Source of the DNA: Escherichia phage HEMP5
Sequence record: OR424388.1
Length of the DNA stretch: 64,000 nt
Direction: 5' to 3' (one strand)
Part shown: positions 1-64,000 of the stretch, in pieces
How the letters are laid out: every line of letters begins with the position of its first letter
Numbering within the stretch: position 1 is the first letter of the stretch
Made by a program: the position numbers and the translations under genes
Notes under the pieces: generated by a model
Seen by the model: only the letters and a program-made list of their open reading frames with translations
What the model was told of the DNA's origin: nothing
Database searches by the model: none

Positions 1-140
1 TCGACAGAACCATCTGCGTACATCATAAATGAATGTACAACAACTTCTGTAGACCATGGTTGCAATTCATATTTCTTCATTACATGCCGTGAAATGATAA
101 TATCTAAATCTTCATTTGGTTTAATCCAACGATTTAACAT
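1..140 (-). CDS. hypothetical protein, N-terminal part only (gene runs off the window start)
   Basis: Minus-strand ATG at 138-140 with GGAG RBS, open to position 1; N-term MLNRWIKPNEDLDII...; sits just downstream of an early promoter (167-196). Confidence 0.5.
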   Translation of the reverse strand, partial: MLNRWIKPNEDLDIIISRHVMKKYELQPWSTEVVVHSFMMYADGSV

Positions 141-166
141 AGTGCTCTCCTCTATAAGATAATTCT

Positions 167-196
167 ATTATACCATACTCATTTTGGAAAGTAAAC
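167..196 (-). promoter_or_regulatory. T4-early-type promoter (-35 GTTTAC, 18-nt spacer, -10 TATAAT)
   Basis: Minus-strand GTTTAC (191-196) and TATAAT (167-172); drives the partial gene at 1-140; immediately follows the soc terminator hairpin (PeSL-like arrangement). Confidence 0.6.
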
Positions 197-205
197 CGGT
201 AGAAT

Positions 206-231
206 GAAAAAAGGACTCCCGAAGGAGTCCT
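206..231 (-). terminator. rho-independent terminator (GGACUCC-UUCG-GGAGUCC hairpin plus U-run) after soc
   Basis: Perfect 7-bp GC-rich stem with UUCG tetraloop on the minus-strand transcript, followed by a U6 tract. Confidence 0.6.
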
Positions 232-238
232 TGAATTA

Positions 239-475
239 TTAACCACCTATTTCTGTGGGCGTAAACATTGCAGCATTCTTAGTTTTCCAAGTTGCTGCAT
301 CGGAAACTACATCAGAATAAGCTGCTTTTTCTGACGGAAAGATTTGATAATGAGAATCTGCAATACGATGCTCGTTAGAATAGATTTCAAACGGAACAGA
401 AACTTCCATACCTTTAACTTCTTTGCCTTCACCTGCTGGATGAGTAAAGGTCTTGATGTTAACGAAACCACCCAT
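239..475 (-). CDS. soc: small outer capsid protein Soc
   Basis: 78 aa; conserved VNIKTF and HYQxFPSEKAAYS motifs of Soc; AAGGAG RBS; resembles RB69-type Soc more than T4 Soc (recall). Confidence 0.85.
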   Translation of the reverse strand: MGGFVNIKTFTHPAGEGKEVKGMEVSVPFEIYSNEHRIADSHYQIFPSEKAAYSDVVSDAATWKTKNAAMFTPTEIGG

Positions 476-506
476 AATAAACTCCTTTATTGTTTAATTA
501 CAGGTG

Positions 507-514
507 TATTTATA
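507..514 (-). promoter_or_regulatory. T4 late promoter TATAAATA for soc
   Basis: Exact TATAAATA on the minus strand about 32 nt upstream of the soc ATG. Confidence 0.6.
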
Positions 515-516
515 AC

Positions 517-657
517 TTACAATTTAGCGGCTTTCCAGAGTTGTTCAATAATCTCTTGGTCTATTTCTTTAGTTATTTCATTACGTAATAAAGCAGTAAG
601 GGCTTTCGCCCTTTTCTTATTCAACTTTTTGAGTTGACGTTTATTTAAACGAGCCAT
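517..657 (-). CDS. small basic hypothetical protein (46 aa)
   Basis: ATG overlaps the gene 56 stop (TAATG coupling); MARLNKRQLKKLNKKRAKALTALLRNEITKEIDQEIIEQLWKAAKL; occupies the position where T4 has segF. Confidence 0.4.
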   Translation of the reverse strand: MARLNKRQLKKLNKKRAKALTALLRNEITKEIDQEIIEQLWKAAKL

Positions 658-1175
658 TAATAACCTCGGTCTTGACGTGCGAAATTTTCAGCATTTTTCA
701 GGTAATAAAGTTTAAAGATTTCTTCTGCTGTAAGACCAAGACCTTGGAACATGTTCAGAACGAAATGGAGAATATCAATCATTTCAAACTTAATTTCCAG
801 TTGGTCTTGTGGAGACAAATCAGTAATCAGAGTTTCACGACGTTCACCATGCTGCGACTTCCAAGGTTTCCATACAGCAGATGCGTCTTTTTCACCATTA
901 CTCATACCACCAAGAGAAGTTAGAAGTTCACGGAATTCATCGTCAATATAATCTTTCTGATTACGCAACCAATCAACAACTTCACCGGCAGTAGCCAAAT
1001 CATCAGGATGACGATTATATTCAGGTTTATCTTTAGCTAAACGAATCTGCAGAGATTTCTGCATGTCAAGCATTACCTGCAACGGGTCTTTTTCATCACC
1101 GAGAATATCCCAGTATTCATTTTGAGCTTTATCAGCGCCTTCAATCAGTTGTGAACATTCATTAAAGTATGCCAT
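657..1175 (-). CDS. 56: dCTPase/dCTP pyrophosphatase gp56 (MazG-like)
   Basis: 172 aa from internal ATG (MAYFNECSQLIEGADKAQNEYWDILGDEKDPLQV...); the six-frame ORF is extended upstream through the promoter region. Confidence 0.9.
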   Translation of the reverse strand: MAYFNECSQLIEGADKAQNEYWDILGDEKDPLQVMLDMQKSLQIRLAKDKPEYNRHPDDLATAGEVVDWLRNQKDYIDDEFRELLTSLGGMSNGEKDASAVWKPWKSQHGERRETLITDLSPQDQLEIKFEMIDILHFVLNMFQGLGLTAEEIFKLYYLKNAENFARQDRGY

Positions 1176-1209
1176 TATTTTTCCTTTCAATTCATGGGTT
1201 AGTAGATTA

Positions 1210-1234
1210 ATTATACAATAAATATATAAAGCAA
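1210..1234 (-). promoter_or_regulatory. MotA-dependent middle promoter for gene 56 (MotA box TGCTTTA, 12-nt spacer, -10 TATAAT)
   Basis: Minus strand reads ..TTGCTTTATATATTTATTGTATAAT.. about 35 nt upstream of the gene 56 ATG. Confidence 0.5.
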
Positions 1235-1246
1235 TAAGGAGGACAT

Positions 1247-1447
1247 ATGGTACAAAAATTAATGGCACTTGTTAATGCCATCAAAGGTAATAAAAAGCGT
1301 ATAGCTTTTACTATTTCTGCTATGGTAGGAATTTTACTCTGGAACTTTATTTTATCACCTGTTGCAATTGCACATGGTATTAATATTCCAGTAGTTACTC
1401 TTGATACATTCGTAGATTTAGCATTCGCTTTAGTTGGGTTAATTTAA
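1247..1447 (+). CDS. possible small membrane protein on the opposite strand (66 aa)
   Basis: Plus-strand ORF with strong AAGGAGG RBS 4 nt before ATG; two hydrophobic segments; lies in the 56-61 intergenic region, convergent with primase; no clear promoter. Confidence 0.3.
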   Translation: MVQKLMALVNAIKGNKKRIAFTISAMVGILLWNFILSPVAIAHGINIPVVTLDTFVDLAFALVGLI

Positions 1448-2472
1448 ATCTTAGCATATTTAGATAACCGCATTTTAGCCATCAACCCCTGAGCAATATT
1501 ATTTTTCATATATTCCATAATTTGTTCAGTGGTTGCACCTTCCTTTCTAATCATATCATTAACATCTTTTGATTTCCAGGGAGATTTATCCCAAAACATA
1601 ACCCTTTCTCCTGCATCAACTAATTTAGTCATTCGCTTAATAGTGTCAGGATGACGAGGTTCATTATCTAAAACCCACACACGTCTATCTTTAAATGGAA
1701 CAACTTCTAGGTCTAATTGACCACCTGTAATAGCTATACCATTTTCAATAAAAAGCGAATCTATAGGTCCTTCTAGAACATATACATCACCATCTTTGAC
1801 TCGTTCGACTCCATAGATTTTTGTTGCCTCAGGATAAGCTTTGATGGTGATATATTTTTGAGGAGCATCTTTCTTTAATGCACGTCCTTGAAAAGACTCA
1901 GCTTTTCCGTTAGCATTATAAATTGGAATAACAAGACGAGGCTCAGGTGTTTCCTTTTTATATGTTCCTGGAGCTATACTATTAACTAATTTAGGCCATT
2001 CAGTTGTAAACCAAAGATATTTCCATTTATCCTTTGGAATACAACGAGCTTTTACATATTTTATAATTGGATGGTCTTCCGCCAATTTATCTAATCTGAT
2101 GCATGACGGAAGAGATTTAATTATTTTCTTCTCAGGTTGTTTAGGAAGTTCTTTAGGTTTTTCTACTGGACGACTTTTACCTTTTTCTTTTCTTATTTCA
2201 AAGATATACTCACGATATAAATCAGGTTCAAACTCCTTTAAATATATTCCGATTGGTGCATGATAGTTACAGTTATAACAATGAATATTTCCTTCATTAT
2301 TATCGCCATAATACCATCCACGGGCTTTATTTTGATCGGTTTTTGAATCTCCACAAACGGGACATCTAAACCGTAATTTAAAAGTTGAACTATTATTTAC
2401 TTGTGCGAATTTAGGTAAATGAGCCAATGCACGGTATGCAAACTCATTATCAATCCAAGGTATTGATGACAT
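1444..2472 (-). CDS. 61: DNA primase gp61
   Basis: 342 aa; zinc-ribbon CPVCGDSK...CYNC plus TOPRIM-type core; same length as T4 gp61. Confidence 0.95.
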   Translation of the reverse strand: MSSIPWIDNEFAYRALAHLPKFAQVNNSSTFKLRFRCPVCGDSKTDQNKARGWYYGDNNEGNIHCYNCNYHAPIGIYLKEFEPDLYREYIFEIRKEKGKSRPVEKPKELPKQPEKKIIKSLPSCIRLDKLAEDHPIIKYVKARCIPKDKWKYLWFTTEWPKLVNSIAPGTYKKETPEPRLVIPIYNANGKAESFQGRALKKDAPQKYITIKAYPEATKIYGVERVKDGDVYVLEGPIDSLFIENGIAITGGQLDLEVVPFKDRRVWVLDNEPRHPDTIKRMTKLVDAGERVMFWDKSPWKSKDVNDMIRKEGATTEQIMEYMKNNIAQGLMAKMRLSKYAKI

Positions 2473-2474
2473 TT

Positions 2475-2639
2475 TTACTCTTCTTTTTCTTTAGATTCCT
2501 CTTTTTTCTTTTTAGGAATCTGTTCAGGACCTTTATTTACTACAGCACCTGACGTTGTTCCAGTGGAGATATTTTCAGGATTACCACCTGAATCTCCAGC
2601 TACCATATCTTCTTTAATAAATTCTTTATATGTTTTCAT
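2475..2639 (-). CDS. small protein with internal-protein-type capsid targeting sequence (54 aa; T4 61.1 position)
   Basis: MKTYKEFIKEDMVAGDSGGNPENISTGTTSGAVVNKGPEQIPKKKKEESKEKEE; N-terminus matches the MKT(Y/F)xEFIxE CTS of IPI/IPII/IPIII; stop 5 nt before the primase start. Confidence 0.5.
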   Translation of the reverse strand: MKTYKEFIKEDMVAGDSGGNPENISTGTTSGAVVNKGPEQIPKKKKEESKEKEE

Positions 2640-2640
2640 A

Positions 2641-3267
2641 TTAACCTCTATTCATAAAAGCATTAAAAATTTGGTCATCAATAGAAACATCTACTTTAGA
2701 CTGTTTTTCTGATGGTAATTCATATCCACATATTACAATTTTGTGATCAATATCAAAATACACAGAAGCAATATGATTAATGATGTTTTCAGTAAAGTCT
2801 AAATCAACATCAATATCTTTTTGACCACAGCCCAAAGGATAAATAATGCGAGTAATTCGATTATCTTTAACAAAGATTCCACCGACATACTCTGTGCTGC
2901 GTTTAAAGTCTACACGCCAACGAAATGAAAAATATTCAGGCTCTTTATGAGCTCTGCTCATAGGACACAACGAGTAACTAGAATAAGAGATGTCAAATCC
3001 TACGCCTTCAATATGAGCCAAAGTATCATGATTAAACCAATTATAATCGTACGCCAAATCCATTAGATTATAATATGTAAAAGGCACCGGATTAACGTCA
3101 TTAATCACAAGCATGTAATTAGCAACTGCTATAATTTCATTGTTTTTAACGAATACAAACCGTGATTGATGCGAATGACCTGGACCCGCGTTTTCACGAT
3201 TAATGATATAACACTGGGCACCTTTATATTTGTATGTATCTTTGCACTTGTGCATTTGATAGAGCAT
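2641..3267 (-). CDS. hypothetical protein at the T4 61.2 position (possible AdfA-like anti-DarT factor by synteny)
   Basis: 208 aa; TAATG overlap with sp; assignment to the AdfA family rests on position and recall only, no motif confirmed. Confidence 0.7.
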   Translation of the reverse strand: MLYQMHKCKDTYKYKGAQCYIINRENAGPGHSHQSRFVFVKNNEIIAVANYMLVINDVNPVPFTYYNLMDLAYDYNWFNHDTLAHIEGVGFDISYSSYSLCPMSRAHKEPEYFSFRWRVDFKRSTEYVGGIFVKDNRITRIIYPLGCGQKDIDVDLDFTENIINHIASVYFDIDHKIVICGYELPSEKQSKVDVSIDDQIFNAFMNRG

Positions 3268-3560
3268 TATTCACCTACCACTTCAGCGATGATATTTTTA
3301 TTATTAAAGTTTTTATCGCAATACAGAACATAATTATACTGCATTACACCACCAGACTTAAGCTGTTTTTGCACTTCAGCTTTCATTTCGGGGCGATCGC
3401 GCTCAACGATATTCATAATATCTGCTTCAATTTGAGTTTCAACCTCAGTCTGATCCGCAGTCATAGACCATTCGCACAAATCTTTATCATAGCCTGCCAT
3501 GGCAGGTTGAGCAGCGCAAGAAGCTAAAGCAAAAATTGCAGCAAAGATAAATTTTTTCAT
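3267..3560 (-). CDS. sp: Spackle periplasmic protein (inhibitor of gp5 tail lysozyme; superinfection exclusion)
   Basis: 97 aa; signal peptide with lipobox-like LASC; GAGG RBS; matches recalled T4 Sp length and sequence. Confidence 0.85.
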   Translation of the reverse strand: MKKFIFAAIFALASCAAQPAMAGYDKDLCEWSMTADQTEVETQIEADIMNIVERDRPEMKAEVQKQLKSGGVMQYNYVLYCDKNFNNKNIIAEVVGE

Positions 3561-3620
3561 GATAATCTCCTCGGTAGTTTATGTTTATATAATATCTCAA
3601 TTTCCAACAAAAGTAAATAG

Positions 3621-3878
3621 TTATTTTAAAACTTCTGCGTAATCACATGTTACAAACTGTTTCTCTAGCTTGACGATTTTACGAAAGTATCTTTTGCATT
3701 GGCGAATCTGCCTCTTCGTAGGACGTACAGCAAACTTAATAAATTCCACTCGACCAAATGGAGGACTTTCTTCTGCTGGAATATCTAACACCAATTCCCA
3801 CGTATCTGCAACAAGTGCTTTGAATTGCGTATTTTTCCTGACATTATACGGAGTAGGTTTAAATAAAACAATATGCAT
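3621..3878 (-). CDS. hypothetical protein (T4 61.4 position)
   Basis: 85 aa; ATG with GAGGA RBS. Confidence 0.7.
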   Translation of the reverse strand: MHIVLFKPTPYNVRKNTQFKALVADTWELVLDIPAEESPPFGRVEFIKFAVRPTKRQIRQCKRYFRKIVKLEKQFVTCDYAEVLK

Positions 3879-3879
3879 A

Positions 3880-4062
3880 TTATCCTCGGCAATCTACTTC
3901 ACATACTTTCTTGTCATCAATGAAAGCTTTAACTAATGCTTTATTAACTTCAGCATACTGAGTAGTAACCCATTGAACATCATCTTTCATCATTGTGGTT
4001 TCTTTAGTAAACATGCTTTCATTCTTAAACCACCCCATAAAAACTACCTTTACCAATTCCAT
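3880..4062 (-). CDS. dmd: Dmd antitoxin (inhibitor of host RnlA/LsoA toxins; T4 61.5)
   Basis: 60 aa MELVKVVFMGWFKNESMFTKE...; GGAG RBS; matches recalled T4 Dmd. Confidence 0.85.
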   Translation of the reverse strand: MELVKVVFMGWFKNESMFTKETTMMKDDVQWVTTQYAEVNKALVKAFIDDKKVCEVDCRG

Positions 4063-4120
4063 AACAATCTCCTCATTTAACCAACAAGACTACTATACCA
4101 TAGTCTTGTCAGCTTGTAAA

Positions 4121-5548
4121 CTAAAATTTTAATTCATTCGCCAAAGCATCTAACTGAGCTCGAGTGGATTCATTTCTTTGATAGCGATTCTGTTCAGCCT
4201 GAATCTGTTGTGAACCTGCTACTTCACTCACTTCGGTTGGAGTAGAATCTTGTTCAATTTCTACCCATTTTTGATTTCCTTTTTGAACACCCATCAAAAA
4301 CTTATTCCACTTATTCTTATCACCATATCGTGATTTGATTTGCTTAATAAGTTGTTGTTCAGCAGCTGCCAACTCCTCGGTTTCAATGACCGCAAGCATA
4401 AAATCAGCTGTCGCTGGAAGACCAGCAGATTCTGCGATATCACTCATGTTAACATCGGAAGAGTCCCAAGCTTGTTTACCGACCTGTGCTGCAGTCCAAA
4501 GAACAGTTTCGGTTTCAACAGCAAGAGCACGCAATTCCTCTGCAATAGCTTTAACAGTTGTGTAACTATTTTCTGAATAAACTCTAATGCGGCAAGATTT
4601 ACAAATACCTAGATAGTCGACAATAATGATTGTTGGAACAAAATTCTTCTTGAGCTTCAATTCATTCAAGAGAGACCTGAATGTGTTAGCATCTGCCCCA
4701 CCAGTGGGATACTGTTTAACGATTAAACGACCAAGAGTAGATTTCTCACGCCATTTTTCCATTTTTCCTTTATACTCAGCGTAAGAAATATGCCCATCAT
4801 CAATGTCATCAAGAGAAACATCAAGCATATTAGCATCAATACGCTTAGCACAGACTTCTTCTGCCATTTCCATGGAAATGTAAAGAACATTATGTCCGAG
4901 CTGCAAATAATCTGCTGCCAATGAACAAAGTCCTAATGATTTACCAACGTTAACGCCAGCCATTAAAACGTTCAGTGTCCCAGTCTCAGCTCCGCCTTTA
5001 GTAATTTTGTTTAGAATTCTGAGTTTAAATGGAACCTTACGAGCTTTATTCATATAAGATAGCCAACGTGCTTCGTAGTCATCCATCCAATCATGACCAA
5101 CGTAACTATCAAATGAAATTGATAATGCTTGGCGCATGATGTCAGGAATAGCACCAACGTCCGGCATTTTCTTATTTCGTTTTTCCGGAGGAAGCTCAGC
5201 ATTAGTTTGAATTTCGATTATTTTAGACGTAGCATTAAACATCGCCCTTTGCTGAACATATTTTTCTGTTTCTTTTACTAACCAGCTGTGGTCTTCCGGA
5301 GAATCAGCTAGTTTTGAAATAAGTGTTTTTACACCAGAATATTCTGTTTCAGTAAATGAACTATTTTCTAATGCAACATTTAACGCATTAATAGATGGAA
5401 CGCTATGGTACTCGTTAACATGAGATTTAATTAATTTGAACGTATTTTTAGCTGGACCACTTTCAAAATATTCTGAATCCATATATGGCCAAACTTTTGA
5501 AAAATAAGCTTGATCAAATATGAGATGAGAAAGAATAATTTCTACCAC
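4121..5548 (-). CDS. 41: replicative DNA helicase gp41 (DnaB-like)
   Basis: 475 aa; Walker A GVNVGKS; initiates at GTG 5 nt after AAGGAG; start overlaps the gene 40 stop. Confidence 0.95.
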   Translation of the reverse strand: MVEIILSHLIFDQAYFSKVWPYMDSEYFESGPAKNTFKLIKSHVNEYHSVPSINALNVALENSSFTETEYSGVKTLISKLADSPEDHSWLVKETEKYVQQRAMFNATSKIIEIQTNAELPPEKRNKKMPDVGAIPDIMRQALSISFDSYVGHDWMDDYEARWLSYMNKARKVPFKLRILNKITKGGAETGTLNVLMAGVNVGKSLGLCSLAADYLQLGHNVLYISMEMAEEVCAKRIDANMLDVSLDDIDDGHISYAEYKGKMEKWREKSTLGRLIVKQYPTGGADANTFRSLLNELKLKKNFVPTIIIVDYLGICKSCRIRVYSENSYTTVKAIAEELRALAVETETVLWTAAQVGKQAWDSSDVNMSDIAESAGLPATADFMLAVIETEELAAAEQQLIKQIKSRYGDKNKWNKFLMGVQKGNQKWVEIEQDSTPTEVSEVAGSQQIQAEQNRYQRNESTRAQLDALANELKF

Positions 5549-5557
5549 ACTTACTCC

Positions 5558-5902
5558 TTAAAAGAATTTAAACTTTTTCTTTGACCTTTTATTAAATGCA
5601 TCTTGTAGTTGCATTGTAATACATTTTTCTACATGAGGAGCTAACTCAGCTTTTCTTTTTTGGTCAAGAACAGCAAAGTCCATTACGACTTTTCCATCAA
5701 CCCAATCTAATTTTGTCACATACACAATATGTGTAGAACCATCTTCTAGTTTAATGACAATCTCCTGGATAACATTTTCCATGGCAGATTTAATTATTTT
5801 AAGAGATTCATTAAAAAGACGTTCTTTTCTTTCTTCTTCCCCCTCCGAAGAGGGGGATTCATCGATAATTTCTAGATCTAAATCTAAATCATCTTTATTC
5901 AT
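5558..5902 (-). CDS. 40: gp40 head vertex assembly protein
   Basis: 114 aa from ATG overlapping the uvsX 3' end; the six-frame ORF begins at an upstream GTG. Confidence 0.8.
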   Translation of the reverse strand: MNKDDLDLDLEIIDESPSSEGEEERKERLFNESLKIIKSAMENVIQEIVIKLEDGSTHIVYVTKLDWVDGKVVMDFAVLDQKRKAELAPHVEKCITMQLQDAFNKRSKKKFKFF

Positions 5903-7076
5903 TAAATTCTTCCATATCACTTAACTGCTCGAGGTCAGTTTCTAAATCAGCAGCTGATTTACTTTTACTTTCTGGAGATTTAAATTTTTCAACCTTTGAG
6001 TTAATCAATTCATCAACTTCAGCTTCAACAATTTCATTACTATCAATAGCACCTAACTGATAAGCACGTTTAATAGCATCTCGGAATGGTTGATGCTTAA
6101 ATAAAGGACCCCAGAATGTAGTGCAGTTAGTATCTTTTGCACGCCAAGATTTTTCTTCGCGAATCATCTCGCCGGTTTCTTCGTCAAGAAATTCACGAGC
6201 ATACCAACCATTCTTAGGTTTTACTACAAATCCTAATTCTAGAGCCATATCTAACAATCCAGAATAAGGATCGATACCACCGTCAAATTTAACATCAATA
6301 AAGAATTTACTTTTTTCTTTAACGGTACGAGATTTTTCTACATTTAGAACAAATTGATACCCCTGAAGATCAGAACCATCTTTAATCTGACGTTTACCGA
6401 TAATGAATACAGTATCAGCCGAATACATTACGCCTGTACCACCTGTCATCACGGTTTTACTAAACATTTCAATTGTTTCAATTGTATGGTTAACCGCAAC
6501 ACACGGAATATTTTTAATGCTAAAATAAGGAGTAACGATACGGAATAATGACTTCAGTGATTTAGCACGAGTCATATCTGCAACAGATTTTTCATTCAAG
6601 GCATCTTCCGTTTCTTTCTTAGAAGCCATATTACCGATTGAGTCGATGAATACAATAACCTTTTCGCCACGCTCAATAGCTTCAAGCTGATTCACCATGT
6701 CAATTTTCAGCTGTTCAACTGACTGAATCGGCGTATGAATTACTCGTTCCGGGTCAACTCCCATGGATCGCAAATAAGCTGGAGTAATACCAAATTCGCT
6801 ATCATAGAATAGACAAACCGCGTCAGGATATTTGTTCAAATATGCCGCAACCATAGTCAAAGACATATTTGATTTAAAGTGTTTAGAAGGCCCTGCGAAA
6901 ATAGTTAAACCAGACTGCATACCGCCATCAATCGCACCAGAAATAGCAATATTCAGCATTGGAATTTTTGTACGGATTACATCCTTTTCATTAAAGAATT
7001 TAGATGTAGTCAGTTCAGCAGTCATTTTAGAAGTGGAAGCTTTAATCAAACGGGATTTTAAATCTGCAATAGACAT
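5895..7076 (-). CDS. uvsX: UvsX recombinase (RecA-like)
   Basis: 393 aa; Walker A GPSKHFKS; near-identical to recalled T4 UvsX. Confidence 0.95.
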   Translation of the reverse strand: MSIADLKSRLIKASTSKMTAELTTSKFFNEKDVIRTKIPMLNIAISGAIDGGMQSGLTIFAGPSKHFKSNMSLTMVAAYLNKYPDAVCLFYDSEFGITPAYLRSMGVDPERVIHTPIQSVEQLKIDMVNQLEAIERGEKVIVFIDSIGNMASKKETEDALNEKSVADMTRAKSLKSLFRIVTPYFSIKNIPCVAVNHTIETIEMFSKTVMTGGTGVMYSADTVFIIGKRQIKDGSDLQGYQFVLNVEKSRTVKEKSKFFIDVKFDGGIDPYSGLLDMALELGFVVKPKNGWYAREFLDEETGEMIREEKSWRAKDTNCTTFWGPLFKHQPFRDAIKRAYQLGAIDSNEIVEAEVDELINSKVEKFKSPESKSKSAADLETDLEQLSDMEEFNE

Positions 7077-7153
7077 TCATTTTTTCCATAGGCATCATTA
7101 TATTTTCCTCACTGGTTAAAGATAGAATAATTATAACACAATAAATTTAGGCA

Positions 7154-7996
7154 TTAATCAACTGCTATTGGATGAATAGCATTAAACTTATGAAATGCTT
7201 CTGATTTTTCTTTACGTGAAACGCACATGCGAAGAACCTTTAATGGCTCGTCTTCTTCACCCAACGATTTTCGTTTTTCAATATTAGAAGTTTTCCAACG
7301 AGCTTGCTCTGGAAACTCTCTATTGATTTGCTCAAGCGCTCTATTATGTTTAGAATTACTACGAATTGAACTGCACCCGCCAGGAGCTTGTGCTTTTCCA
7401 GATACAACCAGATATTTGAACAAGGCCAAATGCGGATAACCTTGATTAATTAAATTGAGAAATGCATACATATCTTCGCACAAATCAATTTTTCCATACC
7501 CAATTTGTTCTGTCGTAAGTTTTCCGAGGTCATACCATGTATTCGTGAATCCATATGAGTTTTCACGATAATTACCCCAAGATGAAGTAATTTTAAAAAT
7601 TGGTAGGCGAGCATGACCGTGATAATACCCGCAATCCATGGCATCTTCGACGTATTGAATCAATTCATAGAACTGTTCATGAGTCAATTGATTGACTTTA
7701 TCTACACAACGACGGTCATCTCTTTTTCGCATTGAACTCATACGAATAGTAGTATCATCGTCAATCATCCAGATTCGTTGACCTGCATACATATCAGTAA
7801 TTGCTTTACGAGTACCGGCAATTCCGTTTACATCATCAGGAATAGTTACAATTTTAGCTCTAGACCCATAGGCATCATAATAAGCTTTTTCTTCATGTTC
7901 ACGCACTACAATATGGGGTTCATAATCAGTCGGAAACATATCAAGGGCAGAAACTGCCCCGACACGCTGATAACTTGGAATTACGAATTGAATCAT
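7154..7996 (-). CDS. glycosyltransferase with DxD motif, T2/T6 beta-alpha-gt type rather than T4 beta-gt
   Basis: 280 aa from ATG overlapping the gene 42 stop (ATGA); IWMIDDDTTI DxD motif; no similarity to recalled T4 beta-gt although it sits at the beta-gt locus. Confidence 0.75.
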   Translation of the reverse strand: MIQFVIPSYQRVGAVSALDMFPTDYEPHIVVREHEEKAYYDAYGSRAKIVTIPDDVNGIAGTRKAITDMYAGQRIWMIDDDTTIRMSSMRKRDDRRCVDKVNQLTHEQFYELIQYVEDAMDCGYYHGHARLPIFKITSSWGNYRENSYGFTNTWYDLGKLTTEQIGYGKIDLCEDMYAFLNLINQGYPHLALFKYLVVSGKAQAPGGCSSIRSNSKHNRALEQINREFPEQARWKTSNIEKRKSLGEEDEPLKVLRMCVSRKEKSEAFHKFNAIHPIAVD

Positions 7997-8733
7997 TTCC
8001 ACTCACCTTTATAGTCTTTTTTCACAATATGAGTTTCGCCAGTATTCCACCAATGATCAACCAAGTAAAAATGACGAGAATATACATGAAGACTTCCGAC
8101 ATTCCATATAATAGAACCTGCTTTATACTGACGAGTTGAATCGCCGGCATTCAAATCAGATACTAATTTATCTAATACGTATTTTTGCCATGCATAATCA
8201 TTGCGGAATCCGAAGACCACGTCATTTGAGCGCATGCTTACTACTGCATTTACTTTCTTATCACGAATCAGGTACTGTACTGTATTAGTACACATGAAAT
8301 CTGACATACCATCTTTATTGTAGTCAAATTGCATGGATGGACGAGTATAAATCATGATACCACGCCGAGAATCAGGATTTTGACCAAGTTCAGCTAAACA
8401 CATATCATACTGGGCATAGTTATCTTCTGACCAAATAGCCCAACCATAATTCGAGTTAATTTCGCCTTTAGAAGATGCTACCTGCTGCCAAATCTTTGGT
8501 GTTTCACCTGGAATATCTTTAACAAACAAGCTCTTAGATTTATACCATTCAAGTTCGCGCTGAATGTATTCATCATTAAGAGCGCCAAAAATAAACGGTT
8601 CATCTGCTACAAATGATGCGCCAATAATTTCAATAGTTTTAACACCGGTTTTATCAACTACGAAATCTTTTTCTTTTAATGCAAGCCCCAAATGAAGACG
8701 GATTTCTTCAACTGTCATAGAGTCACTAATCAT
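7993..8733 (-). CDS. 42: dCMP hydroxymethylase gp42
   Basis: 246 aa; thymidylate-synthase-like fold; matches recalled T4 gp42. Confidence 0.95.
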   Translation of the reverse strand: MISDSMTVEEIRLHLGLALKEKDFVVDKTGVKTIEIIGASFVADEPFIFGALNDEYIQRELEWYKSKSLFVKDIPGETPKIWQQVASSKGEINSNYGWAIWSEDNYAQYDMCLAELGQNPDSRRGIMIYTRPSMQFDYNKDGMSDFMCTNTVQYLIRDKKVNAVVSMRSNDVVFGFRNDYAWQKYVLDKLVSDLNAGDSTRQYKAGSIIWNVGSLHVYSRHFYLVDHWWNTGETHIVKKDYKGEWK

Positions 8734-8740
8734 TTAAACC

Positions 8741-8890
8741 TCAATTGATACATTCATATTTAACTTGTAACAGTAATAAGCTCCAACCTAAAATAATAGT
8801 TGGAATCATAAGAGGAACCGTTACACTATAGTATATACTTATTATAATCATCAAGATTAAAAGCAACACTGTTATAATTTTGCTTTTCAT
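8741..8890 (-). CDS. small hydrophobic protein (49 aa; imm.1-like)
   Basis: ATGA overlap with the imm stop; MKSKIITVLLLILMIIISIYYSVTVPLMIPTIILGWSLLLLQVKYECIN. Confidence 0.45.
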   Translation of the reverse strand: MKSKIITVLLLILMIIISIYYSVTVPLMIPTIILGWSLLLLQVKYECIN

Positions 8891-9138
8891 TCCTTCTCTC
8901 TGATGATAATTACCTGATTTGGTTGTGCAGACTTTTTAGTTTCACCCGCAATTGACCAAATAAATGTAATAAACCAACCAATAATTGACCAGTTAAACAG
9001 TAAAGACGTGAAAAAGATTCCTACTGTTGATTTTGACCCACGCATCAAGGCGATGAACCATGGAAGCATGTATATAATAATAGCCAACACACCTGAAACT
9101 AAAACCATAAAAATTGAACCTGCTACTAAAGTTTCCAT
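8887..9138 (-). CDS. imm: Imm superinfection immunity membrane protein
   Basis: 83 aa; two transmembrane segments; matches recalled T4 Imm. Confidence 0.9.
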   Translation of the reverse strand: METLVAGSIFMVLVSGVLAIIIYMLPWFIALMRGSKSTVGIFFTSLLFNWSIIGWFITFIWSIAGETKKSAQPNQVIIIREKE

Positions 9139-9145
9139 GTTTTCC

Positions 9146-9526
9146 TCACTTAGTCAAATTTTTTACACATGAATTATAAGAATTCACTACATACTCCATC
9201 GGAGCATTTTTACCAGTACGCCATTGGTAATTATTAGCCCAATTAGCCCAAATTTCGGCGCAGTAGTTTTCAATTTTTTCTTCGCGTGTAATTACATCAG
9301 AATTACGATATGCTTGAGCAGATTCATCTGGACGAATAGCTTCGTCAAAATTCGCCTGCATTTGTTCGACTGTTTGCTTTGGAGCTTCTTTATAACACTT
9401 GACATTAGGATTATAAAACTTGCTTGAACAGTTTACAATTTTTCCTGCATCAGACTGATTTACTACCGGTCCTTGAGCTACACAACCAGTAAGACCTAAT
9501 GCAATAACCAAAATAGCGATTTTCAT
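9146..9526 (-). CDS. putative lipoprotein
   Basis: 126 aa; signal peptide with lipobox LTGC; GAGGAAA RBS. Confidence 0.7.
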   Translation of the reverse strand: MKIAILVIALGLTGCVAQGPVVNQSDAGKIVNCSSKFYNPNVKCYKEAPKQTVEQMQANFDEAIRPDESAQAYRNSDVITREEKIENYCAEIWANWANNYQWRTGKNAPMEYVVNSYNSCVKNLTK

Positions 9527-9536
9527 AATAATTTCC

Positions 9537-9773
9537 TCAAATGCAAGTAGTAATTACTCCAGTAGTGCTTATGCAGGTATTACCCATTTGCACACCTAAA
9601 GATCCATTTGTATTCGCATGAAGATTATCATCAATTTTAACTGATATTTTACCATTAGTGTGAATAACAGTGCTAGATTCAATCACAGGTTGAGTATCAT
9701 TTTCAACACTAACAAATGGAACTGCTGCTAATGCAACTAAACAAACTGCTAAGCATCCCATAACAATTTTCAT
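9537..9773 (-). CDS. small secreted/membrane protein
   Basis: 78 aa from internal ATG with GGAG RBS (MKIVMGCLAVCLVALAAV...); the longer six-frame ORF start lies inside the upstream promoter. Confidence 0.6.
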   Translation of the reverse strand: MKIVMGCLAVCLVALAAVPFVSVENDTQPVIESSTVIHTNGKISVKIDDNLHANTNGSLGVQMGNTCISTTGVITTCI

Positions 9774-9810
9774 TTTATTCTCCAAATCCGTATCAGTAGT
9801 TGATAGTTGT

Positions 9811-9840
9811 ATAGTACCATGGAAGAACATTCTTGTAAAC
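9811..9840 (-). promoter_or_regulatory. T4-early-type promoter (-35 GTTTAC, -10 TACTAT), one copy of a repeated promoter-leader cassette
   Basis: About 45 bp nearly identical to cassettes at 34905-34959, 36345-36399 and 50970-51038. Confidence 0.55.
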
Positions 9841-9922
9841 AGTTTTGTGAAAATTTTTTAGTGAATTCTAAATGTCCAGAATCATCTGTTTTTCATAAGT
9901 ATAGATTTATATTACTTGTATG

Positions 9923-9943
9923 AAAAAGGGACCCGGAGGTCCC
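9923..9943 (-). terminator. terminator hairpin after gene 43 (GGGACC-UCCG-GGUCCC plus U-run)
   Basis: 6-bp GC stem with tetraloop followed by U5 on the minus-strand RNA. Confidence 0.55.
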
Positions 9944-9956
9944 TAGATTTATTCTA

Positions 9957-12653
9957 TCAGCCAAACAGGAAGTCTAACGAAGCTTTTTCTTCATAGTCCA
10001 TACCAGCTGATTCACACATGCCCGCAAGCGGTTTAACAAACGATTTTTGGAACAAAGTTGAGTAGTCAATCCAAGACAGTACGTCAGAACGAATTTCTTT
10101 TGGAAGTTCTGTACCCGACGGCCAAGCAATGCATTTGTCACCAAATGGATTTCCTTCACGCAATGGAAGAACCATTACTTTATTTCCATCCAAAATTGGA
10201 GCTACACCTAAACCGCTAACAGCTCGACGATAAGTTAGCACACCACGAATATGGAACGGACATTTAAATCCTGGCCAACCTTTATCATCATATTTCGCTA
10301 TATCGTTCGCAGTTTTTACTTCAGCAATAACTTTATAGTCGAGTTGACGATATTCTTTCTCGAAGTTCTTGTAATATTCTTGGACAGACTCTTCACCTTC
10401 CTGAAGAATACGACGAATACTTTCTTCGAGAGCTTCTTGGACCGCTTTGGGCGTTGAACTCTGCTGAGTTTCCATACCCATGATTTTTAGATGCGGTTCA
10501 GCAAATCGCTTATCTTCCATATCATAAACGTTCAGAGCATAACGCTTTTTCGCTTTCCAAAATCCACCAACGCCCTTTGAACCAAGTGGAGGGCAAGAAA
10601 TAGCTTCACGGTCCATATGCATCAGATGCTCGCGGTTATTCATATAATCACATAACTCACGATATGCAACATCAATCATAGGTTCCATCTTTTTCTTACC
10701 GAACTGATTCATGAATTCAACTAAATCGTTCTGCTCTTTGAATCGGTCAAGACCAACTTTTTCAATAACTTTATCTACACAAACATATACCGAATCAGTA
10801 TCACCTGCTGCGATGAAATCTTCGCCATTGGTTCCGCATACTTTATTCAGATATTCATTAATTTTACGAGCAATCCACTGAATACCAACTTGGCCGAAAA
10901 TTGTGATAGCAGTAGCATTTCGTAAATCATAGTAACGGAAATGAATATTACCAAGAGCACCATAAAGACTGTTAATAAGAATTTTACGGTTCAGCTGATT
11001 TGTATTAGCAAGTGTAGCCGCTTTTTCACATTCCTCAATCAGACTATTGAGAACAGATTCAGTATAATTCGATAGTTCATTTAAGAAATCATCACTGAAC
11101 TTAACATATCGTTCAACTTCAGGTTTAGTTGAACAAGACCCTGCGCCTTTCATAATAATCTTTTTAATAGCTTCGGCATTCATTTCTTCAGCGAACATTT
11201 TCTTTTTCCAATCTTTACGCTGGAAAAATACTTTAGCGATTTCCTTTGGAATGATACCTTCTTGATGCTTATCATACATCCATCCATTCGGAGAACAAGA
11301 ATATTCATCACTCGGTTTAGGAGCTGTTCCTGCGATATATTCATGAATTGGATGAACTTTAAACTGACCACGAATAGTCTCAGGACTAATGTTAACCTGA
11401 CGAATAATGCTAGGATACAGAGACGTCAAGTCAAAACTCATAATATATCGACGAGCAATTGGTTTAGGTTCAAATACAAATGCACCTGGAAAACTTTGTT
11501 TAACGTGCGAACCTTGTTGAGGAATAACCTTATGTTCACCTTTCAATGAGTTAAAAATAATAGCATCCCAGGTTTTAATAGGACTCATTACACCAGAAAA
11601 AGGCATTTTAGCGTAATAAGACATACTTAAAACTAGATCGATAAACCCGCGAATTTTATCAATTGCTTGAACTGATTCTACGTCAATGATGTTATAACTA
11701 ATATATCGTTGATGATTAGTCTCACGAAGTTTATTAATAGGACCGTCGTATGGTAATTTGCCCTTTTTAGTTTCATGCTGAGCAACTGATTCCAAAGAGA
11801 ATGACGGCAAATTAGTAAATGCGAATTTCTTATACAAATCTAAATAATCAAGAATAGATACGCCATCAATAGAATAAATTTCTTTGCTGCCGTACATATT
11901 TTGAATTAGTTTAGATTTTACCCGACCGATTGGAGAGAAGCGTTTCATACTGCGTTCACCGAGAACCATTTTAACGCGATTCATGATATACGGAACGTCA
12001 AATCCCTCAATATTCCAACCAGTAAAAATAGCAGGTCGTTTCTGTTCCCAAAGATTGATATATTCCATGAGCATATCGCGCTCATTATCGAATGGCATAT
12101 AAATTACTCGGTCAAGAATTTCTTGAGGAACTTCATCACCACCTTCACAGTCAAGCTTAGCAGCTAACTTTGCATCCCATTTTGATACTGAACCGTACAT
12201 TGAATTCAAAAGGTCGAAAACATAAAAACGATCATCAATTGAATCGTAATGAGTGATAGCATCAATTTCATATTCAGCTTTCATTGGGTCAGGAAATTTA
12301 TCACCAGTAACCTCAATGTCACAGTTAGCTACACGAACAAATTTTCGGTCATAAACAATTTCCGAACCATATGTATCACTGATATAAGCGAGTTTAAAAT
12401 CGTTCATACCGAGAGCTTCGAGACCGATGTCTTCCATTCGTTTCATCCAATCTCGAGCATCTTTCATTGATGGAAATTTTTGAGGAGCACAATTTTTACC
12501 ATAGATGTCTTTGTATTTTGACTCTTCCTTACAATGCCTAAACATAGTCGGAAGATATTCTACTTCACGAGTACGTTCCTTTCCGTTTTCATCAATATAA
12601 CGTTCAACAATGTTATTTCCGACTGTTTCAATAGAGATATAAAATTCTTTCAT
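9957..12653 (-). CDS. 43: DNA polymerase gp43 (family B, with 3'-5' exonuclease)
   Basis: 898 aa; exo and polymerase motifs (DTDS); essentially identical to recalled T4 gp43. Confidence 0.97.
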   Translation of the reverse strand: MKEFYISIETVGNNIVERYIDENGKERTREVEYLPTMFRHCKEESKYKDIYGKNCAPQKFPSMKDARDWMKRMEDIGLEALGMNDFKLAYISDTYGSEIVYDRKFVRVANCDIEVTGDKFPDPMKAEYEIDAITHYDSIDDRFYVFDLLNSMYGSVSKWDAKLAAKLDCEGGDEVPQEILDRVIYMPFDNERDMLMEYINLWEQKRPAIFTGWNIEGFDVPYIMNRVKMVLGERSMKRFSPIGRVKSKLIQNMYGSKEIYSIDGVSILDYLDLYKKFAFTNLPSFSLESVAQHETKKGKLPYDGPINKLRETNHQRYISYNIIDVESVQAIDKIRGFIDLVLSMSYYAKMPFSGVMSPIKTWDAIIFNSLKGEHKVIPQQGSHVKQSFPGAFVFEPKPIARRYIMSFDLTSLYPSIIRQVNISPETIRGQFKVHPIHEYIAGTAPKPSDEYSCSPNGWMYDKHQEGIIPKEIAKVFFQRKDWKKKMFAEEMNAEAIKKIIMKGAGSCSTKPEVERYVKFSDDFLNELSNYTESVLNSLIEECEKAATLANTNQLNRKILINSLYGALGNIHFRYYDLRNATAITIFGQVGIQWIARKINEYLNKVCGTNGEDFIAAGDTDSVYVCVDKVIEKVGLDRFKEQNDLVEFMNQFGKKKMEPMIDVAYRELCDYMNNREHLMHMDREAISCPPLGSKGVGGFWKAKKRYALNVYDMEDKRFAEPHLKIMGMETQQSSTPKAVQEALEESIRRILQEGEESVQEYYKNFEKEYRQLDYKVIAEVKTANDIAKYDDKGWPGFKCPFHIRGVLTYRRAVSGLGVAPILDGNKVMVLPLREGNPFGDKCIAWPSGTELPKEIRSDVLSWIDYSTLFQKSFVKPLAGMCESAGMDYEEKASLDFLFG

Positions 12654-12690
12654 AGATATTCCTTAGTTTATAGCCCGAGTTATTAGGCTC
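12654..12690 (-). promoter_or_regulatory. gene 43 translational operator (hairpin with AAUAACUC loop adjacent to the RBS)
   Basis: Minus RNA reads GAGCCUAAUAACUCGGGCUAUAAACUAAGGAAUAUCU-AUG; matches the known autogenous repression site of T4 DNA polymerase. Confidence 0.7.
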
Positions 12691-12713
12691 TTGATATATT
12701 ATACTCCAATTAA

Positions 12714-12727
12714 GGGGCCGAAGCCCC
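12714..12727 (-). terminator. GGGGC-UUCG-GCCCC hairpin in the regA-43 intergenic region
   Basis: Perfect 5-bp stem with UUCG tetraloop on the minus RNA; weak U-tract, so may be a stability element rather than a terminator. Confidence 0.45.
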
Positions 12728-12731
12728 TTGC

Positions 12732-13100
12732 TTAATTACCAATCGTATATTTAGGAACGAGTTTCCATTCATGTTTTTGTTTAAAAGAAATAACTCGGAA
12801 ATTATTAGTTAAATCTTTCATAAAAGTTCTTTGACCAGGAACGATTTCAATCAGTCCCCAATCTTCTAACAACCATGCAATCGAATCACGACGAACTTCA
12901 TCTTCTTCTGTCATTTCAACCTGGCGACCATCCATACGAAGCATTTCTTTAAAATGAACGATATAGTATAGTCCTTTTTTCTGAAGAATATGACAGGACT
13001 GATACAGAACTTTATCTTTATTATTAGCAATTCCCATACGAGTCAAAGTTTCTTTTACTTTCAGAAAATCTTCAGGTTTTTTAAGAGTAATTTCAATCAT
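12732..13100 (-). CDS. regA: RegA translational repressor
   Basis: 122 aa; matches recalled T4 RegA. Confidence 0.95.
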   Translation of the reverse strand: MIEITLKKPEDFLKVKETLTRMGIANNKDKVLYQSCHILQKKGLYYIVHFKEMLRMDGRQVEMTEEDEVRRDSIAWLLEDWGLIEIVPGQRTFMKDLTNNFRVISFKQKHEWKLVPKYTIGN

Positions 13101-13101
13101 T

Positions 13102-13665
13102 TTACCATTCCAATGCTAGTTTTTTGAGTTGTTTCTGTTCTTTTACGTTCTTAGTCACTTCTTTCAAAAAATCATCCGTGACTAATCCTTTAAGTTCTTT
13201 TAATACTAAAGGTAGTTTTCCATTTTTAGTAAGAATTGATTTATAGTTAATTGCATCATTTGTATTAACTTGATAACGCTTAGCAAGTAACTTAATAATC
13301 AATACTTCGGTGGAATCTTCAACTAGTTTTGCCCATTTACCATATCTTTTACCACGAGGAACTGCAGCCATTAGATAATTAAAATGAGCTTCATCACTTA
13401 ATCCAGAACCGATTAAATTCATAGCATATACAGCTGGCATGCACTCTGGAAATTGTGATAATGCATTTTCAACCATGAATTTTGAATAATCTTTTTGAGC
13501 AATAGAGCATTTAGTTTTATTATTAATAGCTCCAATTATTTCAAAAAACTCATTTTCAGCTTTTTCTTTAAAAGAATCAGCAGCGGATTGGACAGCCGTC
13601 CAATCTTTTGAATACCAAGCAACTTGATGCTCGTTTAATTGAATATCATCTTCAAATAAGCTCAT
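13102..13665 (-). CDS. 62: clamp loader small subunit gp62
   Basis: 187 aa from ATG ([14 protein letters not shown]...); the six-frame ORF starts at an upstream GTG. Confidence 0.9.
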
Positions 13666-13666
13666 A

Positions 13667-14626
13667 TCACTTCCACTGCATTTCACATGCTAACTGAATG
13701 AAAAGATAAGCTAAATGCAATTCAGTATTAGCTGCAATACCATGATACTGATTATTTTCGCCGACAATTTCGTACATACGAATAATACTCTGTGGAGTTA
13801 CACGTGAATAGATTTCTTCGGCAAGTTTACCCACGAACCACGAATAATCGGCTGCATATTTTGGTGCTAAAGCTCTGAGTTGTTTAACATCTTTATTTTT
13901 GAGAGACTCAAGAACATCATCAATAGCACCACGATCGTTAGTAACCAGTGATAAAATACCAGCATCCAAAACACCCTTAGATGAATAACTATCGAGCTCG
14001 CCAATAGTTTTACGAAAATCAGGAAAATTCTTTTTAACCAAAGCTGCTACAACTTTCATATCAGCTATAGCAATTCCTTCATGCTTGCAGATTTCAGTCA
14101 ATCGACGAATCATCTGCTTCATCATTTCAATTTTATCTTCATCGGTCGGTTGACCGAATGTAATAACTCGGCAGCGTGACTGAAGTGGTTTAATAATACC
14201 ATCAATATTGTTAGCAGTAATAATAATACTACAGTTTGAACTATAAGCTTCCATAAAGGAACGAAGATGTCGCTGAGACTCTGCTAACCCTGAACGGTCA
14301 AATTCATCAATAACGATTACTTTTTGACGACCGTCAAATGAAGCTGCGCTGGCAAAATTAGTCAAAGGACCACGAACGAAATCAATTTTACAATCTGATC
14401 CATTCACAAACATCATATCAGCATTTACATCATGACACAATGCTTTCGCTACAGTTGTTTTACCTGTTCCTGGAGAAGGAGAATGAAGAATAATATGTGG
14501 AATCTTACCTTTACTTGTAATAGATTTAAAGGTTTCTTTATCAAAGGCGGGAAGAATACATTCATCGATAGTAGATGGACGATATTTCTGTTCAAGAATG
14601 TGTTCTTTTTCATTTACGGTAATCAT
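13667..14626 (-). CDS. 44: clamp loader ATPase gp44 (AAA+)
   Basis: 319 aa from ATG ([11 protein letters not shown]...); Walker A SPGTGKTT; the six-frame ORF starts at an upstream TTG. Confidence 0.95.
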
Positions 14627-14661
14627 AATTTCCTCATTCAAGTTTTAGTGTAAATTATAAA

Positions 14662-14673
14662 GGGCCGAAGCCC
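14662..14673 (-). terminator. GGGC-UUCG-GCCC hairpin between genes 45 and 44
   Basis: 4-bp stem with UUCG loop on the minus RNA followed by a U/A-rich tract. Confidence 0.4.
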
Positions 14674-14677
14674 TCTA

Positions 14678-15364
14678 TTAAAAATCGTGGGTAGAATCAG
14701 CTTCAAGAGCTACTACATAATTCGCATGTTCACCTTCAAATTTAGCAGCACCTTGTTTACCTTTTGCCCAGAGCAGAAGTTTATAATTTCCTGGTTGCAT
14801 TTTCATATTTGCCATATTGATAATGAAATTAAATGTATTTTCACCATCATAATCACCAAGAGTCAAAGAATATTTAACACGGGTCAAAGCAGAATCTTCT
14901 ACTTTATTAAAACCGTTAATTACGATTTTACCTTCTTTTACCGTGATAGCAATTGTATCAATTTGCAGACCACGAGATACACGCAACAGTTGTTGAAGGT
15001 CTTCAGCTTTAATTTCAGTAACAACAGATGCTACCGGGAATGGAATTGGTTTATTAGGAGCAACTACTGTACTCGGATCGGCTGCTGGCCAAAAAATTGT
15101 TGAGCGGGCATCAGCAATTTTAATATTTCCATCTTCTGACTGGGAAATTTCTGCATCATCATTAACTAGCGACAGAATACCGAGAAAACCGTTCAAATCG
15201 TAAATTGCTACATCAAAATCAATAACGTCAGAAATATTCGCTTCTGCATAAGTTGTACCATTAACCGCACGAGTCATAATAAATTGACCGGATTTAAGCA
15301 TAATACCAGAGTTAATAGTAGCGAAATTTTTCAGCAGAGCAGTAGTATCTTTAGACAGTTTCAT
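14678..15364 (-). CDS. 45: sliding clamp gp45
   Basis: 228 aa; matches recalled T4 gp45. Confidence 0.95.
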   Translation of the reverse strand: MKLSKDTTALLKNFATINSGIMLKSGQFIMTRAVNGTTYAEANISDVIDFDVAIYDLNGFLGILSLVNDDAEISQSEDGNIKIADARSTIFWPAADPSTVVAPNKPIPFPVASVVTEIKAEDLQQLLRVSRGLQIDTIAITVKEGKIVINGFNKVEDSALTRVKYSLTLGDYDGENTFNFIINMANMKMQPGNYKLLLWAKGKQGAAKFEGEHANYVVALEADSTHDF

Positions 15365-15393
15365 GTAATTTCCTTCAATTCAAATGAGATTTA

Positions 15394-15420
15394 ATTTTAT
15401 AACTAATTAAATAAAGCAAT
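15394..15420 (-). promoter_or_regulatory. MotA-dependent middle promoter upstream of gene 45
   Basis: Minus strand reads ATTGCTTTATTTAATTAGTTATAAAAT (MotA box TGCTTTA, 12-nt spacer, -10 TAAAAT). Confidence 0.5.
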
Positions 15421-15809
15421 TAACGATTAAAATCAGCTGCGATTGTTTCGGCAACAATTTGAGCAGCAACAATTAGACGTTCATCTGCATTACCGCAATA
15501 TTCATCTTCAAGGCGTTCACCACATGAAGTCATAATAAATTTAGCACCGGCGTTTAGAGATTCTGTAGTATGTTTGCGCATTAGTTCAATCCATTTATTA
15601 CTTACTTCATGATCGATAGCTTCATAATACGCATGACGAGCAGGTGCAGATTTAATTTTGTTCTGAATAACTTCCATTGCGTTATCAGAAAGAGACAAAA
15701 CCCATGCTCGACGAATTTTATTTTGGTTTTGTGGATTTGATTCAGAACGCACGTGTTTTGGCTGAATATCTTTTACATCAACAGTATAATTCACAGTAAT
15801 TTTAGTCAT
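15420..15809 (-). CDS. rpbA: RNA polymerase binding protein RpbA
   Basis: 129 aa; same length and position as T4 rpbA. Confidence 0.85.
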
Positions 15810-15818
15810 AATACACCT

Positions 15819-16007
15819 TTAGTCATAATAATCAGTAACAGTCCAAGCTTCATTTCTATTGGACATTATTTTTGTATATTCTGCTTTAAATGCATTCCTA
15901 AGCATAGATTCAGTAACTATATGCTCTTCATTAGAAAAATTATTTCTCAGAATATATCGTTTTATTTCAGGAATAGTTAATAGATGTTGTCCAGTTGAAT
16001 ATTCCAT
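15819..16007 (-). CDS. hypothetical protein (T4 45.2 position)
   Basis: 62 aa; strong GGAGG RBS. Confidence 0.65.
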   Translation of the reverse strand: MEYSTGQHLLTIPEIKRYILRNNFSNEEHIVTESMLRNAFKAEYTKIMSNRNEAWTVTDYYD

Positions 16008-16062
16008 GTTTTTCCTCCACAGAGATTATACTCTAATAAATTAAAGCATAATCTCTTATAAA

Positions 16063-17745
16063 TTAAACCATTACAGTAAATCGACCAACTTTCTTCATTT
16101 GAAGGTGCTGACCATATGCTTGTGGGTCATGATCTCTATGCGAAATAACAAAAACATTAGTATTTTTTAAACTATCTAAAATAGTTGAAATAGCTTTTAC
16201 ACCTTCAACATCGGTCGCTGAATCAAAAACTTCATCAAGAATTAGTGTGTTTATTTTAACACCTGAAACTTTTTCAGCAATATCACGCCAAGTAAATAAA
16301 AGAGCAATATCAATTCGTGCTTTTTCACCTTGACTGAATGAAGCATAACTAAAATCTTCACGACCACGGGATTTAATTGTCTCATTAAATTCTTCATCTA
16401 ATGTAAACACATAATCCGCTTCCATTATTTTAAGATAATGGTTAATCTGCTTATTAAATAATGGAATGTACTTTTTAATAATAGCACCTTTAATACCAGA
16501 ATCTTTGAGCATATCAGTCAAAATTCCTCGGTGGTATTTTTCCATTACTAAATTAGTTTTTGTCTTAACAATTTTATCAAGTTCTTCTTGAAGCAGTGCT
16601 ATTTCATCAGCATGGTCAATAAACTCAGAAGATGCTTTTTCTATAGCCGCTTTAACTTTTTTAGCTTTATCTACCGTCGTGATTAGAGATTGCTTTTTAT
16701 TGCGAATATCATTTGCCAACGACTGCTGGGTTTTAATATTATCTCGGTATTCATCAACAAGAACTTTTAAATTATCACGATGTGTTGAAAGCTGTTCAAA
16801 CGAATGCGTGCATTCAGAAACTTTATCTTTAATTTTAGAAACAACTTTATCACCGGAACTTAATTGTGACAAACAGGTTGGACATAATCCACCTTCGTGA
16901 TACATATTAATGACTTTATTATACGAGTCAATTTTTGATTTAATTAAAAATGCTTCTTGACCGATTTTATTAAATGCATCAGTCGGGTCTTCATCTAAAA
17001 CAATATTAACTAATCTTTCATTAGCTTCTTCTATTTCCGATTTTAGCGTTCTAGCTTCTTTTGCCAAATCATCATACATATTTTGAAGACGAGTAAGGTT
17101 GTCACCCGTTAATTTTTTCTGGCGTTCAACGTTATCATTATATATTTTAATTTGTTGGATAATACTATCTTTTTTAACATCAAGCACTTGGTTTTGTGAA
17201 TTTAATTCACGTATTAGTGCTTTATTAAGCTTATCCATTTCAGCTAATGTTCCTACCTCAAGCAGGTCTTCCACAAGCTTTCTTCGTGCAGGGGTCGACA
17301 AACCCATGAAAGGGGTATACCCTGCTGTACCAAGGACAACAATCTGCTTGAAACTGGCATATGACATTCCGATAAGCTGTTCAAATTCTGCTTGGAAATC
17401 TTTACTGCTGGCAGATTCATTAAGACGTGTACCGTTAACGGTGATTTCGAAAACGTTTGGTTTTTGTCCTCTTTTGATATAGTACTTTTTCTCATCATAT
17501 TCCATCCACAGTTCAACTAAAAGTTCTTTCTTATTTGTGCTGTTTATTAATTGACCTTTCTTTACATCACGAAATGGCTTACCAAAAAGCCCAAATGTGA
17601 TGGCTTCTAGCATAGTAGACTTACCACCGCCATTTCGTCCAGTAATAAGAGTTTTTTGAACCTTATCTAATTGAATGTCAATAGGATTTCCACCTACTGA
17701 CATTATATTTTGATACCTAACTCGGTTTAGTTTAAAATTCTTCAC
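16063..17745 (-). CDS. 46: recombination endonuclease subunit gp46 (Rad50/SbcC-like)
   Basis: 560 aa; Walker A GRNGGGKST and zinc-hook CPTC; initiates at GTG overlapping the upstream stop (GTGA). Confidence 0.95.
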   Translation of the reverse strand: MKNFKLNRVRYQNIMSVGGNPIDIQLDKVQKTLITGRNGGGKSTMLEAITFGLFGKPFRDVKKGQLINSTNKKELLVELWMEYDEKKYYIKRGQKPNVFEITVNGTRLNESASSKDFQAEFEQLIGMSYASFKQIVVLGTAGYTPFMGLSTPARRKLVEDLLEVGTLAEMDKLNKALIRELNSQNQVLDVKKDSIIQQIKIYNDNVERQKKLTGDNLTRLQNMYDDLAKEARTLKSEIEEANERLVNIVLDEDPTDAFNKIGQEAFLIKSKIDSYNKVINMYHEGGLCPTCLSQLSSGDKVVSKIKDKVSECTHSFEQLSTHRDNLKVLVDEYRDNIKTQQSLANDIRNKKQSLITTVDKAKKVKAAIEKASSEFIDHADEIALLQEELDKIVKTKTNLVMEKYHRGILTDMLKDSGIKGAIIKKYIPLFNKQINHYLKIMEADYVFTLDEEFNETIKSRGREDFSYASFSQGEKARIDIALLFTWRDIAEKVSGVKINTLILDEVFDSATDVEGVKAISTILDSLKNTNVFVISHRDHDPQAYGQHLQMKKVGRFTVMV

Positions 17746-18005
17746 AAAAGATTCCTTTTAATGTATCTTTTAGACCATTCTATCATATCATCATAATCTA
17801 AAAAGTATTCATCAAATTCAGCCACGCAAACAACGCCTTGTGCTGTTTTTGATGTAATATAAATTATTCCAACATATCTAGAATCTTCTTCGGTATAATC
17901 AATATTTGCTATGAATTCATCATTAATGTCAAATGTCGAAAACTTCACAGTATGCATCCTTAATACAAGATACAGCCATATCTTGTAATGATTTAGGTGT
18001 GTCAT
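17742..18005 (-). CDS. hypothetical protein (46.1-like)
   Basis: 87-aa six-frame ORF; start uncertain (alternative ATG at 17957); overlaps the upstream ORF. Confidence 0.55.
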   Translation of the reverse strand: MTHLNHYKIWLYLVLRMHTVKFSTFDINDEFIANIDYTEEDSRYVGIIYITSKTAQGVVCVAEFDEYFLDYDDMIEWSKRYIKRNLL

Positions 18006-18192
18006 TATCTAAAATGTTGAAGTTAAAAGATACAGCCCAGTCAGTGCAGACCGTAACCTTTTTAATACAATTATCTTCAACCTCTAGCGGTTCAAACCAA
18101 TATTCAATAATTTCTTTATGACCAATATCATCTTTTACTTCGCATTCAAAATGCTGACTCATCATAACATTTTTAAATTCATCAAAAGTCAT
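17929..18192 (-). CDS. hypothetical protein (46.2-like)
   Basis: 87 aa; ATGA overlap with the gene 47 stop; GAGG RBS. Confidence 0.6.
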   Translation of the reverse strand: MTFDEFKNVMMSQHFECEVKDDIGHKEIIEYWFEPLEVEDNCIKKVTVCTDWAVSFNFNILDNDTPKSLQDMAVSCIKDAYCEVFDI

Positions 18193-19208
18193 TGTGTTGC
18201 CTCTACATATAGCTGATTCGCATATTGAATAAGTGCTTCACGGTCAGAATCAGTGATGTCTGGAATTGCATTAATGTATTCTTCCATCAACGTCTGAAGA
18301 GATTGAACTTCAACTTCTTCACTTTCATCTGACTCGACAGAGTTATCAATTTTTGACACAACTCGTAATGAATGCACAACTTTTTCTAGTTCAGATTCGA
18401 ACTTCGTCAGATTTTTGTCTACCTCAGTTACTATAACACGTACTGATAGATTTGTAAAATCTTTATAGTCAATTTTTCCTTTAAATGGATAATGAATTCT
18501 ACGATGCCAGGTAGTATTGTTTGGAATAAATTCCATTCGTTCTGTTTCTGTATCAAACATCCAGAACCCACGAGGGTCATTCTCGTCACCTGCAGTTAGT
18601 GTCCATGGTGTCCCAATATATCTGACGTTAGCAGCCTCAGAGATAGTATGGAAGTGACCAGACCACACTTCCTTATAAGTCTTAAGGAAATCAGGTTCAA
18701 GACCGTGAGATTTCATTCCTTTATAAAAATAAAATCCGTTCAGTTCCCAGTGACCAACGCAAAAAGAAGCAGATGAAGTTTTGATGTGTTCAAGAATTTC
18801 ACCAGTATTTTCTTCACACATCCAAGGAATTAAATCAATTAAACATCCGTCAAAATCTACTGTAGTAGGCTTATCATATACTTTAACATTAGGATATTTA
18901 GCCAAAAGCTCAGTAGAGGCATTTGGAGTTAAAGTATTTTTAAAGTGCATATCATGGTTTCCTACAACAGTATGTAGGGTAATACCAGCATCATCAAGCA
19001 TTTGAACTATTTCACGAGCGAACTCCATAGTTTTATGCGTGATTGCTTTTCGCACATCAAAAATATCGCCGTATTGAATCCATGTAGTAATTCCATTTTT
19101 CTTAGAATATTCTATTGCTTGTTTAATTCCATCCAACTGAATGGATTGAACCCACTCATCATCGGCTTTAACGCCTAAATGCCAATCACCTAAATTTAAA
19201 ATTTTCAT
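18189..19208 (-). CDS. 47: recombination endonuclease subunit gp47 (Mre11/SbcD-like)
   Basis: 339 aa; calcineurin-like phosphoesterase motifs (GDWH, GNHD). Confidence 0.95.
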   Translation of the reverse strand: MKILNLGDWHLGVKADDEWVQSIQLDGIKQAIEYSKKNGITTWIQYGDIFDVRKAITHKTMEFAREIVQMLDDAGITLHTVVGNHDMHFKNTLTPNASTELLAKYPNVKVYDKPTTVDFDGCLIDLIPWMCEENTGEILEHIKTSSASFCVGHWELNGFYFYKGMKSHGLEPDFLKTYKEVWSGHFHTISEAANVRYIGTPWTLTAGDENDPRGFWMFDTETERMEFIPNNTTWHRRIHYPFKGKIDYKDFTNLSVRVIVTEVDKNLTKFESELEKVVHSLRVVSKIDNSVESDESEEVEVQSLQTLMEEYINAIPDITDSDREALIQYANQLYVEATQ

Positions 19209-19345
19209 ATATCAAGAACCGTCATTGAAATGCAAAATAAAATTATTGAAATAAACCCATCTGGAGTGCTAAAGAACCCAATCCAACATGCTCTAGTGAA
19301 TAGATAAAATGCAAGAAAAAGTATCACATATCCAAGAAATATCAT
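19205..19345 (-). CDS. small hydrophobic protein (46 aa)
   Basis: ATG with GGAG RBS; stop overlaps the gene 47 start (ATGA); MIFLGYVILFLAFYLFTRACWIGFFSTPDGFISIILFCISMTVLDI. Confidence 0.4.
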   Translation of the reverse strand: MIFLGYVILFLAFYLFTRACWIGFFSTPDGFISIILFCISMTVLDI

Positions 19346-19384
19346 TATATCAAACTCCGTATAAAGCTAAAGGGCCAAAGCCCT

Positions 19385-20587
19385 TTATTTTGTAATAATG
19401 TCAAACTGTTCTTTAAAGCAGAAGCTTGAATCTTGATGCTGATACAAAAATTCATAAGCTTTTTCGCGTTCGCGGTCATAAAGAGTTCGATCAGATGACA
19501 GTTCTTTAATACGTTCAAATGTTGATTCCATGTCATTTTCATCAAACCAAATGATACCGCTATCATGCGAGGTCAAAGGAGTATTATCAACACGGAATTT
19601 TAAATTTTCGCCAGTAGATTTCCAAAATACCGGAATTGTTCCACATGCACCAAGCTCGAGATGAGTATATTCTAAAGAACGTTGTAGATATTTTTTATCC
19701 AACTTACTCAACTGATAACCAAAACCGGATTTACTCATACGTTCAAGCATTTCGCTATTTACATAACGGTCAAGAATTTGCGTTGGCAAATTAGAAGCAA
19801 TTTTAATTTGGTCTACTTGATGAAGACGATAATACTCGTATGGAATTCCTTTTTCTTTAATAGGAATGAACGCTGGAGAACGTTCCAGACCTTCCATAAT
19901 AGTACTTAGTCCTGCAGGTTTAAGATGTTTTTCATGAAAATCAAACATCTGATAAAAACCTTTCCATGTGGTCGTACGACCAATCCAACGGTTGATATTC
20001 ATGTTAATTTCAGAAACATCTTTCCAGTAGGTTGACCGAACCTTCGCAATATCCATAGGAGGCTGAAAGTTATATACTGTCGGTGCTTCTTCAATATCAT
20101 CAAACAGAGAAACTGTTTCAGGATACCATTCTTTCATCAGAACTTTATTAAAATCACCATTATCAGAATGGCTAAAAATAACATCAGCTCGACGAACAGT
20201 TTCTTCTAATCCCAAATTTCGGCGCAAAGAAAGAGAAGAATGGTCATGTTGATAAACTACAACACGAACAGAAGGTTTAATGTTATCAATAATTTTTTTA
20301 TAGTTATTAATAGTGTCTTCTTCAACCGAAGTAGCAGGAACTGAATTGATAATTAGAATATCACAATCATTTACCAGCTTAAGTGTTTTATCATATTCTT
20401 TTGCCAATAAAACCGGAATTGAAAATGATTTATAATCATGCGCGCAATTACGAGTAAATGATTTATCTTTAGCATAAACCAAAGTTACTTCATGACCATT
20501 CTTAATAAACCAATCACGTTGCTCAAGAGAAAATTTAGTTACACCACAACCTTCAAGACCTCGAGCCATAAAAATACATACTTTCAT
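19385..20587 (-). CDS. a-gt: DNA alpha-glucosyltransferase
   Basis: 400 aa; near-identical to recalled T4 alpha-gt. Confidence 0.95.
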   Translation of the reverse strand: MKVCIFMARGLEGCGVTKFSLEQRDWFIKNGHEVTLVYAKDKSFTRNCAHDYKSFSIPVLLAKEYDKTLKLVNDCDILIINSVPATSVEEDTINNYKKIIDNIKPSVRVVVYQHDHSSLSLRRNLGLEETVRRADVIFSHSDNGDFNKVLMKEWYPETVSLFDDIEEAPTVYNFQPPMDIAKVRSTYWKDVSEINMNINRWIGRTTTWKGFYQMFDFHEKHLKPAGLSTIMEGLERSPAFIPIKEKGIPYEYYRLHQVDQIKIASNLPTQILDRYVNSEMLERMSKSGFGYQLSKLDKKYLQRSLEYTHLELGACGTIPVFWKSTGENLKFRVDNTPLTSHDSGIIWFDENDMESTFERIKELSSDRTLYDREREKAYEFLYQHQDSSFCFKEQFDIITK

Positions 20588-20653
20588 TTAATATCCTCTT
20601 TGTTTTGGTTTATTTTACCAAAAATTTATAAAGCAATATAGGAGCCGAAGCTC

Positions 20654-20827
20654 CTATCCACATAATACGCCATACAGAGGCTCGTTAGAACTTTTAAATT
20701 TTATGCGCTTATATTTTATAGTTCCTTCTGCTTTAGCTTTATCATGAGACTCTTTAAAGCGTCTCATCATTTCCTCTTTAGAGGAACGAATTTTATTATA
20801 ATCTATTTCAGAAGTCTGGGTGTTCAT
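20654..20827 (-). CDS. possible small basic protein (57 aa)
   Basis: Hand-translated ORF downstream of the next gene; weak RBS; overlaps a GGAGC-UUCG-GCUCC hairpin. Confidence 0.25.
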   Translation of the reverse strand: MNTQTSEIDYNKIRSSKEEMMRRFKESHDKAKAEGTIKYKRIKFKSSNEPLYGVLCG

Positions 20828-20830
20828 CTT

Positions 20831-21034
20831 TCATAACTGCCACCATTTTTTGACTTGATAAGAATCAACCCACACTTTCATATTAGGGTCTGCTCTTACA
20901 ATAGGAGGATTAACTTCTTTAATTGAACTATCATGGTATTCTTTTTCAGAAATTTTCACACAAAGATGACCATTCAAAGATTCAGTAAATCCTGCATTAA
21001 TTTTAAGACGCTTGAATTTTACGTGTGTAAGCAT
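20831..21034 (-). CDS. hypothetical protein
   Basis: 67 aa from ATG with GAGGA RBS (the six-frame ORF starts one codon upstream at TTG). Confidence 0.55.
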   Translation of the reverse strand: MLTHVKFKRLKINAGFTESLNGHLCVKISEKEYHDSSIKEVNPPIVRADPNMKVWVDSYQVKKWWQL

Positions 21035-21320
21035 CAATCATATCCTCAATTTGCGATCTAGTAGTCTTCCAAAGAATACTGATGAGTTCATCGTTATATG
21101 GCTGTTTTAGAATATCCCGACTTTTCTTGATAGCATATTCGTATTGAGCAAAATTATTGTTTTCAGCTGCAGTCTGAGCGTGCTTATAAAGACGATTCAG
21201 TTCGCGTTTGTTTTTAGACAATAACTTATTTGCTTTTCTTTCTGCTTCAAGACGGTTCTTTTCTTCAATAGAAGAAATAAGCTTTTCCACTTCATCATTA
21301 ATTTCGGGTTTATCAGTCAT
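21003..21320 (-). CDS. hypothetical protein (coiled-coil rich)
   Basis: 105-aa six-frame ORF with ATG start. Confidence 0.65.
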   Translation of the reverse strand: MTDKPEINDEVEKLISSIEEKNRLEAERKANKLLSKNKRELNRLYKHAQTAAENNNFAQYEYAIKKSRDILKQPYNDELISILWKTTRSQIEDMIDAYTRKIQAS

Positions 21321-21321
21321 A

Positions 21322-21540
21322 TTATTTCTCTAATATAAAATAAAAATCATCATCTGTTAAATGATACCTGTAATTTAATTCTACACCATTAGATTTAAAA
21401 GCGGTATCATACGGATTTTCTGGATCAATATCAATGTCAAGAGCTAAAACTTCCCTGAGATACATTTTAAGTAAATAGGGAATAGCTTCAACTTCAGGTA
21501 TTTCTTCCAAGAATCCGGAGAGGTTAATCGTTAGCCTCAT
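21322..21540 (-). CDS. hypothetical acidic protein
   Basis: 72 aa; start overlaps the gene 55 3' end. Confidence 0.6.
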
Positions 21541-22081
21541 ATAAAAAATCCAAACTAGGAGAATCGTCTACAACACTTTTCTTTTCAGCCCCCGGTGTTC
21601 TATAGGTTGATTCTTCGTAATGCGTCATTTTATCGTAGATGTCTTGAATAAAAGTTTCATCTACTAACGCAACCATATCGTCGTCACGACTGTCATAGAC
21701 ATTGTGAACGAAGTAACTATATTTCTTTGCAACTTCCTTACGTTCTTTTTTAATACGTTGGACGAATGCATTAAAACAAGCTTGAGTTATATATGCATGT
21801 GGGTTTTTATATTTCGTTTCATCAAAATTGTGAAGCCCCTTAATAGAAGCTTCTATACCATCTGCAATCATTTCTTGTTTCCAAGACTGGGTGTATCCTG
21901 AAAAGTTGAAACGCTTAGATAAGCCTTCTGCAATAAGCATAATGGCTAATCCGATAGTATCATTCTGACGAACTACTTTATTTGGGTCTTTATTATTTGC
22001 TAATTCTGTTTTCCAATCAATAATAGCTTGTAAAAGCTCTTTATTGTTTACGTAATTATATTTAGGCTTAGTTTCTGACAT
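21524..22081 (-). CDS. 55: late sigma factor gp55
   Basis: 185 aa from ATG ([18 protein letters not shown]...); matches recalled T4 gp55. Confidence 0.93.
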
Positions 22082-22159
22082 TTTCACCTCTTAGCTCAAT
22101 TCATAGATCTATTATATCATAATATTTGAAGATCTATCTTAAAGCATAGAGGATATCAG

Positions 22160-22429
22160 TTATCTAAGTAAACAGTATGCTTGGAATACTTTCTCCATCA
22201 TCTTTTTAAATTCATGAATATCTATATAATGACTAGTTAGATCAGCATGATATAAAAAGTCTAAAAACTTTTCATGTGTACTAACATATTCACTTTCATT
22301 TAATTCAGAAACATGGCTTTCCCAATATCCAACACCAGTCTTATTTGGGAAAAATGAAATTTTCATGTATTGGTCAACATAGAAAATGCCATAATTTTCA
22401 ATAGTAATAGAAATATTAATAAATTTCAT
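22160..22429 (-). CDS. hypothetical protein
   Basis: 89-aa six-frame ORF, ATG start, in the 55.x block. Confidence 0.6.
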   Translation of the reverse strand: MKFINISITIENYGIFYVDQYMKISFFPNKTGVGYWESHVSELNESEYVSTHEKFLDFLYHADLTSHYIDIHEFKKMMEKVFQAYCLLR

Positions 22430-22641
22430 ACATTCATCAACTTAGCCGCTCCAAGAGCTGCATCTAGTGAATCAAATTGGTCAACATATTCAATCAATTC
22501 GCCGTAATTGGCATATAACCACCATTGGCTAAATTCATACTCAAGGATGAATCCATTTCCTTCAATTTGAGTTAAACCATTGCCGTTTGTATTTACTTCA
22601 TATCCGGCAAGACGCAAATCGTTAATAAGAGCTTCGTTCAT
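22426..22641 (-). CDS. hypothetical protein
   Basis: 71 aa; ATG start overlapping the downstream gene. Confidence 0.6.
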   Translation of the reverse strand: MNEALINDLRLAGYEVNTNGNGLTQIEGNGFILEYEFSQWWLYANYGELIEYVDQFDSLDAALGAAKLMNV

Positions 22642-22643
22642 AA

Positions 22644-22970
22644 TTATACCTTAGTAATTTTCAGGTCTGCAAATTTTTTCTTGCGTTGATTTTTCATGCG
22701 ACGAATAGTTTTATCGGAAATTTCATGCTTTTGATAAGCTTTAGATTCTACACCAAAAGCTTTAACATCAAATTCTGACAAGATATATTGAACCAACAAT
22801 TCACGGACAGTATTGCGTCCAATCTTCTGATCATTCTGTTTCATCATTTGATGAAGCTCTTTTTCCCATTTATCCAAAATTTGAGGAGTTACAATATCGC
22901 CTTTTTCTAGCAAAGAAACTACTTTATCATATGCGTAAGAATTGATGGCGTTTTTAATTTGAATAGTCAT
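22644..22970 (-). CDS. hypothetical protein
   Basis: 108 aa; ATG start. Confidence 0.65.
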   Translation of the reverse strand: MTIQIKNAINSYAYDKVVSLLEKGDIVTPQILDKWEKELHQMMKQNDQKIGRNTVRELLVQYILSEFDVKAFGVESKAYQKHEISDKTIRRMKNQRKKKFADLKITKV

Positions 22971-23005
22971 ACATTATCCTCAATTGCGTTAAAATTTTAT
23001 TATCC

Positions 23006-23022
23006 AAAAAGGGCCGAAGCCC
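23006..23022 (-). terminator. terminator hairpin GGGC-UUCG-GCCC plus U5
   Basis: Immediately 3' of the stop of ORF 23023-23223 on the minus RNA. Confidence 0.55.
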
Positions 23023-23223
23023 TTAGCTAAACTTTTTGGCACCCTTCCAGCCTTCGTACATCATTGCGACTGACAATGACAAAGCTCCTTCGCATGCTGT
23101 GTACTTATTATTCCAGAACCAATTTAGAAAAACTTCGTCCTCAATACCATTGTGTTTCATGTTCTGGAAAAATTTGGCGCGTTCTTCACGAAGCTTTTGC
23201 GATAACATAGATTCAGGATTCAT
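23023..23223 (-). CDS. hypothetical protein
   Basis: 66 aa; ATG start. Confidence 0.6.
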   Translation of the reverse strand: MNPESMLSQKLREERAKFFQNMKHNGIEDEVFLNWFWNNKYTACEGALSLSVAMMYEGWKGAKKFS

Positions 23224-23355
23224 TTAAATTTCCCAATTACCATTTTCATCAATGAATTTAATCCAGTCATTTACTGACCACTTAGTTGTATCGCCTTTTG
23301 GAGTAACATTTAAAGTGTATAACCCCTGCTTAAAAAGCATTCGTTTGATATTCAT
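23224..23355 (-). CDS. small hypothetical protein
   Basis: 43 aa from internal ATG with GAGGA RBS; the six-frame ORF extends to 23439 via a TTG, so the start is uncertain. Confidence 0.4.
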   Translation of the reverse strand: MNIKRMLFKQGLYTLNVTPKGDTTKWSVNDWIKFIDENGNWEI

Positions 23356-23362
23356 ATTTTCC

Positions 23363-23656
23363 TCAGCTGTAACGATAACACTCGTTTGATTTGCGCTTAG
23401 CAACTCGTTGAGATGTATTATAATCAAAATCATCGTCAATGTAAACTGATTTTTTCAACTTTCTTACTTCACCACGCAGTTGACGATTCAATTCATTCTT
23501 AACCTCTGAATCAACACCTCGCATACGTCGCCATTTATCTGAACGAAAAATGTTTTCAACCATATCTTTATGACTTACCCCATCAGGAGCTTTACGCTTT
23601 CCGAAATAGTCATAATCACGAACTTTCAAGTCTTTACGACGATACGTTTTACCCAT
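23363..23656 (-). CDS. hypothetical highly basic protein
   Basis: 97 aa from ATG (MGKTYRRKDLKVRDYDYFGKRK...); start chosen by RBS. Confidence 0.55.
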   Translation of the reverse strand: MGKTYRRKDLKVRDYDYFGKRKAPDGVSHKDMVENIFRSDKWRRMRGVDSEVKNELNRQLRGEVRKLKKSVYIDDDFDYNTSQRVAKRKSNECYRYS

Positions 23657-23831
23657 GGAGTTTAATTTCCTTAGCAACTGAACTAAATACAGCACGATCA
23701 CAAATCATGTGTTTATGTAACTTAAGTATAAGATAATAAACATCATAACCATTTACGTAAGTAACACGAACAACATTACCATTAATAAAATAATATTGTC
23801 CCTTTTTAATTTCTTTATCAACCACAACCAT
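23649..23831 (-). CDS. hypothetical protein
   Basis: 60 aa; ATG with GAGGA RBS, directly downstream of an early promoter. Confidence 0.6.
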   Translation of the reverse strand: MVVVDKEIKKGQYYFINGNVVRVTYVNGYDVYYLILKLHKHMICDRAVFSSVAKEIKLHG

Positions 23832-23861
23832 ATCAATTCCTCAAAGGTAATTCATATGTTA

Positions 23862-23891
23862 ATAATACCACGGTTTGAACTTGTTGTAAAC
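23862..23891 (-). promoter_or_regulatory. T4-early-type promoter (-35 GTTTAC, 18-nt spacer, -10 TATTAT)
   Basis: Minus strand; about 30 nt upstream of the ATG at 23831. Confidence 0.55.
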
Positions 23892-23962
23892 AACTTTGTG
23901 AAAAATATTTTAGGGAATGACAAGAAGGGAACGATAGCTTAGAATGGTAATATACAGAATGT

Positions 23963-23985
23963 AAGAAAGAAAGGCCCAGAGGGCC
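23963..23985 (-). terminator. terminator hairpin (GGCCC-UCU-GGGCC plus U-rich tract) after nrdH
   Basis: 5-bp GC stem followed by UUUCUUUCUU on the minus RNA. Confidence 0.45.
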
Positions 23986-23989
23986 CGTC

Positions 23990-24361
23990 TTAGTCTTCTA
24001 TGATATCTCTATCATATCCAAGTGAAATGAGAGTTTCTTTGAAGTGTTTAATGTTCTTTTGTCTAGAATCATTGATGAAAATGACTGGATAACGAATGTT
24101 AAGAGATGTGAATCCAGCGCGTTTAGCAAGAGATACAATCAGTGGACGATCATACTCAATCTTACCATTATTTGTAAGAACTTTATAGAAAGTAAAAGGA
24201 GCATTAAGCTCCTTTAGAAGTTTTGTAACTGATTGACATCCAGGACAACGACCTACTTCATCTGGAATTCCATAGACTTCAATCTTATTCTTTAAGTTCG
24301 AGTTTTGTTCCACGAGAAATAATTCCTTGATAAGCCCAGTATGGCGGGTTAACAGAATCAT
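23990..24361 (-). CDS. nrdH: NrdH-like glutaredoxin
   Basis: CPGC redox motif in a thioredoxin-fold context (KIEVYGIPDEVGRCPGCQSV); start ambiguous (ATG at 24361 or GTG near 24313) because of overlap with the upstream ORF. Confidence 0.7.
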   Translation of the reverse strand: MILLTRHTGLIKELFLVEQNSNLKNKIEVYGIPDEVGRCPGCQSVTKLLKELNAPFTFYKVLTNNGKIEYDRPLIVSLAKRAGFTSLNIRYPVIFINDSRQKNIKHFKETLISLGYDRDIIED

Positions 24362-24596
24362 CGCCAGAATTTTCTTCAGGAAAATAAACCTGGATAACAA
24401 ATCCAGATGCATCAAAGGTAAAATAAACCGTAGGTAATTCACCTAACAATTCAGCGCGGTTATTAATTTCTTCAAGTTCTCGTTCTCGTCCAGCCCAAAA
24501 ACTAGGATTTAGACTACATTCATAGAAATAATAGTCATTACCGAACATATCAAAACCCTTCCAACTCTCTACCACATATCGCTCAAAACTAATCAT
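24285..24596 (-). CDS. hypothetical protein
   Basis: 103 aa; ATG start. Confidence 0.55.
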   Translation of the reverse strand: MISFERYVVESWKGFDMFGNDYYFYECSLNPSFWAGRERELEEINNRAELLGELPTVYFTFDASGFVIQVYFPEENSGDDSVNPPYWAYQGIISRGTKLELKE

Positions 24597-24598
24597 AA

Positions 24599-24814
24599 TT
24601 AGGCCTTTTTATCAAGAACAGCATTCAGTTTGTTAGTAATTTTATCCAGACGCTCATTGAACTCGCTAGAAGATAAGCCTTTTTCTGGAGAAATTAAGCT
24701 AATCACGAAAAATATAGCAATAAAAGGAATAAGAAAAATAGCACCAACTGCCATAAACAAAAAGAACGTTACAGTTGTAAGAAAATCAGCTAAACCTTTA
24801 CGAAATTTATACAT
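24599..24814 (-). CDS. small membrane protein
   Basis: 71 aa; one long hydrophobic segment. Confidence 0.6.
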   Translation of the reverse strand: MYKFRKGLADFLTTVTFFLFMAVGAIFLIPFIAIFFVISLISPEKGLSSSEFNERLDKITNKLNAVLDKKA

Positions 24815-24823
24815 ATTTTACCC

Positions 24824-24937
24824 TTAATTGATTAACCAAGCATTGATAAGCACTAAACTATATTGCGAATAAAATTCTGGACCAAAATGAAAAATCATAT
24901 CATTTATAGTATCCATAATGTAATTCAATTTAATCAT
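24824..24937 (-). CDS. possible small ORF (37 aa)
   Basis: ATG overlapping the nrdG stop; the six-frame ORF extends into nrdG out of frame. Confidence 0.2.
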   Translation of the reverse strand: MIKLNYIMDTINDMIFHFGPEFYSQYSLVLINAWLIN

Positions 24938-25400
24938 GTGTCCACACCCCATCGGTATTTGACCAAAGTCGCTGATTATCTGATCCTCGCCACAGCTTTT
25001 TGGTCGGAAGATTTTTCTCATACTTCCCATCAATAATAACATCAACATATTTAAGCATTTCTAGTTGTTTAATATCTTCAAACTTATATCCTGTCCACAA
25101 CCAAATGCTTTTATTGGGATAAAGATTTTTAATAGTTTGAACCACAGAGTGAATCACGTCTCTGTTATCAGGATAGAGAGGGTCACCTCCGGTTATAGTC
25201 AATCCTTCTATATAATCATTATTCAAACATTCAATTAATTGTTCTAGTGTTTCACCAGTGAATGGAACACCATTTCTAGCATTCCATGTTGATTTATTAT
25301 AACACCCTTCACATTTATGCAAACAACCTGTAACGAAAAGAACGGTCCTGCAGCCAGGACCATTAACAAAATCGCAAGGATAAAATCTATCATAATTCAT
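24930..25400 (-). CDS. nrdG: anaerobic ribonucleotide reductase activase NrdG (radical SAM)
   Basis: 156 aa; CxxxCxxC cluster motif (CLHKCEGC); ATGA overlap with nrdD. Confidence 0.95.
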   Translation of the reverse strand: MNYDRFYPCDFVNGPGCRTVLFVTGCLHKCEGCYNKSTWNARNGVPFTGETLEQLIECLNNDYIEGLTITGGDPLYPDNRDVIHSVVQTIKNLYPNKSIWLWTGYKFEDIKQLEMLKYVDVIIDGKYEKNLPTKKLWRGSDNQRLWSNTDGVWTHD

Positions 25401-27214
25401 TGGTGCTTAACCCTATGCATGATTTCTTTATTTTTGCCGAGATTAAATCCGCGTTCGTTCGGATTTCCCAAATAACCACATGTTCTTCTTATTGTGTTCA
25501 TCTTTTTAGGATCAGTTTCTCCACAAATAGAACAAACAAATCCGTTTTCAGTAGGAGTCATTTCATGGGTACTTCCACATGTAAAACATTTATCTACTGG
25601 CATATTAACACCAAAATAATCTAAATGTTGTGCAGCATAATCCCAGACAGCCTCAAGACCTTTTAGGTTATTTTTCATATCAGGAAGTTCAACATAAGAA
25701 ATGTGACCACCTGTCGCAATGAAATGATATGGGGCTTCGCGAGAAATCTTTTCAAACGGAGTAATATTTTCTTCTACTGAAACATGGAAACTGTTAGTGT
25801 ACCATCCTTTATCGGTAACATCTTTTACACTTCCATATTTTTCTGTATCAAGTTTACAGAAGCGATAACAAAGGTTTTCAGCAGGAGTCGAATACAAACT
25901 AAAAGCAAACCCAGTTCTTTCAGCCCACTGTTTAAGACGAGCATTCATTTTAGTTAAAATTTCTTGTCCAATATCACGACCGACAAGAATATTCAATTCA
26001 TGAATACCAATGTATCCTAAAGACACTGAACTTCTACCGTTTTTAAATAACTCAATTATGTCGTCATCAGGTTTAAGACGAACCCCGAATGCACCTTCTT
26101 GATAAAGAATAGGAGCAACAGTAGCTTTAACTCCTTTTAAGGAACTAATTCTACACATCAAAGCTTCAAAACATAAATCCATTCGCTCATTGAACAATTC
26201 GATAAATTTCTGTTCATTGAACTGTGTTCCAATATAAGAATCCAACGCAATACGAGGAAGATTCAGTGTTACAACACCAAGATTATTACGTCCATCAAGA
26301 ATTTCATTACCGGTTGAATCTTTCCACGCACTCAAGAAACTGCGGCAACCCATTGGAGAAACAGGAATAGATGAGCCGGTGATAGCTTTATTGTTCTTAG
26401 CTGAAATAATATCAGGATACATTCTTTTGCTTGCACACTCTAGAGCAAGCTGCTTAATATCATAGTTCGGATCGTCTTTATAAAGATTAACACCTTCTTC
26501 AACGAACATAACAAGCTTAGGGAAAATAGGAGTTATCCCATCACGACCGAGGCCTTTAATACGATTTTTCAGAATTGCTTTCTGAATCATTCGTTCAGTC
26601 CAGTCAGTTCCCGTACCAAATGTAATTGTTACAAAAGGAGTCTGTCCGTTTGAACTAAAGAGAGTATTTACTTCATATTCATAAGCTTGGAATGCATCGT
26701 ATACATCTTTTTCTGTTTTAGATTGAGCATAATTTAACGCATCAGCGATTTGCCATTTTTCTGCATCCTCAATATGTTTTGCATAGGTGCGTTTAACATA
26801 AGGAGAAAGTACTTTATCTACATTCGCAAAAGTCGTTCCGCCGTATTGGTGAGAAGCAACTTGCGCAGTAATTTGTGCCATAATTGCAGTAGCAACTCCA
26901 ATTGATTTAGGAGTTTCAATCTGTGCATTACCTAGCTTAAATCCGTTTTCAAGCATTCCTTTTAAATCTACTAAACAACAATTAGTAAATGGAAGAGCAG
27001 GGGAATAATCAATATCATGGAAATGAATAATTCCGCTTTCATGCGCTTTCATAATAAAAGACGGGACCATATTTTTGGCAATGTGTTTAGACACAATACC
27101 AGCCATAAGGTCCCGTTGAGTTGGAAAAACACGAGAATCTTTATTAGCATTCTCGTTTAAAAGGTCTTTATTAGTTTTATGAATCAATCCTTCAATTTCT
27201 TTTTCAATTGTCAT
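25397..27214 (-). CDS. nrdD: anaerobic ribonucleotide reductase NrdD (glycyl radical enzyme)
   Basis: 605 aa continuous ORF; C-terminal zinc ribbon and glycyl radical motif RRTCGYLG; no intron interrupts it. Confidence 0.97.
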   Translation of the reverse strand: MTIEKEIEGLIHKTNKDLLNENANKDSRVFPTQRDLMAGIVSKHIAKNMVPSFIMKAHESGIIHFHDIDYSPALPFTNCCLVDLKGMLENGFKLGNAQIETPKSIGVATAIMAQITAQVASHQYGGTTFANVDKVLSPYVKRTYAKHIEDAEKWQIADALNYAQSKTEKDVYDAFQAYEYEVNTLFSSNGQTPFVTITFGTGTDWTERMIQKAILKNRIKGLGRDGITPIFPKLVMFVEEGVNLYKDDPNYDIKQLALECASKRMYPDIISAKNNKAITGSSIPVSPMGCRSFLSAWKDSTGNEILDGRNNLGVVTLNLPRIALDSYIGTQFNEQKFIELFNERMDLCFEALMCRISSLKGVKATVAPILYQEGAFGVRLKPDDDIIELFKNGRSSVSLGYIGIHELNILVGRDIGQEILTKMNARLKQWAERTGFAFSLYSTPAENLCYRFCKLDTEKYGSVKDVTDKGWYTNSFHVSVEENITPFEKISREAPYHFIATGGHISYVELPDMKNNLKGLEAVWDYAAQHLDYFGVNMPVDKCFTCGSTHEMTPTENGFVCSICGETDPKKMNTIRRTCGYLGNPNERGFNLGKNKEIMHRVKHQ

Positions 27215-27684
27215 TTTAAACTCTTTCTAAGCTGCTTCTTAAATGAAGCTATTAATTGTGTTTTAGTGTCAGATTCATTATATTCAAATCCTCTTTGAAG
27301 CATCTCAGCCATCATTTCCTCTTTTCCTAAACGAGAAAATTCCTTTGATTTATCTCCAACAAAGTTAGGGTGAATATTATTTTGGGTGTAATCGGATTTT
27401 AAATAAGTAAGTAAATTTTCTAACCATTCAAGATAATCAACACCTTGCCCCTTTAAGCCAGAACGATTAAATTTATGTTTCATTTGACCTTCTGCGGCAT
27501 TGCAGAGATTACAAAGCAATCCACGTACCTTTCCTGCTTTTGGTCCATTTAATTCATGGTCATGATCAAGATGATTAGCTTGAACATCAGGATTTAGTTC
27601 TCGTTGGCAAATTAAGCATTTACCGTTTTGTGCATCATAAAATTTCTGTTTTTCTTCTTTGTATAATTTGCCAGTCAATAACAT
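27211..27684 (-). CDS. 49: endonuclease VII gp49 (Holliday junction resolvase)
   Basis: 157 aa; zinc-binding CxxC...CxxC and HNH-like core; matches recalled T4 gp49. Confidence 0.93.
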   Translation of the reverse strand: MLLTGKLYKEEKQKFYDAQNGKCLICQRELNPDVQANHLDHDHELNGPKAGKVRGLLCNLCNAAEGQMKHKFNRSGLKGQGVDYLEWLENLLTYLKSDYTQNNIHPNFVGDKSKEFSRLGKEEMMAEMLQRGFEYNESDTKTQLIASFKKQLRKSLK

Positions 27685-27725
27685 AATAAACCCTTACCTT
27701 AAATAGATAAGGGTATTTATTATTT

Positions 27726-28211
27726 TCAAGTATTGTAAAACATTTGATTCAATCGCTTATATTGCCGAATCTTTTGGTCAGAAAAAGAAATTTGGGTTTC
27801 AAGCCATTCAATATATTCTGCCGCAGCTTGCATCAAATTTCCTTCATAGCCATCGTTATTTTCTTGTGCAGCTAATTTAGCTAATGCATATGAAATACGT
27901 TCACCTTGAAAATCGGCTTTAGGCTTCTGAACAACTTGATTAGTTCGCTCTACAACTTCTTCAATTTCGCCATTTTCTACTGATTCAGTATTCCACAAGC
28001 ACCAATACGTAATTGGCTTATCGTAGATGTTAATAATCTTTCCATCAGAAAGTTCAATTTCAATAATTCCAGTATCAGGCTCTATATCATCTTCACATTC
28101 TTTTGCAAGTTCACGAACTTTAAAGACAGTACCTGCACTAAGTTCCGGCCAGTAATTACACAGCCCTGTATCAGCACGATTAATTCTAAACCACTTATCT
28201 ACTGTAATCAT
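27726..28211 (-). CDS. pin: PinA-like protease inhibitor
   Basis: 161 aa from ATG (the six-frame ORF begins at an upstream TTG); same position and length as T4 pin. Confidence 0.7.
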   Translation of the reverse strand: MITVDKWFRINRADTGLCNYWPELSAGTVFKVRELAKECEDDIEPDTGIIEIELSDGKIINIYDKPITYWCLWNTESVENGEIEEVVERTNQVVQKPKADFQGERISYALAKLAAQENNDGYEGNLMQAAAEYIEWLETQISFSDQKIRQYKRLNQMFYNT

Positions 28212-28251
28212 GTCCCATCTCCATATCAATTAAGTCATTTATCGTTGGTTC

Positions 28252-28281
28252 ATTATATATTGTTTCTTCATCAGTGTAAAC
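28252..28281 (-). promoter_or_regulatory. T4-early-type promoter (-35 GTTTAC, 18-nt spacer, -10 TATAAT) upstream of pin
   Basis: Minus strand; consensus hexamers. Confidence 0.55.
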
Positions 28282-28334
28282 CGGTTCTTCCGGCTCTGGC
28301 TCTACAGTTTCCCATCTAGCCGCCCACCAAGGTT

Positions 28335-28655
28335 TTATAGCGTAATCCATTCTCGTACTGTCTGAGTTACTACACGTTCATGGGGCTCGACTAGTTCAAC
28401 AGTCGGAACTGCATAATACCAGTCAGAATGATAAGAACCTGACCGAGATTCATTTACAGCCACATGTACATTATGTTTTGGACTAAAGTAAACACACTGA
28501 CGATATTGACATTTACCATCTTGCACCCAGTCTTCTATTTCGACAGGTTTAAGATAATCGGAAAAATCGAAATCATAGTTTTCCGAAAATGCATCATGGT
28601 CTTCAATGATTTCGCTCAGAACTGCATCAACATCTAATTTATTTTCAATAGTCAT
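28335..28655 (-). CDS. hypothetical protein
   Basis: 106 aa; ATG start. Confidence 0.65.
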   Translation of the reverse strand: MTIENKLDVDAVLSEIIEDHDAFSENYDFDFSDYLKPVEIEDWVQDGKCQYRQCVYFSPKHNVHVAVNESRSGSYHSDWYYAVPTVELVEPHERVVTQTVREWITL

Positions 28656-28665
28656 TTTTCACCAA

Positions 28666-28836
28666 TTAATTTCGCAATTTATTAAGTTCTTCATCATCAA
28701 TCCAGGATTCTAGTCCTGATGGCAGGTCACATTCAATTTCCCAAAGAAGTTCTTCAATTTTCTGAAGACGATCTAGTTCTTCGGCTGGAATAGTAACCAT
28801 TGACGGAGCTCGTGATACATTAATATCGTAAATCAT
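28666..28836 (-). CDS. hypothetical acidic protein
   Basis: 56 aa from internal ATG; the six-frame ORF starts at GTG 28875. Confidence 0.5.
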   Translation of the reverse strand: MIYDINVSRAPSMVTIPAEELDRLQKIEELLWEIECDLPSGLESWIDDEELNKLRN

Positions 28837-28838
28837 AT

Positions 28839-29054
28839 TTACCCCAGTTTGACCATGCAATCGCCGTATTTCCACTTAGAAATAGACTTTTCGCCATTAG
28901 AATAATAAACTTCGAGTTTAGCACGATTATTTTTAATTTGAATAACCTTGGCTGTCATCAAAGTTCCATACCCATAATAAACTGCAACTTCATCACCTAC
29001 ATATACCGCGCTTCCGCGGTAATCATGAATATAGTCAGTTCCTTCGAGCATCAT
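28839..29054 (-). CDS. hypothetical protein
   Basis: 71 aa; ATGA overlap with the nrdC stop. Confidence 0.6.
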   Translation of the reverse strand: MMLEGTDYIHDYRGSAVYVGDEVAVYYGYGTLMTAKVIQIKNNRAKLEVYYSNGEKSISKWKYGDCMVKLG

Positions 29055-29314
29055 TTAAAATATTCTCGCAGTTGGTCAAATCCACCAATATGACTTCCAT
29101 TAGGAGCAAATACCTGAGGCATTGTCAAGCCGATTTGAGTATCACGACCTAGTTTAGTCAGAAGCTCAGCGATTTTCTCATCATCAAAAACACCTTTTTC
29201 CGGCATAATGTTGATAAATTCAAACGGCTGTTTCTTCACAGTCAAAAGACGTTTTGCATTATCGCAATACACGCATTTATGAATGTTGCTATCATAACCA
29301 TATACTTTAAACAT
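29051..29314 (-). CDS. nrdC: thioredoxin/glutaredoxin NrdC
   Basis: 87 aa; CVYC active site; matches recalled T4 NrdC. Confidence 0.9.
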   Translation of the reverse strand: MFKVYGYDSNIHKCVYCDNAKRLLTVKKQPFEFINIMPEKGVFDDEKIAELLTKLGRDTQIGLTMPQVFAPNGSHIGGFDQLREYFK

Positions 29315-29315
29315 A

Positions 29316-29558
29316 TTATTCCTTAATTCCTAGTACTTGTTTAAAAGTCTCGTCGTAATCAAGACTTTGGCCCGTTTGTTCTTTATGTTTGTATATAATA
29401 TCACTTACTTCTGATAGCATATTTTTATATGAACGAGTTAAAGCAGATTTAAGCACGCTGTATCTATCAGGAAATTTACCGTGTTCATTATAATAAGCTA
29501 TTGCTAATTCACGGACTGCCTTTTCAGCAGCCTCCATATATTCTTTACGCTTGGTCAT
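29316..29558 (-). CDS. hypothetical protein (nrdC.1 position)
   Basis: 80 aa; ATG start. Confidence 0.65.
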
Positions 29559-29560
29559 TT

Positions 29561-29950
29561 TTAATCCAAAATATTATTAGGCATTGGTTGAACACTCACA
29601 AGTTCTTTAAAGAACTCAGTAGAGTCAGGCAATTTAACCATTTCCGGAGCATGCTTACTGAATTTATGTTTACATTGACGGCATTTATATTCAAGCTCTG
29701 GTTTACGCCAGTTAATCAACTGAACTTGTTCAGTACCGCATTCAGGGCAATTAGGAACGTTTTTAGAAGCTCTTTCACGTCGTTCAACCATAGCCATAAT
29801 AGCATCCCATGCTGGAGGTTTAAAATCTAAATCGTCGCAGCCGTGAATCTTTCCACGCATTTCCATATCATCTTCCTCACCAGCCATAATAATTTTAATT
29901 AAACTGGAATTACTTGAAGCTGCAATGTCTTCTAATAAACGCTTTTTCAT
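29561..29950 (-). CDS. zinc-ribbon protein (nrdC.2 position)
   Basis: 129 aa; CPECG...CRQCKH zinc ribbon; ATGA overlap upstream. Confidence 0.7.
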
Positions 29951-30876
29951 TTCAATACCTCAATAGCATTACGTAAACCATTTGCTTTTGCATTAAGAGC
30001 TTTTAACAATTTGGTGTGTTCTGCAATTTGGGCTTCAACTTCAATCAAACGGGCATTGAGATATTCACGTTCTTCACTCAGATTATCAACCTTTTCTACT
30101 TTAGGCTCTTTTACAACTGTCTTATATGTATTAGGGTTCTTCAGTTTAATTAGAATGCGTGAACTGTATAACATTGAACCATTATCTTCGGTTTCGTCAT
30201 ACATTTCCACTACGTCCATAATTTTTAACATCATGCGGAGTTTATAAGACAACGAACGAATAGTTTTGTTGTGCTTATTAATTTCTTTAGCTGTCATGGT
30301 GCCAAGATTACGTGAGTAATAATAAGGAACCTGGATATTAATTAATACTGATGAACCACCTGGCTTGTGTGTTACTTCATCAGCAATAACCCAGTCCTTA
30401 ACATGAACTGTATTTGTACGGTCATCGCCCGCGGTAAATAGTTTGCGAGCATGCTTAAAAAGCATATTCACTTGGTCATTGAATTGACAAGCAAATTTAT
30501 CAGCAAATTTAGTTTCAGGAATGGTAGAAAACCAATCAGCCAAATGAGTCTTTTTAACATCATTAACAATAGTAAATTCAACCAAATCGGTTATAGATGT
30601 CTCAGATTTAATGAAGCTCGGCTTCATAAAGTTTTTAATGTTCTCATGAGCTACAGTAGAAGATAACATACGAGAACGTTTAAACCATTCAAGCAAATTG
30701 CCTAACGAATGAGAATAAGCGTTTTGAGTATCTTTACAGATATGATTTTCCTGACCAACATATTGAAGGAAATCACGAAGAATATTATTGATTACTGCTC
30801 TGTGCCCGATCTGATAATTACGGTGTTTAGTAATAAGACTGTCAAAATAATCAATATAATGTTTACGAGTTTTCAT
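29947..30876 (-). CDS. hypothetical protein, paralog family member A with C-terminal coiled coil
   Basis: 309 aa; about 45-aa heptad-repeat tail; central motif KIMDVVEMY shared with neighbours. Confidence 0.75.
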   Translation of the reverse strand: MKTRKHYIDYFDSLITKHRNYQIGHRAVINNILRDFLQYVGQENHICKDTQNAYSHSLGNLLEWFKRSRMLSSTVAHENIKNFMKPSFIKSETSITDLVEFTIVNDVKKTHLADWFSTIPETKFADKFACQFNDQVNMLFKHARKLFTAGDDRTNTVHVKDWVIADEVTHKPGGSSVLINIQVPYYYSRNLGTMTAKEINKHNKTIRSLSYKLRMMLKIMDVVEMYDETEDNGSMLYSSRILIKLKNPNTYKTVVKEPKVEKVDNLSEEREYLNARLIEVEAQIAEHTKLLKALNAKANGLRNAIEVLK

Positions 30877-30928
30877 ATTCTTCTCACTTGGTTAATGGTT
30901 TATACTCCGAGCCATCCTTGGCTTTAAA

Positions 30929-31930
30929 TTACTTAATTAACTGTAAAGCTTGTTCAAGACGATCAAGACGATTAACGGATTCTTCCCAAATCTTTTTAGC
31001 CTGCTCATATTCTTTCTGCGCTTTATTAGAAATTTCTAGAACTTCTTTATAAGCTTTTTCTAGTGCAATAACTTCTGGACGAATTTCTACTGGTTCAGGC
31101 GAATCGTCAAGACATTCCATTAGTTCCTCGAGGGTAGTTTCTTCTTTAGGAGTATTCACAATTTCATCACATTTTTGTTGGTAAATTTCTTTATCAGTCG
31201 GTGAGTACGCACACTTTACTCCACGGAGACTAACTACAATTTTATATCCTTCCCAACCGCATATATTCTTAAAAGGATAAGTATGAATATTTTCTACTGT
31301 TTCCATACAAAGTAATGCGGTCTCTAACTGACGAGTTATATCGCTAGCAATTGAGAAAAATTTATTAATGTTCTTTTGATTAGCTTCTGGTGTAAAAAAT
31401 TCATAATTCACAAAAATAGCTGCTTTATTTTTATCAAGCTCATATTCTTTTATGATAATCATATCAGAAGCCCAAGGATGGATTTGACGATAATCACCAT
31501 AGCATAATTTAGAAGCTGATTTTAGAATTTGCTTCTTGAAAAGTCTAAAATTACTAATCCAACGACGAGTAAAAATATTCTCAGGGTCTTCTTTATTATT
31601 AAGATGATAAGAATTAACATCACCGAACCAACTGTATCCTACTACATCTTTAGTTCGTTTAATTTCTTTCCCAAATTTACCAAGAATATCTTGATTAACT
31701 AAATATGAAAGAAGACGAGAACCTTTAAAAGTTTCCTTAATATCATCTTTATATTCGCGACTAGAAATTTTATGAACTTCATGAATAAATTTGCTTGAAG
31801 AAACAATACTTGCATCAATATTATTGAGCCATTGATTGATAATGGAAATAACACTATTCTGACTAAACACAGGTTTAACTTTATCATCAATAACGCTATT
31901 GAATGATTTGATATATTCGTTACGAGTCAT
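30929..31930 (-). CDS. hypothetical protein, paralog family member B with C-terminal coiled coil
   Basis: 334 aa from ATG with GAGGAG RBS (the six-frame ORF starts at an upstream TTG). Confidence 0.75.
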   Translation of the reverse strand: MTRNEYIKSFNSVIDDKVKPVFSQNSVISIINQWLNNIDASIVSSSKFIHEVHKISSREYKDDIKETFKGSRLLSYLVNQDILGKFGKEIKRTKDVVGYSWFGDVNSYHLNNKEDPENIFTRRWISNFRLFKKQILKSASKLCYGDYRQIHPWASDMIIIKEYELDKNKAAIFVNYEFFTPEANQKNINKFFSIASDITRQLETALLCMETVENIHTYPFKNICGWEGYKIVVSLRGVKCAYSPTDKEIYQQKCDEIVNTPKEETTLEELMECLDDSPEPVEIRPEVIALEKAYKEVLEISNKAQKEYEQAKKIWEESVNRLDRLEQALQLIK

Positions 31931-31987
31931 ATTAATCTCCTCAGTAGAAAGTAAGAACATTATACCACATCCTTGTGGCAAAGTAAA

Positions 31988-33007
31988 CTAGTTTAGTGCA
32001 TTTAGTGCATTGTTCAGTTTAGAACGTTGCTTCGTAAGATTTTTGACTTTTTCTTGAGCTTTTTCTAGCATCTTTTCAGCTTCTAACACTTCATTAGTTG
32101 CTTTAACGAGTTCATCATCTACTGCCTTGATAGACTTCTCAATCGCATCCGCGTGCCATTTTTCAACAGGTTTAAAACTCGGATTTTCAACAGGAAGAAA
32201 ATTCACTTTATTGAATTTCCATGTATCTTTATTACCTGAACTATACATCCAAAATTTAGGATCGTTTGATGAGTAATTGGATAAATTTAAGATATCTTGC
32301 ACTTCCTGCTTTTTCTCTTGCGGGACTTCGTCCTTTCTCAAAAAATCGTATTTAAATGAAACGATCATATCAAGTTCATACGTTGTTGTATGTTCCCAAT
32401 TTCGCTCAAAATGAGGTAAAATCTTAGACTGAACCGCGGCAACTACATCCATATACTTAAATGCTTCTGTCAACTGTGATTTAAGGCATTCACAAATTGA
32501 AAGAGAATTTTTTGTATTAGGTTTAAAGCTAATTCGTGCAGTTCTGTTATTTTCTTTTAATGGTCTTACTTCCATCTGAAGAGTATAACCATCAAATTTC
32601 AGATTCTTTAAGTTAATATCAGAACCTTTTAATCGACTAGCCGTCGACAAAATTTGCTTTAATTGTTTACGGAATAGAGCAATAAATCTCCACTCAATAC
32701 GATAATGATTTGGATTGAAAAATCCAGATGATAAATCGACCTTACTCTGACCAACACCTTGAACAAATAGAGGATTTTTATAATCAATAGTTTTACAGAA
32801 ATCAGTGAGCTGCTCACGAGCAGTCATTTGTGTAATATACCCCGCTTTACTAAAATGACGTAATAATTCACTGCTATTTAGATATTTAAAGTGAATAGCA
32901 CGATTAACTTTATCAGGGTCTAAATTATTTTCACACAAAAATGTCATAACATTACGAGTATCGCTGCCAGTACGAACCATATCTTCAATTTGAGAACGAG
33001 TTTTCAT
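31988..33007 (-). CDS. hypothetical protein, paralog family member C with C-terminal coiled coil
   Basis: 339 aa; AAGGAA RBS; motif KYMDVVAAV. Confidence 0.75.
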   Translation of the reverse strand: MKTRSQIEDMVRTGSDTRNVMTFLCENNLDPDKVNRAIHFKYLNSSELLRHFSKAGYITQMTAREQLTDFCKTIDYKNPLFVQGVGQSKVDLSSGFFNPNHYRIEWRFIALFRKQLKQILSTASRLKGSDINLKNLKFDGYTLQMEVRPLKENNRTARISFKPNTKNSLSICECLKSQLTEAFKYMDVVAAVQSKILPHFERNWEHTTTYELDMIVSFKYDFLRKDEVPQEKKQEVQDILNLSNYSSNDPKFWMYSSGNKDTWKFNKVNFLPVENPSFKPVEKWHADAIEKSIKAVDDELVKATNEVLEAEKMLEKAQEKVKNLTKQRSKLNNALNALN

Positions 33008-33015
33008 GGTGTTCC

Positions 33016-33903
33016 TTAAGATTTAAGTAAATCAACAATTTTAATTAACTTTTCACGCTCAGATTTAGCTTTACTACTCAGTCCAGATAGTCTGAAAATT
33101 TCATCATCATATTGTTGAATAGAAATATTCAGCTCTTCAATCTGTTTATTAAAATAATCAATTTGTTCAGAATGTTTTTCGTTACTACGAACTGGTACAG
33201 GTTTTGTAGGCAATTTAGTTGAACTGGATTCATCCGGGCGATAAATTAAAACACAACTTGAACCAATAGGGCATTTTGCACCAGATGAATATTCTAATGT
33301 TCCAGCTTCTTTTAAAACTTCAAAAGCTAAACAGAGATGATGCCCCATATTAACATAATCTGTAGAGCGAGCTCTGATGTAATAATCATCGCCGCGAATA
33401 CTAAATTTAAAGCATTTAAGGTCTTCTGTATTATTGGTCTTAAAAATCATTTGTTTATCTAGACCTTTAGCTAATCGAGCGCCTAATGCTAATAATCGTC
33501 TTTGATTTTCCCACAAATCCGCAATCATTTGATCGAATGATAATTTTGGCATTAGTCGACCATAAAGGTCATATCCTTTATTATAATTACGAAGGATTTC
33601 ACTCGCATTAATACGAGACAATGCTCCAATTTTATTAAGGGCTTTCATAATGCGATTAGATAAACTCATTCCAGATCCGTTTGTTCGCTGCAAATGTTTT
33701 TCTAATCCAAATCCAATATCAACTTTAAACTTATCTAAAATTTCTGCATGAACATCTCTGTCAATAACATTCAAATCCAAAGTTGAGTTAAATCTATGAA
33801 AAAATTTATCTGGCTCTGCACTGCGAAATACAGTCCATTCATTTAATTTTTTATTAACTAAAGATTTAATTACTGCATTGACATTATTAATTACTACTGA
33901 CAT
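33016..33903 (-). CDS. hypothetical protein, paralog family member D with C-terminal coiled coil
   Basis: 295 aa from ATG with GAGGAAA RBS. Confidence 0.75.
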   Translation of the reverse strand: MSVVINNVNAVIKSLVNKKLNEWTVFRSAEPDKFFHRFNSTLDLNVIDRDVHAEILDKFKVDIGFGLEKHLQRTNGSGMSLSNRIMKALNKIGALSRINASEILRNYNKGYDLYGRLMPKLSFDQMIADLWENQRRLLALGARLAKGLDKQMIFKTNNTEDLKCFKFSIRGDDYYIRARSTDYVNMGHHLCLAFEVLKEAGTLEYSSGAKCPIGSSCVLIYRPDESSSTKLPTKPVPVRSNEKHSEQIDYFNKQIEELNISIQQYDDEIFRLSGLSSKAKSEREKLIKIVDLLKS

Positions 33904-33910
33904 ATTTTCC

Positions 33911-34318
33911 TCACTCAATTTCAATTTTACTAAATATACAGAATAAGATGGAACAGACTATATAAGCACCACACACAGATTGAACTAATACCATTCCAAA
34001 GAACCAAACAATATTATCAAACAATGTCTGTTTTACGTCGAAAGGACGTAAACTTACAGTAATATTATCACCTTTTTCTATTGAAGAATACATCTCTGGG
34101 GAAATATATTCACTAAATCTATAACCATCTTTGAGTTCATATACGGCAATAAACGATAAACTAGACCCTTTTCCTTGTGTTCCTGTAATGGTATTAACTA
34201 CAGTAACATCATAATCTTTATAATGCATATAATCATTAATTGCGTAATAACCATATGCAATTACTACACATAAACAACATATCAATAAATTCAATCTTTT
34301 AATTATCAACTGTTTCAT
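33911..34318 (-). CDS. membrane protein
   Basis: 135 aa; N- and C-terminal transmembrane helices. Confidence 0.7.
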   Translation of the reverse strand: MKQLIIKRLNLLICCLCVVIAYGYYAINDYMHYKDYDVTVVNTITGTQGKGSSLSFIAVYELKDGYRFSEYISPEMYSSIEKGDNITVSLRPFDVKQTLFDNIVWFFGMVLVQSVCGAYIVCSILFCIFSKIEIE

Positions 34319-34373
34319 AATAATCTCAATTAAAAGGGCTTAGAACCATTATACCATCCTTGGTATAAAGCGG

Positions 34374-34901
34374 TTATGCGAGTACCGTCTTTAACCGTTC
34401 TTCAAACTTCCGAAGAGTATTTTGGCGTTCAGCTCTTTGCTTTTTGTAAGTTTCAATACGCTCTGAAATGAGAGTGTATCGTTCATTTACTGATTCTTTC
34501 ATAAAATCAGGAATTTCACGAGAAGCTTTAATCTCGTCAAATTTATCAATAACAGCTTGCTCTTCAGCAATTAAGTTATCATACATTAAAATATCTTTCT
34601 TGATAAACTCAATATCTTCTTGAGTTACACGAGATAATTTAGATGCTTTATCCTTTTTGTACTGTTCGTTAGTATCACGAGACCAGTGTAATGTACGATT
34701 TTTATTCGTATTTTTGTAAATTTCTACAATACCGATCTCATCGATAATAACGATCCAATTCCAACGGGATTTGTAAATTTGTCCTCCATCAACAGTGATT
34801 TCACCTCCGATTGAGATGTCATTAAAGAACTTGCTTTGCGCTTCAGATTTAAATTTACCATCGTTGTAATTTACTAAGTTGAAAATATCTTTAGCGTTCA
34901 T
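34374..34901 (-). CDS. hypothetical protein
   Basis: 175 aa; GGAGG RBS; directly downstream of an early promoter cassette. Confidence 0.7.
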   Translation of the reverse strand: MNAKDIFNLVNYNDGKFKSEAQSKFFNDISIGGEITVDGGQIYKSRWNWIVIIDEIGIVEIYKNTNKNRTLHWSRDTNEQYKKDKASKLSRVTQEDIEFIKKDILMYDNLIAEEQAVIDKFDEIKASREIPDFMKESVNERYTLISERIETYKKQRAERQNTLRKFEERLKTVLA

Positions 34902-34929
34902 TTTCTGTTCCTCCGTAGTTGATAGTTGT

Positions 34930-34959
34930 ATAGTACCACAGAGGAACAGTCTTGTAAAC
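34930..34959 (-). promoter_or_regulatory. T4-early-type promoter (repeated promoter-leader cassette copy)
   Basis: -35 GTTTAC and -10 TACTAT with 18-nt spacer on the minus strand. Confidence 0.55.
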
Positions 34960-34961
34960 CA

Positions 34962-35264
34962 CTAAAAGAAACTTCTTTCACAATTTTTTCCACTGAACCA
35001 TGCGCTTACCGCTTTCTTAGTCTCAGGAGCAGTGTTATCCATAAACCATTCAAAGGCAGCCTTTTTATGATTCTGGAGGGCTTCTCGGGCTTTAATCTGC
35101 TCACGGTCTATTAACACTAACATATGAGCCTTTCTTGTCACCATGGGCTTCTTATGATTTTTTGAATACTCCCAGTCATTTGTCCATCGCATTGTCGTTG
35201 CGAACTTAAATACTGCTTCTTTAATTTTAGTTTCGTAAATTTCACGAGCCTTTGAGTATAACAT
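34962..35264 (-). CDS. hypothetical protein
   Basis: 100 aa from ATG with GGAGG RBS (alternative starts 1-4 codons upstream). Confidence 0.6.
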   Translation of the reverse strand: MLYSKAREIYETKIKEAVFKFATTMRWTNDWEYSKNHKKPMVTRKAHMLVLIDREQIKAREALQNHKKAAFEWFMDNTAPETKKAVSAWFSGKNCERSFF

Positions 35265-35365
35265 CATTACCTCCATTCACCAGTTTAATTCTAGTCATCT
35301 TTTTAATGGCAGTCCATATAATCTATTTCTGAACTGCCTTTTTGTCATAGAAGTCCTCTTATGAA

Positions 35366-36334
35366 TTATTTCAGAAGAGTAACCTCAGCAATTTCTTCCC
35401 AACCGTTTTTGTCGGTCATAATAAAGTCAGCAAGATAAAGAGCAGTACGCAGTGAAACATTGCGTAAACGATTAACATTAACTTTCATCCATGATAATGC
35501 TTTATAAGTTTCTTCATCAGAAAGACCGCGCTTTTGCATCATGTCAGTTGAAAGAATAACATCTTCAACCCTGACCATAATTTCTTCATTAGTGTGAACA
35601 CCCAAATCCAAATAAACCGAGCGGGACACTAATGCTTGTAAATGTGGAGCAAGTTTAGTACCACGGTCTAATTCGCGGTCAATGTCAACGTTTGTGATAA
35701 AAACAATCGTTCCTTTAAATTCAAACTCACGCTCAATGCCTTTTTCTTCTAAGTAAGAAGACGCAGTGCTCCAGCAGACTTTACGGGTCTCTCCGGTGTC
35801 CAGAGCAGCTTTCAGAAGATTAAGAATGTCCATATCAGAGAAAACATCCACATCATCAATCAAAAGGACAGAATTCTCTTCACGATTATTCCAAAGCTGT
35901 TCATAAAGACCAATACCAGAGATTTTACCATTAATGCTTTTATATTCAATGTATCCAATATCATTTGCTTTATTTAAAGCTTTATCTAAAGAATACGTTT
36001 TACCAATGCCTGCCGCACCAGAGATAATTAATGAACGAATGTTTCCGTTAATAATACCATTCGTCATCATTCCCATAACATTAAATCTTTTATTAATGCG
36101 GGTTTTCATATCTTCATACGATTCTTTAACTTCTTCAACTTTTACACCATCATATGAAATGTCTGATTTGTAAACCCAAACACCGCGACGTTTACCGTCA
36201 ATTTCAACAAAAACTTTACCATCTCCTTGTGCATCTACTGGAGCATTATCTGGGAACCATTCGCCTAAGAGCTCAAAAGTTCCAGAGATTTCTTTACCGA
36301 AGTAGATACCCTTATTGATAGTTACAGTTTTCAT
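35366..36334 (-). CDS. P-loop ATPase (Walker A GAAGIGKT, Walker B VLLIDDVD)
   Basis: 322 aa from ATG with GGAG RBS (MKTVTINKGIYF...); the six-frame ORF N-terminal extension is promoter read-through. Confidence 0.8.
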   Translation of the reverse strand: MKTVTINKGIYFGKEISGTFELLGEWFPDNAPVDAQGDGKVFVEIDGKRRGVWVYKSDISYDGVKVEEVKESYEDMKTRINKRFNVMGMMTNGIINGNIRSLIISGAAGIGKTYSLDKALNKANDIGYIEYKSINGKISGIGLYEQLWNNREENSVLLIDDVDVFSDMDILNLLKAALDTGETRKVCWSTASSYLEEKGIEREFEFKGTIVFITNVDIDRELDRGTKLAPHLQALVSRSVYLDLGVHTNEEIMVRVEDVILSTDMMQKRGLSDEETYKALSWMKVNVNRLRNVSLRTALYLADFIMTDKNGWEEIAEVTLLK

Positions 36335-36369
36335 TTTATTCTCCAAATCCGTATCAGTTGATAGTTGTA

Positions 36370-36399
36370 TAGTACCATAAAGCTTTATGCTTGTAAACA
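36370..36399 (-). promoter_or_regulatory. T4-early-type promoter (repeated promoter-leader cassette copy)
   Basis: -35 GTTTAC, -10 TACTAT; leader nearly identical to the 9781-9830 copy. Confidence 0.55.
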
Positions 36400-36423
36400 A
36401 TTTTGTGAAAAAATTTTTGAAAT

Positions 36424-36447
36424 AAAAAAGGGAGCCCGAAGGCTCCC
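36424..36447 (-). terminator. terminator hairpin GGGAGCC-UUCG-GGCUCCC plus U6
   Basis: 7-bp stem with UUCG loop immediately 3' of the nucleotidyltransferase gene stop; with the adjacent promoter forms a PeSL-like cassette. Confidence 0.6.
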
Positions 36448-36449
36448 TA

Positions 36450-37463
36450 TCATTTATAATAACTTCGGTGGTTTTCAAGATAAACCTGTTCGAGGAAATT
36501 ATTCCAAAAGCTCATATCTACTGTTTTAGGCATACCATTCTTAGAAGCTTCAGTAGATGCTGCTTCTACTTGATCGACCACATCTTCCAAAAACTCTTGA
36601 ACTGTTTTAAATGGATGTTTACCCAACTTCACGTCGAGAATAAATGGAGCATCTTGGAGTGGATAAACCAAGTCACCAGTTTTGTAAATTTCCAATAGTT
36701 GAAGTCCACCACGACAAGCATGACTCAGAGCTTTCCAGTCAATACCTTCATTGGCTTCGGCCTTACGAGCACGTTCACCATATTCAGCATCTAATTTGTT
36801 CAGTGACTGCTTAAGCTCAATAAGAGAAAGCGTTGTCTGATATTTACGACCCAACACTGTGTAGAACGTTTGTGGACCTGTTTTCTCATGATTATGGAAC
36901 ACCCATTCACAGAATTCGTTTTCTGGAAGACGATGCTTAATATCTTCAACTTTAGTGCGACGCTGCTTAATAGAACCATCTTCTTGGTAATCAACCCATT
37001 GCTCAGGGATTTGATTAACTACTTTCAATACATCACGTAATGCAGCCAAACGAGAACCCTTGACACCGTATTTAGAAGCTTGCTTGCGGACATATCCTAA
37101 ATATGATTTCATGTTAGTCGTATAAAAACGAGAACGGTTGTCTTGAATAAACTTCCACACATCAGGCAAATCAGATTTAACCACTAGTTCAGGTGGAGTG
37201 TGAAGCATATCCAACGCTACAGTTTCACCATCTGCCGCTAATTTAAAGAAATACTTAAGACTGTATAGTTCATGGTCAATATCATCTTTAGTGTTTTTAG
37301 ATGATGTGTTGTTAGTGTTTTTACTCATGTGCTCTTTGACATTTCCGATAAGAATATCGCGAGCAGGAGGAACAAAGATTTCTTTAAAATCTACATCAGA
37401 TTCTGGGGTAGAAGTTCCATAAAGATGACTACCAAAATAGCTTTTCATTACTGTTTTCATCAT
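36450..37463 (-). CDS. Pol-beta-superfamily nucleotidyltransferase
   Basis: 337 aa; GS-x9-DxD motif (GSHLYGTSTPESDVDF) and a downstream acidic residue (ALDMLH); ATGA overlap with the upstream gene. Confidence 0.8.
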   Translation of the reverse strand: MMKTVMKSYFGSHLYGTSTPESDVDFKEIFVPPARDILIGNVKEHMSKNTNNTSSKNTKDDIDHELYSLKYFFKLAADGETVALDMLHTPPELVVKSDLPDVWKFIQDNRSRFYTTNMKSYLGYVRKQASKYGVKGSRLAALRDVLKVVNQIPEQWVDYQEDGSIKQRRTKVEDIKHRLPENEFCEWVFHNHEKTGPQTFYTVLGRKYQTTLSLIELKQSLNKLDAEYGERARKAEANEGIDWKALSHACRGGLQLLEIYKTGDLVYPLQDAPFILDVKLGKHPFKTVQEFLEDVVDQVEAASTEASKNGMPKTVDMSFWNNFLEQVYLENHRSYYK

Positions 37464-37921
37464 TCAGCCTTATATTCAATAACAGGACATACTTTAGCTT
37501 TACGCGCTTTTAAAAATTCGACGATAATAGATTTCTTGGGTTGAATAGGAGGTAAACCTTTATACGCCCTATCAATATTTTCTACATGTAAAGCATAATC
37601 CTTTTTCCATTTATAATCTTTATATTTTTCATGCAGTTGTGCAGGAATAACAAATGAACCAATAATAAGTAAAATAAGCAAAATGGCAAGTATAAATGCT
37701 GATGGAATAAGAGTCCATAAACTACCAAAAATAAGCCATTTCTGTATGATTTCTGCACAGATAATAGTTAGACCTGCGAGTATAGTACATCCGAAAAAAG
37801 AAACGAAAAATGTAGGGATAACAATAGACCAAAAGTATGCACACAGTGTCTTAGGTCGTTTCCATTCGTCGTTAAACAGTTTGAATAATTTATAGTGCCA
37901 AGAGTTTTCATTAATAATCAT
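37460..37921 (-). CDS. membrane protein
   Basis: 153 aa; 3-4 predicted transmembrane helices; AGGA RBS. Confidence 0.7.
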   Translation of the reverse strand: MIINENSWHYKLFKLFNDEWKRPKTLCAYFWSIVIPTFFVSFFGCTILAGLTIICAEIIQKWLIFGSLWTLIPSAFILAILLILLIIGSFVIPAQLHEKYKDYKWKKDYALHVENIDRAYKGLPPIQPKKSIIVEFLKARKAKVCPVIEYKAE

Positions 37922-37923
37922 AA

Positions 37924-38445
37924 TTATCCTTTCATTGAAGGTGTAACAGTTGTTAAATACTTAATCATAGCTTCAGCTTCTGATTTTGATAATGAAATTT
38001 CTCCATTGTTTTGACGAATAGAAATAAAATCCGGATGACGGTCACCACCAGCTTTTAAAACACACATATAAGTATCAGTTTCATCTTCAATATCTGAAAT
38101 GATTGAAGCAGTTCCACATGAATGTGGTTTTTGATAAATCAATACAGCTTTTCTTCCACCGTTTGACTGTTCATAAACTTTTAACACATCAAACAAATCG
38201 CTTCTTTTATCAATAGCTAAGATGTTGTTTTCATCTTCAATATTAAATCCTTCGGATACTTCATAAAGTGTCACCCATAAATCACCAATATCAATAACAG
38301 CGTTCACTTTTCCATGACTTTCAAGAGCATTACAAATTTTCTTAATTTCATCATAACTCATTTTAATAATATCATCTCCTTGAATAAGGAAGATGTCATT
38401 TTTAAATTCAACGCGAATTAAACCACTTCCACTTGAAATAAACAT
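37924..38445 (-). CDS. hypothetical protein (tandem paralog 1)
   Basis: 173 aa; C-terminal motif EAEAMIKYLTTVTPSM shared with the next gene. Confidence 0.7.
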   Translation of the reverse strand: MFISSGSGLIRVEFKNDIFLIQGDDIIKMSYDEIKKICNALESHGKVNAVIDIGDLWVTLYEVSEGFNIEDENNILAIDKRSDLFDVLKVYEQSNGGRKAVLIYQKPHSCGTASIISDIEDETDTYMCVLKAGGDRHPDFISIRQNNGEISLSKSEAEAMIKYLTTVTPSMKG

Positions 38446-38451
38446 ATTTCC

Positions 38452-38985
38452 TCACTTTGAAATCATAGTTGGAATGACAGAATCAAGATAAGTCTTTAGC
38501 GCAATAGCTTCGTCTTTGGTAAATGTGACAATATGCGATCGAAAATCATCAATTTGACGAATAGTTAAGACATCTCCATCTTCATAACATTTTGATACGT
38601 TTAAAACAGTTTCATCATTATGATTGCAAGCGTTAGTAATAATAGCATTGCAATTTTTAAACCATTTTAAACTATGTTTTCTTTCATTAGAATAATAAAA
38701 ATATTTAATCTTATCTATAAAACTGTCCCAATGAATAACTGATAGGCATATTGACTCGCTTTCAATATTAAATCCTGGGCATGAAGAATAAAAATGAATT
38801 TTGTGCTCATCATTGATGCTTACTATTTTATCAGTATAAGGATATTCAATTTGGGTTAAATGAATGATTTCACTAGGCGTAAAATATAGCATATCGTCTT
38901 CTTGTGTCAAACGATACATATTATTTACTTTTTCTATAGCTAATTCACCAAAAAGCGGACTAACTTCTAATACTAATCGTTTCAT
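38452..38985 (-). CDS. hypothetical protein (tandem paralog 2)
   Basis: 177 aa from ATG (the six-frame ORF starts at an upstream GTG); C-terminal EAIALKTYLDSVIPTM. Confidence 0.7.
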   Translation of the reverse strand: MKRLVLEVSPLFGELAIEKVNNMYRLTQEDDMLYFTPSEIIHLTQIEYPYTDKIVSINDEHKIHFYSSCPGFNIESESICLSVIHWDSFIDKIKYFYYSNERKHSLKWFKNCNAIITNACNHNDETVLNVSKCYEDGDVLTIRQIDDFRSHIVTFTKDEAIALKTYLDSVIPTMISK

Positions 38986-39149
38986 ATTGATTCTCTTCGA
39001 CTCACCCACAATTACATACTCCTTTGAATAATATCAATAATGTTGTTCACCAGATTATAAGTAAACATTGGATAATTATATTGAATCATCACATACACAA
39101 CAAACAAAACTTTCATTCTCTTCTCCTTGGCAGTTGACAAGATTACTAT

Positions 39150-39350
39150 ATCATAACCTTGCCAACTTGTAAACCATTAAATGACGTTTTCAATAAAATT
39201 CTGAAGCTTTGTGTGAGCATCAACCATGATTTTCATTTCTTCCTTTGCGAAAGCTGTACCTCTTTCCCTAGCAGAATACTCATAGTCAGAAACTGCATTA
39301 GCATATTCTTCAATTAGCTTCATTAAAAACATCTGCTTTTCAGTTTTCAT
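39150..39350 (-). CDS. possible small protein (about 57-66 aa)
   Basis: Hand-translated ORF (MKTEKQMFLMKLIEEYANAVSDYEYS...) filling a 330-bp gap; not in the six-frame track, so my reading may contain an error. Confidence 0.3.
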
Positions 39351-39534
39351 TATTCCACCTAATCATTTCAAGATATTGAACTAACTTAGCTTTGGATTTA
39401 TCCAAATCCTTTTTAGCTGCTTCTATACCATCGTATGAGTATCCTTCACAATGCTCAACTGCTAATTGATATGAATCTATTTCAACATCACGTGCTAATT
39501 TAATAATTTTTTCAAACTGTTCACGTGTTAGCAT
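39340..39534 (-). CDS. hypothetical protein
   Basis: 64 aa; ATG start. Confidence 0.55.
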   Translation of the reverse strand: MLTREQFEKIIKLARDVEIDSYQLAVEHCEGYSYDGIEAAKKDLDKSKAKLVQYLEMIRWNNEN

Positions 39535-39536
39535 AC

Positions 39537-39740
39537 TTAAACTCTCGTATTATGATCGATAATTTCATCAAGAAACATATCTAAAGCTTCTACAGCATTA
39601 TCAACTTTAGCTTCAAATTTTTCAATACCTTTATTTGCAATGCCTGCCGAAAACCAAGCAAAGTCACTAAGTTCCTCATCTGCTTTGCGAATTAAAGCTA
39701 CCAATTCTTTAATTTTATCTGCTTGTTCAATTCTAGCCAT
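39537..39740 (-). CDS. hypothetical protein
   Basis: 67 aa from ATG with GGTGGA RBS (the six-frame ORF starts at an upstream GTG). Confidence 0.55.
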   Translation of the reverse strand: MARIEQADKIKELVALIRKADEELSDFAWFSAGIANKGIEKFEAKVDNAVEALDMFLDEIIDHNTRV

Positions 39741-39928
39741 TATTCCACCACATATGAAAGAGAGAATATTGCACACGCCATATGAGTTGCAGCTTCATCA
39801 CACATATCATAACGTTTCTTAAGAAGTTCTACAAGTTCTTCACTAGTAACTTCATCCATGTCGACGAAAAAATCACCATTAATGATGACGTAGATATTTC
39901 CTTCTTGATTGAGTGCTTCAATTTTCAT
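39740..39928 (-). CDS. hypothetical acidic protein
   Basis: 62 aa from ATG just downstream of an early promoter; the six-frame ORF extension is leader read-through. Confidence 0.55.
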
Positions 39929-39956
39929 GATGTTCTCCTCTTTATCCGATGGTTGT

Positions 39957-39986
39957 ATAGTATCACAGCTCAAATTGAAAGTAAAC
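39957..39986 (-). promoter_or_regulatory. T4-early-type promoter (-35 GTTTAC, -10 TACTAT)
   Basis: Minus strand; adjacent to the terminator hairpin at 39997-40018 (PeSL-like cassette). Confidence 0.55.
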
Positions 39987-39996
39987 TGGTAAAATG

Positions 39997-40018
39997 AAAA
40001 AAGTCTCCCGAAGGAGAC
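39997..40018 (-). terminator. terminator hairpin GUCUCC-UUCG-GGAGAC plus U6
   Basis: Immediately 3' of the rI.-1 stop on the minus RNA. Confidence 0.6.
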
Positions 40019-40023
40019 TAATG

Positions 40024-40410
40024 TTATTCGAGGGAAAGAAGATATTTGCTCTGGTAAAACATCCCAGTAATATCATCTATCGTGCTTTGAATAGCTGGAG
40101 GCATTTCTTTATAAATGCTGTTAGATTGGTCTAGTATGTGATCAATCATTCTAATTGTGTCGGTAGGAAGTTTACTGGCATCTGGAATAGAAGGCGTGTA
40201 TTTTCTACCAGAATACCCCAAATATTGCTCACCAAATTTATCAATCAAATCTGGCAACTCAGAGAAAATAAAATCGTATGCTTTGTGTCTAGCATAACTT
40301 TTAGTTTCAAAATGCGCAGAATGAAAATAAGCTTGTGCAGCCATTAATAAACCTAAGTATTCATCTGCCTTTGAAGGTTTTCCACTTTGTGAAAAGTCGC
40401 TGAATTTCAT
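40024..40410 (-). CDS. hypothetical protein (rI.-1 position)
   Basis: 128 aa; ATGA overlap with the rI stop. Confidence 0.75.
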
Positions 40411-40700
40411 TCAGTCTCCAATTTAATGTTCATAATTCTAGCGTATGATTGTGCCATCTCCGCGCCTCGTTCTATACATTCAAAATCGGAAGAGCACGGG
40501 TCATTTTTATAAGTCGTTCGCATAAAACTATAGAACTGTTCAGATGATTCTACGCTTTTATTTTCAAAAAGCATATAAACGTGTCTAATACCAGATTCCA
40601 TAAATTTATCAAAATGAGGATCGACATTCGCTTCAATTGGTGGAGATAAAGCAAACGCTAATCCTAGCATGGCAAATAGTGCCGTTGCTTTTAAGGCCAT
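40407..40700 (-). CDS. rI: antiholin RI (lysis inhibition)
   Basis: 97 aa; signal-anchor N-terminus; GGAGG RBS; near-identical to recalled T4 RI. Confidence 0.93.
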   Translation of the reverse strand: MALKATALFAMLGLAFALSPPIEANVDPHFDKFMESGIRHVYMLFENKSVESSEQFYSFMRTTYKNDPCSSDFECIERGAEMAQSYARIMNIKLETE

Positions 40701-40712
40701 AAAGGCCTCCTA

Positions 40713-40925
40713 TCATTTTTGTCCTGTATTTACTTTATGCCGATGCACGGCCTTAACTTTATCAAGGTATTTTTCAAAATTTCGCAATCTAGTATAGTCT
40801 GCCGGAGATTGGTTGAGTGATACTTCTCGACGCAAAGCTGAAATGATATTTCCAACTTCCCTACGAATTTCATCTAATTGAAGAACAGTAAGATTGCGAA
40901 GTTGCTTTTCAGTTAATTGTAGCAT
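40713..40925 (-). CDS. hypothetical protein (rI.1 position)
   Basis: 70 aa; ATG start. Confidence 0.7.
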
Positions 40926-40967
40926 ATATACCCCTTTAGTTAGATAAACCTATTTATAACTTTTGCA

Positions 40968-41549
40968 CTAACCGAGCTTTTTAGTTAATTCATTCCAATG
41001 TTTTCTACACAAAGAAACATAAATTTCATCACCAATACAGATTTGATTACCTTCTTTAACTGGTGTTCCATCTTCCATTAATCGAGCTGTCATAATAGCT
41101 TTTTTACCACAATGACAAACTGCCTTTAGTTCAATAAGTTTATCTGCAATCGCCAAAAGTTCTTTAGAACCTTCAAATAATTTTCCAGCGAAATCAGTCC
41201 TTAGCCCATAAGCCATAACAGGAACATTATATGTATCAACAATTCGACTTAATTGATGCACCTGTTCAGTTTTTAAAAACTGAGCTTCATCTACAAATAC
41301 ACAATGAATATCTTTTTGTGCTTCAGCCCATTTATAGAACTCAAAAATATCCATATCATCCGTAATAATATTCGCTTCCTGCTTAATTCCAATGCGAGAA
41401 ACGACTTCACAGACAGAATCGCGAGTATCAATAGCAGGCTTAAGAACTAATACACCCATTCCGCGTTCTTTATAATTATGTGCAGCAGTCAAAAGAGAAG
41501 CAGATTTTCCAGCATTCATTGCTGCGTAAGTAAAAATTAAACTCGCCAT
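40968..41549 (-). CDS. tk: thymidine kinase
   Basis: 193 aa; P-loop GKSASLL and zinc ribbon CHCG...C. Confidence 0.95.
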   Translation of the reverse strand: MASLIFTYAAMNAGKSASLLTAAHNYKERGMGVLVLKPAIDTRDSVCEVVSRIGIKQEANIITDDMDIFEFYKWAEAQKDIHCVFVDEAQFLKTEQVHQLSRIVDTYNVPVMAYGLRTDFAGKLFEGSKELLAIADKLIELKAVCHCGKKAIMTARLMEDGTPVKEGNQICIGDEIYVSLCRKHWNELTKKLG

Positions 41550-41558
41550 ATCACCTTC

Positions 41559-41744
41559 TTAAAGCATATTCACATAAGCTATTAATTCGTTTTCTTTCTT
41601 ATCAAACCGATCAGCAAATTCTTCCTGGTGTTCGGGAGATAGCGGGCCGTATTCATCATAAAAGGTGTTTGCTTCTGTATGCTCATCTAGAAGTTCATGG
41701 ATAAGCTCAAACAATTTATCTTTTTGTTCTTTACTCAGACTCAT
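41559..41744 (-). CDS. hypothetical acidic protein (tk.1 position)
   Basis: 61 aa; ATG start. Confidence 0.6.
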   Translation of the reverse strand: MSLSKEQKDKLFELIHELLDEHTEANTFYDEYGPLSPEHQEEFADRFDKKENELIAYVNML

Positions 41745-41914
41745 ATATTAATTTCCAGAAGTTTTAAAATAATTCGCTTTTGCTTAAATATTTCCATAGT
41801 TAAATGATCAGTATCTTTTTGACCAATTCCGATGGCAAAACCTTTATTAACAGCGAGTTCAATTAAATTATCAAGCTCACGTAACACTTCATATTGTAAC
41901 TCAGAACTATTCAT
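41741..41914 (-). CDS. small hypothetical protein (57 aa)
   Basis: ATGA overlaps at both ends with neighbouring genes; MNSSELQYEVLRELDNLIELAVNKGFAIGIGQKD... Confidence 0.45.
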   Translation of the reverse strand: MNSSELQYEVLRELDNLIELAVNKGFAIGIGQKDTDHLTMEIFKQKRIILKLLEINI

Positions 41915-42117
41915 TTTGGTTTACCTTCTTTAACAAAATCGGGATAAGGATAAAATCCTGAATAAAATCCTTCACCTTTATGATTAATGCATCCTTTATT
42001 AGAGCAATAGCACCAATAATCGAAATCACAAGCCATTTCATCATTGCATAAAGCAAAAACAACTGGCCATTTACACTTTTCACAATGTGCATTTTTAAGA
42101 ATGCTAATTTGGCTCAT
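41911..42117 (-). CDS. cysteine-rich small protein
   Basis: 68 aa from ATG overlapping the upstream stop (ATGA); 9 Cys (CEKCKW...CNDEMAC...CYCSNKGC). Confidence 0.55.
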   Translation of the reverse strand: MSQISILKNAHCEKCKWPVVFALCNDEMACDFDYWCYCSNKGCINHKGEGFYSGFYPYPDFVKEGKPK

Positions 42118-42326
42118 AACCATGTAACCTTTAAGCAATATTCTTCTACATGCTGTTTACGACCTTTCTTATCAATAAAGGTATATTCAACGAATGTTCC
42201 AATATAGTCTTTATCTACATCATGTGGACTATTAATTGGGCATTTAGTACGGCAAATGCGTTCCCATTGACGAATAATTTCCACTTTGTTTTTAGGATCA
42301 AACGGATGCGGGTAATGTGCTTTCAT
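42114..42326 (-). CDS. hypothetical protein
   Basis: 70 aa; ATG start. Confidence 0.6.
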   Translation of the reverse strand: MKAHYPHPFDPKNKVEIIRQWERICRTKCPINSPHDVDKDYIGTFVEYTFIDKKGRKQHVEEYCLKVTWL

Positions 42327-42777
42327 AATCCACCACTATTAAATCAATATCAGGAGTAAACATGTCGATTAATTTAGAAACCTTATCCCAATCACCGCCA
42401 GCAATACCACAACCTATGCGTGGAATGTAAATTACTGGTTTAAACAAAAGGGTTTCTGCCTGTAGATTTAATTCTATCATGCAGTTTACTAAAGCACCAT
42501 AATCAAGATTAGGACCTGGTTCGTATTGTGTATACAGGTTATAGCATATACCAAATCCTGTAGGATTATGTTTAAAAACAATAGACATATCACCTAATTT
42601 ATCACGAGAACCGTACTCAGTAGTGGTTTTATCTATTTCTAAAATTTTAGGATAGGCCCTTGCTAATTGACCTGCTACACCTGAACCCATAGTATGAAAG
42701 CAGTTGCACCCATGCGCAATAATATTACCTTGAAGAAATAGGGCGACAATATCGCCCTTGATATATTTTACAATCAT
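42298..42777 (-). CDS. macro-domain protein (predicted ADP-ribose binding/hydrolase)
   Basis: 159 aa; macro-domain-like motifs KGDIV...IIAHGCNCFHTMGSGVAGQLA and IPRIGCGIAGGDW; ATGA overlap upstream. Confidence 0.8.
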   Translation of the reverse strand: MIVKYIKGDIVALFLQGNIIAHGCNCFHTMGSGVAGQLARAYPKILEIDKTTTEYGSRDKLGDMSIVFKHNPTGFGICYNLYTQYEPGPNLDYGALVNCMIELNLQAETLLFKPVIYIPRIGCGIAGGDWDKVSKLIDMFTPDIDLIVVDYESTLPASV

Positions 42778-43115
42778 CTAGTACTCAATCCTCGATTATA
42801 AGAATCTACCAAACGGTCAACCATTGAATGACAAGCGGCTTTATCTTTCTCCTCCGCAACTGAACATTCTAAGGTATTCCACTTTTTAGCATATCGTTTT
42901 AATAAAGTATCATTTTTGTATCTGCTTGATTTATCTCTTTCTCCGTCTTTATATGCATATATTAATTTCTGCGCAAATTCAGCTTGGCATGCTTTATTTT
43001 TCCCGCAATAATCCGCGGCAGTACGGTTTACATACTCTCTAATTTCAGTATATGATGTATTTGCTAACGCAGAAAATGAAATTAATCCTATACATAAAAC
43101 CAAAATTTTAGTCAT
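42774..43115 (-). CDS. secreted protein (signal peptide)
   Basis: 113 aa; N-terminal signal peptide MTKILVLCIGLISFSALA; 4 Cys. Confidence 0.7.
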   Translation of the reverse strand: MTKILVLCIGLISFSALANTSYTEIREYVNRTAADYCGKNKACQAEFAQKLIYAYKDGERDKSSRYKNDTLLKRYAKKWNTLECSVAEEKDKAACHSMVDRLVDSYNRGLSTR

Positions 43116-43653
43116 TTACTATTTCCAGTAGTTTATTATTTTTAAGGTAGTTAGCCTTTTCTAGGACTTCAGAAGCATATTTAGAACCTGCTTTAACATT
43201 CCATCCCGAATTATAAGAGGATATTGCCTTTCTTATATCACCCTTATGTATATTTAACCAATAAGAAAGTTCAATGTACGCCCAGGAAGCTGAATTGGAC
43301 CGTTTATTCAACATTCTTTTTATTTCAGCATCGGTCATATTATAACCAAGTTCCTTAACTCTTGCTCGCATTGTCGGCAAATAATTTTGGAACATTCCGT
43401 AGGCATGATGCTTTGGTTTAGATTTTAAATTAACTCCGGCAGAGCTTTCTTGCCATAAAATAGCAGCCATTATATGACCTAATCCGCTCTTGTGGATATT
43501 TTTGTGTGTTTTATATTTTCCATCCTTAGAAAATTGTTCCCCGAATTGATACGCGTAACGCATGTTATCGAGTTGGACATTACTGAAAGTATGCTCGGAG
43601 CTATGCGCCATCATTGAAATGGCCAATAGACCAGCGAGTAGTGCTTTTCTCAT
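43108..43653 (-). CDS. periplasmic lytic-transglycosylase-like protein
   Basis: 181 aa; signal peptide; SLT-type motif ILWQESSAG...YGMFQ. Confidence 0.75.
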   Translation of the reverse strand: MRKALLAGLLAISMMAHSSEHTFSNVQLDNMRYAYQFGEQFSKDGKYKTHKNIHKSGLGHIMAAILWQESSAGVNLKSKPKHHAYGMFQNYLPTMRARVKELGYNMTDAEIKRMLNKRSNSASWAYIELSYWLNIHKGDIRKAISSYNSGWNVKAGSKYASEVLEKANYLKNNKLLEIVND

Positions 43654-43660
43654 GCTTACC

Positions 43661-44122
43661 TCATTGAGTTTTAATTACTGCTTTAGAAGCCTTTCCTGGT
43701 AAACGACGACTGTTAATAATTGCCATCCTGCACTGAAGTGACGGGTCTTTGAACTTCGCATTAGGTTTACAAACTGTAAATCCAAGCCAAAGATTTCCAT
43801 CTGTGATTTCTAAACGTCCAGGACGATATTCAACCCCATCAATAAAATCCTCATTAATGTCAGGACGCGGAGGCATACTTAGGAATTCATTAACTTCTAA
43901 AACATGGTCTTTTATTTTATGGAATAATTCAAAAACATATGTCTCATCAATCTCCCGTTGAATTGCACGATCAAGAAGATGTTGAGAATATTTTAGATGA
44001 AACGATGAGACCCCTGCTGCTTTTGATGCCTCACGAATCTCATTGTTAATTTGACGAAACTCCGACTCAAAGTGACGACGGAGCTTATTTCGACGGATAA
44101 AAACTTCTGTGTTGATAGTCAT
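43661..44122 (-). CDS. regB: RegB endoribonuclease
   Basis: 153 aa; near-identical to recalled T4 RegB. Confidence 0.93.
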   Translation of the reverse strand: MTINTEVFIRRNKLRRHFESEFRQINNEIREASKAAGVSSFHLKYSQHLLDRAIQREIDETYVFELFHKIKDHVLEVNEFLSMPPRPDINEDFIDGVEYRPGRLEITDGNLWLGFTVCKPNAKFKDPSLQCRMAIINSRRLPGKASKAVIKTQ

Positions 44123-44149
44123 GTTATTCTCCTCTTAACTGATAGAAAA

Positions 44150-44179
44150 ATTATACCACAGTCAAGAGGAAAAGTAAAC
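44150..44179 (-). promoter_or_regulatory. T4-early-type promoter upstream of regB (-35 GTTTAC, 18-nt spacer, -10 TATAAT)
   Basis: Minus strand; consensus elements about 25 nt upstream of the regB ATG. Confidence 0.55.
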
Positions 44180-44181
44180 AG

Positions 44182-44463
44182 TTATTCTTTAAATCTAATC
44201 AATTTATTCATAGACTTTGAAACTTCTGCACGAACCTCATGTAGGTTTTTAAGCTGTTCAAGACGCTGCTCATAGTAAGCAATTTCATCTTCTTCGAGAC
44301 AGTCCTGTGAATCTTCTTTAAGATAACTCGCATAATCCTGGAAAGCTTTACGAACTACTTCCTGGAAGTCATCAAGACTTTGAATTTTCTTAGGAGCAAC
44401 AGATACACGACGAGGGGCAGCAGTATAATACTCATAACCAAACCCTGCGCTTAATTGAGCCAT
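44182..44463 (-). CDS. hypothetical protein
   Basis: 93 aa from ATG overlapping the upstream stop (TAATG); the six-frame ORF starts further upstream. Confidence 0.6.
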
Positions 44464-44729
44464 TAATATTTTTCCTCTGGTTGGAACACAGCACGACAAG
44501 CCCACATACTGGCTTCTTTGAGTTTCGTTTTAGCAATAGTTAACTGATCGAGGCTTTCAGCATAATTCTTCGCGAATTCACAGTCTTCACAATTATCTAG
44601 TGCTTCCCAGAATTCATCATATAAAGCGTCAAAGATAAATCCTAAACGAACTTCAGCATCTTTGATAGCATTTACTTTACCGATTTTTTCGTCGGTATGT
44701 GGCTTATAACCTTTAACATCTTCAATCAT
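44463..44729 (-). CDS. hypothetical protein
   Basis: 88 aa from ATG with GAGGAA RBS (the six-frame ORF starts at an upstream TTG). Confidence 0.6.
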
Positions 44730-44943
44730 ATTTGACTTCCTCACCAGTACATAAATCGTATTCAACTAAACGAATAGGTTCATGAATGCCATATCCCTGA
44801 ACAGAAATTTCTGTCGTAGGATAAATTCCATTAATATCACCCATGTTCCACGCTTCATTAAATTGCTGTTCGCCTGAATTACTAAACCACTCGGCGAAAG
44901 CATTTAGCACATCTTCAGAACCTTCAATAATTATCTTTGCCAT
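44722..44943 (-). CDS. hypothetical acidic protein
   Basis: 73 aa; TAATG overlap with the next gene. Confidence 0.6.
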   Translation of the reverse strand: MAKIIIEGSEDVLNAFAEWFSNSGEQQFNEAWNMGDINGIYPTTEISVQGYGIHEPIRLVEYDLCTGEEVKYD

Positions 44944-45305
44944 TACAGACTCTCAGTAAAGGTACGAGCGATAACGTCGCGCTGCTGTTCCGGAGTCAGA
45001 GAGTTAAAGCGAACTGCATAACCGGATACACGGATGGTCAGCTGCGGATATTTTTCCGGATGCTTAACTGCATCTTCCAGAGTTTCGCGACGCAGAACGT
45101 TAACGTTCAGGTGTTGACCACCTTCAATTTTAACCGTAGGCTGTGGTTCAATTTCAATTTCACGGGCATGCAAACCATAGAAAATTTCTGGGTCTACAAA
45201 AGAGTCCTCTTTAAAAGTTTTAGAGACAATAATTCGTGCTTGAATACCATCTTCAAAATAAATAGTACCTTTATGCGTGCCTTCAAGAATTTGATATGCT
45301 TTCAT
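44943..45305 (-). CDS. autonomous glycyl radical cofactor (GrcA/YfiD-like, T4 Y06I-type)
   Basis: 120 aa from ATG with GAGAGG RBS; C-terminal about 60 aa matches the E. coli GrcA/PflB glycyl radical domain ([39 protein letters not shown]). Confidence 0.88.
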
Positions 45306-45313
45306 ATAACCTC

Positions 45314-45694
45314 TCAATTAGAAAATAAATTTATCCAAGATTGTTCTTTAATTAAAAATGGCTCAGAATCATATGCCATTAAACTTTGGGTGATTAGTCC
45401 TTTAAAAGGTCCATCAATAAATTCCATGGTAAAATATGGAATTTTATTCATTAATCTTGCATTAGGAGCAGTACACAAAACTCTGCATCCTTTGAATACA
45501 CCTTTTTGTAATTTGTATTGCTTAGGATAAAATTCGCTCAAGACGTTGTTATTTGCCAAAATTTCAAAATGATTCACCAATTTATTTTTAATAGTTTTTG
45601 GCGAAAAATAAAGATATTCGAAAAGTTGCGTATCTGTCATCATTGCATCCCAATTACGAAAAACTGTGGACGAGTAATACCACCAATGCAACAT
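45314..45694 (-). CDS. hypothetical protein
   Basis: 126 aa; ATG start. Confidence 0.65.
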
Positions 45695-46209
45695 TTACTA
45701 TTGCAGCAGTAATGTACAGTGTCAATATGGACACTATAAATTTTATCCATATCGGGAGCTTTAACAGGCTCATCAATTATATACAAAATTCGCGAAAGCA
45801 ATAAACCCCTGAACTTGCTTCCTTTATTGCCAATAAAACTGCGCACAGAATCAGTAAATAAGCGGAATCGAATATCATCATTAGAATAACGCGAAAATTC
45901 TTTTTTAATGTGGCCCGCAGAAATTTTAGCGTAAGCTGAAGTATTAGAAAGAACAATAACTGTTCCGCCATCATACAGCCAATTAGCAGCGAAGTTAGTC
46001 ACAGCAGTTGATTTACCGGATTGACGTCCACCATCTAGTCGAAGTGTGCAATACTGTTTGAGTAAGTCTTCAAATGGTGGGATATAATCGTTTTTACAAA
46101 TTTCTTCTACTCTAGCATCAGAATGGTGTGTAAAAGCATTCATCAGGGATAGATAAGGACCAGTTAAAAATGTTTTCATTTTGTTATCTCTAAATTTGGG
46201 CCATTCCAT
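45640..46209 (-). CDS. P-loop NTPase (Walker A GGRQSGKST, Walker B ILYIIDE)
   Basis: 189 aa (or 179 from the second ATG); no recognisable RBS. Confidence 0.65.
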   Translation of the reverse strand: MEWPKFRDNKMKTFLTGPYLSLMNAFTHHSDARVEEICKNDYIPPFEDLLKQYCTLRLDGGRQSGKSTAVTNFAANWLYDGGTVIVLSNTSAYAKISAGHIKKEFSRYSNDDIRFRLFTDSVRSFIGNKGSKFRGLLLSRILYIIDEPVKAPDMDKIYSVHIDTVHYCCNSKCCIGGITRPQFFVIGMQ

Positions 46210-46336
46210 GGCGCATGAATTGTCCGTTTCTGTATTTACCCATTACCGCACTTGGGCTCGACCTTATTACAGGTTGGCGGGAATCCCTCACAGAATCATG
46301 AGGTCCAGCTTGTTCCCATGTTATTTGAATGTAAAT

Positions 46337-46354
46337 AGGCCTAAGTATAGGCCT
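46337..46354 (-). terminator. terminator hairpin (AGGCCUA-UACU-UAGGCCU) after ipIII
   Basis: 7-bp stem, 4-nt loop, U-rich tail on the minus RNA. Confidence 0.5.
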
Positions 46355-46356
46355 TA

Positions 46357-46935
46357 TTAATTACCACGGGCTGCATTAGCAACGGCATAAGCGTACTGAA
46401 CATTAGCGTCCTTAAACGTACCTTTAGAGGTATCTATTTCTGCCTTAAAGCCGCCTTTAGCCATAACATCGGCAAATTCTTTACGGAAAGCCATTGCATC
46501 AAGACCTTTCCATGATGATTTGTGCTTAGCGAATTCAAGACCAGCGTAGTTGACAGCCTTAGCTAATTTGTTATCAATAACCCATTTACCAGCTTTAGGC
46601 ACAAACACCGGGCCTTTCTGTTTAGAGAACAGTTTTAAATTCCAGCGACGAAGATCACTGTCGGCTTTAACAAAAGCTGCGTCTAAGTTACTAGCAACAA
46701 CATCCTGAATATGGCCAAATTTAAGCCCATCAACTTCAATATTTAGATCGGTACGCCAGCGAAGTCCTTCCCAAGCGAAGGCTTTAAAATCAGAAGCTTT
46801 TGTAGCTAAGTATCGTTCAATAGGGGCTGTTTTAGGGTCAAAGCCGTTTCCACCACGATAAGTCCACTCGTCCTTATTAATGCCTTGAGCTTTTCCTGCA
46901 AAGGCCTCGGCGATAAATTCTTTGTATGTTTTCAT
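46357..46935 (-). CDS. ipIII: internal protein III (capsid-targeted, CTS MKTYKEFIAE)
   Basis: 192 aa; N-terminal CTS; size matches T4 IPIII. Confidence 0.85.
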   Translation of the reverse strand: MKTYKEFIAEAFAGKAQGINKDEWTYRGGNGFDPKTAPIERYLATKASDFKAFAWEGLRWRTDLNIEVDGLKFGHIQDVVASNLDAAFVKADSDLRRWNLKLFSKQKGPVFVPKAGKWVIDNKLAKAVNYAGLEFAKHKSSWKGLDAMAFRKEFADVMAKGGFKAEIDTSKGTFKDANVQYAYAVANAARGN

Positions 46936-46965
46936 TTTTGTTTCCTTGTTTGTTTTGATAGAGTA

Positions 46966-46995
46966 ATTATACTATATTAATACTTAAGCGTAAAC
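46966..46995 (-). promoter_or_regulatory. T4-early-type promoter for ipIII (-35 GTTTAC, 18-nt spacer, -10 TATAAT)
   Basis: Minus strand; about 30 nt upstream of the ipIII ATG. Confidence 0.55.
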
Positions 46996-47060
46996 TGTTT
47001 AAGCTTTACCGCCAGAAATAATTCCAAAGTTGTTAAAATCGTATCCAATATCGTCAACAT

Positions 47061-47162
47061 CTACTTTAGGACTGCACCAAATACGCGTGGTAATTCACGA
47101 TACTCAGCCATAAGATGTTGGTCGGTCAGTTCAGAAACAAGTGTTAAATTGATACGAGTCAT
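47061..47162 (-). pseudogene. denV: denV (endonuclease V, pyrimidine dimer glycosylase) remnant: first 30 codons then premature stop
   Basis: [31 protein letters not shown] matches the recalled T4 DenV N-terminus, then LK-stop; the remaining roughly 100 codons are absent. Confidence 0.6.
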
Positions 47163-47189
47163 AATTTCCTCCAAGTAGTTGATGAATGT

Positions 47190-47219
47190 ATAGTATCAAA
47201 ACCCTTGGAGGAAGTAAAC
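47190..47219 (-). promoter_or_regulatory. T4-early-type promoter (-35 GTTTAC, -10 TACTAT) upstream of the denV remnant
   Basis: Minus strand; 18-nt spacer. Confidence 0.5.
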
Positions 47220-47221
47220 AA

Positions 47222-48462
<1,241 letters not shown>

Positions 48463-48466
<4 letters not shown>

Positions 48467-48825
48467 TTTAATTTCCTGCAATCACTCACAAACTCTTTCA
48501 TTGATTCATTTTCAATATAAGACATGTAGCTATTATATTCCTTTAATTGTATTTTGTAATCCTTTTTTCTTTGCCAATTTATTTTAAAATTATCATAATG
48601 AAAATATAAAATGATACCAAAGAATGAAAACAATGAAATAATTTTAGTATAACAAAGCTCACTCCAAACTTCTGTTATATTTACTGTGCCGTCGATGTTT
48701 AAAATAAGACAGTCAATTAACAATCCAAAAAGACTACCCGCAAGAGCTGCAGCCAACGCCACAGCAAAAATTAAAAATGACTCAGGAAACGAATATTTGA
48801 CTTTATTTAATTTTGGCTTTTGCAT
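48463..48825 (-). CDS. membrane protein
   Basis: 120 aa; two hydrophobic helices; AAGGAA RBS. Confidence 0.65.
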
Positions 48826-49199
48826 CGTGATTCCTTAACAAATTTCATAATTTCATTAAATTCATACATATCAAGTTTAAGCTGATGCTCCTTTTTAATC
48901 TTTTTGCATTGGGCTTTCCAATCGCGTACACGTTTACGATAATGTCTTCCTTGATACCAATATCCTATCCAGTTTACAGGTACTAATAAAAATGGAACTA
49001 TTAATGGAAGAATTAGCATTAACACAAGTATTTCGCCAGAATCAATATCAGTCATAACATCTAAAACACCTCCAATAATCAATAGAATTACAAATGATAT
49101 GAGTATAACAGGACCTATTAATACATCAGTAGAAATTATCTGACGCTTTGGCTCATACTTCAAAGGTTTACTTGGAAGGTATAGTGATGGTTTTGACAT
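48807..49199 (-). CDS. membrane protein
   Basis: About 130 aa from internal ATG (MSKPSLYLPSKP...); two transmembrane helices; the six-frame ORF starts at TTG 49220. Confidence 0.6.
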   Translation of the reverse strand: MSKPSLYLPSKPLKYEPKRQIISTDVLIGPVILISFVILLIIGGVLDVMTDIDSGEILVLMLILPLIVPFLLVPVNWIGYWYQGRHYRKRVRDWKAQCKKIKKEHQLKLDMYEFNEIMKFVKESRCKSQN

Positions 49200-49779
49200 A
49201 TTCTCTGCATTCCTTAACAAATTTTTCTAGTAATAAATCACTTTCAAAATTAGGATTTTCCACTAATTTATCAAAAAGATCATCAACAATATTCAAGATA
49301 TTTCTTTTACTAAGAATACGTTTATTTTCATGTTTCGTTTCAGAATCAACTATAAGAGTAAAGAAATATTTCTTTCCCTGAAATTTTACTGTAGTATCAA
49401 TATAGAACAAATTTGACTTTTGTAAATTACGTTTAAACCATGCGTCACTTAAACTATAAACACCGAGATAATCAAAATCGTCGTTTAAATAACAAACTGT
49501 CCATTCAGGAGAAATGAAATCAGTAAATTCAACGTCAAAATCGCATGTTAATAAATGAATTGATTCAATACTGTTAATAAGTATTCCAGGACGTATTAAA
49601 GACTTTTTACCTCTAGAAAATCTTCCAGAAAGACTTTCATCAGTTTCATATGAAGAACCCCAATAATAATTACGCCCTTCTGCCATACGTTTAAGAGCAT
49701 TTAGCAATTGGTCTGGAACATCAACTTGTCTTTGGAATTCTTCAAACATTGAATTGAAATCAATTTGCATTCTTCTCAT
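49168..49779 (-). CDS. hypothetical protein
   Basis: 203 aa; ATG start with GGAG RBS. Confidence 0.65.
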   Translation of the reverse strand: MRRMQIDFNSMFEEFQRQVDVPDQLLNALKRMAEGRNYYWGSSYETDESLSGRFSRGKKSLIRPGILINSIESIHLLTCDFDVEFTDFISPEWTVCYLNDDFDYLGVYSLSDAWFKRNLQKSNLFYIDTTVKFQGKKYFFTLIVDSETKHENKRILSKRNILNIVDDLFDKLVENPNFESDLLLEKFVKECREYVKTITIPSK

Positions 49780-49800
49780 TCCTATTTACTCCAAGTAATA

Positions 49801-49814
49801 GGGGCCGAAGCCCC
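49801..49814 (-). terminator. GGGGC-UUCG-GCCCC hairpin
   Basis: Perfect 5-bp stem with UUCG loop 3' of the coiled-coil protein gene. Confidence 0.45.
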
Positions 49815-49820
49815 TTATCA

Positions 49821-50414
49821 TTATTTCAGAGAATTAATATATTCCTGAACATCGGCAGAGGTAGTTTCAACCCCAGAAATATTGCCATTAAAGGTTTCAA
49901 CTCGGGCAAGAGTATCTTCAATATCAACTTTAGTCAGTGCTGCAATTTCAACTACATCATCAGCAGTACTAATTCCAAGGGCATTCGCAGCACGAGTTTC
50001 ACGGATATATTCCAATTTAACTGCAAGTTCTTGGCGAGCATCATCTAACTCAACTACTTTCTTGGCGATTTCAATTCGCATTTCAGCATAACCATCAGCT
50101 TTAGTAGTCAACTGTTCAGCTGTTCGACGATATAGCAAGCCGAGTTTAGCATGCATTGTTACATCTTGACCTTCAGAAAGAAGCTTGCGAATTTCACGCT
50201 CTTTTGATTCGGCTTGCTTATTCTTTTCGACAATAAGTTCACGAATACGCTTTTCTTCATTAATAGATTTAACGGAAGCAGTTTTTAGATCTTTAATCTT
50301 ATCAAGTAGTTTTGCTGCCGCAGCAGTATACTGTTCTTCAACAGATAGATTTTTAGCCATAGCAGAACCAAGTTTAGTGCGAATAAACTCAACAATTTTC
50401 TTCAGTGTGTTCAT
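49821..50414 (-). CDS. coiled-coil protein (possibly PspA/IM30-like)
   Basis: 197 aa; long helical heptad-rich sequence; AAGGAAA RBS; the PspA resemblance is by eye only. Confidence 0.7.
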
Positions 50415-50456
50415 AGTATTTCCTTAGGTTAATTAAGATTTAAAATCCATGAGATA

Positions 50457-50633
50457 TTATACTCCGGATAGGTTGTAAACTATTTCAACATCGCCTTTTG
50501 CTGCTTTATAACCTTCAGCCCAAGATACAACCGAGTTTTTATCCGAAGATTCAAATTCTGGCATTGGGCTTTCGCCAATGTTCACGCAGTATGTTTCTTC
50601 ATTTTCGTCGAACCAAATAATTAAAGTAGTCAT
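50457..50633 (-). CDS. small acidic protein (58 aa)
   Basis: Hand-translated; ATG with GGAG RBS; MTTLIIWFDENEETYCVNIGESPMPEFESSDKNS... Confidence 0.35.
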   Translation of the reverse strand: MTTLIIWFDENEETYCVNIGESPMPEFESSDKNSVVSWAEGYKAAKGDVEIVYNLSGV

Positions 50634-50701
50634 TTATTTCTCCGTTTCTGTATTTGTTTTGATAAGTCTATAATAACACCGTCCTTGGTGTTTGTACACA
50701 A

Positions 50702-50965
50702 TTATTTCATATTATTGAAATATTCTTCTGCGATTTCGTCGTTATCATGGTAAACTTTAGAAGACAGTTTAACATAACTTTCAGCAGTGAACATGTTAAT
50801 CACAACCTTTACAGTATACCACTGACCATCTTCATTACCCATTACTGCGTAAGTTTCAAACATCGGATGGTCAGGACCGATAACTTTAATATCATTCACT
50901 GTACGACCAAAATCTTCTGAAACACATTTCATAAAGAAGTTGAACAGTTCACCGTAATTATCCAT
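50702..50965 (-). CDS. hypothetical protein
   Basis: 87 aa from ATG with GGAG RBS downstream of an early promoter cassette. Confidence 0.6.
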   Translation of the reverse strand: MDNYGELFNFFMKCVSEDFGRTVNDIKVIGPDHPMFETYAVMGNEDGQWYTVKVVINMFTAESYVKLSSKVYHDNDEIAEEYFNNMK

Positions 50966-51008
50966 TTTATTCTCCAAGTTGTTTTCTGTATCAGTAGTTG
51001 ATAGTTGT

Positions 51009-51038
51009 ATAGTACCATGGAAGAACGGGGATGTAAAC
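51009..51038 (-). promoter_or_regulatory. T4-early-type promoter (repeated promoter-leader cassette copy)
   Basis: -35 GTTTAC, -10 TACTAT, 18-nt spacer. Confidence 0.55.
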
Positions 51039-51172
51039 CGTTTTGTGAAAAATTTTTTAAAAAGTTTTGGGGGAATTCTAGGGCAGGGAGGGGCAATTAA
51101 AGGATAGGATAATATATTATAAAGGATAGAAACTAAATGATGCCTAGAGAGGCCCAGAAAGGTCTAGATGCC

Positions 51173-51199
51173 AAAAAGCCCCAACCTTTCGGAAGGGGC
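51173..51199 (-). terminator. rho-independent terminator at the distal end of the tRNA/stable RNA transcription unit
   Basis: GCCCC...GGGGC stem with an inner CC-UUUC-GG hairpin, followed by U5 on the minus RNA. Confidence 0.55.
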
Positions 51200-51500
51200 T
51201 AAGCCTTGCGGCAACCTTGTCGGGGTTCCACCTGCTAAGGCAAGTGTTTGTACGAAACGCCGGGATTCGAACCCGATTATTAAGTAGTTGACGCTACTCA
51301 ATATTTTTAAAAGGCCATATCTCGACCATATCCGAACGTTCCGTCAAAAACGCTACTCGGCTTACGGCAAAGATATTTCCTCGAATCGATAATTCGGTGC
51401 GCCGTTTCTGCTGTGATATAAGGGGGCATTAACAAAACATAAAGATTTATTAATGCCAGTCCTTAAACAGGGAACATCAGTCCGACGACTTGCCGGTAGC
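51200..51500 (-). ncRNA. region likely encoding the small stable RNAs that follow the tRNAs in T-even phages (RNA C/D-like)
   Basis: No ORF; contains a tRNA-like T-arm (CGGGUUCGAAUCCCG at about 51261-51276) without a matching acceptor stem; boundaries approximate. Confidence 0.35.
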
Positions 51501-51516
51501 GACCCGGCTTCTTGTT

Positions 51517-51591
51517 TGGTATCCCGCCCTGGGATCGAACCAGGACCGCAAACTTAGAAGGATCGTATGCTATCCATTACACCAGCGGGAC
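51517..51591 (-). tRNA. tRNA-Arg (anticodon UCU), CCA encoded
   Basis: Hand-folded cloverleaf: 7-bp acceptor stem, T-arm CCUGG-UUCGAUC-CCAGG, anticodon loop CUUCUAA. Confidence 0.8.
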
Positions 51592-52213
51592 GTAATTTAT
51601 TTAAAAGACAAGACAAATCGGAAATCTCATCTTTTTCTAAAACTACCAAATTTTCTAAAGCTTTCCATTTACAAAGATCTCTATCTCTTTTATATCCTTT
51701 GACTTCTATATAAAAATCATAAGTGGGTAAATAAAAATCAGGAAAATAGAGATGTTCTGAACCTTCCCATTCGTAAGGAATTGGCTTTATTTTATTAGTA
51801 TATTTGATATTGTGTTCTTTTAAAAACTTAGCAACTTTTAATTCCCAGGTCCCTTTAAATTTAAACCCGTCAAACTCATATGTTTTTACTCGACCAGAAA
51901 CATTAGAAGCAGAATATGAATCAGGATTATCAAGAACAGCTTGCCGCATTCTTTTAGAATGTGCTTCTTTGCGTTCATTAGACCATACATATCCAGTATT
52001 GGCTTTTCTAAGTTTTTCTCTAGTTTTATCAGAGACTTTTATTTCTTTACCTAGTTCTTTGGCTTTGGTAAATTGATTACTACCTTTAAGACCATAACGA
52101 GGGTTATTAGGGCCGCTCATATCTAATCTATTTGGGTTAGATTTGCACCGTTTTTCATGCTGCTTTAGTGAATTTAAATTTTTACATTCTTTAGAACAAT
52201 ATTGACAAAGCAT
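51554..52213 (-). CDS. putative nuclease with N-terminal C2HC zinc finger and C-terminal PD-(D/E)xK-like motif; possible free-standing homing-type endonuclease
   Basis: 219 aa from ATG with GGAG RBS; CQYCSKECKNLNSLKQHEKRC and HLYFPDFYLP...DFYIEVKGYK; the last about 12 codons overlap the 5' end of tRNA-Arg; no GIY-YIG motif. Confidence 0.65.
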   Translation of the reverse strand: MLCQYCSKECKNLNSLKQHEKRCKSNPNRLDMSGPNNPRYGLKGSNQFTKAKELGKEIKVSDKTREKLRKANTGYVWSNERKEAHSKRMRQAVLDNPDSYSASNVSGRVKTYEFDGFKFKGTWELKVAKFLKEHNIKYTNKIKPIPYEWEGSEHLYFPDFYLPTYDFYIEVKGYKRDRDLCKWKALENLVVLEKDEISDLSCLLNKLRPAGVMDSIRSF

Positions 52214-52282
52214 AATTTTCTCCATGAATTTTATATAGATATTTATTCATGGAGAAGTTGACTGCTCTACCTAATCAAAATA

Positions 52283-52356
52283 TGGCCCAGACCAGATTTG
52301 AACTGGTAACCTTTCCCTTATGAGGGGACTGCTGCTAACCATTGAGCTACAGGGCC
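52283..52356 (-). tRNA. tRNA-Ile (anticodon CAU, lysidine-type; formally could be Met)
   Basis: Cloverleaf with T-arm ACCAG-UUCAAAU-CUGGU and anticodon loop CUCAUAA; one U-U mismatch in the acceptor stem. Confidence 0.75.
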
Positions 52357-52362
52357 TTGATA

Positions 52363-52435
52363 TGCTGATTGACGGAATCGAACCGCCGACCTTCTCATTA
52401 CAAGTGAGTTGCTCTACCTACTAAGCTAAATCAGC
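52363..52435 (-). tRNA. tRNA-Thr (anticodon UGU)
   Basis: Cloverleaf with T-arm GGCGG-UUCGAUU-CCGUC and anticodon loop CUUGUAA. Confidence 0.8.
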
Positions 52436-52440
52436 AAAAC

Positions 52441-52530
52441 TGGCGGAGGCGATAGGATTTGAACCTATGAGTCGCCGGAGCGACTGCCGGTTTTCAAGAC
52501 CGGTGCATTAAACCACTCTGCCACGCCTCC
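52441..52530 (-). tRNA. tRNA-Ser (anticodon UGA), class II with long variable arm, CCA encoded
   Basis: 90 nt; acceptor GGAGGCG/CGCCUCC; anticodon stem CCGGU/ACCGG with loop CUUGAAA. Confidence 0.85.
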
Positions 52531-52532
52531 AG

Positions 52533-52606
52533 TCTCCATACAAGGATTTGAACCTTGGACCTCCTGATCCCAAATCAGGCGCTCTACCAAACTGAGCTAC
52601 ACGGAG
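52533..52606 (-). tRNA. tRNA-Pro (anticodon UGG)
   Basis: T-arm CAAGG-UUCAAAU-CCUUG; anticodon stem CCUGA/UCAGG with loop UUUGGGA. Confidence 0.85.
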
Positions 52607-52616
52607 TAAATTAAAT

Positions 52617-52690
<74 letters not shown>

Positions 52691-52695
52691 AAATT

Positions 52696-52782
52696 TGGTG
52701 CGAGAAGTGGGACTCGAACCCACAAGGAAATCATTCCGCAGCATTTTAAGTGCTGTGCCTTTACCAATTTGACCATTCTCGC
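52696..52782 (-). tRNA. tRNA-Leu (anticodon UAA), class II, CCA encoded
   Basis: 87 nt; acceptor GCGAGAA/UUCUCGC; anticodon stem CAGCA/UGCUG with loop CUUAAAA; first gene of the cluster. Confidence 0.85.
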
Positions 52783-52788
52783 GCTATA

Positions 52789-53397
52789 TTATTTATTACG
52801 TGAAAAAGACTGTTCTATCAATTCTGGACACTTTCGTTCTATCCATTTTCTAGCTTTTTGTGGGCTTATACCTATTATTTTAGCAGCTTTACTAACCCAT
52901 CCAAATTTAGAATAATCGATTTTAACTAATTCTTCGTAAATTTCATCAGTTAAAATCTTTTCATTAATATTTACCAGTAAATGATATAATTTATTATCAT
53001 TAGCAATTTTAATGAATCTTTTATAGTTTCCGCCTTTACTTAAACCTAATGAAGTAATTGCAGATGATATAGTAGCCGAATTTAATAGTGCGTTTAAAAT
53101 TTCTTCATCACTAACATTATAACGCTTTCTATTATTTTTAATATTTTTACCAGCAAAAGTATCAGTTTGCGAATGGCAATTTGGACATAATAATCTTAAA
53201 TTTGATTTAAGATGATTTTTGTTATTTCCATCAATATGGTCTAATTGTAGAACAATATGCTTATTTTGCCATTTTGAAATTTTACAAATTGCGCACTCAT
53301 ATGGAAAAATATTTTCTTTTATTATTTTGTCTTTCAGCTTTCCTGTACTAAAATTTGGATGTTTTCCTTCAAAAATTTCAGCTAATTTAGTATCCAT
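52789..53397 (-). CDS. HNH-family endonuclease (free-standing homing-endonuclease-like)
   Basis: 202 aa from ATG (the six-frame ORF begins at an upstream TTG); HNH motif HLDHIDGNNKNHLKSNLRLLCPNCH; stop abuts the tRNA-Leu 5' end. Confidence 0.8.
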   Translation of the reverse strand: MDTKLAEIFEGKHPNFSTGKLKDKIIKENIFPYECAICKISKWQNKHIVLQLDHIDGNNKNHLKSNLRLLCPNCHSQTDTFAGKNIKNNRKRYNVSDEEILNALLNSATISSAITSLGLSKGGNYKRFIKIANDNKLYHLLVNINEKILTDEIYEELVKIDYSKFGWVSKAAKIIGISPQKARKWIERKCPELIEQSFSRNK

Positions 53398-53496
53398 AAT
53401 ATGATTCCCAATTATTAACAAAGGCTCTCAAACAAGAACCCTTGATGATAGAGGGTATTAATCAGTGCGGTATGAGTTAATAATAACAAATAATTC

Positions 53497-54012
53497 TTAA
53501 AGCAAATTAAACATTTTAACGGTAGGCAAAACAATTTCTTCTTCTATATAAGAGTATTTAACACTCTCAACTACACGCAAAAAATCATAATCATAATACT
53601 CAGAAGCATTACCTAAAATATTAATAAGTCCTTCAAGCACTTTATTACCATTCACAAAGAATAAGTCAAATACACGTTCTTCATCTTCTTCAGATTTATT
53701 ACCAAGATCAACTTCTATGCGAAAGACCTTTTTAATGAATTCTGGATAAAGCTGGTCTGAGAACAGTCCTTCAACTAAGTATTCATAAATAAAAAGAGAT
53801 TGCTCGCTGAACAAACCATTACCACAATAGCGCTCAATTTTAGTACTAGAATATCTGCTTTTAAACTTCTTTAAAAGATACTGAAATTGTAAGATTTCAT
53901 GCTCTTCTACGCCAAACAGTGTTTTGGTTTTATAGTTGTCACCATCATTTTCCCAGGTAGTGACATCAATTACGTAGCCCTGCGGAATTGTAGTACCTAA
54001 ACAAATATTCAT
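53497..54012 (-). CDS. hypothetical protein
   Basis: 171 aa; ATG start. Confidence 0.65.
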   Translation of the reverse strand: MNICLGTTIPQGYVIDVTTWENDGDNYKTKTLFGVEEHEILQFQYLLKKFKSRYSSTKIERYCGNGLFSEQSLFIYEYLVEGLFSDQLYPEFIKKVFRIEVDLGNKSEEDEERVFDLFFVNGNKVLEGLINILGNASEYYDYDFLRVVESVKYSYIEEEIVLPTVKMFNLL

Positions 54013-54015
54013 TTT

Positions 54016-54306
54016 TCACCACGCTGCGTTAATGTAAGTATATTTAATACATTCAAGACCCAAAGGATTCTTGAAAATATCATATTCAAGAGGACCTTTT
54101 TCTGTTTCAATAAAGAAATCAAAATTTACTGTATTAAATTTACGGTCTTCCTTCACTAATTTAACTTGTGAAGATGAACGGTCAATGTAAACCTTTTCAA
54201 CTTCAAAACATGTTAAAATGCCATAATCATCAATCAAGGCTTTAGCTGCTTCTTGATCATATTTATATCCATTTTCAATGGATGATACTTTAGCATAAAG
54301 AATCAT
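54016..54306 (-). CDS. hypothetical protein
   Basis: 96 aa from ATG (the six-frame ORF starts 2 codons upstream at TTG). Confidence 0.6.
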   Translation of the reverse strand: MILYAKVSSIENGYKYDQEAAKALIDDYGILTCFEVEKVYIDRSSSQVKLVKEDRKFNTVNFDFFIETEKGPLEYDIFKNPLGLECIKYTYINAAW

Positions 54307-54308
54307 TA

Positions 54309-54710
54309 TCAACCTTCATCAACAACAGTATGCGTATTGGCATTTACGATTTGCCACCAATCAAAGCGATTAGAACCATACATCGGTTTGTTTTCATTTT
54401 CTTTGATAATGTCACGGAGTTCATCTTCAGAGAATGCTTTAGCGATTAAATCGGTATACCCACCACGTGGATAATAATTATCACCTGCAAACAAAAGGAA
54501 ATTTACCTTCCCGGAAGGAACATACGCTTCCTTAGGATACTTGTTTCCTGCGTGGTCAACCACTTCAATATAACGGTAAGGAATATCGGTTCTTTCAACC
54601 CATTGCCATGCCGCTGCAGGGGAATCGAAAGCATCTACACCTAAACGATTATCTTCATCTTTAGACGGATTATTTTCGTAATCCGCATATACATAATATT
54701 CAACGTTCAT
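54309..54710 (-). CDS. hypothetical protein
   Basis: 133 aa; GGTGA RBS. Confidence 0.65.
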   Translation of the reverse strand: MNVEYYVYADYENNPSKDEDNRLGVDAFDSPAAAWQWVERTDIPYRYIEVVDHAGNKYPKEAYVPSGKVNFLLFAGDNYYPRGGYTDLIAKAFSEDELRDIIKENENKPMYGSNRFDWWQIVNANTHTVVDEG

Positions 54711-54895
54711 TATTCACCTTTAGAAATTTTATCCATAACGATAGCAATTAAACCAATTAAAAATGCTACTACAAGTGAAAAAACATTTTCTGCCGTAGTC
54801 AATAATCCGCATATAAATCCAACAAACATTGAAAAACTGAAAGCGGAAGCAGAAATTGCAATAGCAACATTTCGAATTAATTCACAGCGTTTCAT
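54710..54895 (-). CDS. small membrane protein
   Basis: 61 aa from internal ATG (MKRCELIRNVAIAISASAFSFSMFVGFICGLL...); the upstream six-frame extension is promoter/leader. Confidence 0.5.
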   Translation of the reverse strand: MKRCELIRNVAIAISASAFSFSMFVGFICGLLTTAENVFSLVVAFLIGLIAIVMDKISKGE

Positions 54896-54923
54896 TTTAT
54901 TCTCCTCAGTAGTTGATAGGGTA

Positions 54924-54953
54924 ATAGTATCACTACCCCATCTAAAAGTAAAT
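54924..54953 (-). promoter_or_regulatory. T4-early-type promoter (-35 ATTTAC variant, -10 TACTAT)
   Basis: Minus strand; 18-nt spacer. Confidence 0.45.
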
Positions 54954-55187
54954 TTATTTTTTACGAAAAATTGATTTATTTTCTGCTGCCCATTTTTCAA
55001 TAACTGCAGCAGGACCAGTAACAACAATTTTATCACCGTAAACTTCTGCGGCGAGTTGACCGAAATTATCTAATGCATCACGAAGAACTCCATGAGGCAT
55101 TTCACCCATTTTATCTTTCTTGCCGGTGTAAATAAACTCAACTTTTGCATCAGAAGATTCAGCGATAAATTCTTTGAAAGTTTTCAT
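54954..55187 (-). CDS. internal protein (IPI-position, CTS MKTFKEFIAE)
   Basis: 77 aa from ATG; CTS N-terminus; body not obviously like recalled T4 IPI, so possibly a lineage-specific internal protein. Confidence 0.7.
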   Translation of the reverse strand: MKTFKEFIAESSDAKVEFIYTGKKDKMGEMPHGVLRDALDNFGQLAAEVYGDKIVVTGPAAVIEKWAAENKSIFRKK

Positions 55188-55224
55188 TTTAGTTTCCATT
55201 CGATTGTTTTGTTTTGATAGGGTA

Positions 55225-55254
55225 ATAGTATCACAACTAAAACCCTATGTAAAC
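55225..55254 (-). promoter_or_regulatory. T4-early-type promoter (-35 GTTTAC, -10 TACTAT)
   Basis: Minus strand upstream of the IPI-position gene. Confidence 0.55.
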
Positions 55255-55266
55255 AACTTTGTGAAA

Positions 55267-55524
55267 TTATTTTAAATCTTCTAATCGTTTCTTCATCTTA
55301 GAACCATTTTTAGCAATTTCTCCTGCATCGGAGCATAATGCTAAAAGTGCTTTAACTTTAGTTTGGTCTCCTTTAAAAGATGAAGGATCGACTGCAGCAG
55401 CAAGTTCTTTAATACGAGAGAAAAGACGCTCAGCTTCAGCTAAAGCCATTCCAAGCTTTACTTCCATACCGTGAGAAGATTCAGTGATAGTAGTTTTTGT
55501 AGCAAACTCTTTGAAAGTTTTCAT
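55267..55524 (-). CDS. internal protein, paralog of IPII (CTS-like MKTFKEFATK)
   Basis: 85 aa; clear similarity to the IPII-like gene at 47222-47503 (LAEAERLFSRIKELAA... vs LVEAESLLARISELAS...). Confidence 0.7.
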   Translation of the reverse strand: MKTFKEFATKTTITESSHGMEVKLGMALAEAERLFSRIKELAAAVDPSSFKGDQTKVKALLALCSDAGEIAKNGSKMKKRLEDLK

Positions 55525-55554
55525 TTTATTTTCCTAATTAATTTTGATGAGATA

Positions 55555-55584
55555 ATAGTATCACTATCTCATCAGCATGTAAAC
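55555..55584 (-). promoter_or_regulatory. T4-early-type promoter (-35 GTTTAC, -10 TACTAT)
   Basis: Minus strand; 45-bp block nearly identical to the 55225-55275 copy. Confidence 0.55.
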
Positions 55585-55596
55585 AACTTTGTGAAA

Positions 55597-56293
<697 letters not shown>

Positions 56294-56294
<1 letters not shown>

Positions 56295-57019
56295 TATAGT
56301 ACCTTTAGTGTATTTTTAATTTTAGAAAAAAGTTCTTCAAGAGAACCATCGTTTGTAATTACTAAATCGCCATCACGAATTGGCAATCCAGCTTCTGTAA
56401 TATGTGTATCATTGGATTTTTGACCAGGACGAACTACATGAATTACTGTAGCACCCATCGCCCTAGCCGCATCCATTTCATGATCTTGACGGGTATCAGG
56501 AACGATATAATAATCATAACCTGAGTTAAATTTATCAAGATAATCTAAAGCAAATAATTTTACCCAGTACATGCGGTCGAAGTTATTAACAATCAAATCC
56601 GTACCTAGGGCTTGCATCAGACGACGGACTGACCATTGATCTTCAATATTATTTATAACGTCAGTAATTTTGTTAAATGCTACGAAATTAACTGATTCTT
56701 TTCCTTCGTCGTCAAAAACAAACACGCCTTTAATCGGGCTTTTACTATTAAGATAGCAAAATGCTTGTTCCATAATCATAATTACTTCTAATTTAGTCAA
56801 ATTCAAATTAGTCTCACGATCATAGTCAATTCCTTCAAACTCTTTACGAGTTAAGCAAGGATAATCATTGTTTGCAGCAAATACACCCCATGCATAAGCC
56901 AATGCATCCTTAATAGGACCAGCAAGTTGATATTTAACTGCAGAATAATTATTCATGATAAAATCTGCAGTAGTATCTTTTCCACTACGCTTTACACCAC
57001 TTAAAAAGATTAGTTTCAT
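56294..57019 (-). CDS. 1: deoxynucleoside monophosphate kinase gp1
   Basis: 241 aa; P-loop GVKRSGKDT. Confidence 0.95.
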
Positions 57020-57068
57020 GTGTTTCTCCTCAAATTTAGTTAAGATTATAACACATGAAACTGAAGCA

Positions 57069-57599
57069 TTAAACTTCTGCTATAATTTTGCCATCTTTTT
57101 CTACTTGAAAATACGTATAAGGAATCGTTGCTGTGCATACTAAAGCCGGGTCTGAATCTTCCGTGTAGCTAAATTCTACTTCAGACAGGTCAGAAACCCA
57201 GGGCTTATAAAAATTTATTGACATCACGATTTCAGTTTTACTATTATCTAAAATGTAAAGCGTAATGTATTCAGGACCTGTTTTTTGGGCAGTATTTTCG
57301 CCTGTAAGATAGTTACTAGTTCCTAACATCCATTCATACATTCCTATCCACGACTTAAGTTCTTCATCAACTATAAATCTCACAATGAGTGGATCATACT
57401 CAAATGTAACACCTGGACGTTGTGCTCGACCCAGGCCAAATGGCCCAGTCACGGTATCAGTAACAGGTATTCTAATTCCTGGAATAGGAACTGACTGAGC
57501 ATTTAAAGTAAAAGCAGATGTAGTATTACTATGTGGTATTGATACTACAAAGTTAGTTGTATTTGCTTGGTTAAAAATTTGTTGCAGAGCTTGCGACAT
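57069..57599 (-). CDS. 3: tail sheath stabiliser/tail completion protein gp3
   Basis: 176 aa from ATG; the six-frame ORF N-terminal extension starts at TTG. Confidence 0.9.
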   Translation of the reverse strand: MSQALQQIFNQANTTNFVVSIPHSNTTSAFTLNAQSVPIPGIRIPVTDTVTGPFGLGRAQRPGVTFEYDPLIVRFIVDEELKSWIGMYEWMLGTSNYLTGENTAQKTGPEYITLYILDNSKTEIVMSINFYKPWVSDLSEVEFSYTEDSDPALVCTATIPYTYFQVEKDGKIIAEV

Positions 57600-57705
57600 A
57601 TATTCCTCATAATGCTTTATAACTGTTGGTGGTATAATGGGTCTAAGTCCCTTCCATTCAATTCCATTTAGAACAAACAACAGAAAAGAATGGAAGATAA
57701 TAGAA

Positions 57706-58530
57706 TTAGATATTTGACCAGACTTTGTTTGCAGAGAAACGTTTTCCTTTTGAAACGAACTGCTGAAGTGGCATCAATACAACGTTCGCCCAGTCTTTCG
57801 GGGCGATTTCAACAAGGCTACCCATAATATTACCAGGTATATATGCCTTAATCATTTGGTCTGCGCCCCTAAATCCTTTCACTTGACTCCAATCAATTTT
57901 TAATTTCGTTTTATTAGTAATAGTAGGTGTATTTGCATATTGCTTTAAAAGCTCTTCTAGGAATTGCTGACGAGCTTTAGGTGGAATATAGTGCAAGTTT
58001 AATCCGTACATTAAGTTATGCTTACCTAAACCAAGATAAATTATCAAAGGAAATTTATCCCAGTAAGGAAGAGTTTCCTTGTGTTTAGCGTCATAAGCAA
58101 AAGCATATATTCGTCCCGGCTGCGGGCGAACAACTTTATGTCCTTTTACTTGCTTAATAGTTTCAGCAAACCATTTTCTGGTTTTATTATTAATTGCTGC
58201 ACCTTCATTACGAATTTTATCACGCAATGTTTGTCTGAATGAATTTATCATAAGCAGTTGTCTTTCTTGCTTATTGAGCTTATTCATTGGTTTTGATTCA
58301 AGCTTTTGAATCTTTTCAGCCGTTTTAATTCCTGAAGCATATTTTGACATTGCCGAAGTAAACGTAGAGTATTTGATTCCTCTTTCTTCAGCAAATTGCT
58401 TTCCTGTCATTCCTTTTGCTTTGGCCTTTTTATATTCAAGACCTATTTGAATCCATTTCTTTTCGTTTAATGATTGCTTAACCTTTGGAACTTGGGGAGT
58501 GCTTTCATTAATTATTTGAAAAATAGCCAT
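57706..58530 (-). CDS. 2: DNA end protector gp2
   Basis: 274 aa; TAATG overlap with gene 4. Confidence 0.93.
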
Positions 58531-58982
58531 TATGCCCCCTTAAAGCCAAGAGCTCGTAATCCATCTTCTGTTAGAATTCTAAATTTTATTCCACGCTTTT
58601 CAGCTAAAGCTTGCGCTGCTTTCCATTTGTCGGTATTAACGGAATATGTATAAATTTCATTCATAAATCTTTTCTTCGCTGCAGTTGTTAGATGTGCTGG
58701 TTTAACTGGTGGTTGTGTTTCTTTTTTAGGTTTTATTTCAATAAAAAATTCTTGTCCAGAAGAATCTTTCATCCAAATATCCATGAAGTATCTACGTTTT
58801 TTCCCTTCTGCATTACAAAAATAAGGAATTACTGCTGTTTCACTACCCCATGCAATAATTTCTGGATTTTTATCTAACCATTCAAAAAAGAATTTTTCCC
58901 AATTTGATCTATACGTAATTTTTTTAGGGTCACCTCTATATTTTGATATATTTTTAGGAACCCATTTTCCAGAATATGCCAT
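58530..58982 (-). CDS. 4: head completion protein gp4
   Basis: 150 aa; ATG start. Confidence 0.9.
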
Positions 58983-58993
58983 TGGATTCTCCT

Positions 58994-59001
58994 TATAAAT
59001 A
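58994..59001 (+). promoter_or_regulatory. T4 late promoter TATAAATA for gene 53
   Basis: Exact TATAAATA on the plus strand 29 nt upstream of the gene 53 ATG. Confidence 0.65.
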
Positions 59002-59008
59002 GATAATA

Positions 59009-59016
59009 TATTTATA
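59009..59016 (-). promoter_or_regulatory. T4 late promoter TATAAATA for gene 4 (divergent from the gene 53 promoter)
   Basis: Exact TATAAATA on the minus strand about 27 nt upstream of the gene 4 ATG. Confidence 0.6.
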
Positions 59017-59029
59017 AACAGGAGGGCCC

Positions 59030-59620
59030 ATGCTCTTTACATTTTTTGATCCGATTGAATATGCGGCCAAAACGGTGAATAAAAACGCGCCGACTATTCC
59101 TATGACAGATATTTTTAGAAACTATAAAGACTATTTTAAACGCGCTCTTGCGGGATACCGCTTACGTACTTATTATATCAAAGGTTCACCACGCCCGGAA
59201 GAATTAGCAAATACTATATATGGAAATCCACAGTTGTATTGGGTTTTATTGATGTGTAATGATAATTATGACCCGTATTATGGATGGATTACTTCACAAG
59301 AAGCAGCTTATCAAGCATCTATACAAAAATACAAAAATGTAGGTGGAGACCAAATAGTATATCATGTGAATGAGAACGGTGAAAAATTTTATAATTTAAT
59401 ATCATACGATGATAATCCATATGTTTGGTATGATAAAGGTGATAAAGCTAGAAAATATCCTCAATATGAAGGAGCACTTGCTGCTGTTAATACGTATGAA
59501 GATGCTGTTCTTGAAAATGAAAAACTTCGTCAAATAAAAATAATAGCAAAATCAGACATTAATTCATTTATGAACGACCTTATACGTATAATGGAGAAAT
59601 CTTATGGAAATGATAAGTAA
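59030..59620 (+). CDS. 53: baseplate wedge protein gp53
   Basis: 196 aa; GGAGG RBS. Confidence 0.93.
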   Translation: MLFTFFDPIEYAAKTVNKNAPTIPMTDIFRNYKDYFKRALAGYRLRTYYIKGSPRPEELANTIYGNPQLYWVLLMCNDNYDPYYGWITSQEAAYQASIQKYKNVGGDQIVYHVNENGEKFYNLISYDDNPYVWYDKGDKARKYPQYEGALAAVNTYEDAVLENEKLRQIKIIAKSDINSFMNDLIRIMEKSYGNDK

Positions 59621-61331
59621 TAACCTTAATTGGTTTGTTGGTGTTGTTGAAGATAGAATGGACCCATTAAAATTAGGTCGTGTTCGTGTTCGTGTGGTTG
59701 GTCTGCATCCACCTCAAAGAGCACAAGGCGATGTAATGGGTATTCCAACTGAAAAATTACCATGGATGTCAGTTATTCAACCTATAACTTCTGCAGCAAT
59801 GTCTGGAATTGGAGGTTCTGTTACTGGACCGGTAGAAGGAACTAGAGTTTATGGTCATTTTTTAGACAAATGGAAAACTAACGGAATTGTCCTTGGCACG
59901 TATGGTGGAATAGTTCGCGAAAAACCGAATAGACTTGAAGGATTTTCTGACCCAACTGGGCAATATCCTAGACGTTTAGGAAATGATACTAATGTATTAA
60001 ACCAAGGCGGAGAAGTAGGATATGATTCGTCTTCTAACATTATCCAAGATAGTAACTTAGACACTGCAATAAATCCCGATGATAGACCACTATCAGAGAT
60101 TCCAACCGATGATAATCCAAATATGTCAATGGCTGACATGCTTCGCCGTGATGAAGGATTAAGACTAAAAGTTTATTGGGATACTGAAGGATATCCGACA
60201 ATTGGTATTGGTCATCTTATCATGAAGCAGCCAGTTCGTGATATGGCTCAAATTAATAAAGTTTTATCAAAACAAGTTGGTCGTGAAATTACTGGAAACC
60301 CAGGTTCTATTACGATGGAAGAGGCGACGACTTTATTTGAACGTGATTTGGCTGATATGCAACGGGACATTAAATCACATTCTAAAGTAGGACCAGTCTG
60401 GCAAGCTGTCAACCGTTCTCGTCAAATGGCGTTAGAAAATATGGCATTTCAAATGGGTGTTGGCGGTGTAGCTAAATTTAACACAATGTTAACTGCTATG
60501 TTAGCCGGAGATTGGGAAAAAGCATATAAAGCCGGTCGTGATTCATTGTGGTATCAACAAACAAAAGGCCGTGCATCCCGTGTTACCATGATTATTCTTA
60601 CGGGGAATTTGGAATCATATGGTGTTGAAGTGAAAACCCCAGCTAGGTCTCTATCAGCAATGGCTGCTACTGTAGCTAAATCTTCTGACCCGGCTGACCC
60701 TCCTATTCCAAATGACTCGAGAATTTTATTCAAAGAACCAGTTTCTTCATATAAAGGTGAATATCCTTATGTGCATACAATGGAAACTGAAAGCGGACAT
60801 ATTCAGGAATTTGATGATACTCCTGGGCAAGAACGATACAGATTAGTTCATCCGACTGGAACTTATGAAGAAGTATCACCGTCAGGAAGAAGAACAAGAA
60901 AAACTGTCGATAATTTGTATGATATAACCAACGCTGATGGTAATTTTTTGGTAGCCGGTGATAAAAAGACTAACGTCGGTGGATCAGAAATTTATTACAA
61001 CATGGATAATCGTCTTCACCAAATAGATGGAAGCAATACAATATTTGTACGTGGCGATGAAACTAAGACAGTTGAAGGCAATGGAACTATCCTAGTTAAA
61101 GGTAATGTTACTATTGTAGTTGAAGGTAATGCTGACATTACAGTTAAAGGAGATGCTACCACTTTAGTTGAAGGAAATCAAACTAACACAGTAAATGGAA
61201 ATCTTTCTTGGAAAGTTGCTGGGACAGTTGATTGGGACGTTGGTGGTGATTGGACAGAAAAAATGGCATCTATGAGTTCTATTTCATCTGGTCAATACAC
61301 AATTGATGGATCGAGGATTGACATTGGCTAA
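59604..61331 (+). CDS. 5: baseplate hub / cell-puncturing protein gp5 with tail lysozyme domain
   Basis: 575 aa; OB-fold N-terminus, T4-lysozyme-like domain (DEGLRLKVYWDTEGYPTIGIGHL) and C-terminal beta-helix VxGxxxxx repeats. Confidence 0.97.
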   Translation: MEMISNNLNWFVGVVEDRMDPLKLGRVRVRVVGLHPPQRAQGDVMGIPTEKLPWMSVIQPITSAAMSGIGGSVTGPVEGTRVYGHFLDKWKTNGIVLGTYGGIVREKPNRLEGFSDPTGQYPRRLGNDTNVLNQGGEVGYDSSSNIIQDSNLDTAINPDDRPLSEIPTDDNPNMSMADMLRRDEGLRLKVYWDTEGYPTIGIGHLIMKQPVRDMAQINKVLSKQVGREITGNPGSITMEEATTLFERDLADMQRDIKSHSKVGPVWQAVNRSRQMALENMAFQMGVGGVAKFNTMLTAMLAGDWEKAYKAGRDSLWYQQTKGRASRVTMIILTGNLESYGVEVKTPARSLSAMAATVAKSSDPADPPIPNDSRILFKEPVSSYKGEYPYVHTMETESGHIQEFDDTPGQERYRLVHPTGTYEEVSPSGRRTRKTVDNLYDITNADGNFLVAGDKKTNVGGSEIYYNMDNRLHQIDGSNTIFVRGDETKTVEGNGTILVKGNVTIVVEGNADITVKGDATTLVEGNQTNTVNGNLSWKVAGTVDWDVGGDWTEKMASMSSISSGQYTIDGSRIDIG

Positions 61332-61341
61332 TATACTTCCA

Positions 61342-61860
61342 ATGAGCGCTGATTTAGGAGAATCCATGGAAGGTTCTTCTATCGACGTCACCTTTACCGC
61401 TCAATTAGAAACAGGTGAAACGTTAGTATCTATAAATATAACTAGTTACGAAGAAACTCCTGGGGTTTTAGTAGAAGAAAATCGCTTATACGGAACATAT
61501 GAATCTGTGTTTGGATTTGGAAATGACGCGTTGAAATATCGTTTAGGCGATGAATTTAAAACTGCTGCTTCATGGGAAGAACTTCCTACTGATTCTGATA
61601 CTCAGTTGTATTTATGGAAAGCTCCTCAAAACCTCCAGAAGACATTCACTTACGAAGTAACATTAATATATGACTACCAAGAACAAAGTGAATCTGGAGG
61701 TTCTGGCAGTAATTCTAGGTCATCTTCTGATACTACTGAACCGACAGATCCTCCTGCTCCAGTAAGAAAAACTCTCGTTAAAAATTATACTAAAACTATA
61801 GTTGGAAATTGGAGTCGTTGGGCTAATAAATTAAGAAGCTATGTGTATGAGAGGTCATAG
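61342..61860 (+). CDS. gp5.1-like protein
   Basis: About 172 aa from the first ATG after the gp5 stop; the six-frame ORF begins inside gp5. Confidence 0.7.
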
Positions 61861-62154
61861 ATGTCAGGATTAAGTTATGATAAATGTGTTACTGCTGGTC
61901 ATGAAGCATGGCCTCCAACAGTTGTGAATGCTACACAAAGTAAAGTATTCACTGGAGGAATTGCTGTTCTCGTAGCAGGTGATCCAATTACAGAACATAC
62001 AGAAATTAAAAAGCCATATGAAACACATGGCGGAGTGACACAACCCAGAACTTCTAAGGTATATGTCACTGGAAAGAAAGCCGTTCAAATGGCTGATCCA
62101 ATATCATGCGGTGATACTGTGGCTCAGGCATCATCTAAAGTATTCATTAAATAG
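61861..62154 (+). CDS. 5.4: gp5.4 PAAR-repeat spike tip protein
   Basis: 97 aa; PAAR-like motifs; ATG immediately after the upstream stop. Confidence 0.85.
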
Positions 62155-62162
62155 GATTTAAA

Positions 62163-64000
62163 ATGGCAAATACCCCTGTAAATTATCAATTAACAAGAAC
62201 AGCAAATGCTATTCCCGAGATATTCGTCGGGGGTACGTTTGCTGAAATAAAACAAAACCTCATTGAATGGCTTAATGGCCAAAATGAATTTTTGGATTAT
62301 GATTTTGAAGGCTCAAGATTAAACGTTCTGTGTGACCTTTTAGCTTATAATACATTGTACATTCAACAGTTTGGTAATGCTGCTGTGTATGAAAGCTTTA
62401 TGCGTACTGCTAACTTACGAAGTTCAGTTGTTCAAGCTGCACAAGATAACGGATATTTACCTACTTCAAAATCCGCTGCGCAGACCGAAATTATGTTAAC
62501 ATGCACCGACGCATTGAATAGGAATTACATTACTATTCCTCGCGGAACTCGCTTTTTAGCATATGCAAAAGATACTTCTGTTAATCCATATAACTTCGTT
62601 TCTACCGAAGACGTTATTGCTATTCGTGATAAAAATAACCAATATTTTCCGCGTTTAAAATTGGCCCAGGGACGTATAGTAAGAACTGAAATCATTTATG
62701 ATAAATTAACACCTATTATCATTTATGATAAAAATATTGATAGAAACCAGGTTAAATTATACGTTGATGGAGCAGAATGGATTAACTGGACAAGAAAGTC
62801 AATGGTTCATGCTGGTTCTACATCGACAATTTACTACATGCGTGAAACTATTGATGGAAATACTGAATTCTATTTTGGTGAAGGTGAAATTTCTGTTAAT
62901 GCTTCTGAAGGAGCTTTGACCGCTAATTATATCGGAGGTCTTAAACCTACTCAGAACTCTACGATTGTTATTGAGTACATCAGTACTAATGGTGCTGACG
63001 CGAACGGAGCAGTCGGATTTTCATACGCAGATACATTAACAAATATAACTGTCATCAATATTAATGAAAATCCAAACGATGACCCAGATTTTGTTGGGGC
63101 AGATGGCGGCGGTGATCCAGAAGATATTGAGCGTATCCGCGAATTGGGTACTATTAAACGCGAAACCCAGCAACGCTGCGTAACTGCGACTGACTATGAT
63201 ACATTCGTTTCAGAGAGATTTGGTTCTATTATTCAAGCAGTTCAGACTTTCACTGATTCTACTAAACCTGGTTATGCATTTATTGCTGCTAAACCTAAAT
63301 CAGGTCTGTATTTAACTACTGTACAGCGTGAAGATATTAAAAATTATCTCAAAGACTATAATTTAGCTCCTATTACGCCATCAATTATTTCTCCTAATTA
63401 TCTTTTTATTAAGACTAATTTAAAAGTCACATATGCTTTAAATAAGCTGCAAGAATCCGAGCAGTGGCTCGAAGGTCAAATAATTGATAAAATTGATCGT
63501 TATTATACCGAAGACGTAGAAATTTTTAATTCATCTTTCGCTAAATCTAAGATGTTGACATATGTAGATGATGCAGATCATTCTATCATTGGTTCATCAG
63601 CGACTATTCAAATTGTTCGTGAAGTACAAAACTTCTATAAAACGCCTGAAGCAGGTATTAAATACAATAATCAAATAAAAGATCGTTCTATGGAATCTAA
63701 TACGTTTTCATTTAATTCTGGACGAAAGGTTGTAAATCCTGATACCGGTTTAGAAGAAGATGTATTATATGACGTTCGCATAGTATCAACAGACCGAGAT
63801 TCTAAAGGAATTGGTAAAGTTATTATTGGTCCATTTGCTTCTGGCGATGTTACAGAAAATGAAAACATTCAGCCATATACAGGCAACGATTTTAACAAAT
63901 TAGCAAATTCTGATGGACGCGACAAATACTATGTTATCGGTGAAATAAATTATCCAGCTGATGTGATTTATTGGAATATCGCTAAAATTAATTTAACATC
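62163..64000 (+). CDS. 6: baseplate wedge protein gp6, N-terminal about 612 aa (gene runs off the window end)
   Basis: ATG at 62163 (MANTPVNYQLTRTANAIPEIF...) open to the end of the window; not in the six-frame track because no stop lies within the window. Confidence 0.9.
   Translation, partial: MANTPVNYQLTRTANAIPEIFVGGTFAEIKQNLIEWLNGQNEFLDYDFEGSRLNVLCDLLAYNTLYIQQFGNAAVYESFMRTANLRSSVVQAAQDNGYLPTSKSAAQTEIMLTCTDALNRNYITIPRGTRFLAYAKDTSVNPYNFVSTEDVIAIRDKNNQYFPRLKLAQGRIVRTEIIYDKLTPIIIYDKNIDRNQVKLYVDGAEWINWTRKSMVHAGSTSTIYYMRETIDGNTEFYFGEGEISVNASEGALTANYIGGLKPTQNSTIVIEYISTNGADANGAVGFSYADTLTNITVININENPNDDPDFVGADGGGDPEDIERIRELGTIKRETQQRCVTATDYDTFVSERFGSIIQAVQTFTDSTKPGYAFIAAKPKSGLYLTTVQREDIKNYLKDYNLAPITPSIISPNYLFIKTNLKVTYALNKLQESEQWLEGQIIDKIDRYYTEDVEIFNSSFAKSKMLTYVDDADHSIIGSSATIQIVREVQNFYKTPEAGIKYNNQIKDRSMESNTFSFNSGRKVVNPDTGLEEDVLYDVRIVSTDRDSKGIGKVIIGPFASGDVTENENIQPYTGNDFNKLANSDGRDKYYVIGEINYPADVIYWNIAKINLT

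Follow-up and report, generated by a model that had tools for sequence, protein, structure and literature searches.

Vs.1 of Escherichia phage HEMP5, a lytic transglycosylase-like protein with a predicted signal peptide, and its neighbour Vs

In the T4-type Escherichia phage HEMP5, the neighbouring genes vs.1 and vs probably encode an early, exported lytic transglycosylase that remodels the host sacculus and a periplasmic partner of this enzyme, which is the reading that in our judgement explains the data best. The DNA analysed (OR424388.1) is a stretch of 64,000 nucleotides, referred to here as the window. An earlier note on its sequence had described two consecutive genes with signal peptides, the second of them with an SLT-type motif, and this observation was confirmed as a whole. 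Its interpretation stood in so far as both products look exported, the SLT-like one retains its catalytic Glu and the genomic context is early, but a specific role in peptidoglycan remodelling or in superinfection exclusion found no support and is speculation.

Locus and gene order

The interval 42774-43653 on the minus strand consists of exactly two abutting ORFs, both of them complete genes of a T4-type phage, in DNA that shares 99.5% identity with several genomes of Tequatrovirus. The gene vs.1 (43108-43653, minus strand) encodes a 181-aa precursor of a single-domain, SLT/GH23 lytic transglycosylase-like protein with 99% identity to T4 Vs.1, and vs (42774-43115, minus strand) encodes a 113-aa precursor with 98% identity to T4 Vs, a match to phrog_1256 (6.5e-40) and the annotation of a valyl-tRNA synthetase (ValRS) modifier. 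The earlier note had not identified the pair as T4 vs.1 and vs. It had placed the SLT gene second, but by transcription vs.1 is the first gene and vs the second; and what it had called a secreted protein is indeed export-like, but had not been recognised as Vs.

The first gene of the unit is the endoribonuclease gene regB (43661-44122, minus strand; Pfam REGB_T4 2e-68, phrog_1323, T4 annotation), whose Shine-Dalgarno sequence AAGAGGAGAA (44127-44136, minus strand) contains GGAG. Downstream of vs lies tk.4 (42298-42777, minus strand), which encodes a macro-domain protein (Pfam Macro 5.8e-8, phrog_335). Along regB-vs.1-vs-tk.4, the spacing is 7 nt between the first two genes, -8 nt between the next two and -4 nt between the last two. 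The Shine-Dalgarno sequence of vs.1 (GAGG, 43659-43662, minus strand) overlaps the regB stop codon, while the vs start lies inside the last vs.1 codons within the 8-nt overlap ATGACTAA (43108-43115, minus strand), an arrangement compatible with translational coupling. The 4-nt overlap between the tk.4 start and the vs stop reads ATGA.

A T4 early-type promoter-like site is located 5' of regB (44150-44178, minus strand), with TTTACT, a 17-nt spacer and the extended -10 element TGgTATAAT. It matches the consensus at 10 of 12 positions with the TG present, and is to be read as a consensus match alone, early-type sites across the region being in no excess (23 observed versus 23.6 expected from shuffled sequence). 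Between 42778 and 44150, neither the late promoter TATAAATA nor a MotA-box site was found. The proposed expression from an early operon together with regB agrees with this arrangement of one early-type promoter in front and no late or MotA-type promoter detected inside. From its position, vs.1 would be co-transcribed with regB from the early-type promoter, presumably a few minutes into infection. Since vs.1 lies behind such a promoter together with regB, we take its product to be neither the lysis enzyme (e) nor the entry enzyme (gp5).

Signal peptides and export

Signal peptides were called by a home-made heuristic rule that looks for a basic n-region, then a hydrophobic core of 10-15 uncharged residues, and finally a cleavage site of the small-x-small type. 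The rule was positive for 13 of the 144 ORFs of at least 60 aa in the window, and it recovered both positive controls, Spackle and RI, T4 proteins known to reside in the periplasm. By the same rule, Vs.1 and Vs each carry all three elements of a Sec-type (type I) signal peptide, with uncharged cores of 13-15 residues. The signal peptide of Vs.1, MRKALLAGLLAISMMAHS followed by SEH (residues 1-18; 43600-43653, minus strand), is composed of MRK, the 13-residue core ALLAGLLAISMMA and the site AHS/S, with the cut predicted at AHS/SE. That of Vs, MTKILVLCIGLISFSALA followed by NTS (residues 1-18; 43062-43115, minus strand), is composed of MTK and ILVLCIGLISFSALA, with cleavage at ALA/N. Signal-like N-termini were recognised by the heuristic in all 28 Vs.1 homologs and in 20 of 20 and 27 of 29 Vs homologs (47 of 49 together), so that the claim of two genes with signal peptides extends to nearly all of their relatives.

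Vs.1 would probably enter the Sec pathway as a 20.7-kDa precursor and be cut after Ser18, leaving an 18.7-kDa, basic and soluble periplasmic protein, and the same route is most likely for Vs. Both mature proteins are basic (pI 9.65 for Vs.1 and 9.04 for Vs) and therefore form no obvious electrostatic pair.

Vs.1 as a lytic transglycosylase-like protein

Vs.1 matches the Pfam SLT family (PF01464) over residues 61-154 with an E-value of 4.8e-5 and 23.4 bits, a small margin of 2 bits above the gathering cut-off of 21.3, and 25 of its 28 homologs match the same family (best E 1.3e-7). The HMM search proposed in the earlier note thus yielded a family match, and both halves of the motif named there, ILWQE69SSAG and YG86MFQ89, are present. 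The catalytic Glu, on whose conservation the proposal hinged, is invariant: Glu69 (codon 43447-43449, minus strand), the predicted single catalytic acid/base in the context W-Q-E-S-S, is found in 28 of 28 homologs and likewise in those from Aeromonas and Acinetobacter phages, Ackermannviridae and Felixounavirus, spanning three phage families. Glu69-Ser70 is invariant or nearly so among the 28 homologs; G86-M-F-Q89, S-Y147-N148-S-G150 and Y159 are invariant, and the catalytic motifs are kept down to 30% identity. In the classification of Blackburn and Clarke, the family-1 motifs are reportedly G-L-M-Q, A-Y-N-x-G and a downstream Tyr, to which the last three Vs.1 segments correspond.

The AF2 model of Vs.1 (pLDDT 88.6) has a lysozyme-like alpha-helical fold that can be superposed on solved lytic transglycosylases, with Glu69 at the end of helix 59-70, and its top Foldseek matches were all lytic transglycosylases or GH23 enzymes. 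An hhalign comparison of the Vs.1 family profile with the single sequence of Slt70 placed WQE69S on RQE505S and YGMFQ on SGLMQ at a probability of 0.3%; we take Glu505 of the Slt70 precursor to be the catalytic Glu478 of mature Slt70. Searches of PDB sequences with the Vs.1 protein and with the 28-sequence profile returned no lytic transglycosylase; apart from one g-type lysozyme with a marginal E of 0.33, the matches were due to chance. Because of this negative PDB result, the narrow Pfam margin and the weak hhalign score, the assignment to the SLT family draws on profile, motifs and predicted fold jointly. On these three lines, mature Vs.1 consists essentially of the catalytic domain of a family-1 (SLT, GH23) lytic transglycosylase and little else. 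If it works as Slt70 and MltE do, Glu69 would serve as the single acid/base, cutting the MurNAc-beta-1,4-GlcNAc bond and leaving 1,6-anhydro-MurNAc ends.

The same family (Pfam SLT PF01464, CAZy GH23) includes the catalytic domain of E. coli Slt70 as well as MltC, MltD, MltE/EmtA and MltF. Vs.1 lacks the superhelical U and L domains of Slt70 and the lipid anchor of the Mlt enzymes and, unlike family-1 lytic transglycosylases of Gram-negative bacteria, has no LysM or ABC-type substrate-binding module. It differs from them further in an N-terminal helix and hairpin peculiar to its own family (residues 20-58), in being phage-encoded and presumably early, and in sharing only 13-19% identity with them. 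VirB1, IpgF and P19 of plasmid R1 are specialised lytic transglycosylases of secretion or conjugation machines, and EtgA of the EPEC type III system is a small specialised one encoded in a secretion cluster, whereas vs.1 has no secretion or pilus cluster around it and does not fall into this EtgA/VirB1/P19 type. We know of no envelope-spanning machine in early T4 infection that needs a local gap in the wall. Among phage proteins, phiKZ gp144 and the N-terminal domain of T7 gp16 are SLT-type but serve as virion entry enzymes or endolysins, which are late and have no cleavable signal. T4 e and gp5 are GH24 muramidases without sequence relation to Vs.1, in agreement with the suggestion that the new enzyme is separate from both; they too are late and lack a cleavable signal peptide, whereas Vs.1 is probably early and exported.

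About 2,000 sequenced virulent myoviruses, from three families, carry a member of the Vs.1 family, and no relative turned up in 185,579 bacterial species genomes searched with patterns derived from this family. As a separate observation, no Asp is invariant after Glu69 in the alignment of 28 homologs, unlike in goose-type (g-type) lysozymes, which may be an indirect hint toward non-hydrolytic cleavage. NCBIfam holds no model for Vs.1 or Vs, and Pfam matches of Vs.1 to Flg_hook and of Vs to Cauli_AT were dismissed as below the cut-offs.

Vs and its pairing with Vs.1

Vs belongs to Pfam family PF26829 according to the tags of its close database homologs, in line with its phrog_1256 match. From a precursor of 12.9 kDa, the predicted mature part is a basic 10.9-kDa four-helix protein with four conserved Cys (37, 43, 84, 95), which might staple the helices. 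A Vs-like ORF, PF26829-tagged also in distant members, comes immediately after vs.1 at 49 of the 50 Straboviridae loci examined (46 by phmmer, 3 by inspection). The pair occurs without regB or tk.4 at an Acinetobacter-phage locus (L005) and at two others (L052 and L053). Because a Vs-like gene trails vs.1 in nearly all Straboviridae examined, even where these neighbours are missing, we think it most likely that Vs and Vs.1 work together in the periplasm, where Vs might be a modulator or inhibitor that prevents premature lysis by a murein enzyme made early. No Vs was found beside the Vs.1 homologs of Ackermannviridae, Felixounavirus and one Aeromonas phage, and adjacency alone is weak evidence of partnership, since synteny is the rule among T4-like genomes. 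An exhaustive HMM search for Vs relatives retrieved only 27 cluster representatives, all of phage-gene size, and cellular homologs therefore provide no functional hint.

The annotation of Vs points elsewhere. It is conceivable, though somewhat unlikely, that Vs is unrelated to Vs.1 and is a cytoplasmic ValRS modifier whose hydrophobic N-terminus does not direct export (or exports just part of the protein), whose Cys bind metal and whose position next to vs.1 is inherited. Biochemistry of the 1970s, as cited in PMC8076793, links the vs product to cytoplasmic ValRS and reports that the two bind. Gene order is broadly conserved among T4-like phages, and in the model the four Cys at one end of the helical bundle could make a Zn(Cys)4 site. 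Mutations in vs are said to alter T4 growth on valS-ts hosts, classical work reportedly having described in vivo effects on a host with temperature-sensitive ValRS, and these effects together with the ValRS binding are a point against an exclusively periplasmic Vs. A cytoplasmic location is, however, at odds with a signal peptide retained at 21-25% identity with AxA-type sites and replaced by the lipobox LSGC in one clade, as well as with the persistence of the vs.1-vs pair where flanking genes are lost. In addition, the ValRS factor is said to have been put at roughly 10 kDa by Mueller and Marchin in 1977, which is nearer to the mature protein than to its precursor.

The signal peptide, the four Cys and the lipobox variant point to export; with the position of vs directly after vs.1, they suggest that Vs is a periplasmic partner of Vs.1, in conflict with the cytoplasmic label. 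His-tagged full-length Vs was insoluble in the E. coli cytoplasm (PMC8076793), a behaviour that fits a protein normally folding in the periplasm, without proving it.

A more specific version of this partnership, which we rate as unlikely, holds that Vs is not (only) a ValRS modifier but an exported, disulfide-stapled four-helix protein that restrains or tunes Vs.1, the two forming a conserved periplasmic two-gene module of Straboviridae, with three genes in many relatives. The "ValRS modification" described half a century ago would then have arisen from a secondary contact or from association after lysis, unless the ORF had been wrongly assigned. The best precedent for a possible Vs function is Spackle (sp; 3267-3560 in the same window), an early periplasmic inhibitor of the gp5 lysozyme of a superinfecting phage (PMC7677548). 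Like Vs, Spackle is a small, helical, signal-peptide-bearing early protein of T4, and it acts on a periplasmic murein enzyme.

Function of Vs.1

With regard to Vs.1 itself, we posit that it likely serves, while infection proceeds, to remodel the host sacculus in a limited and controlled way. It is quite improbable that Vs.1 is instead an exported non-enzyme with an SLT fold, either a peptidoglycan binder or a decoy that soaks up the host's periplasmic inhibitors of lysozyme or transglycosylase (Ivy, MliC, PliG) and so leaves the actual lysis enzyme of the phage unhindered. The invariance of all catalytic motifs including Glu69, at 30% identity and in three phage families, is what one expects of a working active site, not of a binding scaffold, and no evidence connects T4 lysozyme e with these inhibitors.

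Very improbable, in our view, is an auxiliary lysis enzyme, that is, a secreted or signal-anchored endolysin aiding e and t late in infection: some records name homologs "putative lysin" (Felixounavirus) or "lytic transglycosylase", the gene lies near rIIA/rIIB in SUSP1 and tootiki, with an Rz-like spanin gene close by in SUSP1, and Vs.1 weakly matches PHROG families of endolysins and of lytic domains from virions, but vs.1 has an early-type promoter shared with regB in place of a late one, and its 13-residue core followed by AHS/S, compared with the roughly 20 residues of a SAR anchor, marks a cleavable signal and not such an anchor. In T4, moreover, e, t and the spanins already explain lysis. 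We rejected the SAR endolysin and late-lysis readings on these grounds and because the neighbours are regB, vs and tk.4 and not a holin or spanin.

The SLT resemblance of vs.1 is already known and has been in print since 2003-2006, having been published by Nolan et al. (2006), citing a report of 2003 (PMC1524935), and SLT or lytic transglycosylase naming of homologs is present in some GenBank and UniRef names. The finding adds little by itself, because the gene is catalogued and this similarity is in print. Literature searches for experiments on vs.1 led only to Nolan et al. (2006) and to the supplement of the CRISPRi-ART study. In the genome-wide CRISPRi knock-down screen of 2025, T4 vs.1 was Semi-fit with a score of 0.81 against a threshold of 0.7, a signal that is statistically not significant (K-S P 0.099), and was among five genes with relevance to fitness that were listed as of "purely unknown function" (PMC11879866); the SUSP1 homolog was Not fit. 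From these two values, the benefit of Vs.1 to the phage in the laboratory appears to be modest. A recent preprint on T4 superinfection exclusion mentions neither vs.1 nor vs.

A defined enzymatic role for an early exported Vs.1 would fill a gap in the cell-wall programme of T4-type phages, which has gp5 and Spackle at entry and e, t and RI at lysis. For Vs, label and sequence disagree, and the resolution would be either a corrected textbook annotation, affecting hundreds of phage genomes, or a protein with dual location.

Hairpin downstream of vs

At 42740-42758 (minus strand), 16 nt past the vs stop and within the first tk.4 codons, lies the GC-rich hairpin AGGGCGATATTGTCGCCCT, with a T-rich tail behind it. 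T4 and 11 other loci have exactly this sequence, but its conservation is ambiguous, since a conserved peptide of Tk.4 is encoded there as well. The 61-nt stretch that holds the hairpin folds with -14.3 kcal/mol (z -2.05), and the hairpin may be an attenuator, a terminator or an mRNA-stabilising 3' hairpin.

Identity of the gene pair

The window is a segment of a Tequatrovirus (T4-type) genome, and the 2-kb stretch around vs.1-vs shares 99.5% identity with several Escherichia phages, with 725 phage records matched. According to the open reading frame (ORF) listing, four minus-strand ORFs are closely packed, which are as follows: regB (43661-44122), vs.1 (181 aa, 43108-43653), vs (113 aa, 42774-43115) and tk.4 (159 aa, 42298-42777), the last encoding a macro domain (Pfam Macro, 5.8e-8) and sharing an ATGA overlap with vs. 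The T4 reference record also contains regB and tk.4 and describes vs.1 as 'hypothetical protein' and vs as 'valyl tRNA synthetase modifier'. Because that record gives these genes and the window proteins are 99% (Vs.1) and 98% (Vs) identical to those of T4, the two consecutive genes that an earlier note had seen at 42774-43653 are exactly vs.1 and vs, in the opposite order since vs.1 is transcribed first. The note's 'secreted protein' has a signal-type N-terminus and is Vs (phrog_1256), annotated as a valyl-tRNA synthetase (ValRS) modifier. The pair is a genuine feature whose sequence had been read correctly, and it is already catalogued in T4.

The gene order regB-vs.1-vs-tk.4 is common to most Tevenvirinae loci. 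Public records are systematically mislabelled (for example, MZ234031.1, FQ482083.1, OQ361773.1 and MN895434.1): Vs.1 homologs are named 'endoribonuclease', 'RegB' or 'endonuclease', a spill-over from the neighbour gene, and some GenBank records name Vs 'valyl-tRNA synthetase', as though it were the enzyme itself.

Vs.1 is a small SLT-type domain

The SLT-type motif reported for the second protein was borne out at the domain level. Pfam SLT matched residues 61-154 of Vs.1 with 23.4 bits, barely over the curated cut-off of 21.3, and 25 of 28 diverse homologs (best E 1.3e-7). A direct sequence search of the PDB with Vs.1 found nothing useful. An AlphaFold model built on the 28-homolog alignment was confident (pLDDT 88.6, pTM 0.83), and its top Foldseek matches were exclusively lytic transglycosylases or GH23 enzymes. 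As the alignments cover 107-149 of the approximately 163 mature residues, Vs.1 is in essence the catalytic domain alone, to which the family adds a short helix and hairpin of its own at the N-terminus.

Invariant residues of the 28-sequence alignment include W67, E69, G73, G86, F88, Q89, N90, Y147, N148, G150 and Y159. When Aeromonas and Acinetobacter T4-like phages, one Ackermannviridae phage and one Felixounavirus were added, E69, G86, Q89, N90, Y147-N148-x-G150 and Y159 were still invariant. We take these residues to be the E-S, G-L-M-Q, A-Y-N-x-G and Tyr motifs of family-1 lytic transglycosylases in the classification of Blackburn and Clarke. In hhalign, WQE69S pairs with RQE505S in the Slt70 precursor and YGMFQ with SGLMQ; in mature-enzyme numbering this Glu505 is catalytic Glu478. 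The homolog alignment has no invariant Asp after Glu69, which fits a transglycosylase better than it fits a lysozyme of the g-type. An SLT hit and a conserved catalytic Glu, the lack of either of which the note had named as speaking against its reading, are thus both present. We consider the SLT-fold assignment very probable, and real transglycosylase activity, as predicted from motifs and model, somewhat favoured.

The enzyme-family assignment was already in print about twenty years ago. All six vs.1 orthologs gave matches, at E values spanning 0.012 to 0.74, in Nolan et al. (PMC1524935), who credit the T4 genome review with earlier PSI-BLAST matches to lysozyme. 'Transglycosylase SLT domain-containing protein' is likewise an existing name on some GenBank and UniRef entries. 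The literature search found no study of vs.1 by enzymology, localisation or mutants. In the CRISPRi-ART screen of T4, vs.1 was Semi-fit (0.81 versus a threshold of 0.7, 4 guides, K-S P 0.099) and listed as one of five such genes 'with purely unknown function', while vs (0.35), regB (0.14) and tk.4 were Not fit (PMC11879866). With a score of 1.02, the phage SUSP1 homolog (agp083) stayed below its threshold of 1.2 and was Not fit. Under laboratory conditions the gene is therefore dispensable or almost so, though there is a hint that it brings a small benefit.

Predicted export of both proteins

Both N-termini are of the signal type, as claimed, with predicted cleavage at MRKALLAGLLAISMMAHS|SEH in Vs.1 and MTKILVLCIGLISFSALA|NTS in Vs. 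Each combines a basic n-region, an uncharged hydrophobic core of 13-15 residues and a small-x-small site, and neither full sequence displays a second strongly hydrophobic segment. Signal peptides were judged by a simple home-made rule, applied to homologs and to window ORFs of at least 60 aa. It was positive for 13 of 144 such ORFs and picked up its positive controls Spackle (3267-3560) and RI (40407-40700), T4 proteins known to reach the periplasm. All 28 Vs.1 homologs passed, as did Vs homologs in two sets (20/20 and 27/29); the two exceptions do not begin with the customary basic residues and could be gene calls that were cut short. That the signal is conserved at 21-45% identity is a stronger argument for export than the rule itself, and a periplasmic location of Vs.1 is likely.

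The pair as a conserved unit

We collected 52 loci around vs.1 homologs (47 from IMG/VR, 5 from GenBank; 50 Straboviridae) and used the four window proteins as queries against the ORFs found there. A Vs-like ORF abuts or overlaps the downstream end of vs.1 in 49 of the 50 Straboviridae loci (46 via phmmer, loci L048 and L053 by inspection, and L041, split by a frameshift). Only Aeromonas phage AS-gz lacks it among the T4-like loci. The precomputed Pfam tag PF26829 is also attached to distant Vs members, such as those of Acinetobacter phage 133 and Pseudomonas phage PspYZU05. Since vs.1-vs is retained without regB or tk.4 in L005 (an Acinetobacter-phage locus), L052 and L053, the pair is the conserved unit.

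In 17 of the 52 loci, vs is followed by a third signal-peptide-bearing family, X (139-147 aa, 2 Cys, 'AWEK' directly behind the predicted cleavage site; L041 3873-4292, L048 3823-4266, L053 3812-4231, L005 3321-3746 and 13 further loci). A run of three exported-protein genes, vs.1-vs-X, is therefore present in many T4-like phages. Family X is not found in the window.

Relatives of Vs.1 were detected by tblastn in 2,084 phage records, including T4-like phages of Escherichia, Klebsiella, Aeromonas, Vibrio and Acinetobacter, Ackermannviridae and Felix O1-like phages, with a signal peptide on every relative inspected. Bacterial genomes, one for each species, were scanned with a pattern and gave no relative. 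These small exported SLT domains form a subfamily that is widespread and restricted to phages. In the inspected Ackermannviridae and Felixounavirus loci, the Vs.1 homolog stands alone with no Vs-like neighbour. The Felix O1-like context also differs from that of T4. There the homolog directly follows rIIA-rIIB (SUSP1, L055 1501-2049; tootiki, L007 2501-3049) and precedes polynucleotide kinase. SUSP1 also has an Rz-like spanin gene, 1.2 kb downstream of the homolog.

Vs and its annotation

Members of the Vs family keep the signal peptide and four conserved Cys. In one clade the AxA site is replaced by a lipobox, LSGC, and the proteins are predicted to be lipoproteins (L038 3549-3872; L041 3549-3746 and 3709-3876, one frameshift-split gene). 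The AlphaFold model (pLDDT 85) consists of four helices (20-37, 41-63, 68-84, 89-111), with Cys37 and Cys43 at the first turn and Cys84 and Cys95 at and just after the third. Mature Vs is predicted at 10.9 kDa and pI 9.0. When 1.84 billion representatives were searched exhaustively with a profile, just 27 relatives emerged, nearly all of about 100-130 aa. N-terminally tagged full-length Vs formed inclusion bodies in the E. coli cytoplasm (PMC8076793). Signal peptide, lipobox clade, Cys, model and insolubility in the cytoplasm point to an exported protein. This is hard to square with the ValRS-binding cytoplasmic role cited in the same paper. Modestly new are the conservation of the pair and the exported appearance of Vs, at odds with its annotation. 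A cytoplasmic role nevertheless keeps some plausibility, because classical genetics describes vs effects in vivo on hosts with temperature-sensitive ValRS.

Expression and proposed role

An early-type promoter match close to the T4 early form (TTTACT, 17 nt, TGgTATAAT) lies just upstream of regB at 44178-44150, and the spacings regB/vs.1/vs/tk.4 are 7, -8 and -4 nt. The minus strand of 42778-44150 contains neither a late-promoter TATAAATA nor a MotA-box-plus-minus-10 pattern. Expression with regB from an early operon, as proposed, is well supported by this position. The vs start codon falls within the final codons of vs.1 (ATGACTAA), an arrangement compatible with translational coupling. On the minus strand at 42740-42758, 16 nt past the vs stop and in the first tk.4 codons, is a GC-rich hairpin followed by a T-rich tail; the surrounding 61-nt stretch has a folding energy of -14.3 kcal/mol (z -2.05), and T4 and 11 other loci have the identical hairpin. 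Termination or attenuation of the regB-vs.1-vs transcript could be its function, but this role is uncertain because the hairpin doubles as coding sequence for a conserved Tk.4 peptide. RegB could cut its own message, because the regB Shine-Dalgarno AAGAGGAGAA (44127-44136, minus) contains GGAG, its cleavage motif per the T4 record; the ribosome sites of vs.1 (GAGG) and vs (GGAA) are without it. A MotA-box-like middle-promoter pattern (TGCTTTA, 13 nt, TAGAAT) in tk.4 (42471-42496, minus) is directed towards tk.3-tk, such patterns being about four times commoner window-wide than in shuffled sequence (19 vs 4.6).

We posit that Vs.1 would be exported by Sec, its signal cleaved, and that lytic transglycosylase chemistry via Glu69 might remodel the sacculus to a limited extent in the early and middle period of infection. 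Vs may act as a periplasmic modulator of Vs.1, although we regard such a functional partnership as tentative and rather doubtful. The closest architectural analogues of Vs.1 are small signal-peptide-bearing 'specialised' transglycosylases such as EtgA, which is controlled by a partner protein. Unlike these, Vs.1 has no surrounding secretion-machine cluster. A role in superinfection exclusion, as the note suggested, is speculative; the established periplasmic player of T4 in that process is Spackle.

Signal-like or membrane-like N-termini were also seen in three other minus-strand ORFs with no known function: 9146-9526 (126 aa, lipobox LTGC, phrog_1754), 33911-34318 (135 aa, phrog_2547) and 24599-24814 (71 aa, phrog_1930). 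Together with Spackle and RI, they make this segment rich in envelope-directed early proteins.

Follow-up and report, generated by a model that had tools for sequence, protein, structure and literature searches.

The gene at 44943..45305 of the window (the whole stretch of 64,000 nucleotides analyzed here) is the ortholog of T4 vs.6, which encodes Y06I, and both the gene and its biochemical role were already known. Our comparisons indicate that T4-type vs.6 very probably provides a glycyl-radical spare part for the pyruvate formate-lyase (PFL) of the host and that it is a mosaic gene, the 3' half of which has been overwritten by host grcA at least twice, presumably through recombination or conversion. 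The features referred to below are as follows.

44943..45305, minus strand: coding sequence of vs.6 (Y06I), an autonomous glycyl-radical cofactor of the GrcA type (open reading frame and sequence; 120 codons plus TAA)
45310..45313, minus strand: putative Shine-Dalgarno sequence GAGG, 6 nt upstream of the ATG and adjoining the vs.7 stop codon (direct sequence read)
45128..45305, minus strand: AT-rich 5' half of the phage lineage, codons 1-59 and the start of codon 60 (no DNA alignment to grcA, GC3 0.20)
44953..45127, minus strand: host-identical core encoding the glycyl-radical domain, 175 consecutive nt equal to E. coli grcA (alignment, GC rise, sole megablast match)
45021..45023, minus strand: Gly95 codon, predicted to specify the radical site of the RVSGYAV loop (motif position and alignment to GrcA, equivalent to GrcA Gly102)
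44943..44952, minus strand: phage-specific 3' tail, GAG AGT CTG TAA compared with GAA AGC CTG TAA in the host (alignment and sequence)
25397..27214, minus strand: nrdD, phage anaerobic ribonucleotide reductase, context only (Pfam NRDD, E 1.3e-171)
24930..25400, minus strand: nrdG, activase, context only (Fer4_12/Radical_SAM)

Identity of the gene and its neighborhood

The coding sequence runs from ATG 45305 to the TAA at 44943-44945 and yields a product of 120 amino acids (14 kDa). The mechanical list of open reading frames puts the start at a TTG (45317); ATG 45305 is the annotated start in all related phages and is preceded by GAGG at a distance of 6 nt. In the sequence TAATG, the end of vs.6 and the start of vs.5, which follows it, overlap. 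When the surroundings of vs.6 were scanned for promoters and terminators, the candidate sites were no commoner than in shuffled sequence.

Searching the T4 proteins by tblastn, we found that Vs.8, Vs.7, Vs.5, Vs.4, Vs.3, and RegB flank vs.6 in the T4 order. The gene thus occupies the position of the T4 vs.6 group, between vs.7 and vs.5/vs.4 and upstream of regB in the tk-e early region. It shares 354 of its 363 nt with T4 vs.6 (nine differences, no gaps), and only one residue of the product differs (R73 in the window, H in T4). A coding sequence labeled 'autonomous glycyl radical cofactor' in phage vB_EcoM-CHD94UKE2 (MZ234031) matches the gene at 100%, and the window DNA is from a Tequatrovirus, that is, a T4-type phage. 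T4 vs.6 itself has the same neighbors (vs.7 upstream; vs.5, vs.4, vs.3, and regB downstream) and the same host-identical 3' half, but its core has two further changes (CGC to CAT) and its tail is slightly different. The T4 counterpart named by the first-pass annotation was therefore the correct one.

Several neighboring genes deviate from their T4 equivalents. The open reading frame after vs.6 (44722..44943, minus strand) encodes 73 amino acids, whereas T4 vs.5 is annotated with 58 and maps in two frames that change over behind residue 17; an indel affects either the T4 frame as annotated or the gene in the window. The vs.4 ortholog (44463..44765, minus strand), the second gene downstream of vs.6, carries the Pfam Acb2/Tad1 hairpin domain PF24729 (E 5.9e-19), the family of the phage sponges that bind cyclic-nucleotide immune signals. 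The vs.8 ortholog extends across two frames at 45643..46291 (minus strand), with T4 residues 1-32 at 46196..46291 and residues 31-219 at 45643..46212; a frameshift, an error of sequencing, or another start site could account for this split. At 47064..47162 (minus strand), T4 endonuclease V (DenV, 138 aa) is reduced to a stub of residues 1-33, the remainder being absent. The gene order in the window is e, a 98-aa open reading frame (47222..47518), the denV stub, ipIII (46360..46935), and vs.8, compared with e, ipIII, ipII, denV, and vs.8 in T4. The window phage appears to have lost the UV-repair glycosylase DenV through rearrangement.

At the protein level, the first-pass annotation had assigned a GrcA/YfiD-type product to exactly this interval, and our searches bear it out. 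Pfam Gly_radical (PF01228) covers residues 61-101 of Vs.6 (E 2.8e-18), and BLASTP against E. coli GrcA gave E 9e-52. The C-terminal part, which had been described as nearly identical to GrcA over about 60 residues, is in fact fully identical, residues 61-120 matching GrcA 68-127 at 60 of 60 positions. The N-terminus differs, as had also been noted: I60 stands in place of V67, and residues 22-59 are about one third identical. The motif RVSGYAVRF occupies residues 92-100, and the predicted radical glycine is Gly95, which corresponds to Gly734 of PflB. Among PDB structures, E. coli GrcA (6OWR) ranks first with E 8.6e-42, and next comes the C-terminal end of PFL, where the similarity is limited to the last ~63 residues (Vs.6 58-120 against 1H16 697-759). 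Full-length PFL is a ten-stranded barrel of ~750 amino acids or more with a catalytic Cys-Cys pair. With its 120 residues, and with a match to the C-terminal end of PFL only, Vs.6 is not a full-length pyruvate formate-lyase or other glycyl radical enzyme.

The product is a small stand-alone protein with PF01228 and a PFL-type radical loop, as in the GrcA/YfiD group (TIGR04365 / IPR011140). Its score against NCBIfam TIGR04365, a model that aligns to residues 20-120, was 153.3 bits and lies under the curated equivalog cut-off of 170 (E. coli GrcA, 234) because the N-terminal half is divergent. Vs.6 resembles E. coli GrcA (YfiD, 6OWR, TIGR04365) in its stand-alone architecture, in residues 61-120, and in 175 nt of DNA, and the corresponding activity has been published for the T4 ortholog. 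It differs in the N-terminal half, which is ~34% identical and 7 residues shorter, and in its location in a phage gene cluster, compared with the chromosomal ung-grcA-eamB locus of E. coli. A different architecture was seen in Morganella phage vB_Mm5 (locus L094, 39..692), where the glycyl-radical module is C-terminal in a protein of 217 amino acids with an extra N-terminal ~97 aa (MYGYQVKTGKHTGTIF...) before the vs.6-like unit.

Function and the relation to nrdD and nrdG

According to PMC8683613, which cites Wagner et al. (2001), E. coli YfiD and T4 Y06I are the only two validated 'spare part' proteins. The same source states, again with reference to Wagner et al. (2001), that the radical is placed on these proteins by the PFL-activating enzyme and that they then complement oxygen-cleaved PFL, so that the rescue of PFL by Y06I, to which the first-pass annotation had pointed, is on record. 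By analogy with this published biochemistry of T4 Y06I and E. coli YfiD, host PflA would install the radical on Gly95 of the window protein. Radicalized Vs.6 would then dock on host PFL from which oxygen has removed the C-terminal radical domain, and activity would be restored. T4 shuts off host gene expression, and for this reason a copy of its own may keep PFL working for the phage under micro-oxic conditions. The benefit of vs.6 would be that it sustains PFL, and with it acetyl-CoA/ATP and formate production, in the micro-oxic gut. The N-terminal region of YfiD is disordered according to published biochemistry; it aids radical installation and is dispensable for catalysis, in keeping with the low degree to which the 5' half is conserved in the phages.

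An alternative suggested in PMC1524935 is that Vs.6 serves as spare radical domain for the phage NrdD and not for host PFL. A role in nucleotide metabolism was proposed in that paper, Pfam Gly_radical is common to Vs.6 and NrdD, and NrdD/NrdG of the phage are encoded in the same early region. The description of vs.6 as encoded together with nrdD/nrdG was, however, not borne out, since these genes are not adjacent to it but ~17.7 kb away. Moreover, the glycine loop of the window NrdD reads RTCGYLG, whereas that of Vs.6 reads RVSGYAV and is of the PFL type, and this difference argues against Vs.6 as a spare part for NrdD. E. coli PFL-activating enzyme (PFL-AE) discriminates between such loops, taking the RVSGYAV loop and not that of class III ribonucleotide reductases (PMC13450708). 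The radical domain is also DNA-identical to that of host GrcA, and the published rescue described in PMC8683613 is that of PFL. On these grounds, a service of Vs.6 to NrdD is very unlikely, and host PFL is retained as its predicted partner. Formate is the reductant for formate-dependent class III reductases such as E. coli NrdD, and an indirect link between vs.6 and NrdD through formate supply is plausible. Formate produced by PFL is consumed by formate-dependent class III reductases (PMC13450708), and the connection of vs.6 with nrdD/nrdG could be functional at most, via this formate, if the phage NrdD is formate-dependent.

Mosaic structure and origin of the 3' half

At the DNA level, gene nt 179-353 (44953..45127) are identical to E. 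coli grcA at all 175 positions, synonymous sites included. Over nt 179-363 the count is 183/185, and the two differences are both synonymous and fall in the last 10 nt. Upstream of this segment, nt 1-178 gave no DNA-level alignment with grcA. Base composition follows the same division, with a GC of ~0.5 in the patch and ~0.3 in its flanks, and with a GC3 that rises from 0.20 (5' half) to 0.44 (3' half), the latter being the value of E. coli grcA. Every one of the 5426 complete E. coli genomes contains a match to the 3' half, at 97.8-98.9% identity. When the whole 64-kb window was compared by megablast with these 5,426 genomes, 44939-45127 was the sole match. The host-like patch is thus genuine, has no equal elsewhere in the window, and far exceeds what chance would give.

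The first-pass annotation had proposed nucleotide alignment with grcA and pflB as a check, and the outcome (183/185 for grcA, 145/186 for pflB) supports near-identity of host origin. For the 186-nt block, the counts of 145/186 with E. coli pflB and 136/186 with tdcE rule out both genes as donor. Two records in our comparison carry grcA or tdcE on replicons labeled as plasmids, a full-length host-type grcA at 1001..1381 of locus L026 (Klebsiella sp. WOUb02 'plasmid unnamed4', 275 kb) and tdcE on E. coli 'plasmid 2' (L125, 786 kb); both look like chromids or mislabeled chromosome pieces.

How much of the gene came from the host is a separate question. The first-pass annotation had suggested recent capture of a host gene, which would mean that the phage took a complete grcA and that the N-terminus diverged afterwards. 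The 60 identical C-terminal residues and the fact that the entire protein aligns to GrcA would agree with this, and the host origin of the 3' half indeed stands. The capture of the whole gene does not, since DNA identity breaks off at gene nt 179 with nothing alignable upstream, and the 5' half has phage composition (GC3 0.20). The latter is 71-90% identical at the nucleotide level to Mosigvirus and Jiaodavirus genes in the same slot, and vs.6 is conserved in all T4-like genomes compared in PMC1524935. Furthermore, near-random divergence of the 5' half is incompatible with zero change in 175 adjacent nt. Capture of a complete grcA is for these reasons highly improbable.

We instead consider an old phage gene with a younger 3' half. 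Compared with the 5' halves of Jiaodavirus alone, the vs.6 5' half is 71-75% identical. Profile-profile alignment (hhalign) of the N-terminal halves of phage proteins and GrcA alone gave E 6e-5 with a probability of 65% and 34% identity over 38 columns, which would fit a distant homolog of this GrcA region. The simplest reading is that vs.6 is an old, diverged phage homolog of grcA, the 3' half of which was overwritten later. Its listing in PMC1524935 among the few open reading frames conserved in all T4-like genomes compared fits an old gene.

Host matching in other phages and its meaning

The last 186 nt of sixteen phage genes were compared with grcA of 81 host loci and with K. pneumoniae alleles from metagenome contigs. 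Genes of Tequatrovirus and Mosigvirus matched E. coli grcA at 175-183 of the 186 positions and K. pneumoniae grcA at 154-162. The reverse was found for the Jiaodavirus genes, which come from Klebsiella phages and matched K. pneumoniae at 164-174/186 and E. coli at 156-161. The species assignment of the K. pneumoniae allele, which was taken from metagenome contigs, is indirect (GRCA_KLEP7 protein identity, ung synteny, and GC): the allele encodes exactly GRCA_KLEP7, adjoins ung, and lies on contigs with a GC of 0.56-0.57. Perfect runs with this allele extend over 104 nt in phage KP17, 140 nt in an IMG/VR contig (L151), and 158 nt in a metagenome phage contig (L103), and 106 records of the phage collection are 95-99% identical to it. 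Between the E. coli and the K. pneumoniae block there are 17 synonymous codon differences. The Jiaodavirus genes lie upstream of regB in the slot that the window gene also fills, and the 5' halves of both are homologous, so that they and the window gene are orthologs with 3' halves from different hosts. These alignments indicate that the 3' half was replaced by host grcA at least twice and independently, in Escherichia phages (Tequatrovirus, Mosigvirus) and in Klebsiella phages (Jiaodavirus). Within Jiaodavirus, 5' halves are 97-98% and 3' cores 92-95% identical (p 0.009-0.05), and the greater divergence of the cores is what different donors or repeated events would give.

For the Escherichia phages, fixed differences were counted among 11 sequences, six Tequatro-type and five Mosig-type genes. 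Here, the two types were fixed for different bases at 12 positions of nt 1-177, at no position of nt 180-353, and at one position of the tail (Fisher p 4e-4). With synonymous changes alone, the counts were 6/52 and 0/56 codons (p 0.011). Pairwise synonymous tests of the 5' against the 3' half in single Tequatrovirus and Mosigvirus genes were not significant (p 0.06-0.45). Between the two genera, the flanks are 66-74% and the core 96-99% identical. This pattern indicates that the overwriting in E. coli phages came after the Tequatrovirus/Mosigvirus split. The phage alleles are arranged like a star with the E. coli core sequence at its center; each carries 0-8 changes in the core, most of them private. 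The extra differences of Mosigvirus MM02 are mostly not E. coli polymorphisms, as the best match among the 5426 genomes reached 95.7%, and they thus reflect drift in the phage lineage. Independent conversions and spread of one converted allele between phages fit equally within E. coli phages and cannot be told apart.

Several phage groups lack a close host match, and this rules out host tracking as a universal rule. The homologs of Pseudotevenvirus, Krischvirus, T5-like phages, and the Morganella phage are 73-84% identical to the host alleles compared, with identical runs of at most 29 nt. Pseudotevenvirus phages of Cronobacter, E. coli, and Enterobacter carry genes that are 99% identical to each other and close to no host allele. 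When Salmonella, Enterobacter sichuanensis, and Serratia alleles were searched against 50,697 phage records, no phage reached 95% or more. Tequatroviruses isolated on Yersinia, Salmonella, or Citrobacter have kept the E. coli-type patch, which implies that conversion is not fast relative to host switching. The T5-like (Tequintavirus, e.g., Bf23), Krischvirus, and Pseudotevenvirus proteins resemble Vs.6 in size class and in the RVSGYAVRF radical domain and also come from virulent enterobacterial phages; with their 3' halves at 73-84% to host grcA, these genes differ from vs.6 and represent the gene without recent host overwriting.

The same homologs bear on the possibility of a single ancient acquisition, in which the match to the host would stem from strong purifying selection and from codon preferences common to both. 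Across all hosts and phages, the amino-acid sequence of the radical domain is extremely conserved, and the T5-like and Krischvirus homologs retain the same amino acids, as this explanation would require. However, the DNA identity and short runs of these old homologs are what amino-acid constraint alone yields, and phages match their own host (E. coli or K. pneumoniae) at the synonymous sites that separate both hosts. That two phage genera have no fixed difference in the core but 12 in the 5' half also speaks against it, and we find an ancient acquisition scarcely credible.

Identity alone has no direction, and host grcA could formally have obtained its 3' half from a phage. The two halves of host grcA, however, diverge in parallel across host species (5'/3' identities of E. 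coli with K. pneumoniae 85%/89%, Salmonella 84%/84%, and Citrobacter 89%/92%). In composition, the patch resembles the host and contrasts with the phage DNA on either side, and all 5426 of 5426 E. coli genomes carry it with the ung-grcA-eamB context conserved. Reverse transfer is barely conceivable with these data. The parallel divergence of the halves and the conserved context argue that the donor is the host, and for the 3' half of the window gene the sequence comparison identifies E. coli grcA. Chimeric assembly of host reads into the phage genome, which a perfect host match in a hydroxymethylcytosine phage genome otherwise without host homology might bring to mind, is virtually excluded by the same mosaic with the same boundaries in the T4 reference, in ~500 independently sequenced phage genomes (95-99% identity), and in IMG/VR and metagenome contigs, as well as by the intact reading frame and the phage-specific 3' tail that overlaps the start of the next gene.

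A third host clade may be involved in an uncultivated T4-like phage contig (L146, IMGVR_UViG_3300008607_000007). It shows one mismatch in 74 nt to Haemophilus parainfluenzae grcA and 22/99 in the adjoining segment (p 2e-5, post hoc), and in its sister contigs the 74-nt segment has 7-12 mismatches. A short host conversion tract may thus be present in L146.

In the Escherichia- and Klebsiella-phage groups, the block opens with a codon that separates phages (ATT) from hosts (GTN); identity sets in directly behind it and breaks off 10-25 nt short of the stop codon. The last 10-25 nt of all phage alleles examined deviate from the host sequence. We infer that host grcA DNA overwrites the phage copy during infection, either by homologous recombination or by gene conversion. 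A conversion tract would need homology on both sides and would therefore be confined to the shared stretch; this confinement would account for a 5' boundary that is fixed and a 3' tail that has stayed phage-specific.

Cyanophage psbA and hli genes swap segments with host copies by intragenic recombination between host and phage. The likeness to vs.6 is that of a host-derived metabolic gene of a T4-like virulent phage that receives patches of host sequence by recombination. Gene, host, and pathway are different, and the vs.6 tract lies in one half of a very short gene and is perfect over 140-175 nt. In the searchable literature, which includes few subscription-journal papers, we found no prior description of the nucleotide-level host identity of vs.6 or of its host-tracking pattern, an absence that is weak evidence.

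The vs.6 gene and its role are textbook T4 knowledge, and the window adds no new system. A virulent phage with hydroxymethylcytosine in its DNA that destroys the DNA of its host nevertheless keeps 175 nt of perfect host sequence, and phages of other hosts carry the version of their own host; this evolutionary pattern may merit a brief follow-up. The chances seem to us evenly balanced that vs.6 is a host-tracking gene, in which the half encoding the radical domain acts as a standing patch of homology that is re-copied repeatedly from host grcA during infection, so that virulent T4-like phages of Escherichia, Klebsiella, and perhaps Haemophilus carry their own host's version. This version may be selected for its fit to host PflA and PflB, which would be the advantage of matching the host. 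The gene offers a natural and easily scored reporter of recombination between T4-like phages and the host chromosome, both for its frequency and for its machinery, and a case in which to examine whether auxiliary metabolic genes have to remain matched to their host partners.

Follow-up and report, generated by a model that had tools for sequence, protein, structure and literature searches.

How an Escherichia phage came to keep only the beginning of a DNA repair gene, and what else disappeared with the rest, is the question raised by a short open reading frame (ORF) in Escherichia phage HEMP5 (OR424388.1). The gene is denV, coding for T4 endonuclease V, a pyrimidine-dimer DNA glycosylase. The stretch of DNA analysed, referred to below as the window, comprises 64,000 nucleotides (64 kb), and coordinates given without another label are those of the window. 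A first-pass annotation, made from the letters alone, had described here a denV gene reduced to 33 codons and had likened it to the situation in T2/T6-type phages. The remnant, the limits of the missing segment and the state of the same locus in related phages are considered in turn.

The denV remnant and its likeness to endonuclease V

The remnant ORF is present at 47162..47061 and lies on the minus strand, a detail that the first-pass annotation had left unstated. It opens with an ATG at 47162 and consists of 33 codons followed by a TAG stop at 47063-47061. Its denV-derived part amounts to 31 codons, and codons 32 and 33 (L and K) together with the stop come from the tail of a second gene, designated ipX, read out of frame. 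Codons 1-30 minus the last base occupy 47074..47162 (minus strand), an assignment resting on tblastn, Pfam, profile and alignments, and this segment displays no mismatch with RB69, Lutter, Lv5cm, EP32a or TU01. The third base of codon 30, together with codon 31 (V), falls inside a microhomology at 47073-47069.

The correspondence of the first 30 codons with the N-terminus of T4 DenV, proposed in the first-pass annotation, is upheld by tblastn, Pfam and the DenV profile, and the T4 sequence given there agrees with PDB 2END. By tblastn, T4 DenV residues 1-33 match the remnant with 94% identity (E=1e-15), and a search of the DenV profile against the six frames of the window returned an E-value of 1.3e-17 over positions 1-33 only. 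The remnant also passes the Pfam model PF03013 (Pyr_excise) with 28.3 bits for a gathering score of 23 (E=2.3e-6), the match spanning only profile positions 1-35 of 81. In terms of residues, it is identical to T4 endonuclease V (PF03013; PDB 2END and 1VAS) at 30/31 positions and to the DenV of RB69 and Lutter at 31/31, and it shares the early promoter and the Shine-Dalgarno (SD) sequence of T4 denV.

What has been retained equals residues 1-31 of the solved 138-aa enzyme (2END). Compared with T4 DenV, residues 32-137 (~77% of the protein) are missing and ~23% remains; the complete catalytic domain of ~137 aa found in 2END is thus absent, since residues 32-137 are encoded neither at the locus nor anywhere in the window. 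The stump keeps Thr2, Arg3, Arg22, Glu23 and Arg26. Among these, Thr2, the N-terminal residue with the alpha-amino nucleophile, and Glu23 have a catalytic role in endonuclease V. The C-terminal WYKYY segment (residues 128-132), which is needed for dimer-specific binding and is kept in Lutter, RB69, Lv5cm and T4, is gone. Judged by its sequence, the remnant cannot be a working member of the Pyr_excise family.

An intact denV elsewhere, which the first-pass annotation had named among the observations that would count against its reading, does not occur in the window: tblastn and the six-frame DenV profile detected no second DenV-like segment in these 64 kb of the ~168-kb genome. A weak candidate at 27226-27372 was rejected, being the dimerisation domain of endonuclease VII encoded by gene 49 (ORF 27211-27684, minus strand). 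As a separate observation, DenV residues 56-101 weakly resemble this domain (PF09124), with ~41% over 49 aa and E ~1e-3. Fusion of the stump to the ipX tail by frameshift or read-through is implausible, the tail being in the other frame and no slippery site being found at GGTGCAGTCCTAAAG.

Endpoints of the deletion and neighbouring genes

A full-length denV orthologue occupies the same position in Lutter, Lv5cm, RB69, EP32a and TU01. The closest annotated relatives match the locus in two pieces spanning ~517 bp more than the window, and global alignment to Lutter reveals a gap of 518 bp (L001 2428-2945, where L001 denotes the Lutter locus) with the junction at window position 47074|47073. The blocks flanking this gap are 927 bp long with 99.5% identity and 774 bp long with 94.6% identity. 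The same single gap of 517-518 bp appears in a six-way alignment of the window, Lv5cm, RB69, Lutter, EP32a and TU01. The first-pass annotation had suggested an alignment to T4 denV for defining the endpoints; the alignments to relatives place them from AGTCC to AGTCC.

This 5-bp direct repeat stands at both parental endpoints (L001 2428-2432 and 2946-2950), and a single copy is retained at the junction (47069..47073, minus strand), which can accordingly be placed anywhere from 47074|47073 to 47069|47068. The left copy coincides with denV codons 30-32 and the right copy with ipX codons 62-63. In their immediate context, the parental left endpoint reads gcAGTCCGTAAAc (denV codons 30-33) and the right one aAGTCCTAAAg (ipX codons 62-64), the repeats belonging to a longer, imperfectly matching stretch, AGTCC(G)TAAA, with agreement at 9 of 10 positions and one indel. 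A microhomology of at least 5 bp is expected by chance with P = 0.0076, as estimated by placing 200,000 junctions at random in this locus. The lost segment comprises DenV residues 32-137, the denV-ipX spacer and ipX codons 1-61. Because the join is out of frame, the denV frame ends two codons on: after V31 it reads L, K, TAG, which creates the premature stop.

The initial claim that most of denV is deleted stands (518 bp compared with Lutter), but its restriction to denV does not, as ipX codons 1-61 are lost as well. In the full-length cassette, ipX is an 86-aa internal-protein-like gene downstream of denV, belonging to the family phrog_2667 ('internal head protein') and starting with MKTYQEFITEA, the usual internal-protein targeting motif. 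It is intact, with 86 aa, in Lv5cm and RB69. In the window, alignments identify its 3′ tail, codons 63-86, at 46999..47068 on the minus strand with the stop at 47001-46999; counting AGTCC, 24 ipX codons remain (47073-46999), in a frame different from that of the denV stump and without a start codon. In Lutter, a T-run in ipX (L001 2765-3020) is one T longer than in Lv5cm and RB69, which divides the gene into two annotated 'internal head protein' ORFs, of 41 aa and 51 aa; the record here contains either a frameshift pseudogene or a sequencing error.

On the minus strand, the gene order is nudE, e, the 93-aa internal protein gene, the denV stump, the ipIII-like gene and vs.8. In this order, nudE lies at 48481-48026 and the lysozyme gene e at 47988-47500. 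The 93-aa internal head protein gene (47222..47503, minus strand; phrog_3499, E=1e-46) is intact, directly upstream of the stump, and is the same gene as Lutter gp128 and RB69p127. Downstream of the stump, the ipIII-like internal virion protein gene (46357..46935, minus strand; 192 aa; phrog_5341, E=1e-117) is also intact, and Pfam Phage_T4_IpIII matches proteins identical to its product. Its promoter, which together with the gene forms the next functional unit after the stump, is retained at 46966..46995 (minus strand), with GTTTACG, a 17-nt spacer and TATAAT, and is the same as the one annotated at L001 3024-3053 in Lutter. The distance of 'roughly 100 nt' first estimated between the stump and this promoter is a fair description, the stop being 66 nt from the -35 box (46995) and 125 nt from the ATG (46935).

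The denV promoter and start were correctly described as intact. The early promoter (47190..47219, minus strand) matches the one annotated in Lutter at L001 2282-2311 and is invariant in all six aligned sequences; it is made up of the -35 box GTTTAC/TTTACT (47219-47213), a 17-nt spacer and the -10 box TACTAT (47195-47190). The SD sequence GGAGG (47172-47168) and the start codon are likewise intact and identical to those of the five relatives. RNA folding brought out a 10-bp inverted repeat within 47166..47213 (minus strand), formed by TTCCTCCAAG (47213-47204) and CTTGGAGGAA (47175-47166), within which the -10 box lies and which pairs with the SD (folding energy -21.8 kcal/mol, z=-3.67 versus shuffled sequences). 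Such a hairpin may mask the denV SD on transcripts reading through from upstream and leave it free on those started at denV's own promoter. A control resembling this type of SD masking is known for T4 gene e.

Apart from its structure, the retained segment is informative by its lack of divergence. From the promoter through codon 31, 128 nt are identical in the window and the five relatives, and the deletion is therefore recent. Taken together, the most probable explanation is that a recent microhomology-mediated deletion turned denV into a pseudogene and removed ipX, a reading to which we assign a probability of about 0.86. The ancestor would have carried an RB69/Lutter-type cassette, with e, the 93-aa internal protein gene, denV (137 aa), ipX (86 aa) and ipIII. 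One event of illegitimate recombination or replication slippage would then have joined two AGTCC copies ~518 bp apart, in an out-of-frame join, with the denV frame closing after L, K and TAG. Early in infection the phage may still produce the 33-aa peptide, presumably unable to form an enzyme. Expression of ipIII would either stay the same or increase slightly owing to read-through from the denV promoter.

In T4, deletions and amplifications arise readily at short microhomologies, 6-10 bp being typical (Srikant, Guegler & Laub 2022, PMC9391042). As in the window, a direct repeat stands at the parental endpoints, one copy is kept and accessory genes are lost from a non-essential region; the classical T4 rII deletions are listed with the same microhomology-deletion class. 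However, the 5 bp seen here are at the short end of the repeats of that study (PMC9391042), in which deletions were laboratory-selected, whereas the window presents one small deletion in an apparently natural isolate.

Another source of variation in the same neighbourhood is PeSL module shuffling (Arbiol 2010; Comeau 2014, PMC4122927), the internal protein (IP) locus being a hyperplastic region. The denV promoter fits the T4/PST PeSL consensus TTTACW-N17-TAYWAT (PMC4122927), as does that of ipIII, but the endpoints in the window sit inside coding sequence. PeSL-mediated excision was rejected because both endpoints are in coding sequence (denV codons 30-32 and ipX codons 62-63) and both flanking promoters are kept.

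Full-length denV and independent losses among T-even phages

Full-length DenV (at least 80% coverage) is encoded in 1093 of the 1119 phage records with a match, spread over many genera, and the gene is essentially single-copy in relatives, with 1125 places in these 1119 records. This distribution bears on the polarity of the change. That the short form is ancestral, the relatives having gained the 3′ part of denV and ipX by insertion, is suggested only by the formal symmetry of insertions and deletions; it is close to impossible, given that the homology stops at codon 31 in the middle of the DenV fold, that the family is full-length in so many records, and that the long form has two copies of the repeat and the short form only one, the trace left by a deletion.

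Both flanks of the junction were found in 155 records, always split by an intervening segment and in no case (0/155) joined. Among 50,697 phage records, none matches the locus in a single piece or contains the junction, the exact junction does not occur in the viral, genome and metagenome contig collections, and the protein index has no entry for the 33-aa or the 37-aa ORF. Since junction and ORFs are unmatched, the deletion is private to the window's phage, as far as public data show. The same uniqueness would fit an artefact of assembly or sequencing, or a minority variant present in the lysate, with denV and ipX intact in the actual phage, and the stump ORF unmatched in the protein index points the same way. 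Such an origin is improbable: base-calling errors do not produce a clean loss of 518 bp, repeats of 5 bp do not make assemblers collapse a sequence, the junction bears the signature of a biological microhomology deletion, and natural analogues exist in TU01, with the same right-hand endpoint, and in ESCO47, with an independent stump.

Three metagenomic contigs encode exactly the IpIII allele of the window. Two of them (L012 and L013) carry an intact 137-aa denV and an 84-aa ipX beside it, and the third (L014) does not extend far enough to tell. In the two longer Logan metagenome contigs, an extra ORF of 104 aa stands between ipX and ipIII (L012 2659-2973 and L013 1173-1487). It is missing from the window, Lutter and Lv5cm, and the promoter sequence is repeated on both its sides, an arrangement consistent with gain or loss of a PeSL-type module.

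In TU01 (MZ560701), 144 bp have been deleted in frame within ipX, between two copies of the 8-bp repeat GTCCTAAA, leaving a mini-ipX of 38 aa (L010 845-955; phrog_35655). The same ipX deletion of 144 bp, judged by span, is found in phiEC1 and MRostami-2023e, and the long ipX form is kept in ~150 records. The TU01 deletion shares the right-hand endpoint of the window (GTCCTAAAgtag, site C), but its left endpoint is inside ipX (site B) and, unlike the window's, it is in frame and spares denV; the two deletions are independent. Had the parent of the window been of the TU01 type with a short ipX, the deletion could have been ~374 bp instead of 518 bp with an identical product.

A second denV stump was found in the Mosigvirus vB_EcoM_ESCO47 (OM386662), at L007 2501-2629, with 36 homologous codons. 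Like the window, ESCO47 has kept the promoter and an N-terminal denV remnant (~36 codons) closed by a premature stop. It differs in its gene order, which is T4-type (ipIII-ipII-denV-vs.8), and in its breakpoint, at codon 36, leading straight into the vs.8 upstream element. The ESCO47 stump is already decayed (R3Y, R22C, R26C and a different tail) and therefore reflects an older, independent event. Splitting of the ESCO47 denV by a mobile element or an intron was considered and rejected, the next ORF being vs.8-like and Rfam finding no intron. In the same record, a 72-aa 'pyrimidine dimer DNA glycosylase' (L007 3658-3876) gives no Pyr_excise signal and looks misannotated.

The two stumps invite the idea that the remnant is useful, either through a functional 33-aa peptide or through a promoter, hairpin and leader driving the downstream internal protein gene(s). 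The intact promoter, SD and start codon, the stable hairpin across promoter and SD, and the independent retention of the promoter and 36 codons in ESCO47 agree with it. Yet the stump has zero divergence from its relatives, so that there has been no time for selection; the ESCO47 changes at R3, R22 and R26 are non-conservative and, with the different tail, look like neutral decay; ipIII has its own promoter; and two cases make no pattern. This explanation is consequently very unlikely. In a broader version, the 5′ end of denV is repeatedly kept as a regulatory leader for downstream genes and GTCC(G)TAAA is a genuine recombination hotspot, a combination that is unlikely. If the leader part were true, a PeSL-type promoter, an SD-masking hairpin and ~31-36 codons would serve injected-protein or vs genes; if the hotspot part were true, GTCC(G)TAAA, used by two independent deletions, would be e.g. 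a topoisomerase or nuclease cleavage site and not a chance microhomology.

T2 and T6 are classically v-minus phages. Over the syntenic 10 kb examined in each, T2 has the order e, ip4 and vs.8 fragments, the sequence from ip4 to the vs.8 upstream element containing no trace of denV, and in T6 gene e is joined directly to regB. The absence of denV at both loci is consistent with the classical phenotype and, as in the window, no functional denV lies between e and the vs genes; to this extent the agreement with T2 and T6 seen by the first-pass annotation holds. It fails for the lesion itself. In T2, the ip4 module replaces the whole cassette of ip, denV, ipX and ipIII and leaves no stump; in T6, the e-regB join has no stump either, and its breakpoints are not those of the window. 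Conversely, the window keeps the 93-aa internal protein gene, the stump, ipIII and vs.8, an arrangement found in neither phage. With T2 and T6 being whole-module absences with other breakpoints and no stump, the lesion of the window is independent and not of a 'T2/T6 type'. The window is not T2 or T6 itself: the collection contains both phages, and at the denV locus they differ from it. The best matches to the window are ~96% identical mosaics.

The first-pass annotation had also relied on a T2/T6-type glucosyltransferase. This enzyme, a beta-glucosyl-HMC-alpha-glucosyltransferase (phrog_842), is indeed encoded at 7157-8002 (minus strand), in the b-gt position beside gene 42, but it has no bearing on denV. 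It is common in Tequatrovirus and related records, with 471 records at ≥95% identity, and is uninformative on denV status because it co-occurs with an intact gene, full-length denV being found alongside it in NBEco003, vB_EcoM-101117BS1 and PaulHMueller. Inheritance of the classical v-minus state from a T2/T6-like ancestor could thus invoke the missing denV at the syntenic locus of both phages and the shared glucosyltransferase, and is nonetheless extremely improbable: the breakpoints differ, neither T2 nor T6 has a stump, the cassette of the window is of the RB69/Lutter type (with 99.5% identity to Lutter as far as the junction), and in several phages the glucosyltransferase stands next to an intact denV. 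Counting the window, T2, T6 and ESCO47, the T-even phages have lost denV by at least four different routes. PeSL shuffling plausibly explains the T2/T6 differences as well as the extra 104-aa ORF of the metagenomic contigs.

Predicted consequences and flanking sequences

On the preferred reading of a recent microhomology-mediated deletion, the phage is predicted, from its DNA alone, to lack endonuclease V and to be a natural v-minus strain. T4 v mutants, T2 and T6 have the classical UV-sensitive phenotype. A similar UV sensitivity would be expected here, higher than that of RB69, T4 and Lutter, and would be relevant if the phage were stored or applied for therapeutic or environmental purposes. 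The lost ipX product was probably an injected internal protein acting as an anti-restriction accessory, and its loss could narrow the host range with respect to Type IV restriction systems (for context, see PMC12373910 and PMC9391042).

The case is one of clean, very recent gene loss through intragenic microhomology within a hyperplastic region, the IP locus, and differs from PeSL module swapping. Accessory-gene loss in a variable region is an ordinary type of event, of which this is a new instance with well-defined endpoints, and the finding of the denV stump leaves current understanding unchanged.

Around the denV locus, Rfam gave nothing credible and no tRNA or tmRNA was detected. The gene vs.8 is an intact ORF of 189 aa (46209-45640, minus strand; phrog_1488) with weak P-loop/AAA similarity; in T2 (MH751506), it is annotated as two fragments (L005 3761-4121). 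Between the terminator hairpin of ipIII (46354-46337, minus strand) and vs.8, a segment of ~110-150 nt (46210-46320, minus strand; GGGAACAAGCTGGACCTCATGATTCTGTGAGGGATTCCCGCC...) has no Rfam, tRNA or tmRNA match, and the hairpins predicted in it display no covariation among four sequences. The segment is nearly invariant among the window, Lutter, T2 and ESCO47, irrespective of the gene upstream.

Follow-up and report, generated by a model that had tools for sequence, protein, structure and literature searches.

Two small stable RNAs are known to be contained in the tRNA precursors of T-even phages: species I RNA, which is encoded by rnaC, and species II RNA, which is encoded by rnaD. The maturation of species I RNA reportedly depends on RNase P, according to work attributed to the Apirion and McClain laboratories, and T4 mutants that have lost the tRNA region remain viable. 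Both RNAs have been classed as late and T4 RNAC has been detected by northern blot (PMC9697503), and transcription of the operon continues to a point past species I RNA (PMC2330249). In a 1978 catalogue, which appears in the reference list of one publication (PMC11143913), the two RNAs are termed "transfer RNA-like molecules." The function of the two RNAs is given as unknown (PMC3014915, PMC9697503), a question that has stood open since the 1970s (PMC3014915, PMC9697503, PMC12685909).

Several other RNAs provide points of comparison for rnaC. YrlA RNAs, which are Y-RNA-like tRNA mimics of enterobacteria and some phages, are non-coding and carry a tRNA-like module. The rings formed by phi29 pRNA and the TAR/TAR* complex are precedents for kissing interactions between RNA loops. 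A third point of comparison is tmRNA, which is described as an RNA processed by RNase P (PMC3985003).

The present study concerns the corresponding locus of Escherichia phage HEMP5, a T4-like phage of the genus Tequatrovirus (sequence record OR424388.1). The window, that is, the whole stretch of DNA that was analyzed, comprises 64,000 nt; all positions refer to it, and the features described below lie on its minus strand. The initial annotation had flagged positions 51200 to 51500, distal to tRNA-Arg, as a structured region without ORFs that would fit the two small stable RNAs of T-even tRNA precursors. It is very likely that two stable RNAs indeed form the tail of the tRNA operon and that one of them, rnaC, is a tRNA mimic; the following sections establish which RNAs these are, how rnaC folds, and that its gene is placed like a tRNA gene.

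Identity and Boundaries of the Two RNAs

Judged from its sequence, the region is the pair of T-even stable RNAs, rnaD (species II RNA) and rnaC (species I RNA). Local BLAST against annotated relatives placed rnaD at approximately 51515 to 51395, a length of about 121 nt, with 100% identity to the annotated rnaD of RB3, 87% to the T4 stretch, and 76% to T2L. Homology, published annotations, and a covariance model placed rnaC at 51249 to 51388. Its 140 nt run from C1 to the A that is equivalent to position 76 of a tRNA, and BLAST over 139 nt showed 98.6% identity to annotated RB3 rnaC, 98.6% to the T4 stretch, and 97.8% to T2L. In the records of RB3 (KM606994, AJ884578), T2L (AJ880101), and T4T (HM137666), rnaD and then rnaC follow tRNA-Arg, each annotated as "small, stable RNA." The positions in the window agree with this arrangement: rnaD lies directly 3′ of tRNA-Arg and 5′ of rnaC, and rnaC is the final RNA gene of the operon, between rnaD and the terminator and e.8. 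The proposed fit to the two T-even RNAs was therefore right, because homologous annotated genes are present in the same order at 87 to 100% identity; as regards the rnaD and rnaC genes as such, which were already known, it was a correct rediscovery. The structural detail reported here, in particular the acceptor stem at the termini and the pair of kissing loops, may be new relative to the literature.

Compared to the species I and II RNAs of T4, nothing essential differs in HEMP5. The genes, their order and sizes, the terminator, and the downstream e.8 context are the same, and a SegB-like gene is found between tRNA-Ile and tRNA-Arg, as in T4. The rnaD of the window is, however, of the RB3 type, and its central hairpin differs from those of T4 and T2.

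The boundaries of the RNAs, which had been held not to be derivable from sequence, can be deduced from its tRNA-like ends and the published annotations with an uncertainty of about 2 nt. Records AJ884578 and AJ880101 give rnaC exactly from C1 to the tRNA-76 equivalent (140 nt), and the T4T record gives it from −1 to position 74 (139 nt), which corresponds to 51389 to 51251 in the window. The flagged interval lies inside the true unit of rnaD, rnaC, trailer, and terminator, which spans 51172 to 51516, but it clips the 5′ end of rnaD and the U-run of the terminator.

The view of the region as structured RNA was supported by folding, in which both stretches performed better than shuffled sequences (z = −3.5 for rnaC and −3.2 for rnaD). 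No Rfam family was found for either RNA, at the gathering score or at E ≤ 10, and the matches obtained at E ≤ 10 were at chance level only (tRNA-Sec with 17.5 bits, the sole match from the tRNA clan, as well as a snoRNA, isrK, and sX14). A covariance model, R1, was built from a first alignment of 9 sequences representing seven genera and was used to search all fetched loci. With this model, the rnaC of the window scores 162.7 bits and true tRNAs score 19 to 26 bits, in line with a likeness of rnaC to tRNA. A 371-nt query over the region matched 742 phage records, mainly of Escherichia and Shigella Tequatrovirus, and in 679 of the 742 the match extends over 80% or more of the region; a second search, with the 272-nt core as query, had a top match of 99.6% identity.

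Organization of the Operon Tail

ARAGORN and Rfam identified seven tRNAs in the whole window, all on the minus strand. The genes for tRNA-Leu, -Gly, -Pro, -Ser, -Thr, and -Ile(CAU) follow one another in this order from 52782 to 52283, and are succeeded by a homing-endonuclease-like ORF and then by tRNA-Arg(UCU) (51517 to 51591; found by ARAGORN and scored by the Rfam tRNA model at 48.8 bits), which is the final tRNA of the cluster. CCA is encoded in tRNA-Arg, -Ser, -Gly, and -Leu and is not encoded in tRNA-Ile, -Thr, and -Pro, as seen from the 3′ ends of the tRNAs in the window. rnaD starts 1 to 2 nt past the CCA of tRNA-Arg. The initial annotation had considered that a scanner might fold the region beyond this point into an eighth tRNA. 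ARAGORN reported seven tRNAs and none at 51200 to 51516, and the Rfam scan at the gathering score returned the same seven only.

Downstream of rnaC, a 3′ trailer that is predicted to form small hairpins (51201 to 51248) leads to an intrinsic terminator (51172 to 51200), in which GCCCCUUCCGAAAGGUUGGGGC is followed by UUUUU. This hairpin and U-run, at 51200 to 51172, bear out the cluster terminator that had been proposed from the sequence, and record MK327928 carries a terminator annotation for the element. VR7 and AV115 share the trailer, which is kept where rnaC forms the end of the operon.

The tRNA-Like Half of rnaC

An independent MAFFT alignment (A4) of 26 distinct rnaC sequences from nine genera was analyzed for covariation. 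At the level of sequence comparison, this analysis demonstrated that rnaC has a four-way, tRNA-like fold. Among the 26 sequences, standard pairs accounted for 93.8% of the cells of the four-way structure, compared to 38 to 46% when the partners were slid by 1 to 3 columns, and 25 of the 48 pairs carried changes on both sides, a number that was reached by 0 of 500 shuffles.

The acceptor stem is formed by the two ends of the RNA. Its 5′ strand, CGAUUCG (51382 to 51388), is the very 5′ terminus of rnaC, lies 130 nt upstream of the T-arm, and pairs with the 3′ strand CGUUUCG (51253 to 51259), which follows the T-stem with zero spacer. The initial annotation had seen no complementary acceptor stem for the T-arm, a statement that does not hold, as this helix is present and covaries across genera. 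The third acceptor pair is G-C in 14 of the 26 sequences and A-U in the other 12. The two central U.U pairs are replaced by U-A and C-G in the Tegunavirus lineage, which gives a perfect stem of 7 bp; a perfect 7-bp acceptor stem is seen in phiR1-RT.

The T-arm (51260 to 51276) consists of a 5-bp stem and the 7-nt loop UUCGAAU. It had been described as perfect, which was confirmed (51276 to 51260; U/CGGG-UUCGAAU-CCCGG), with a U.G pair here that is C-G in most relatives. The only perfect occurrence of GGTTCGAATCC in the 64-kb window is at 51273 to 51263; when up to one mismatch is allowed, 5 matches are found compared to 0.53 expected, and the four besides this one all fall within real tRNAs. 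Across the alignment, 99.2% of the T-arm cells are paired and 2 of the 5 pairs have both partners changed. The IME523 type of Kanagawavirus and Winklervirus have a non-canonical T-loop (UGCAUGC or UGCAUUC), so that strict T-loop recognition is not universal. With the 7-bp acceptor stem abutting the 5-bp T-arm, rnaC contains the 12-bp "top half" of a tRNA.

In place of the N73-CCA of a tRNA, rnaC carries the 3′ tail UACA (51249 to 51252). In comparison with the 3′ ends of the tRNAs in the window, this U-ACA resembles the tRNAs without an encoded CCA (Ile, Thr, and Pro). Across genera the tail reads U-N-C-A-A, with UCCA in Marfavirus and UUCA in Tegunavirus. The nucleotide at position −1 of rnaC is U or A.

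Compared to canonical tRNA (RF00005), rnaC exhibits several common features. First, a 7-bp acceptor stem is assembled from both ends of the molecule and is abutted by a 5-bp T-stem with the loop UUCGAAU. Second, the tail is like N73 followed by xCA. Third, the gene occurs in arrays of tRNAs and is spaced as a tRNA gene would be. However, rnaC is 140 nt long, compared to 70 to 95 nt for tRNAs, and is without a D-arm or a 7-nt anticodon loop; its acceptor stem has two central U.U pairs, and it is missed by ARAGORN and at the Rfam threshold. rnaC is tRNA-like in its top half only and is not a tRNA. It cannot decode. The D-arm has given way to an arm of about 70 nt, and the anticodon arm to a hairpin of 10 bp whose loop has 6 nt.

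The locus could also be read as concealing, within rnaC, an eighth and unusual tRNA for Lys or Phe, 94 to 96 nt in length with a long extra arm. Such a tRNA would use an internal acceptor strand, ACGGAACG (51344 to 51337), paired with CGUUUCGU (51259 to 51252), and all 8 of these 8 pairs do form in the window sequence. In sister genomes ARAGORN calls tRNA-Lys(ttt) (G2133) and tRNA-Phe(gaa) (KKP_3262 and L012) in the same place, and Rfam yields a weak tRNA-Sec alignment over 51252 to 51344. This alignment, however, reaches 17.5 bits, far below the Rfam cut-off of 47 bits, ARAGORN is silent both in the window and in T4, and the inferred "anticodon" shifts with a 1-nt indel. Furthermore, the internal helix is without any pair that is changed on both sides, and one of its pairs fails to form in 14 of the 26 sequences; the internal strand pairs locally with GCGUUUU instead, in a helix in which 5 of 7 pairs are compensatory. 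A hidden tRNA is thus barely conceivable, and the tRNA-Lys and tRNA-Phe calls were rejected as artefacts whose pairing is without covariation support.

As a partial mimic, rnaC resembles tmRNA in that only the acceptor/T-arm half is mimicked and the remainder would be closed by tertiary pairing. Unlike tmRNA, rnaC is without G3.U70, the identity pair for alanine, position 3:70 being A-U or G-C, and without a tag reading frame. No tmRNA was found in the window, either by ARAGORN or by Rfam at E ≤ 10. Compared to the YrlA RNAs, rnaC has no Rfam match at E ≤ 10 and no evident Ro-binding helix; E. coli is not known to carry Rsr.

The Body of rnaC and Its Probable Loop–Loop Contact

The position of the D-arm is taken in rnaC by a long compound arm of about 70 nt (helices 2 to 4; 51312 to 51381), in which 14 of 26 pairs are changed on both sides. 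Its first element, helix 2 (AGG/CCU), adjoins the acceptor stem directly. A second and unrelated sequence type of the long arm is found in Gelderlandvirus, PEi26, Marfavirus, Moonvirus, and others, with its length and apical loop unchanged. The arm is followed by a linker of 8 nt, UUUAAAAA (51304 to 51311), which is single stranded in the consensus fold, and then by a 10-bp hairpin in the position of the anticodon arm (51278 to 51303), in which 7 of 10 pairs are changed on both sides. The AAAAU run at 51307 to 51303, made up of four linker A's and the first U of the hairpin, is invariant in A4, and a single unpaired nucleotide lies between the hairpin and the T-arm.

The apical loops of the two arms are complementary to each other. 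Loop A, UUGACG (51342 to 51347), forms the apex of the long arm, and loop B, CGUCAA (51293 to 51288), is the 6-nt loop of the 10-bp hairpin. The loops pair at all 6 of their 6 positions in every one of the 26 sequences, and two compensatory events have occurred at different positions, giving UUGAUG/CAUCAA in Tegunavirus and UUGGCG/CGCCAA in Marfavirus. Further copies of the Marfavirus type from IMG/VR and metagenomes agree with the loop pairing. Two complementary and covarying apical loops point to a kissing interaction. Single covarying pairs can arise by descent, and the case for kissing therefore rests on the contiguous complementarity of six bases and on the exact antiparallel placement of the two changes. 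Indeed, many column pairs seemed to covary by shared descent within few lineages in an all-against-all column search, and this search for partners of the T-loop or other tertiary contacts yielded nothing usable, as it was swamped by lineage-specific substitutions.

The UUGACG/CGUCAA pairing would lock the body of rnaC or, alternatively, link two molecules. Covariation cannot separate intramolecular from intermolecular pairing of the loops, and two mutually complementary 6-nt loops that covary on one RNA follow the same logic as the rings of pRNA. The loops of rnaC might accordingly be imagined to pair between molecules, resulting in dimers, in rings like those of phi29 pRNA, or in a multimeric scaffold. 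The likeness to phi29 pRNA and TAR/TAR* lies in the covarying, complementary 6-nt loops, with no homology in sequence or fold, and no T4 process is known to require an RNA scaffold. Moreover, the same arm length in two unrelated types fits an arm that needs to reach its partner, which argues for a partner within the same molecule. Pairing between molecules is thus considered improbable compared to a contact within one rnaC molecule.

At the DNA level, the TTGACG of loop A was also considered as a sigma-70 −35 box. This reading was discarded, as a suitably spaced −10 box is missing and the variants preserve the loop complementarity, not the hexamer.

Structure of rnaD

Fourteen distinct copies of rnaD were recovered, 13 of which were aligned, from Tequatrovirus, Dhakavirus (IME08), and Gaprivervirus (VR7). 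Hairpin 1 (51492 to 51508; GCCGG-GUCGCUA-CCGGC) consists of a 5-bp stem and a 7-nt loop. Its closing pair covaries, being A-U in 9, G-C in 3, and G-U in 1 of the 13 sequences, and the rest of the hairpin is invariant. A closing helix, in which the 5′ strand GUCGUCG (51483 to 51489) would pair with CGGCG(C)AC (51404 to 51397), was predicted in both MFE and consensus folds; it is invariant in 13 of 13 sequences, so that covariation neither supports nor contradicts it. The conserved ends of rnaD are invariant in the same way, and their fold is therefore not definable by covariation.

Between these ends lies a hypervariable central hairpin (51419 to 51465), of which there are at least three unrelated types (T4/RB3, T2, and IME08). 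It is flanked by invariant blocks of about 45 nt on the 5′ side and about 24 nt on the 3′ side. An inner CUG/CAG helix that was predicted for rnaD was discarded, as it is broken in 2 of 6 sequences.

Distribution Among T4-Like Phages

Full-length rnaC was found in Tequatrovirus, Gaprivervirus (VR7), Karamvirus, Winklervirus, Kanagawavirus, Tegunavirus, Gelderlandvirus, Moonvirus, and Marfavirus. In other genera it is located within tRNA arrays, with spacers of 4 to 9 nt on each side, like a tRNA gene. In KKP_3262, for example, rnaC extends from C1 at position 503 of the locus to the A76 equivalent at 643, between tRNA-Trp, which ends at 495, and tRNA-Gly, which starts at 648. rnaC is also kept without any tRNA within loci of about 1 kb, namely in VR7, PEi26, KLB31, and Kosakonia phage 305.

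The two RNAs do not always occur together. rnaD is missing from most genera that carry rnaC, and IME08 has rnaD without rnaC. In Mosigvirus AV115, rnaC is reduced to its last 29 nt and rnaD is gone, which indicates that some lineages can do without the two RNAs. Pattern scans of IMG/VR, JGI metagenomes, and GTDB, which left the loops unconstrained but were otherwise strict and could miss distant relatives, found copies in T4-like phages only, with no bacterial homologue and no new loop variant.

Proposed Processing and Possible Functions

In the mechanism proposed here, rnaD and rnaC would be transcribed as the tail of the operon and excised from the tRNA precursor. The structure, read in the light of tRNA biology, suggests that RNase P would cut at C1 (51388) with the 12-bp acceptor/T-arm stack as its substrate. 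The structural prerequisites of the enzyme, a 12-bp acceptor/T stack and a U or A at −1, are found in rnaC, which is thus a predicted substrate. The same cut at C1 would free the 3′ side of rnaD, and the 5′ end of rnaD would arise from the 3′ processing of tRNA-Arg. The 3′ end of rnaC would probably be trimmed as in tRNAs without an encoded CCA, possibly with addition of CCA. The tRNA-like ends and the compact fold may then account for the stability of rnaC.

Given such a pathway, both RNAs might be without any function in trans, that is, stable by-products or spacers that supply sites for RNase P and RNase E as well as the terminator. Both are cut from the tRNA precursor (PMC2330249), rnaD fills exactly the gap between tRNA-Arg and rnaC, and the remnant of rnaC in AV115, which has no rnaD, is in line with this explanation, as is the fact that no phenotype is reported in the accessible literature. 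However, the parts of rnaC that are not tRNA-like (the length of the arm, both loops, and the AAAAU run) have been kept across nine genera and in two arm types, and rnaC is retained where no tRNAs are adjacent. For rnaD, 45 and 24 invariant nucleotides surround a hypervariable core, and a convergent SNP in rnaD was found in all phage lines adapted to the host ECOR34 (PMC12685909). These observations speak against mere by-products, and an absence of function in trans is regarded as unlikely.

The likeliest role, suggested tentatively, is that rnaC, being stable and shaped like a tRNA, serves as the ligand or decoy of a protein by which the acceptor/T-arm half is recognized. A more specific proposal is that rnaC is a distinct phage mimic of half a tRNA, closed through its loops as a ring or as linked molecules and acting in trans, and that rnaD is relevant for host range; this combination is more doubtful. 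If true, rnaC could be a decoy against a tRNA-targeting defence, through a host or phage factor that recognizes tRNA. The structure provides testable handles for such studies, namely the tRNA-like top half, the covarying loop contact, the conservation across nine genera including tRNA-less loci, and the exact nucleotides involved.

Annotation of the Locus

At this locus, tRNA scanners and ORF callers give rise to erroneous annotations, namely of tRNA-Lys, tRNA-Phe, or hypothetical proteins. The region had been described as containing no ORF, which is correct in that no credible gene is present; mechanical ORFs of 34 to 45 aa with TTG starts do exist. It has been necessary to consider two of them as possible small proteins, an ORF of 42 aa at 51307 to 51435 and one of 45 aa at 51164 to 51301, both on the minus strand. 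Besides existing mechanically, they appear as hypothetical proteins in many GenBank records and match phrog_24262 and phrog_28391, both of unknown function. However, both ORFs begin with TTG, and they span the rnaD/rnaC or the rnaC/trailer/terminator junctions, missing in genera in which rnaC is flanked by tRNAs. They are not conserved beyond Tequatrovirus, whereas rnaC is, and the substitutions are paired and preserve the helices. The two PHROG families that match ORFs across the locus may have been assembled from such ORFs, and wrong annotation of one conserved stretch of DNA in record after record could explain them. It is thus very improbable that the region encodes small proteins.

A simple terminator scan did not detect the real terminator because of its internal U.U mismatches, and flagged the plus-strand complement of rnaD hairpin 1 instead.

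Misannotation of the rnaD–rnaC locus

The genes of the two small stable RNAs, rnaD (species II) and rnaC (species I), have been read both as protein-coding sequence and as tRNA. Two PHROG families of unknown function, phrog_24262 and phrog_28391, match minus-strand ORFs of the window at 51307-51435 and 51164-51301 (E = 1e-30 to 1e-34), and these ORFs are translations across rnaD/rnaC and rnaC/terminator, respectively. Both families were probably assembled from ORFs that had been mis-called over RNA genes. Within rnaC, ARAGORN called a tRNA-Lys(ttt) or tRNA-Phe(gaa) of 94-96 nt, as did deposited annotations, in three related phage genomes (in the coordinates of each locus, L002 478-571, L008 547-642, and L012 7816-7911). 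A 1-nt indel in an A-run is enough to switch this call on or off. Covariation gives no support to either tRNA.

In Mosigvirus AV115 (OR352945), the annotated "tRNA-Asn" (L146 651-724; counterpart of window 51273-51245 and the trailer 3′ of rnaC) is a chimera consisting of the 5′ three quarters of tRNA-Asn(GUU) followed by the last 29 nt of rnaC, after which the trailer and terminator continue. Its acceptor stem is broken, and it scores 26.3 bits with the Rfam tRNA model, under the 29-bit cut-off. The junction falls inside the T-loop GGTTCGAATCC, which tRNA-Asn and rnaC have in common. Judging from this arrangement, AV115 appears to have lost rnaD and most of rnaC through a deletion or recombination in the T-loop.

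Variation in related phages

Gaprivervirus VR7 (NC_014792; L046 295-425) retains both stable RNA genes, rnaD and rnaC, as well as the trailer and terminator, with no tRNA inside 1 kb of the locus. The tRNA-Arg upstream of rnaD is reduced to its final 6 nt, AUACCA, and the annotated end of the CDS VR7ORF148c overlaps the rnaD start. The T-loop of rnaC differs in Kanagawavirus (L007, L017, L041) and Winklervirus (L006), where UGCAUGC or UGCAUUC replaces UUCGAAU. These loops lack the canonical U54/A58 and U55 positions, but the stem is preserved, as is the rest of the RNA.

The 8-mer AGUAGCGU is present twice in rnaC (51357-51350 and 51298-51291, minus strand), each copy being the strand that runs into one of its two complementary loops. 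CGCUAC in rnaD hairpin-1 complements this 8-mer; chance would be expected to produce a 6-mer match between rnaC and rnaD.

ORFs flanking the tRNA genes

No tRNA-Gln was found in the window. RB3 carries tRNA-Gln directly upstream of tRNA-Leu, whereas the window has there a 210-aa ORF (52783-53421, minus strand) with an HNH-like motif (HIDGNNKNH...CPNCH), which stops 6 nt ahead of tRNA-Leu and had zero Pfam matches at E<=0.001. At the SegB position lies a homing-endonuclease-like ORF of 223 aa (51554-52225, minus strand), for which the only Pfam match was Phage_endo_I, weak at 21.7 bits and under the cut-off. In T4, the CDS at this position ends 5 nt short of the tRNA, whereas the window ORF overlaps tRNA-Arg, its stop sitting 38 nt inside the tRNA gene.
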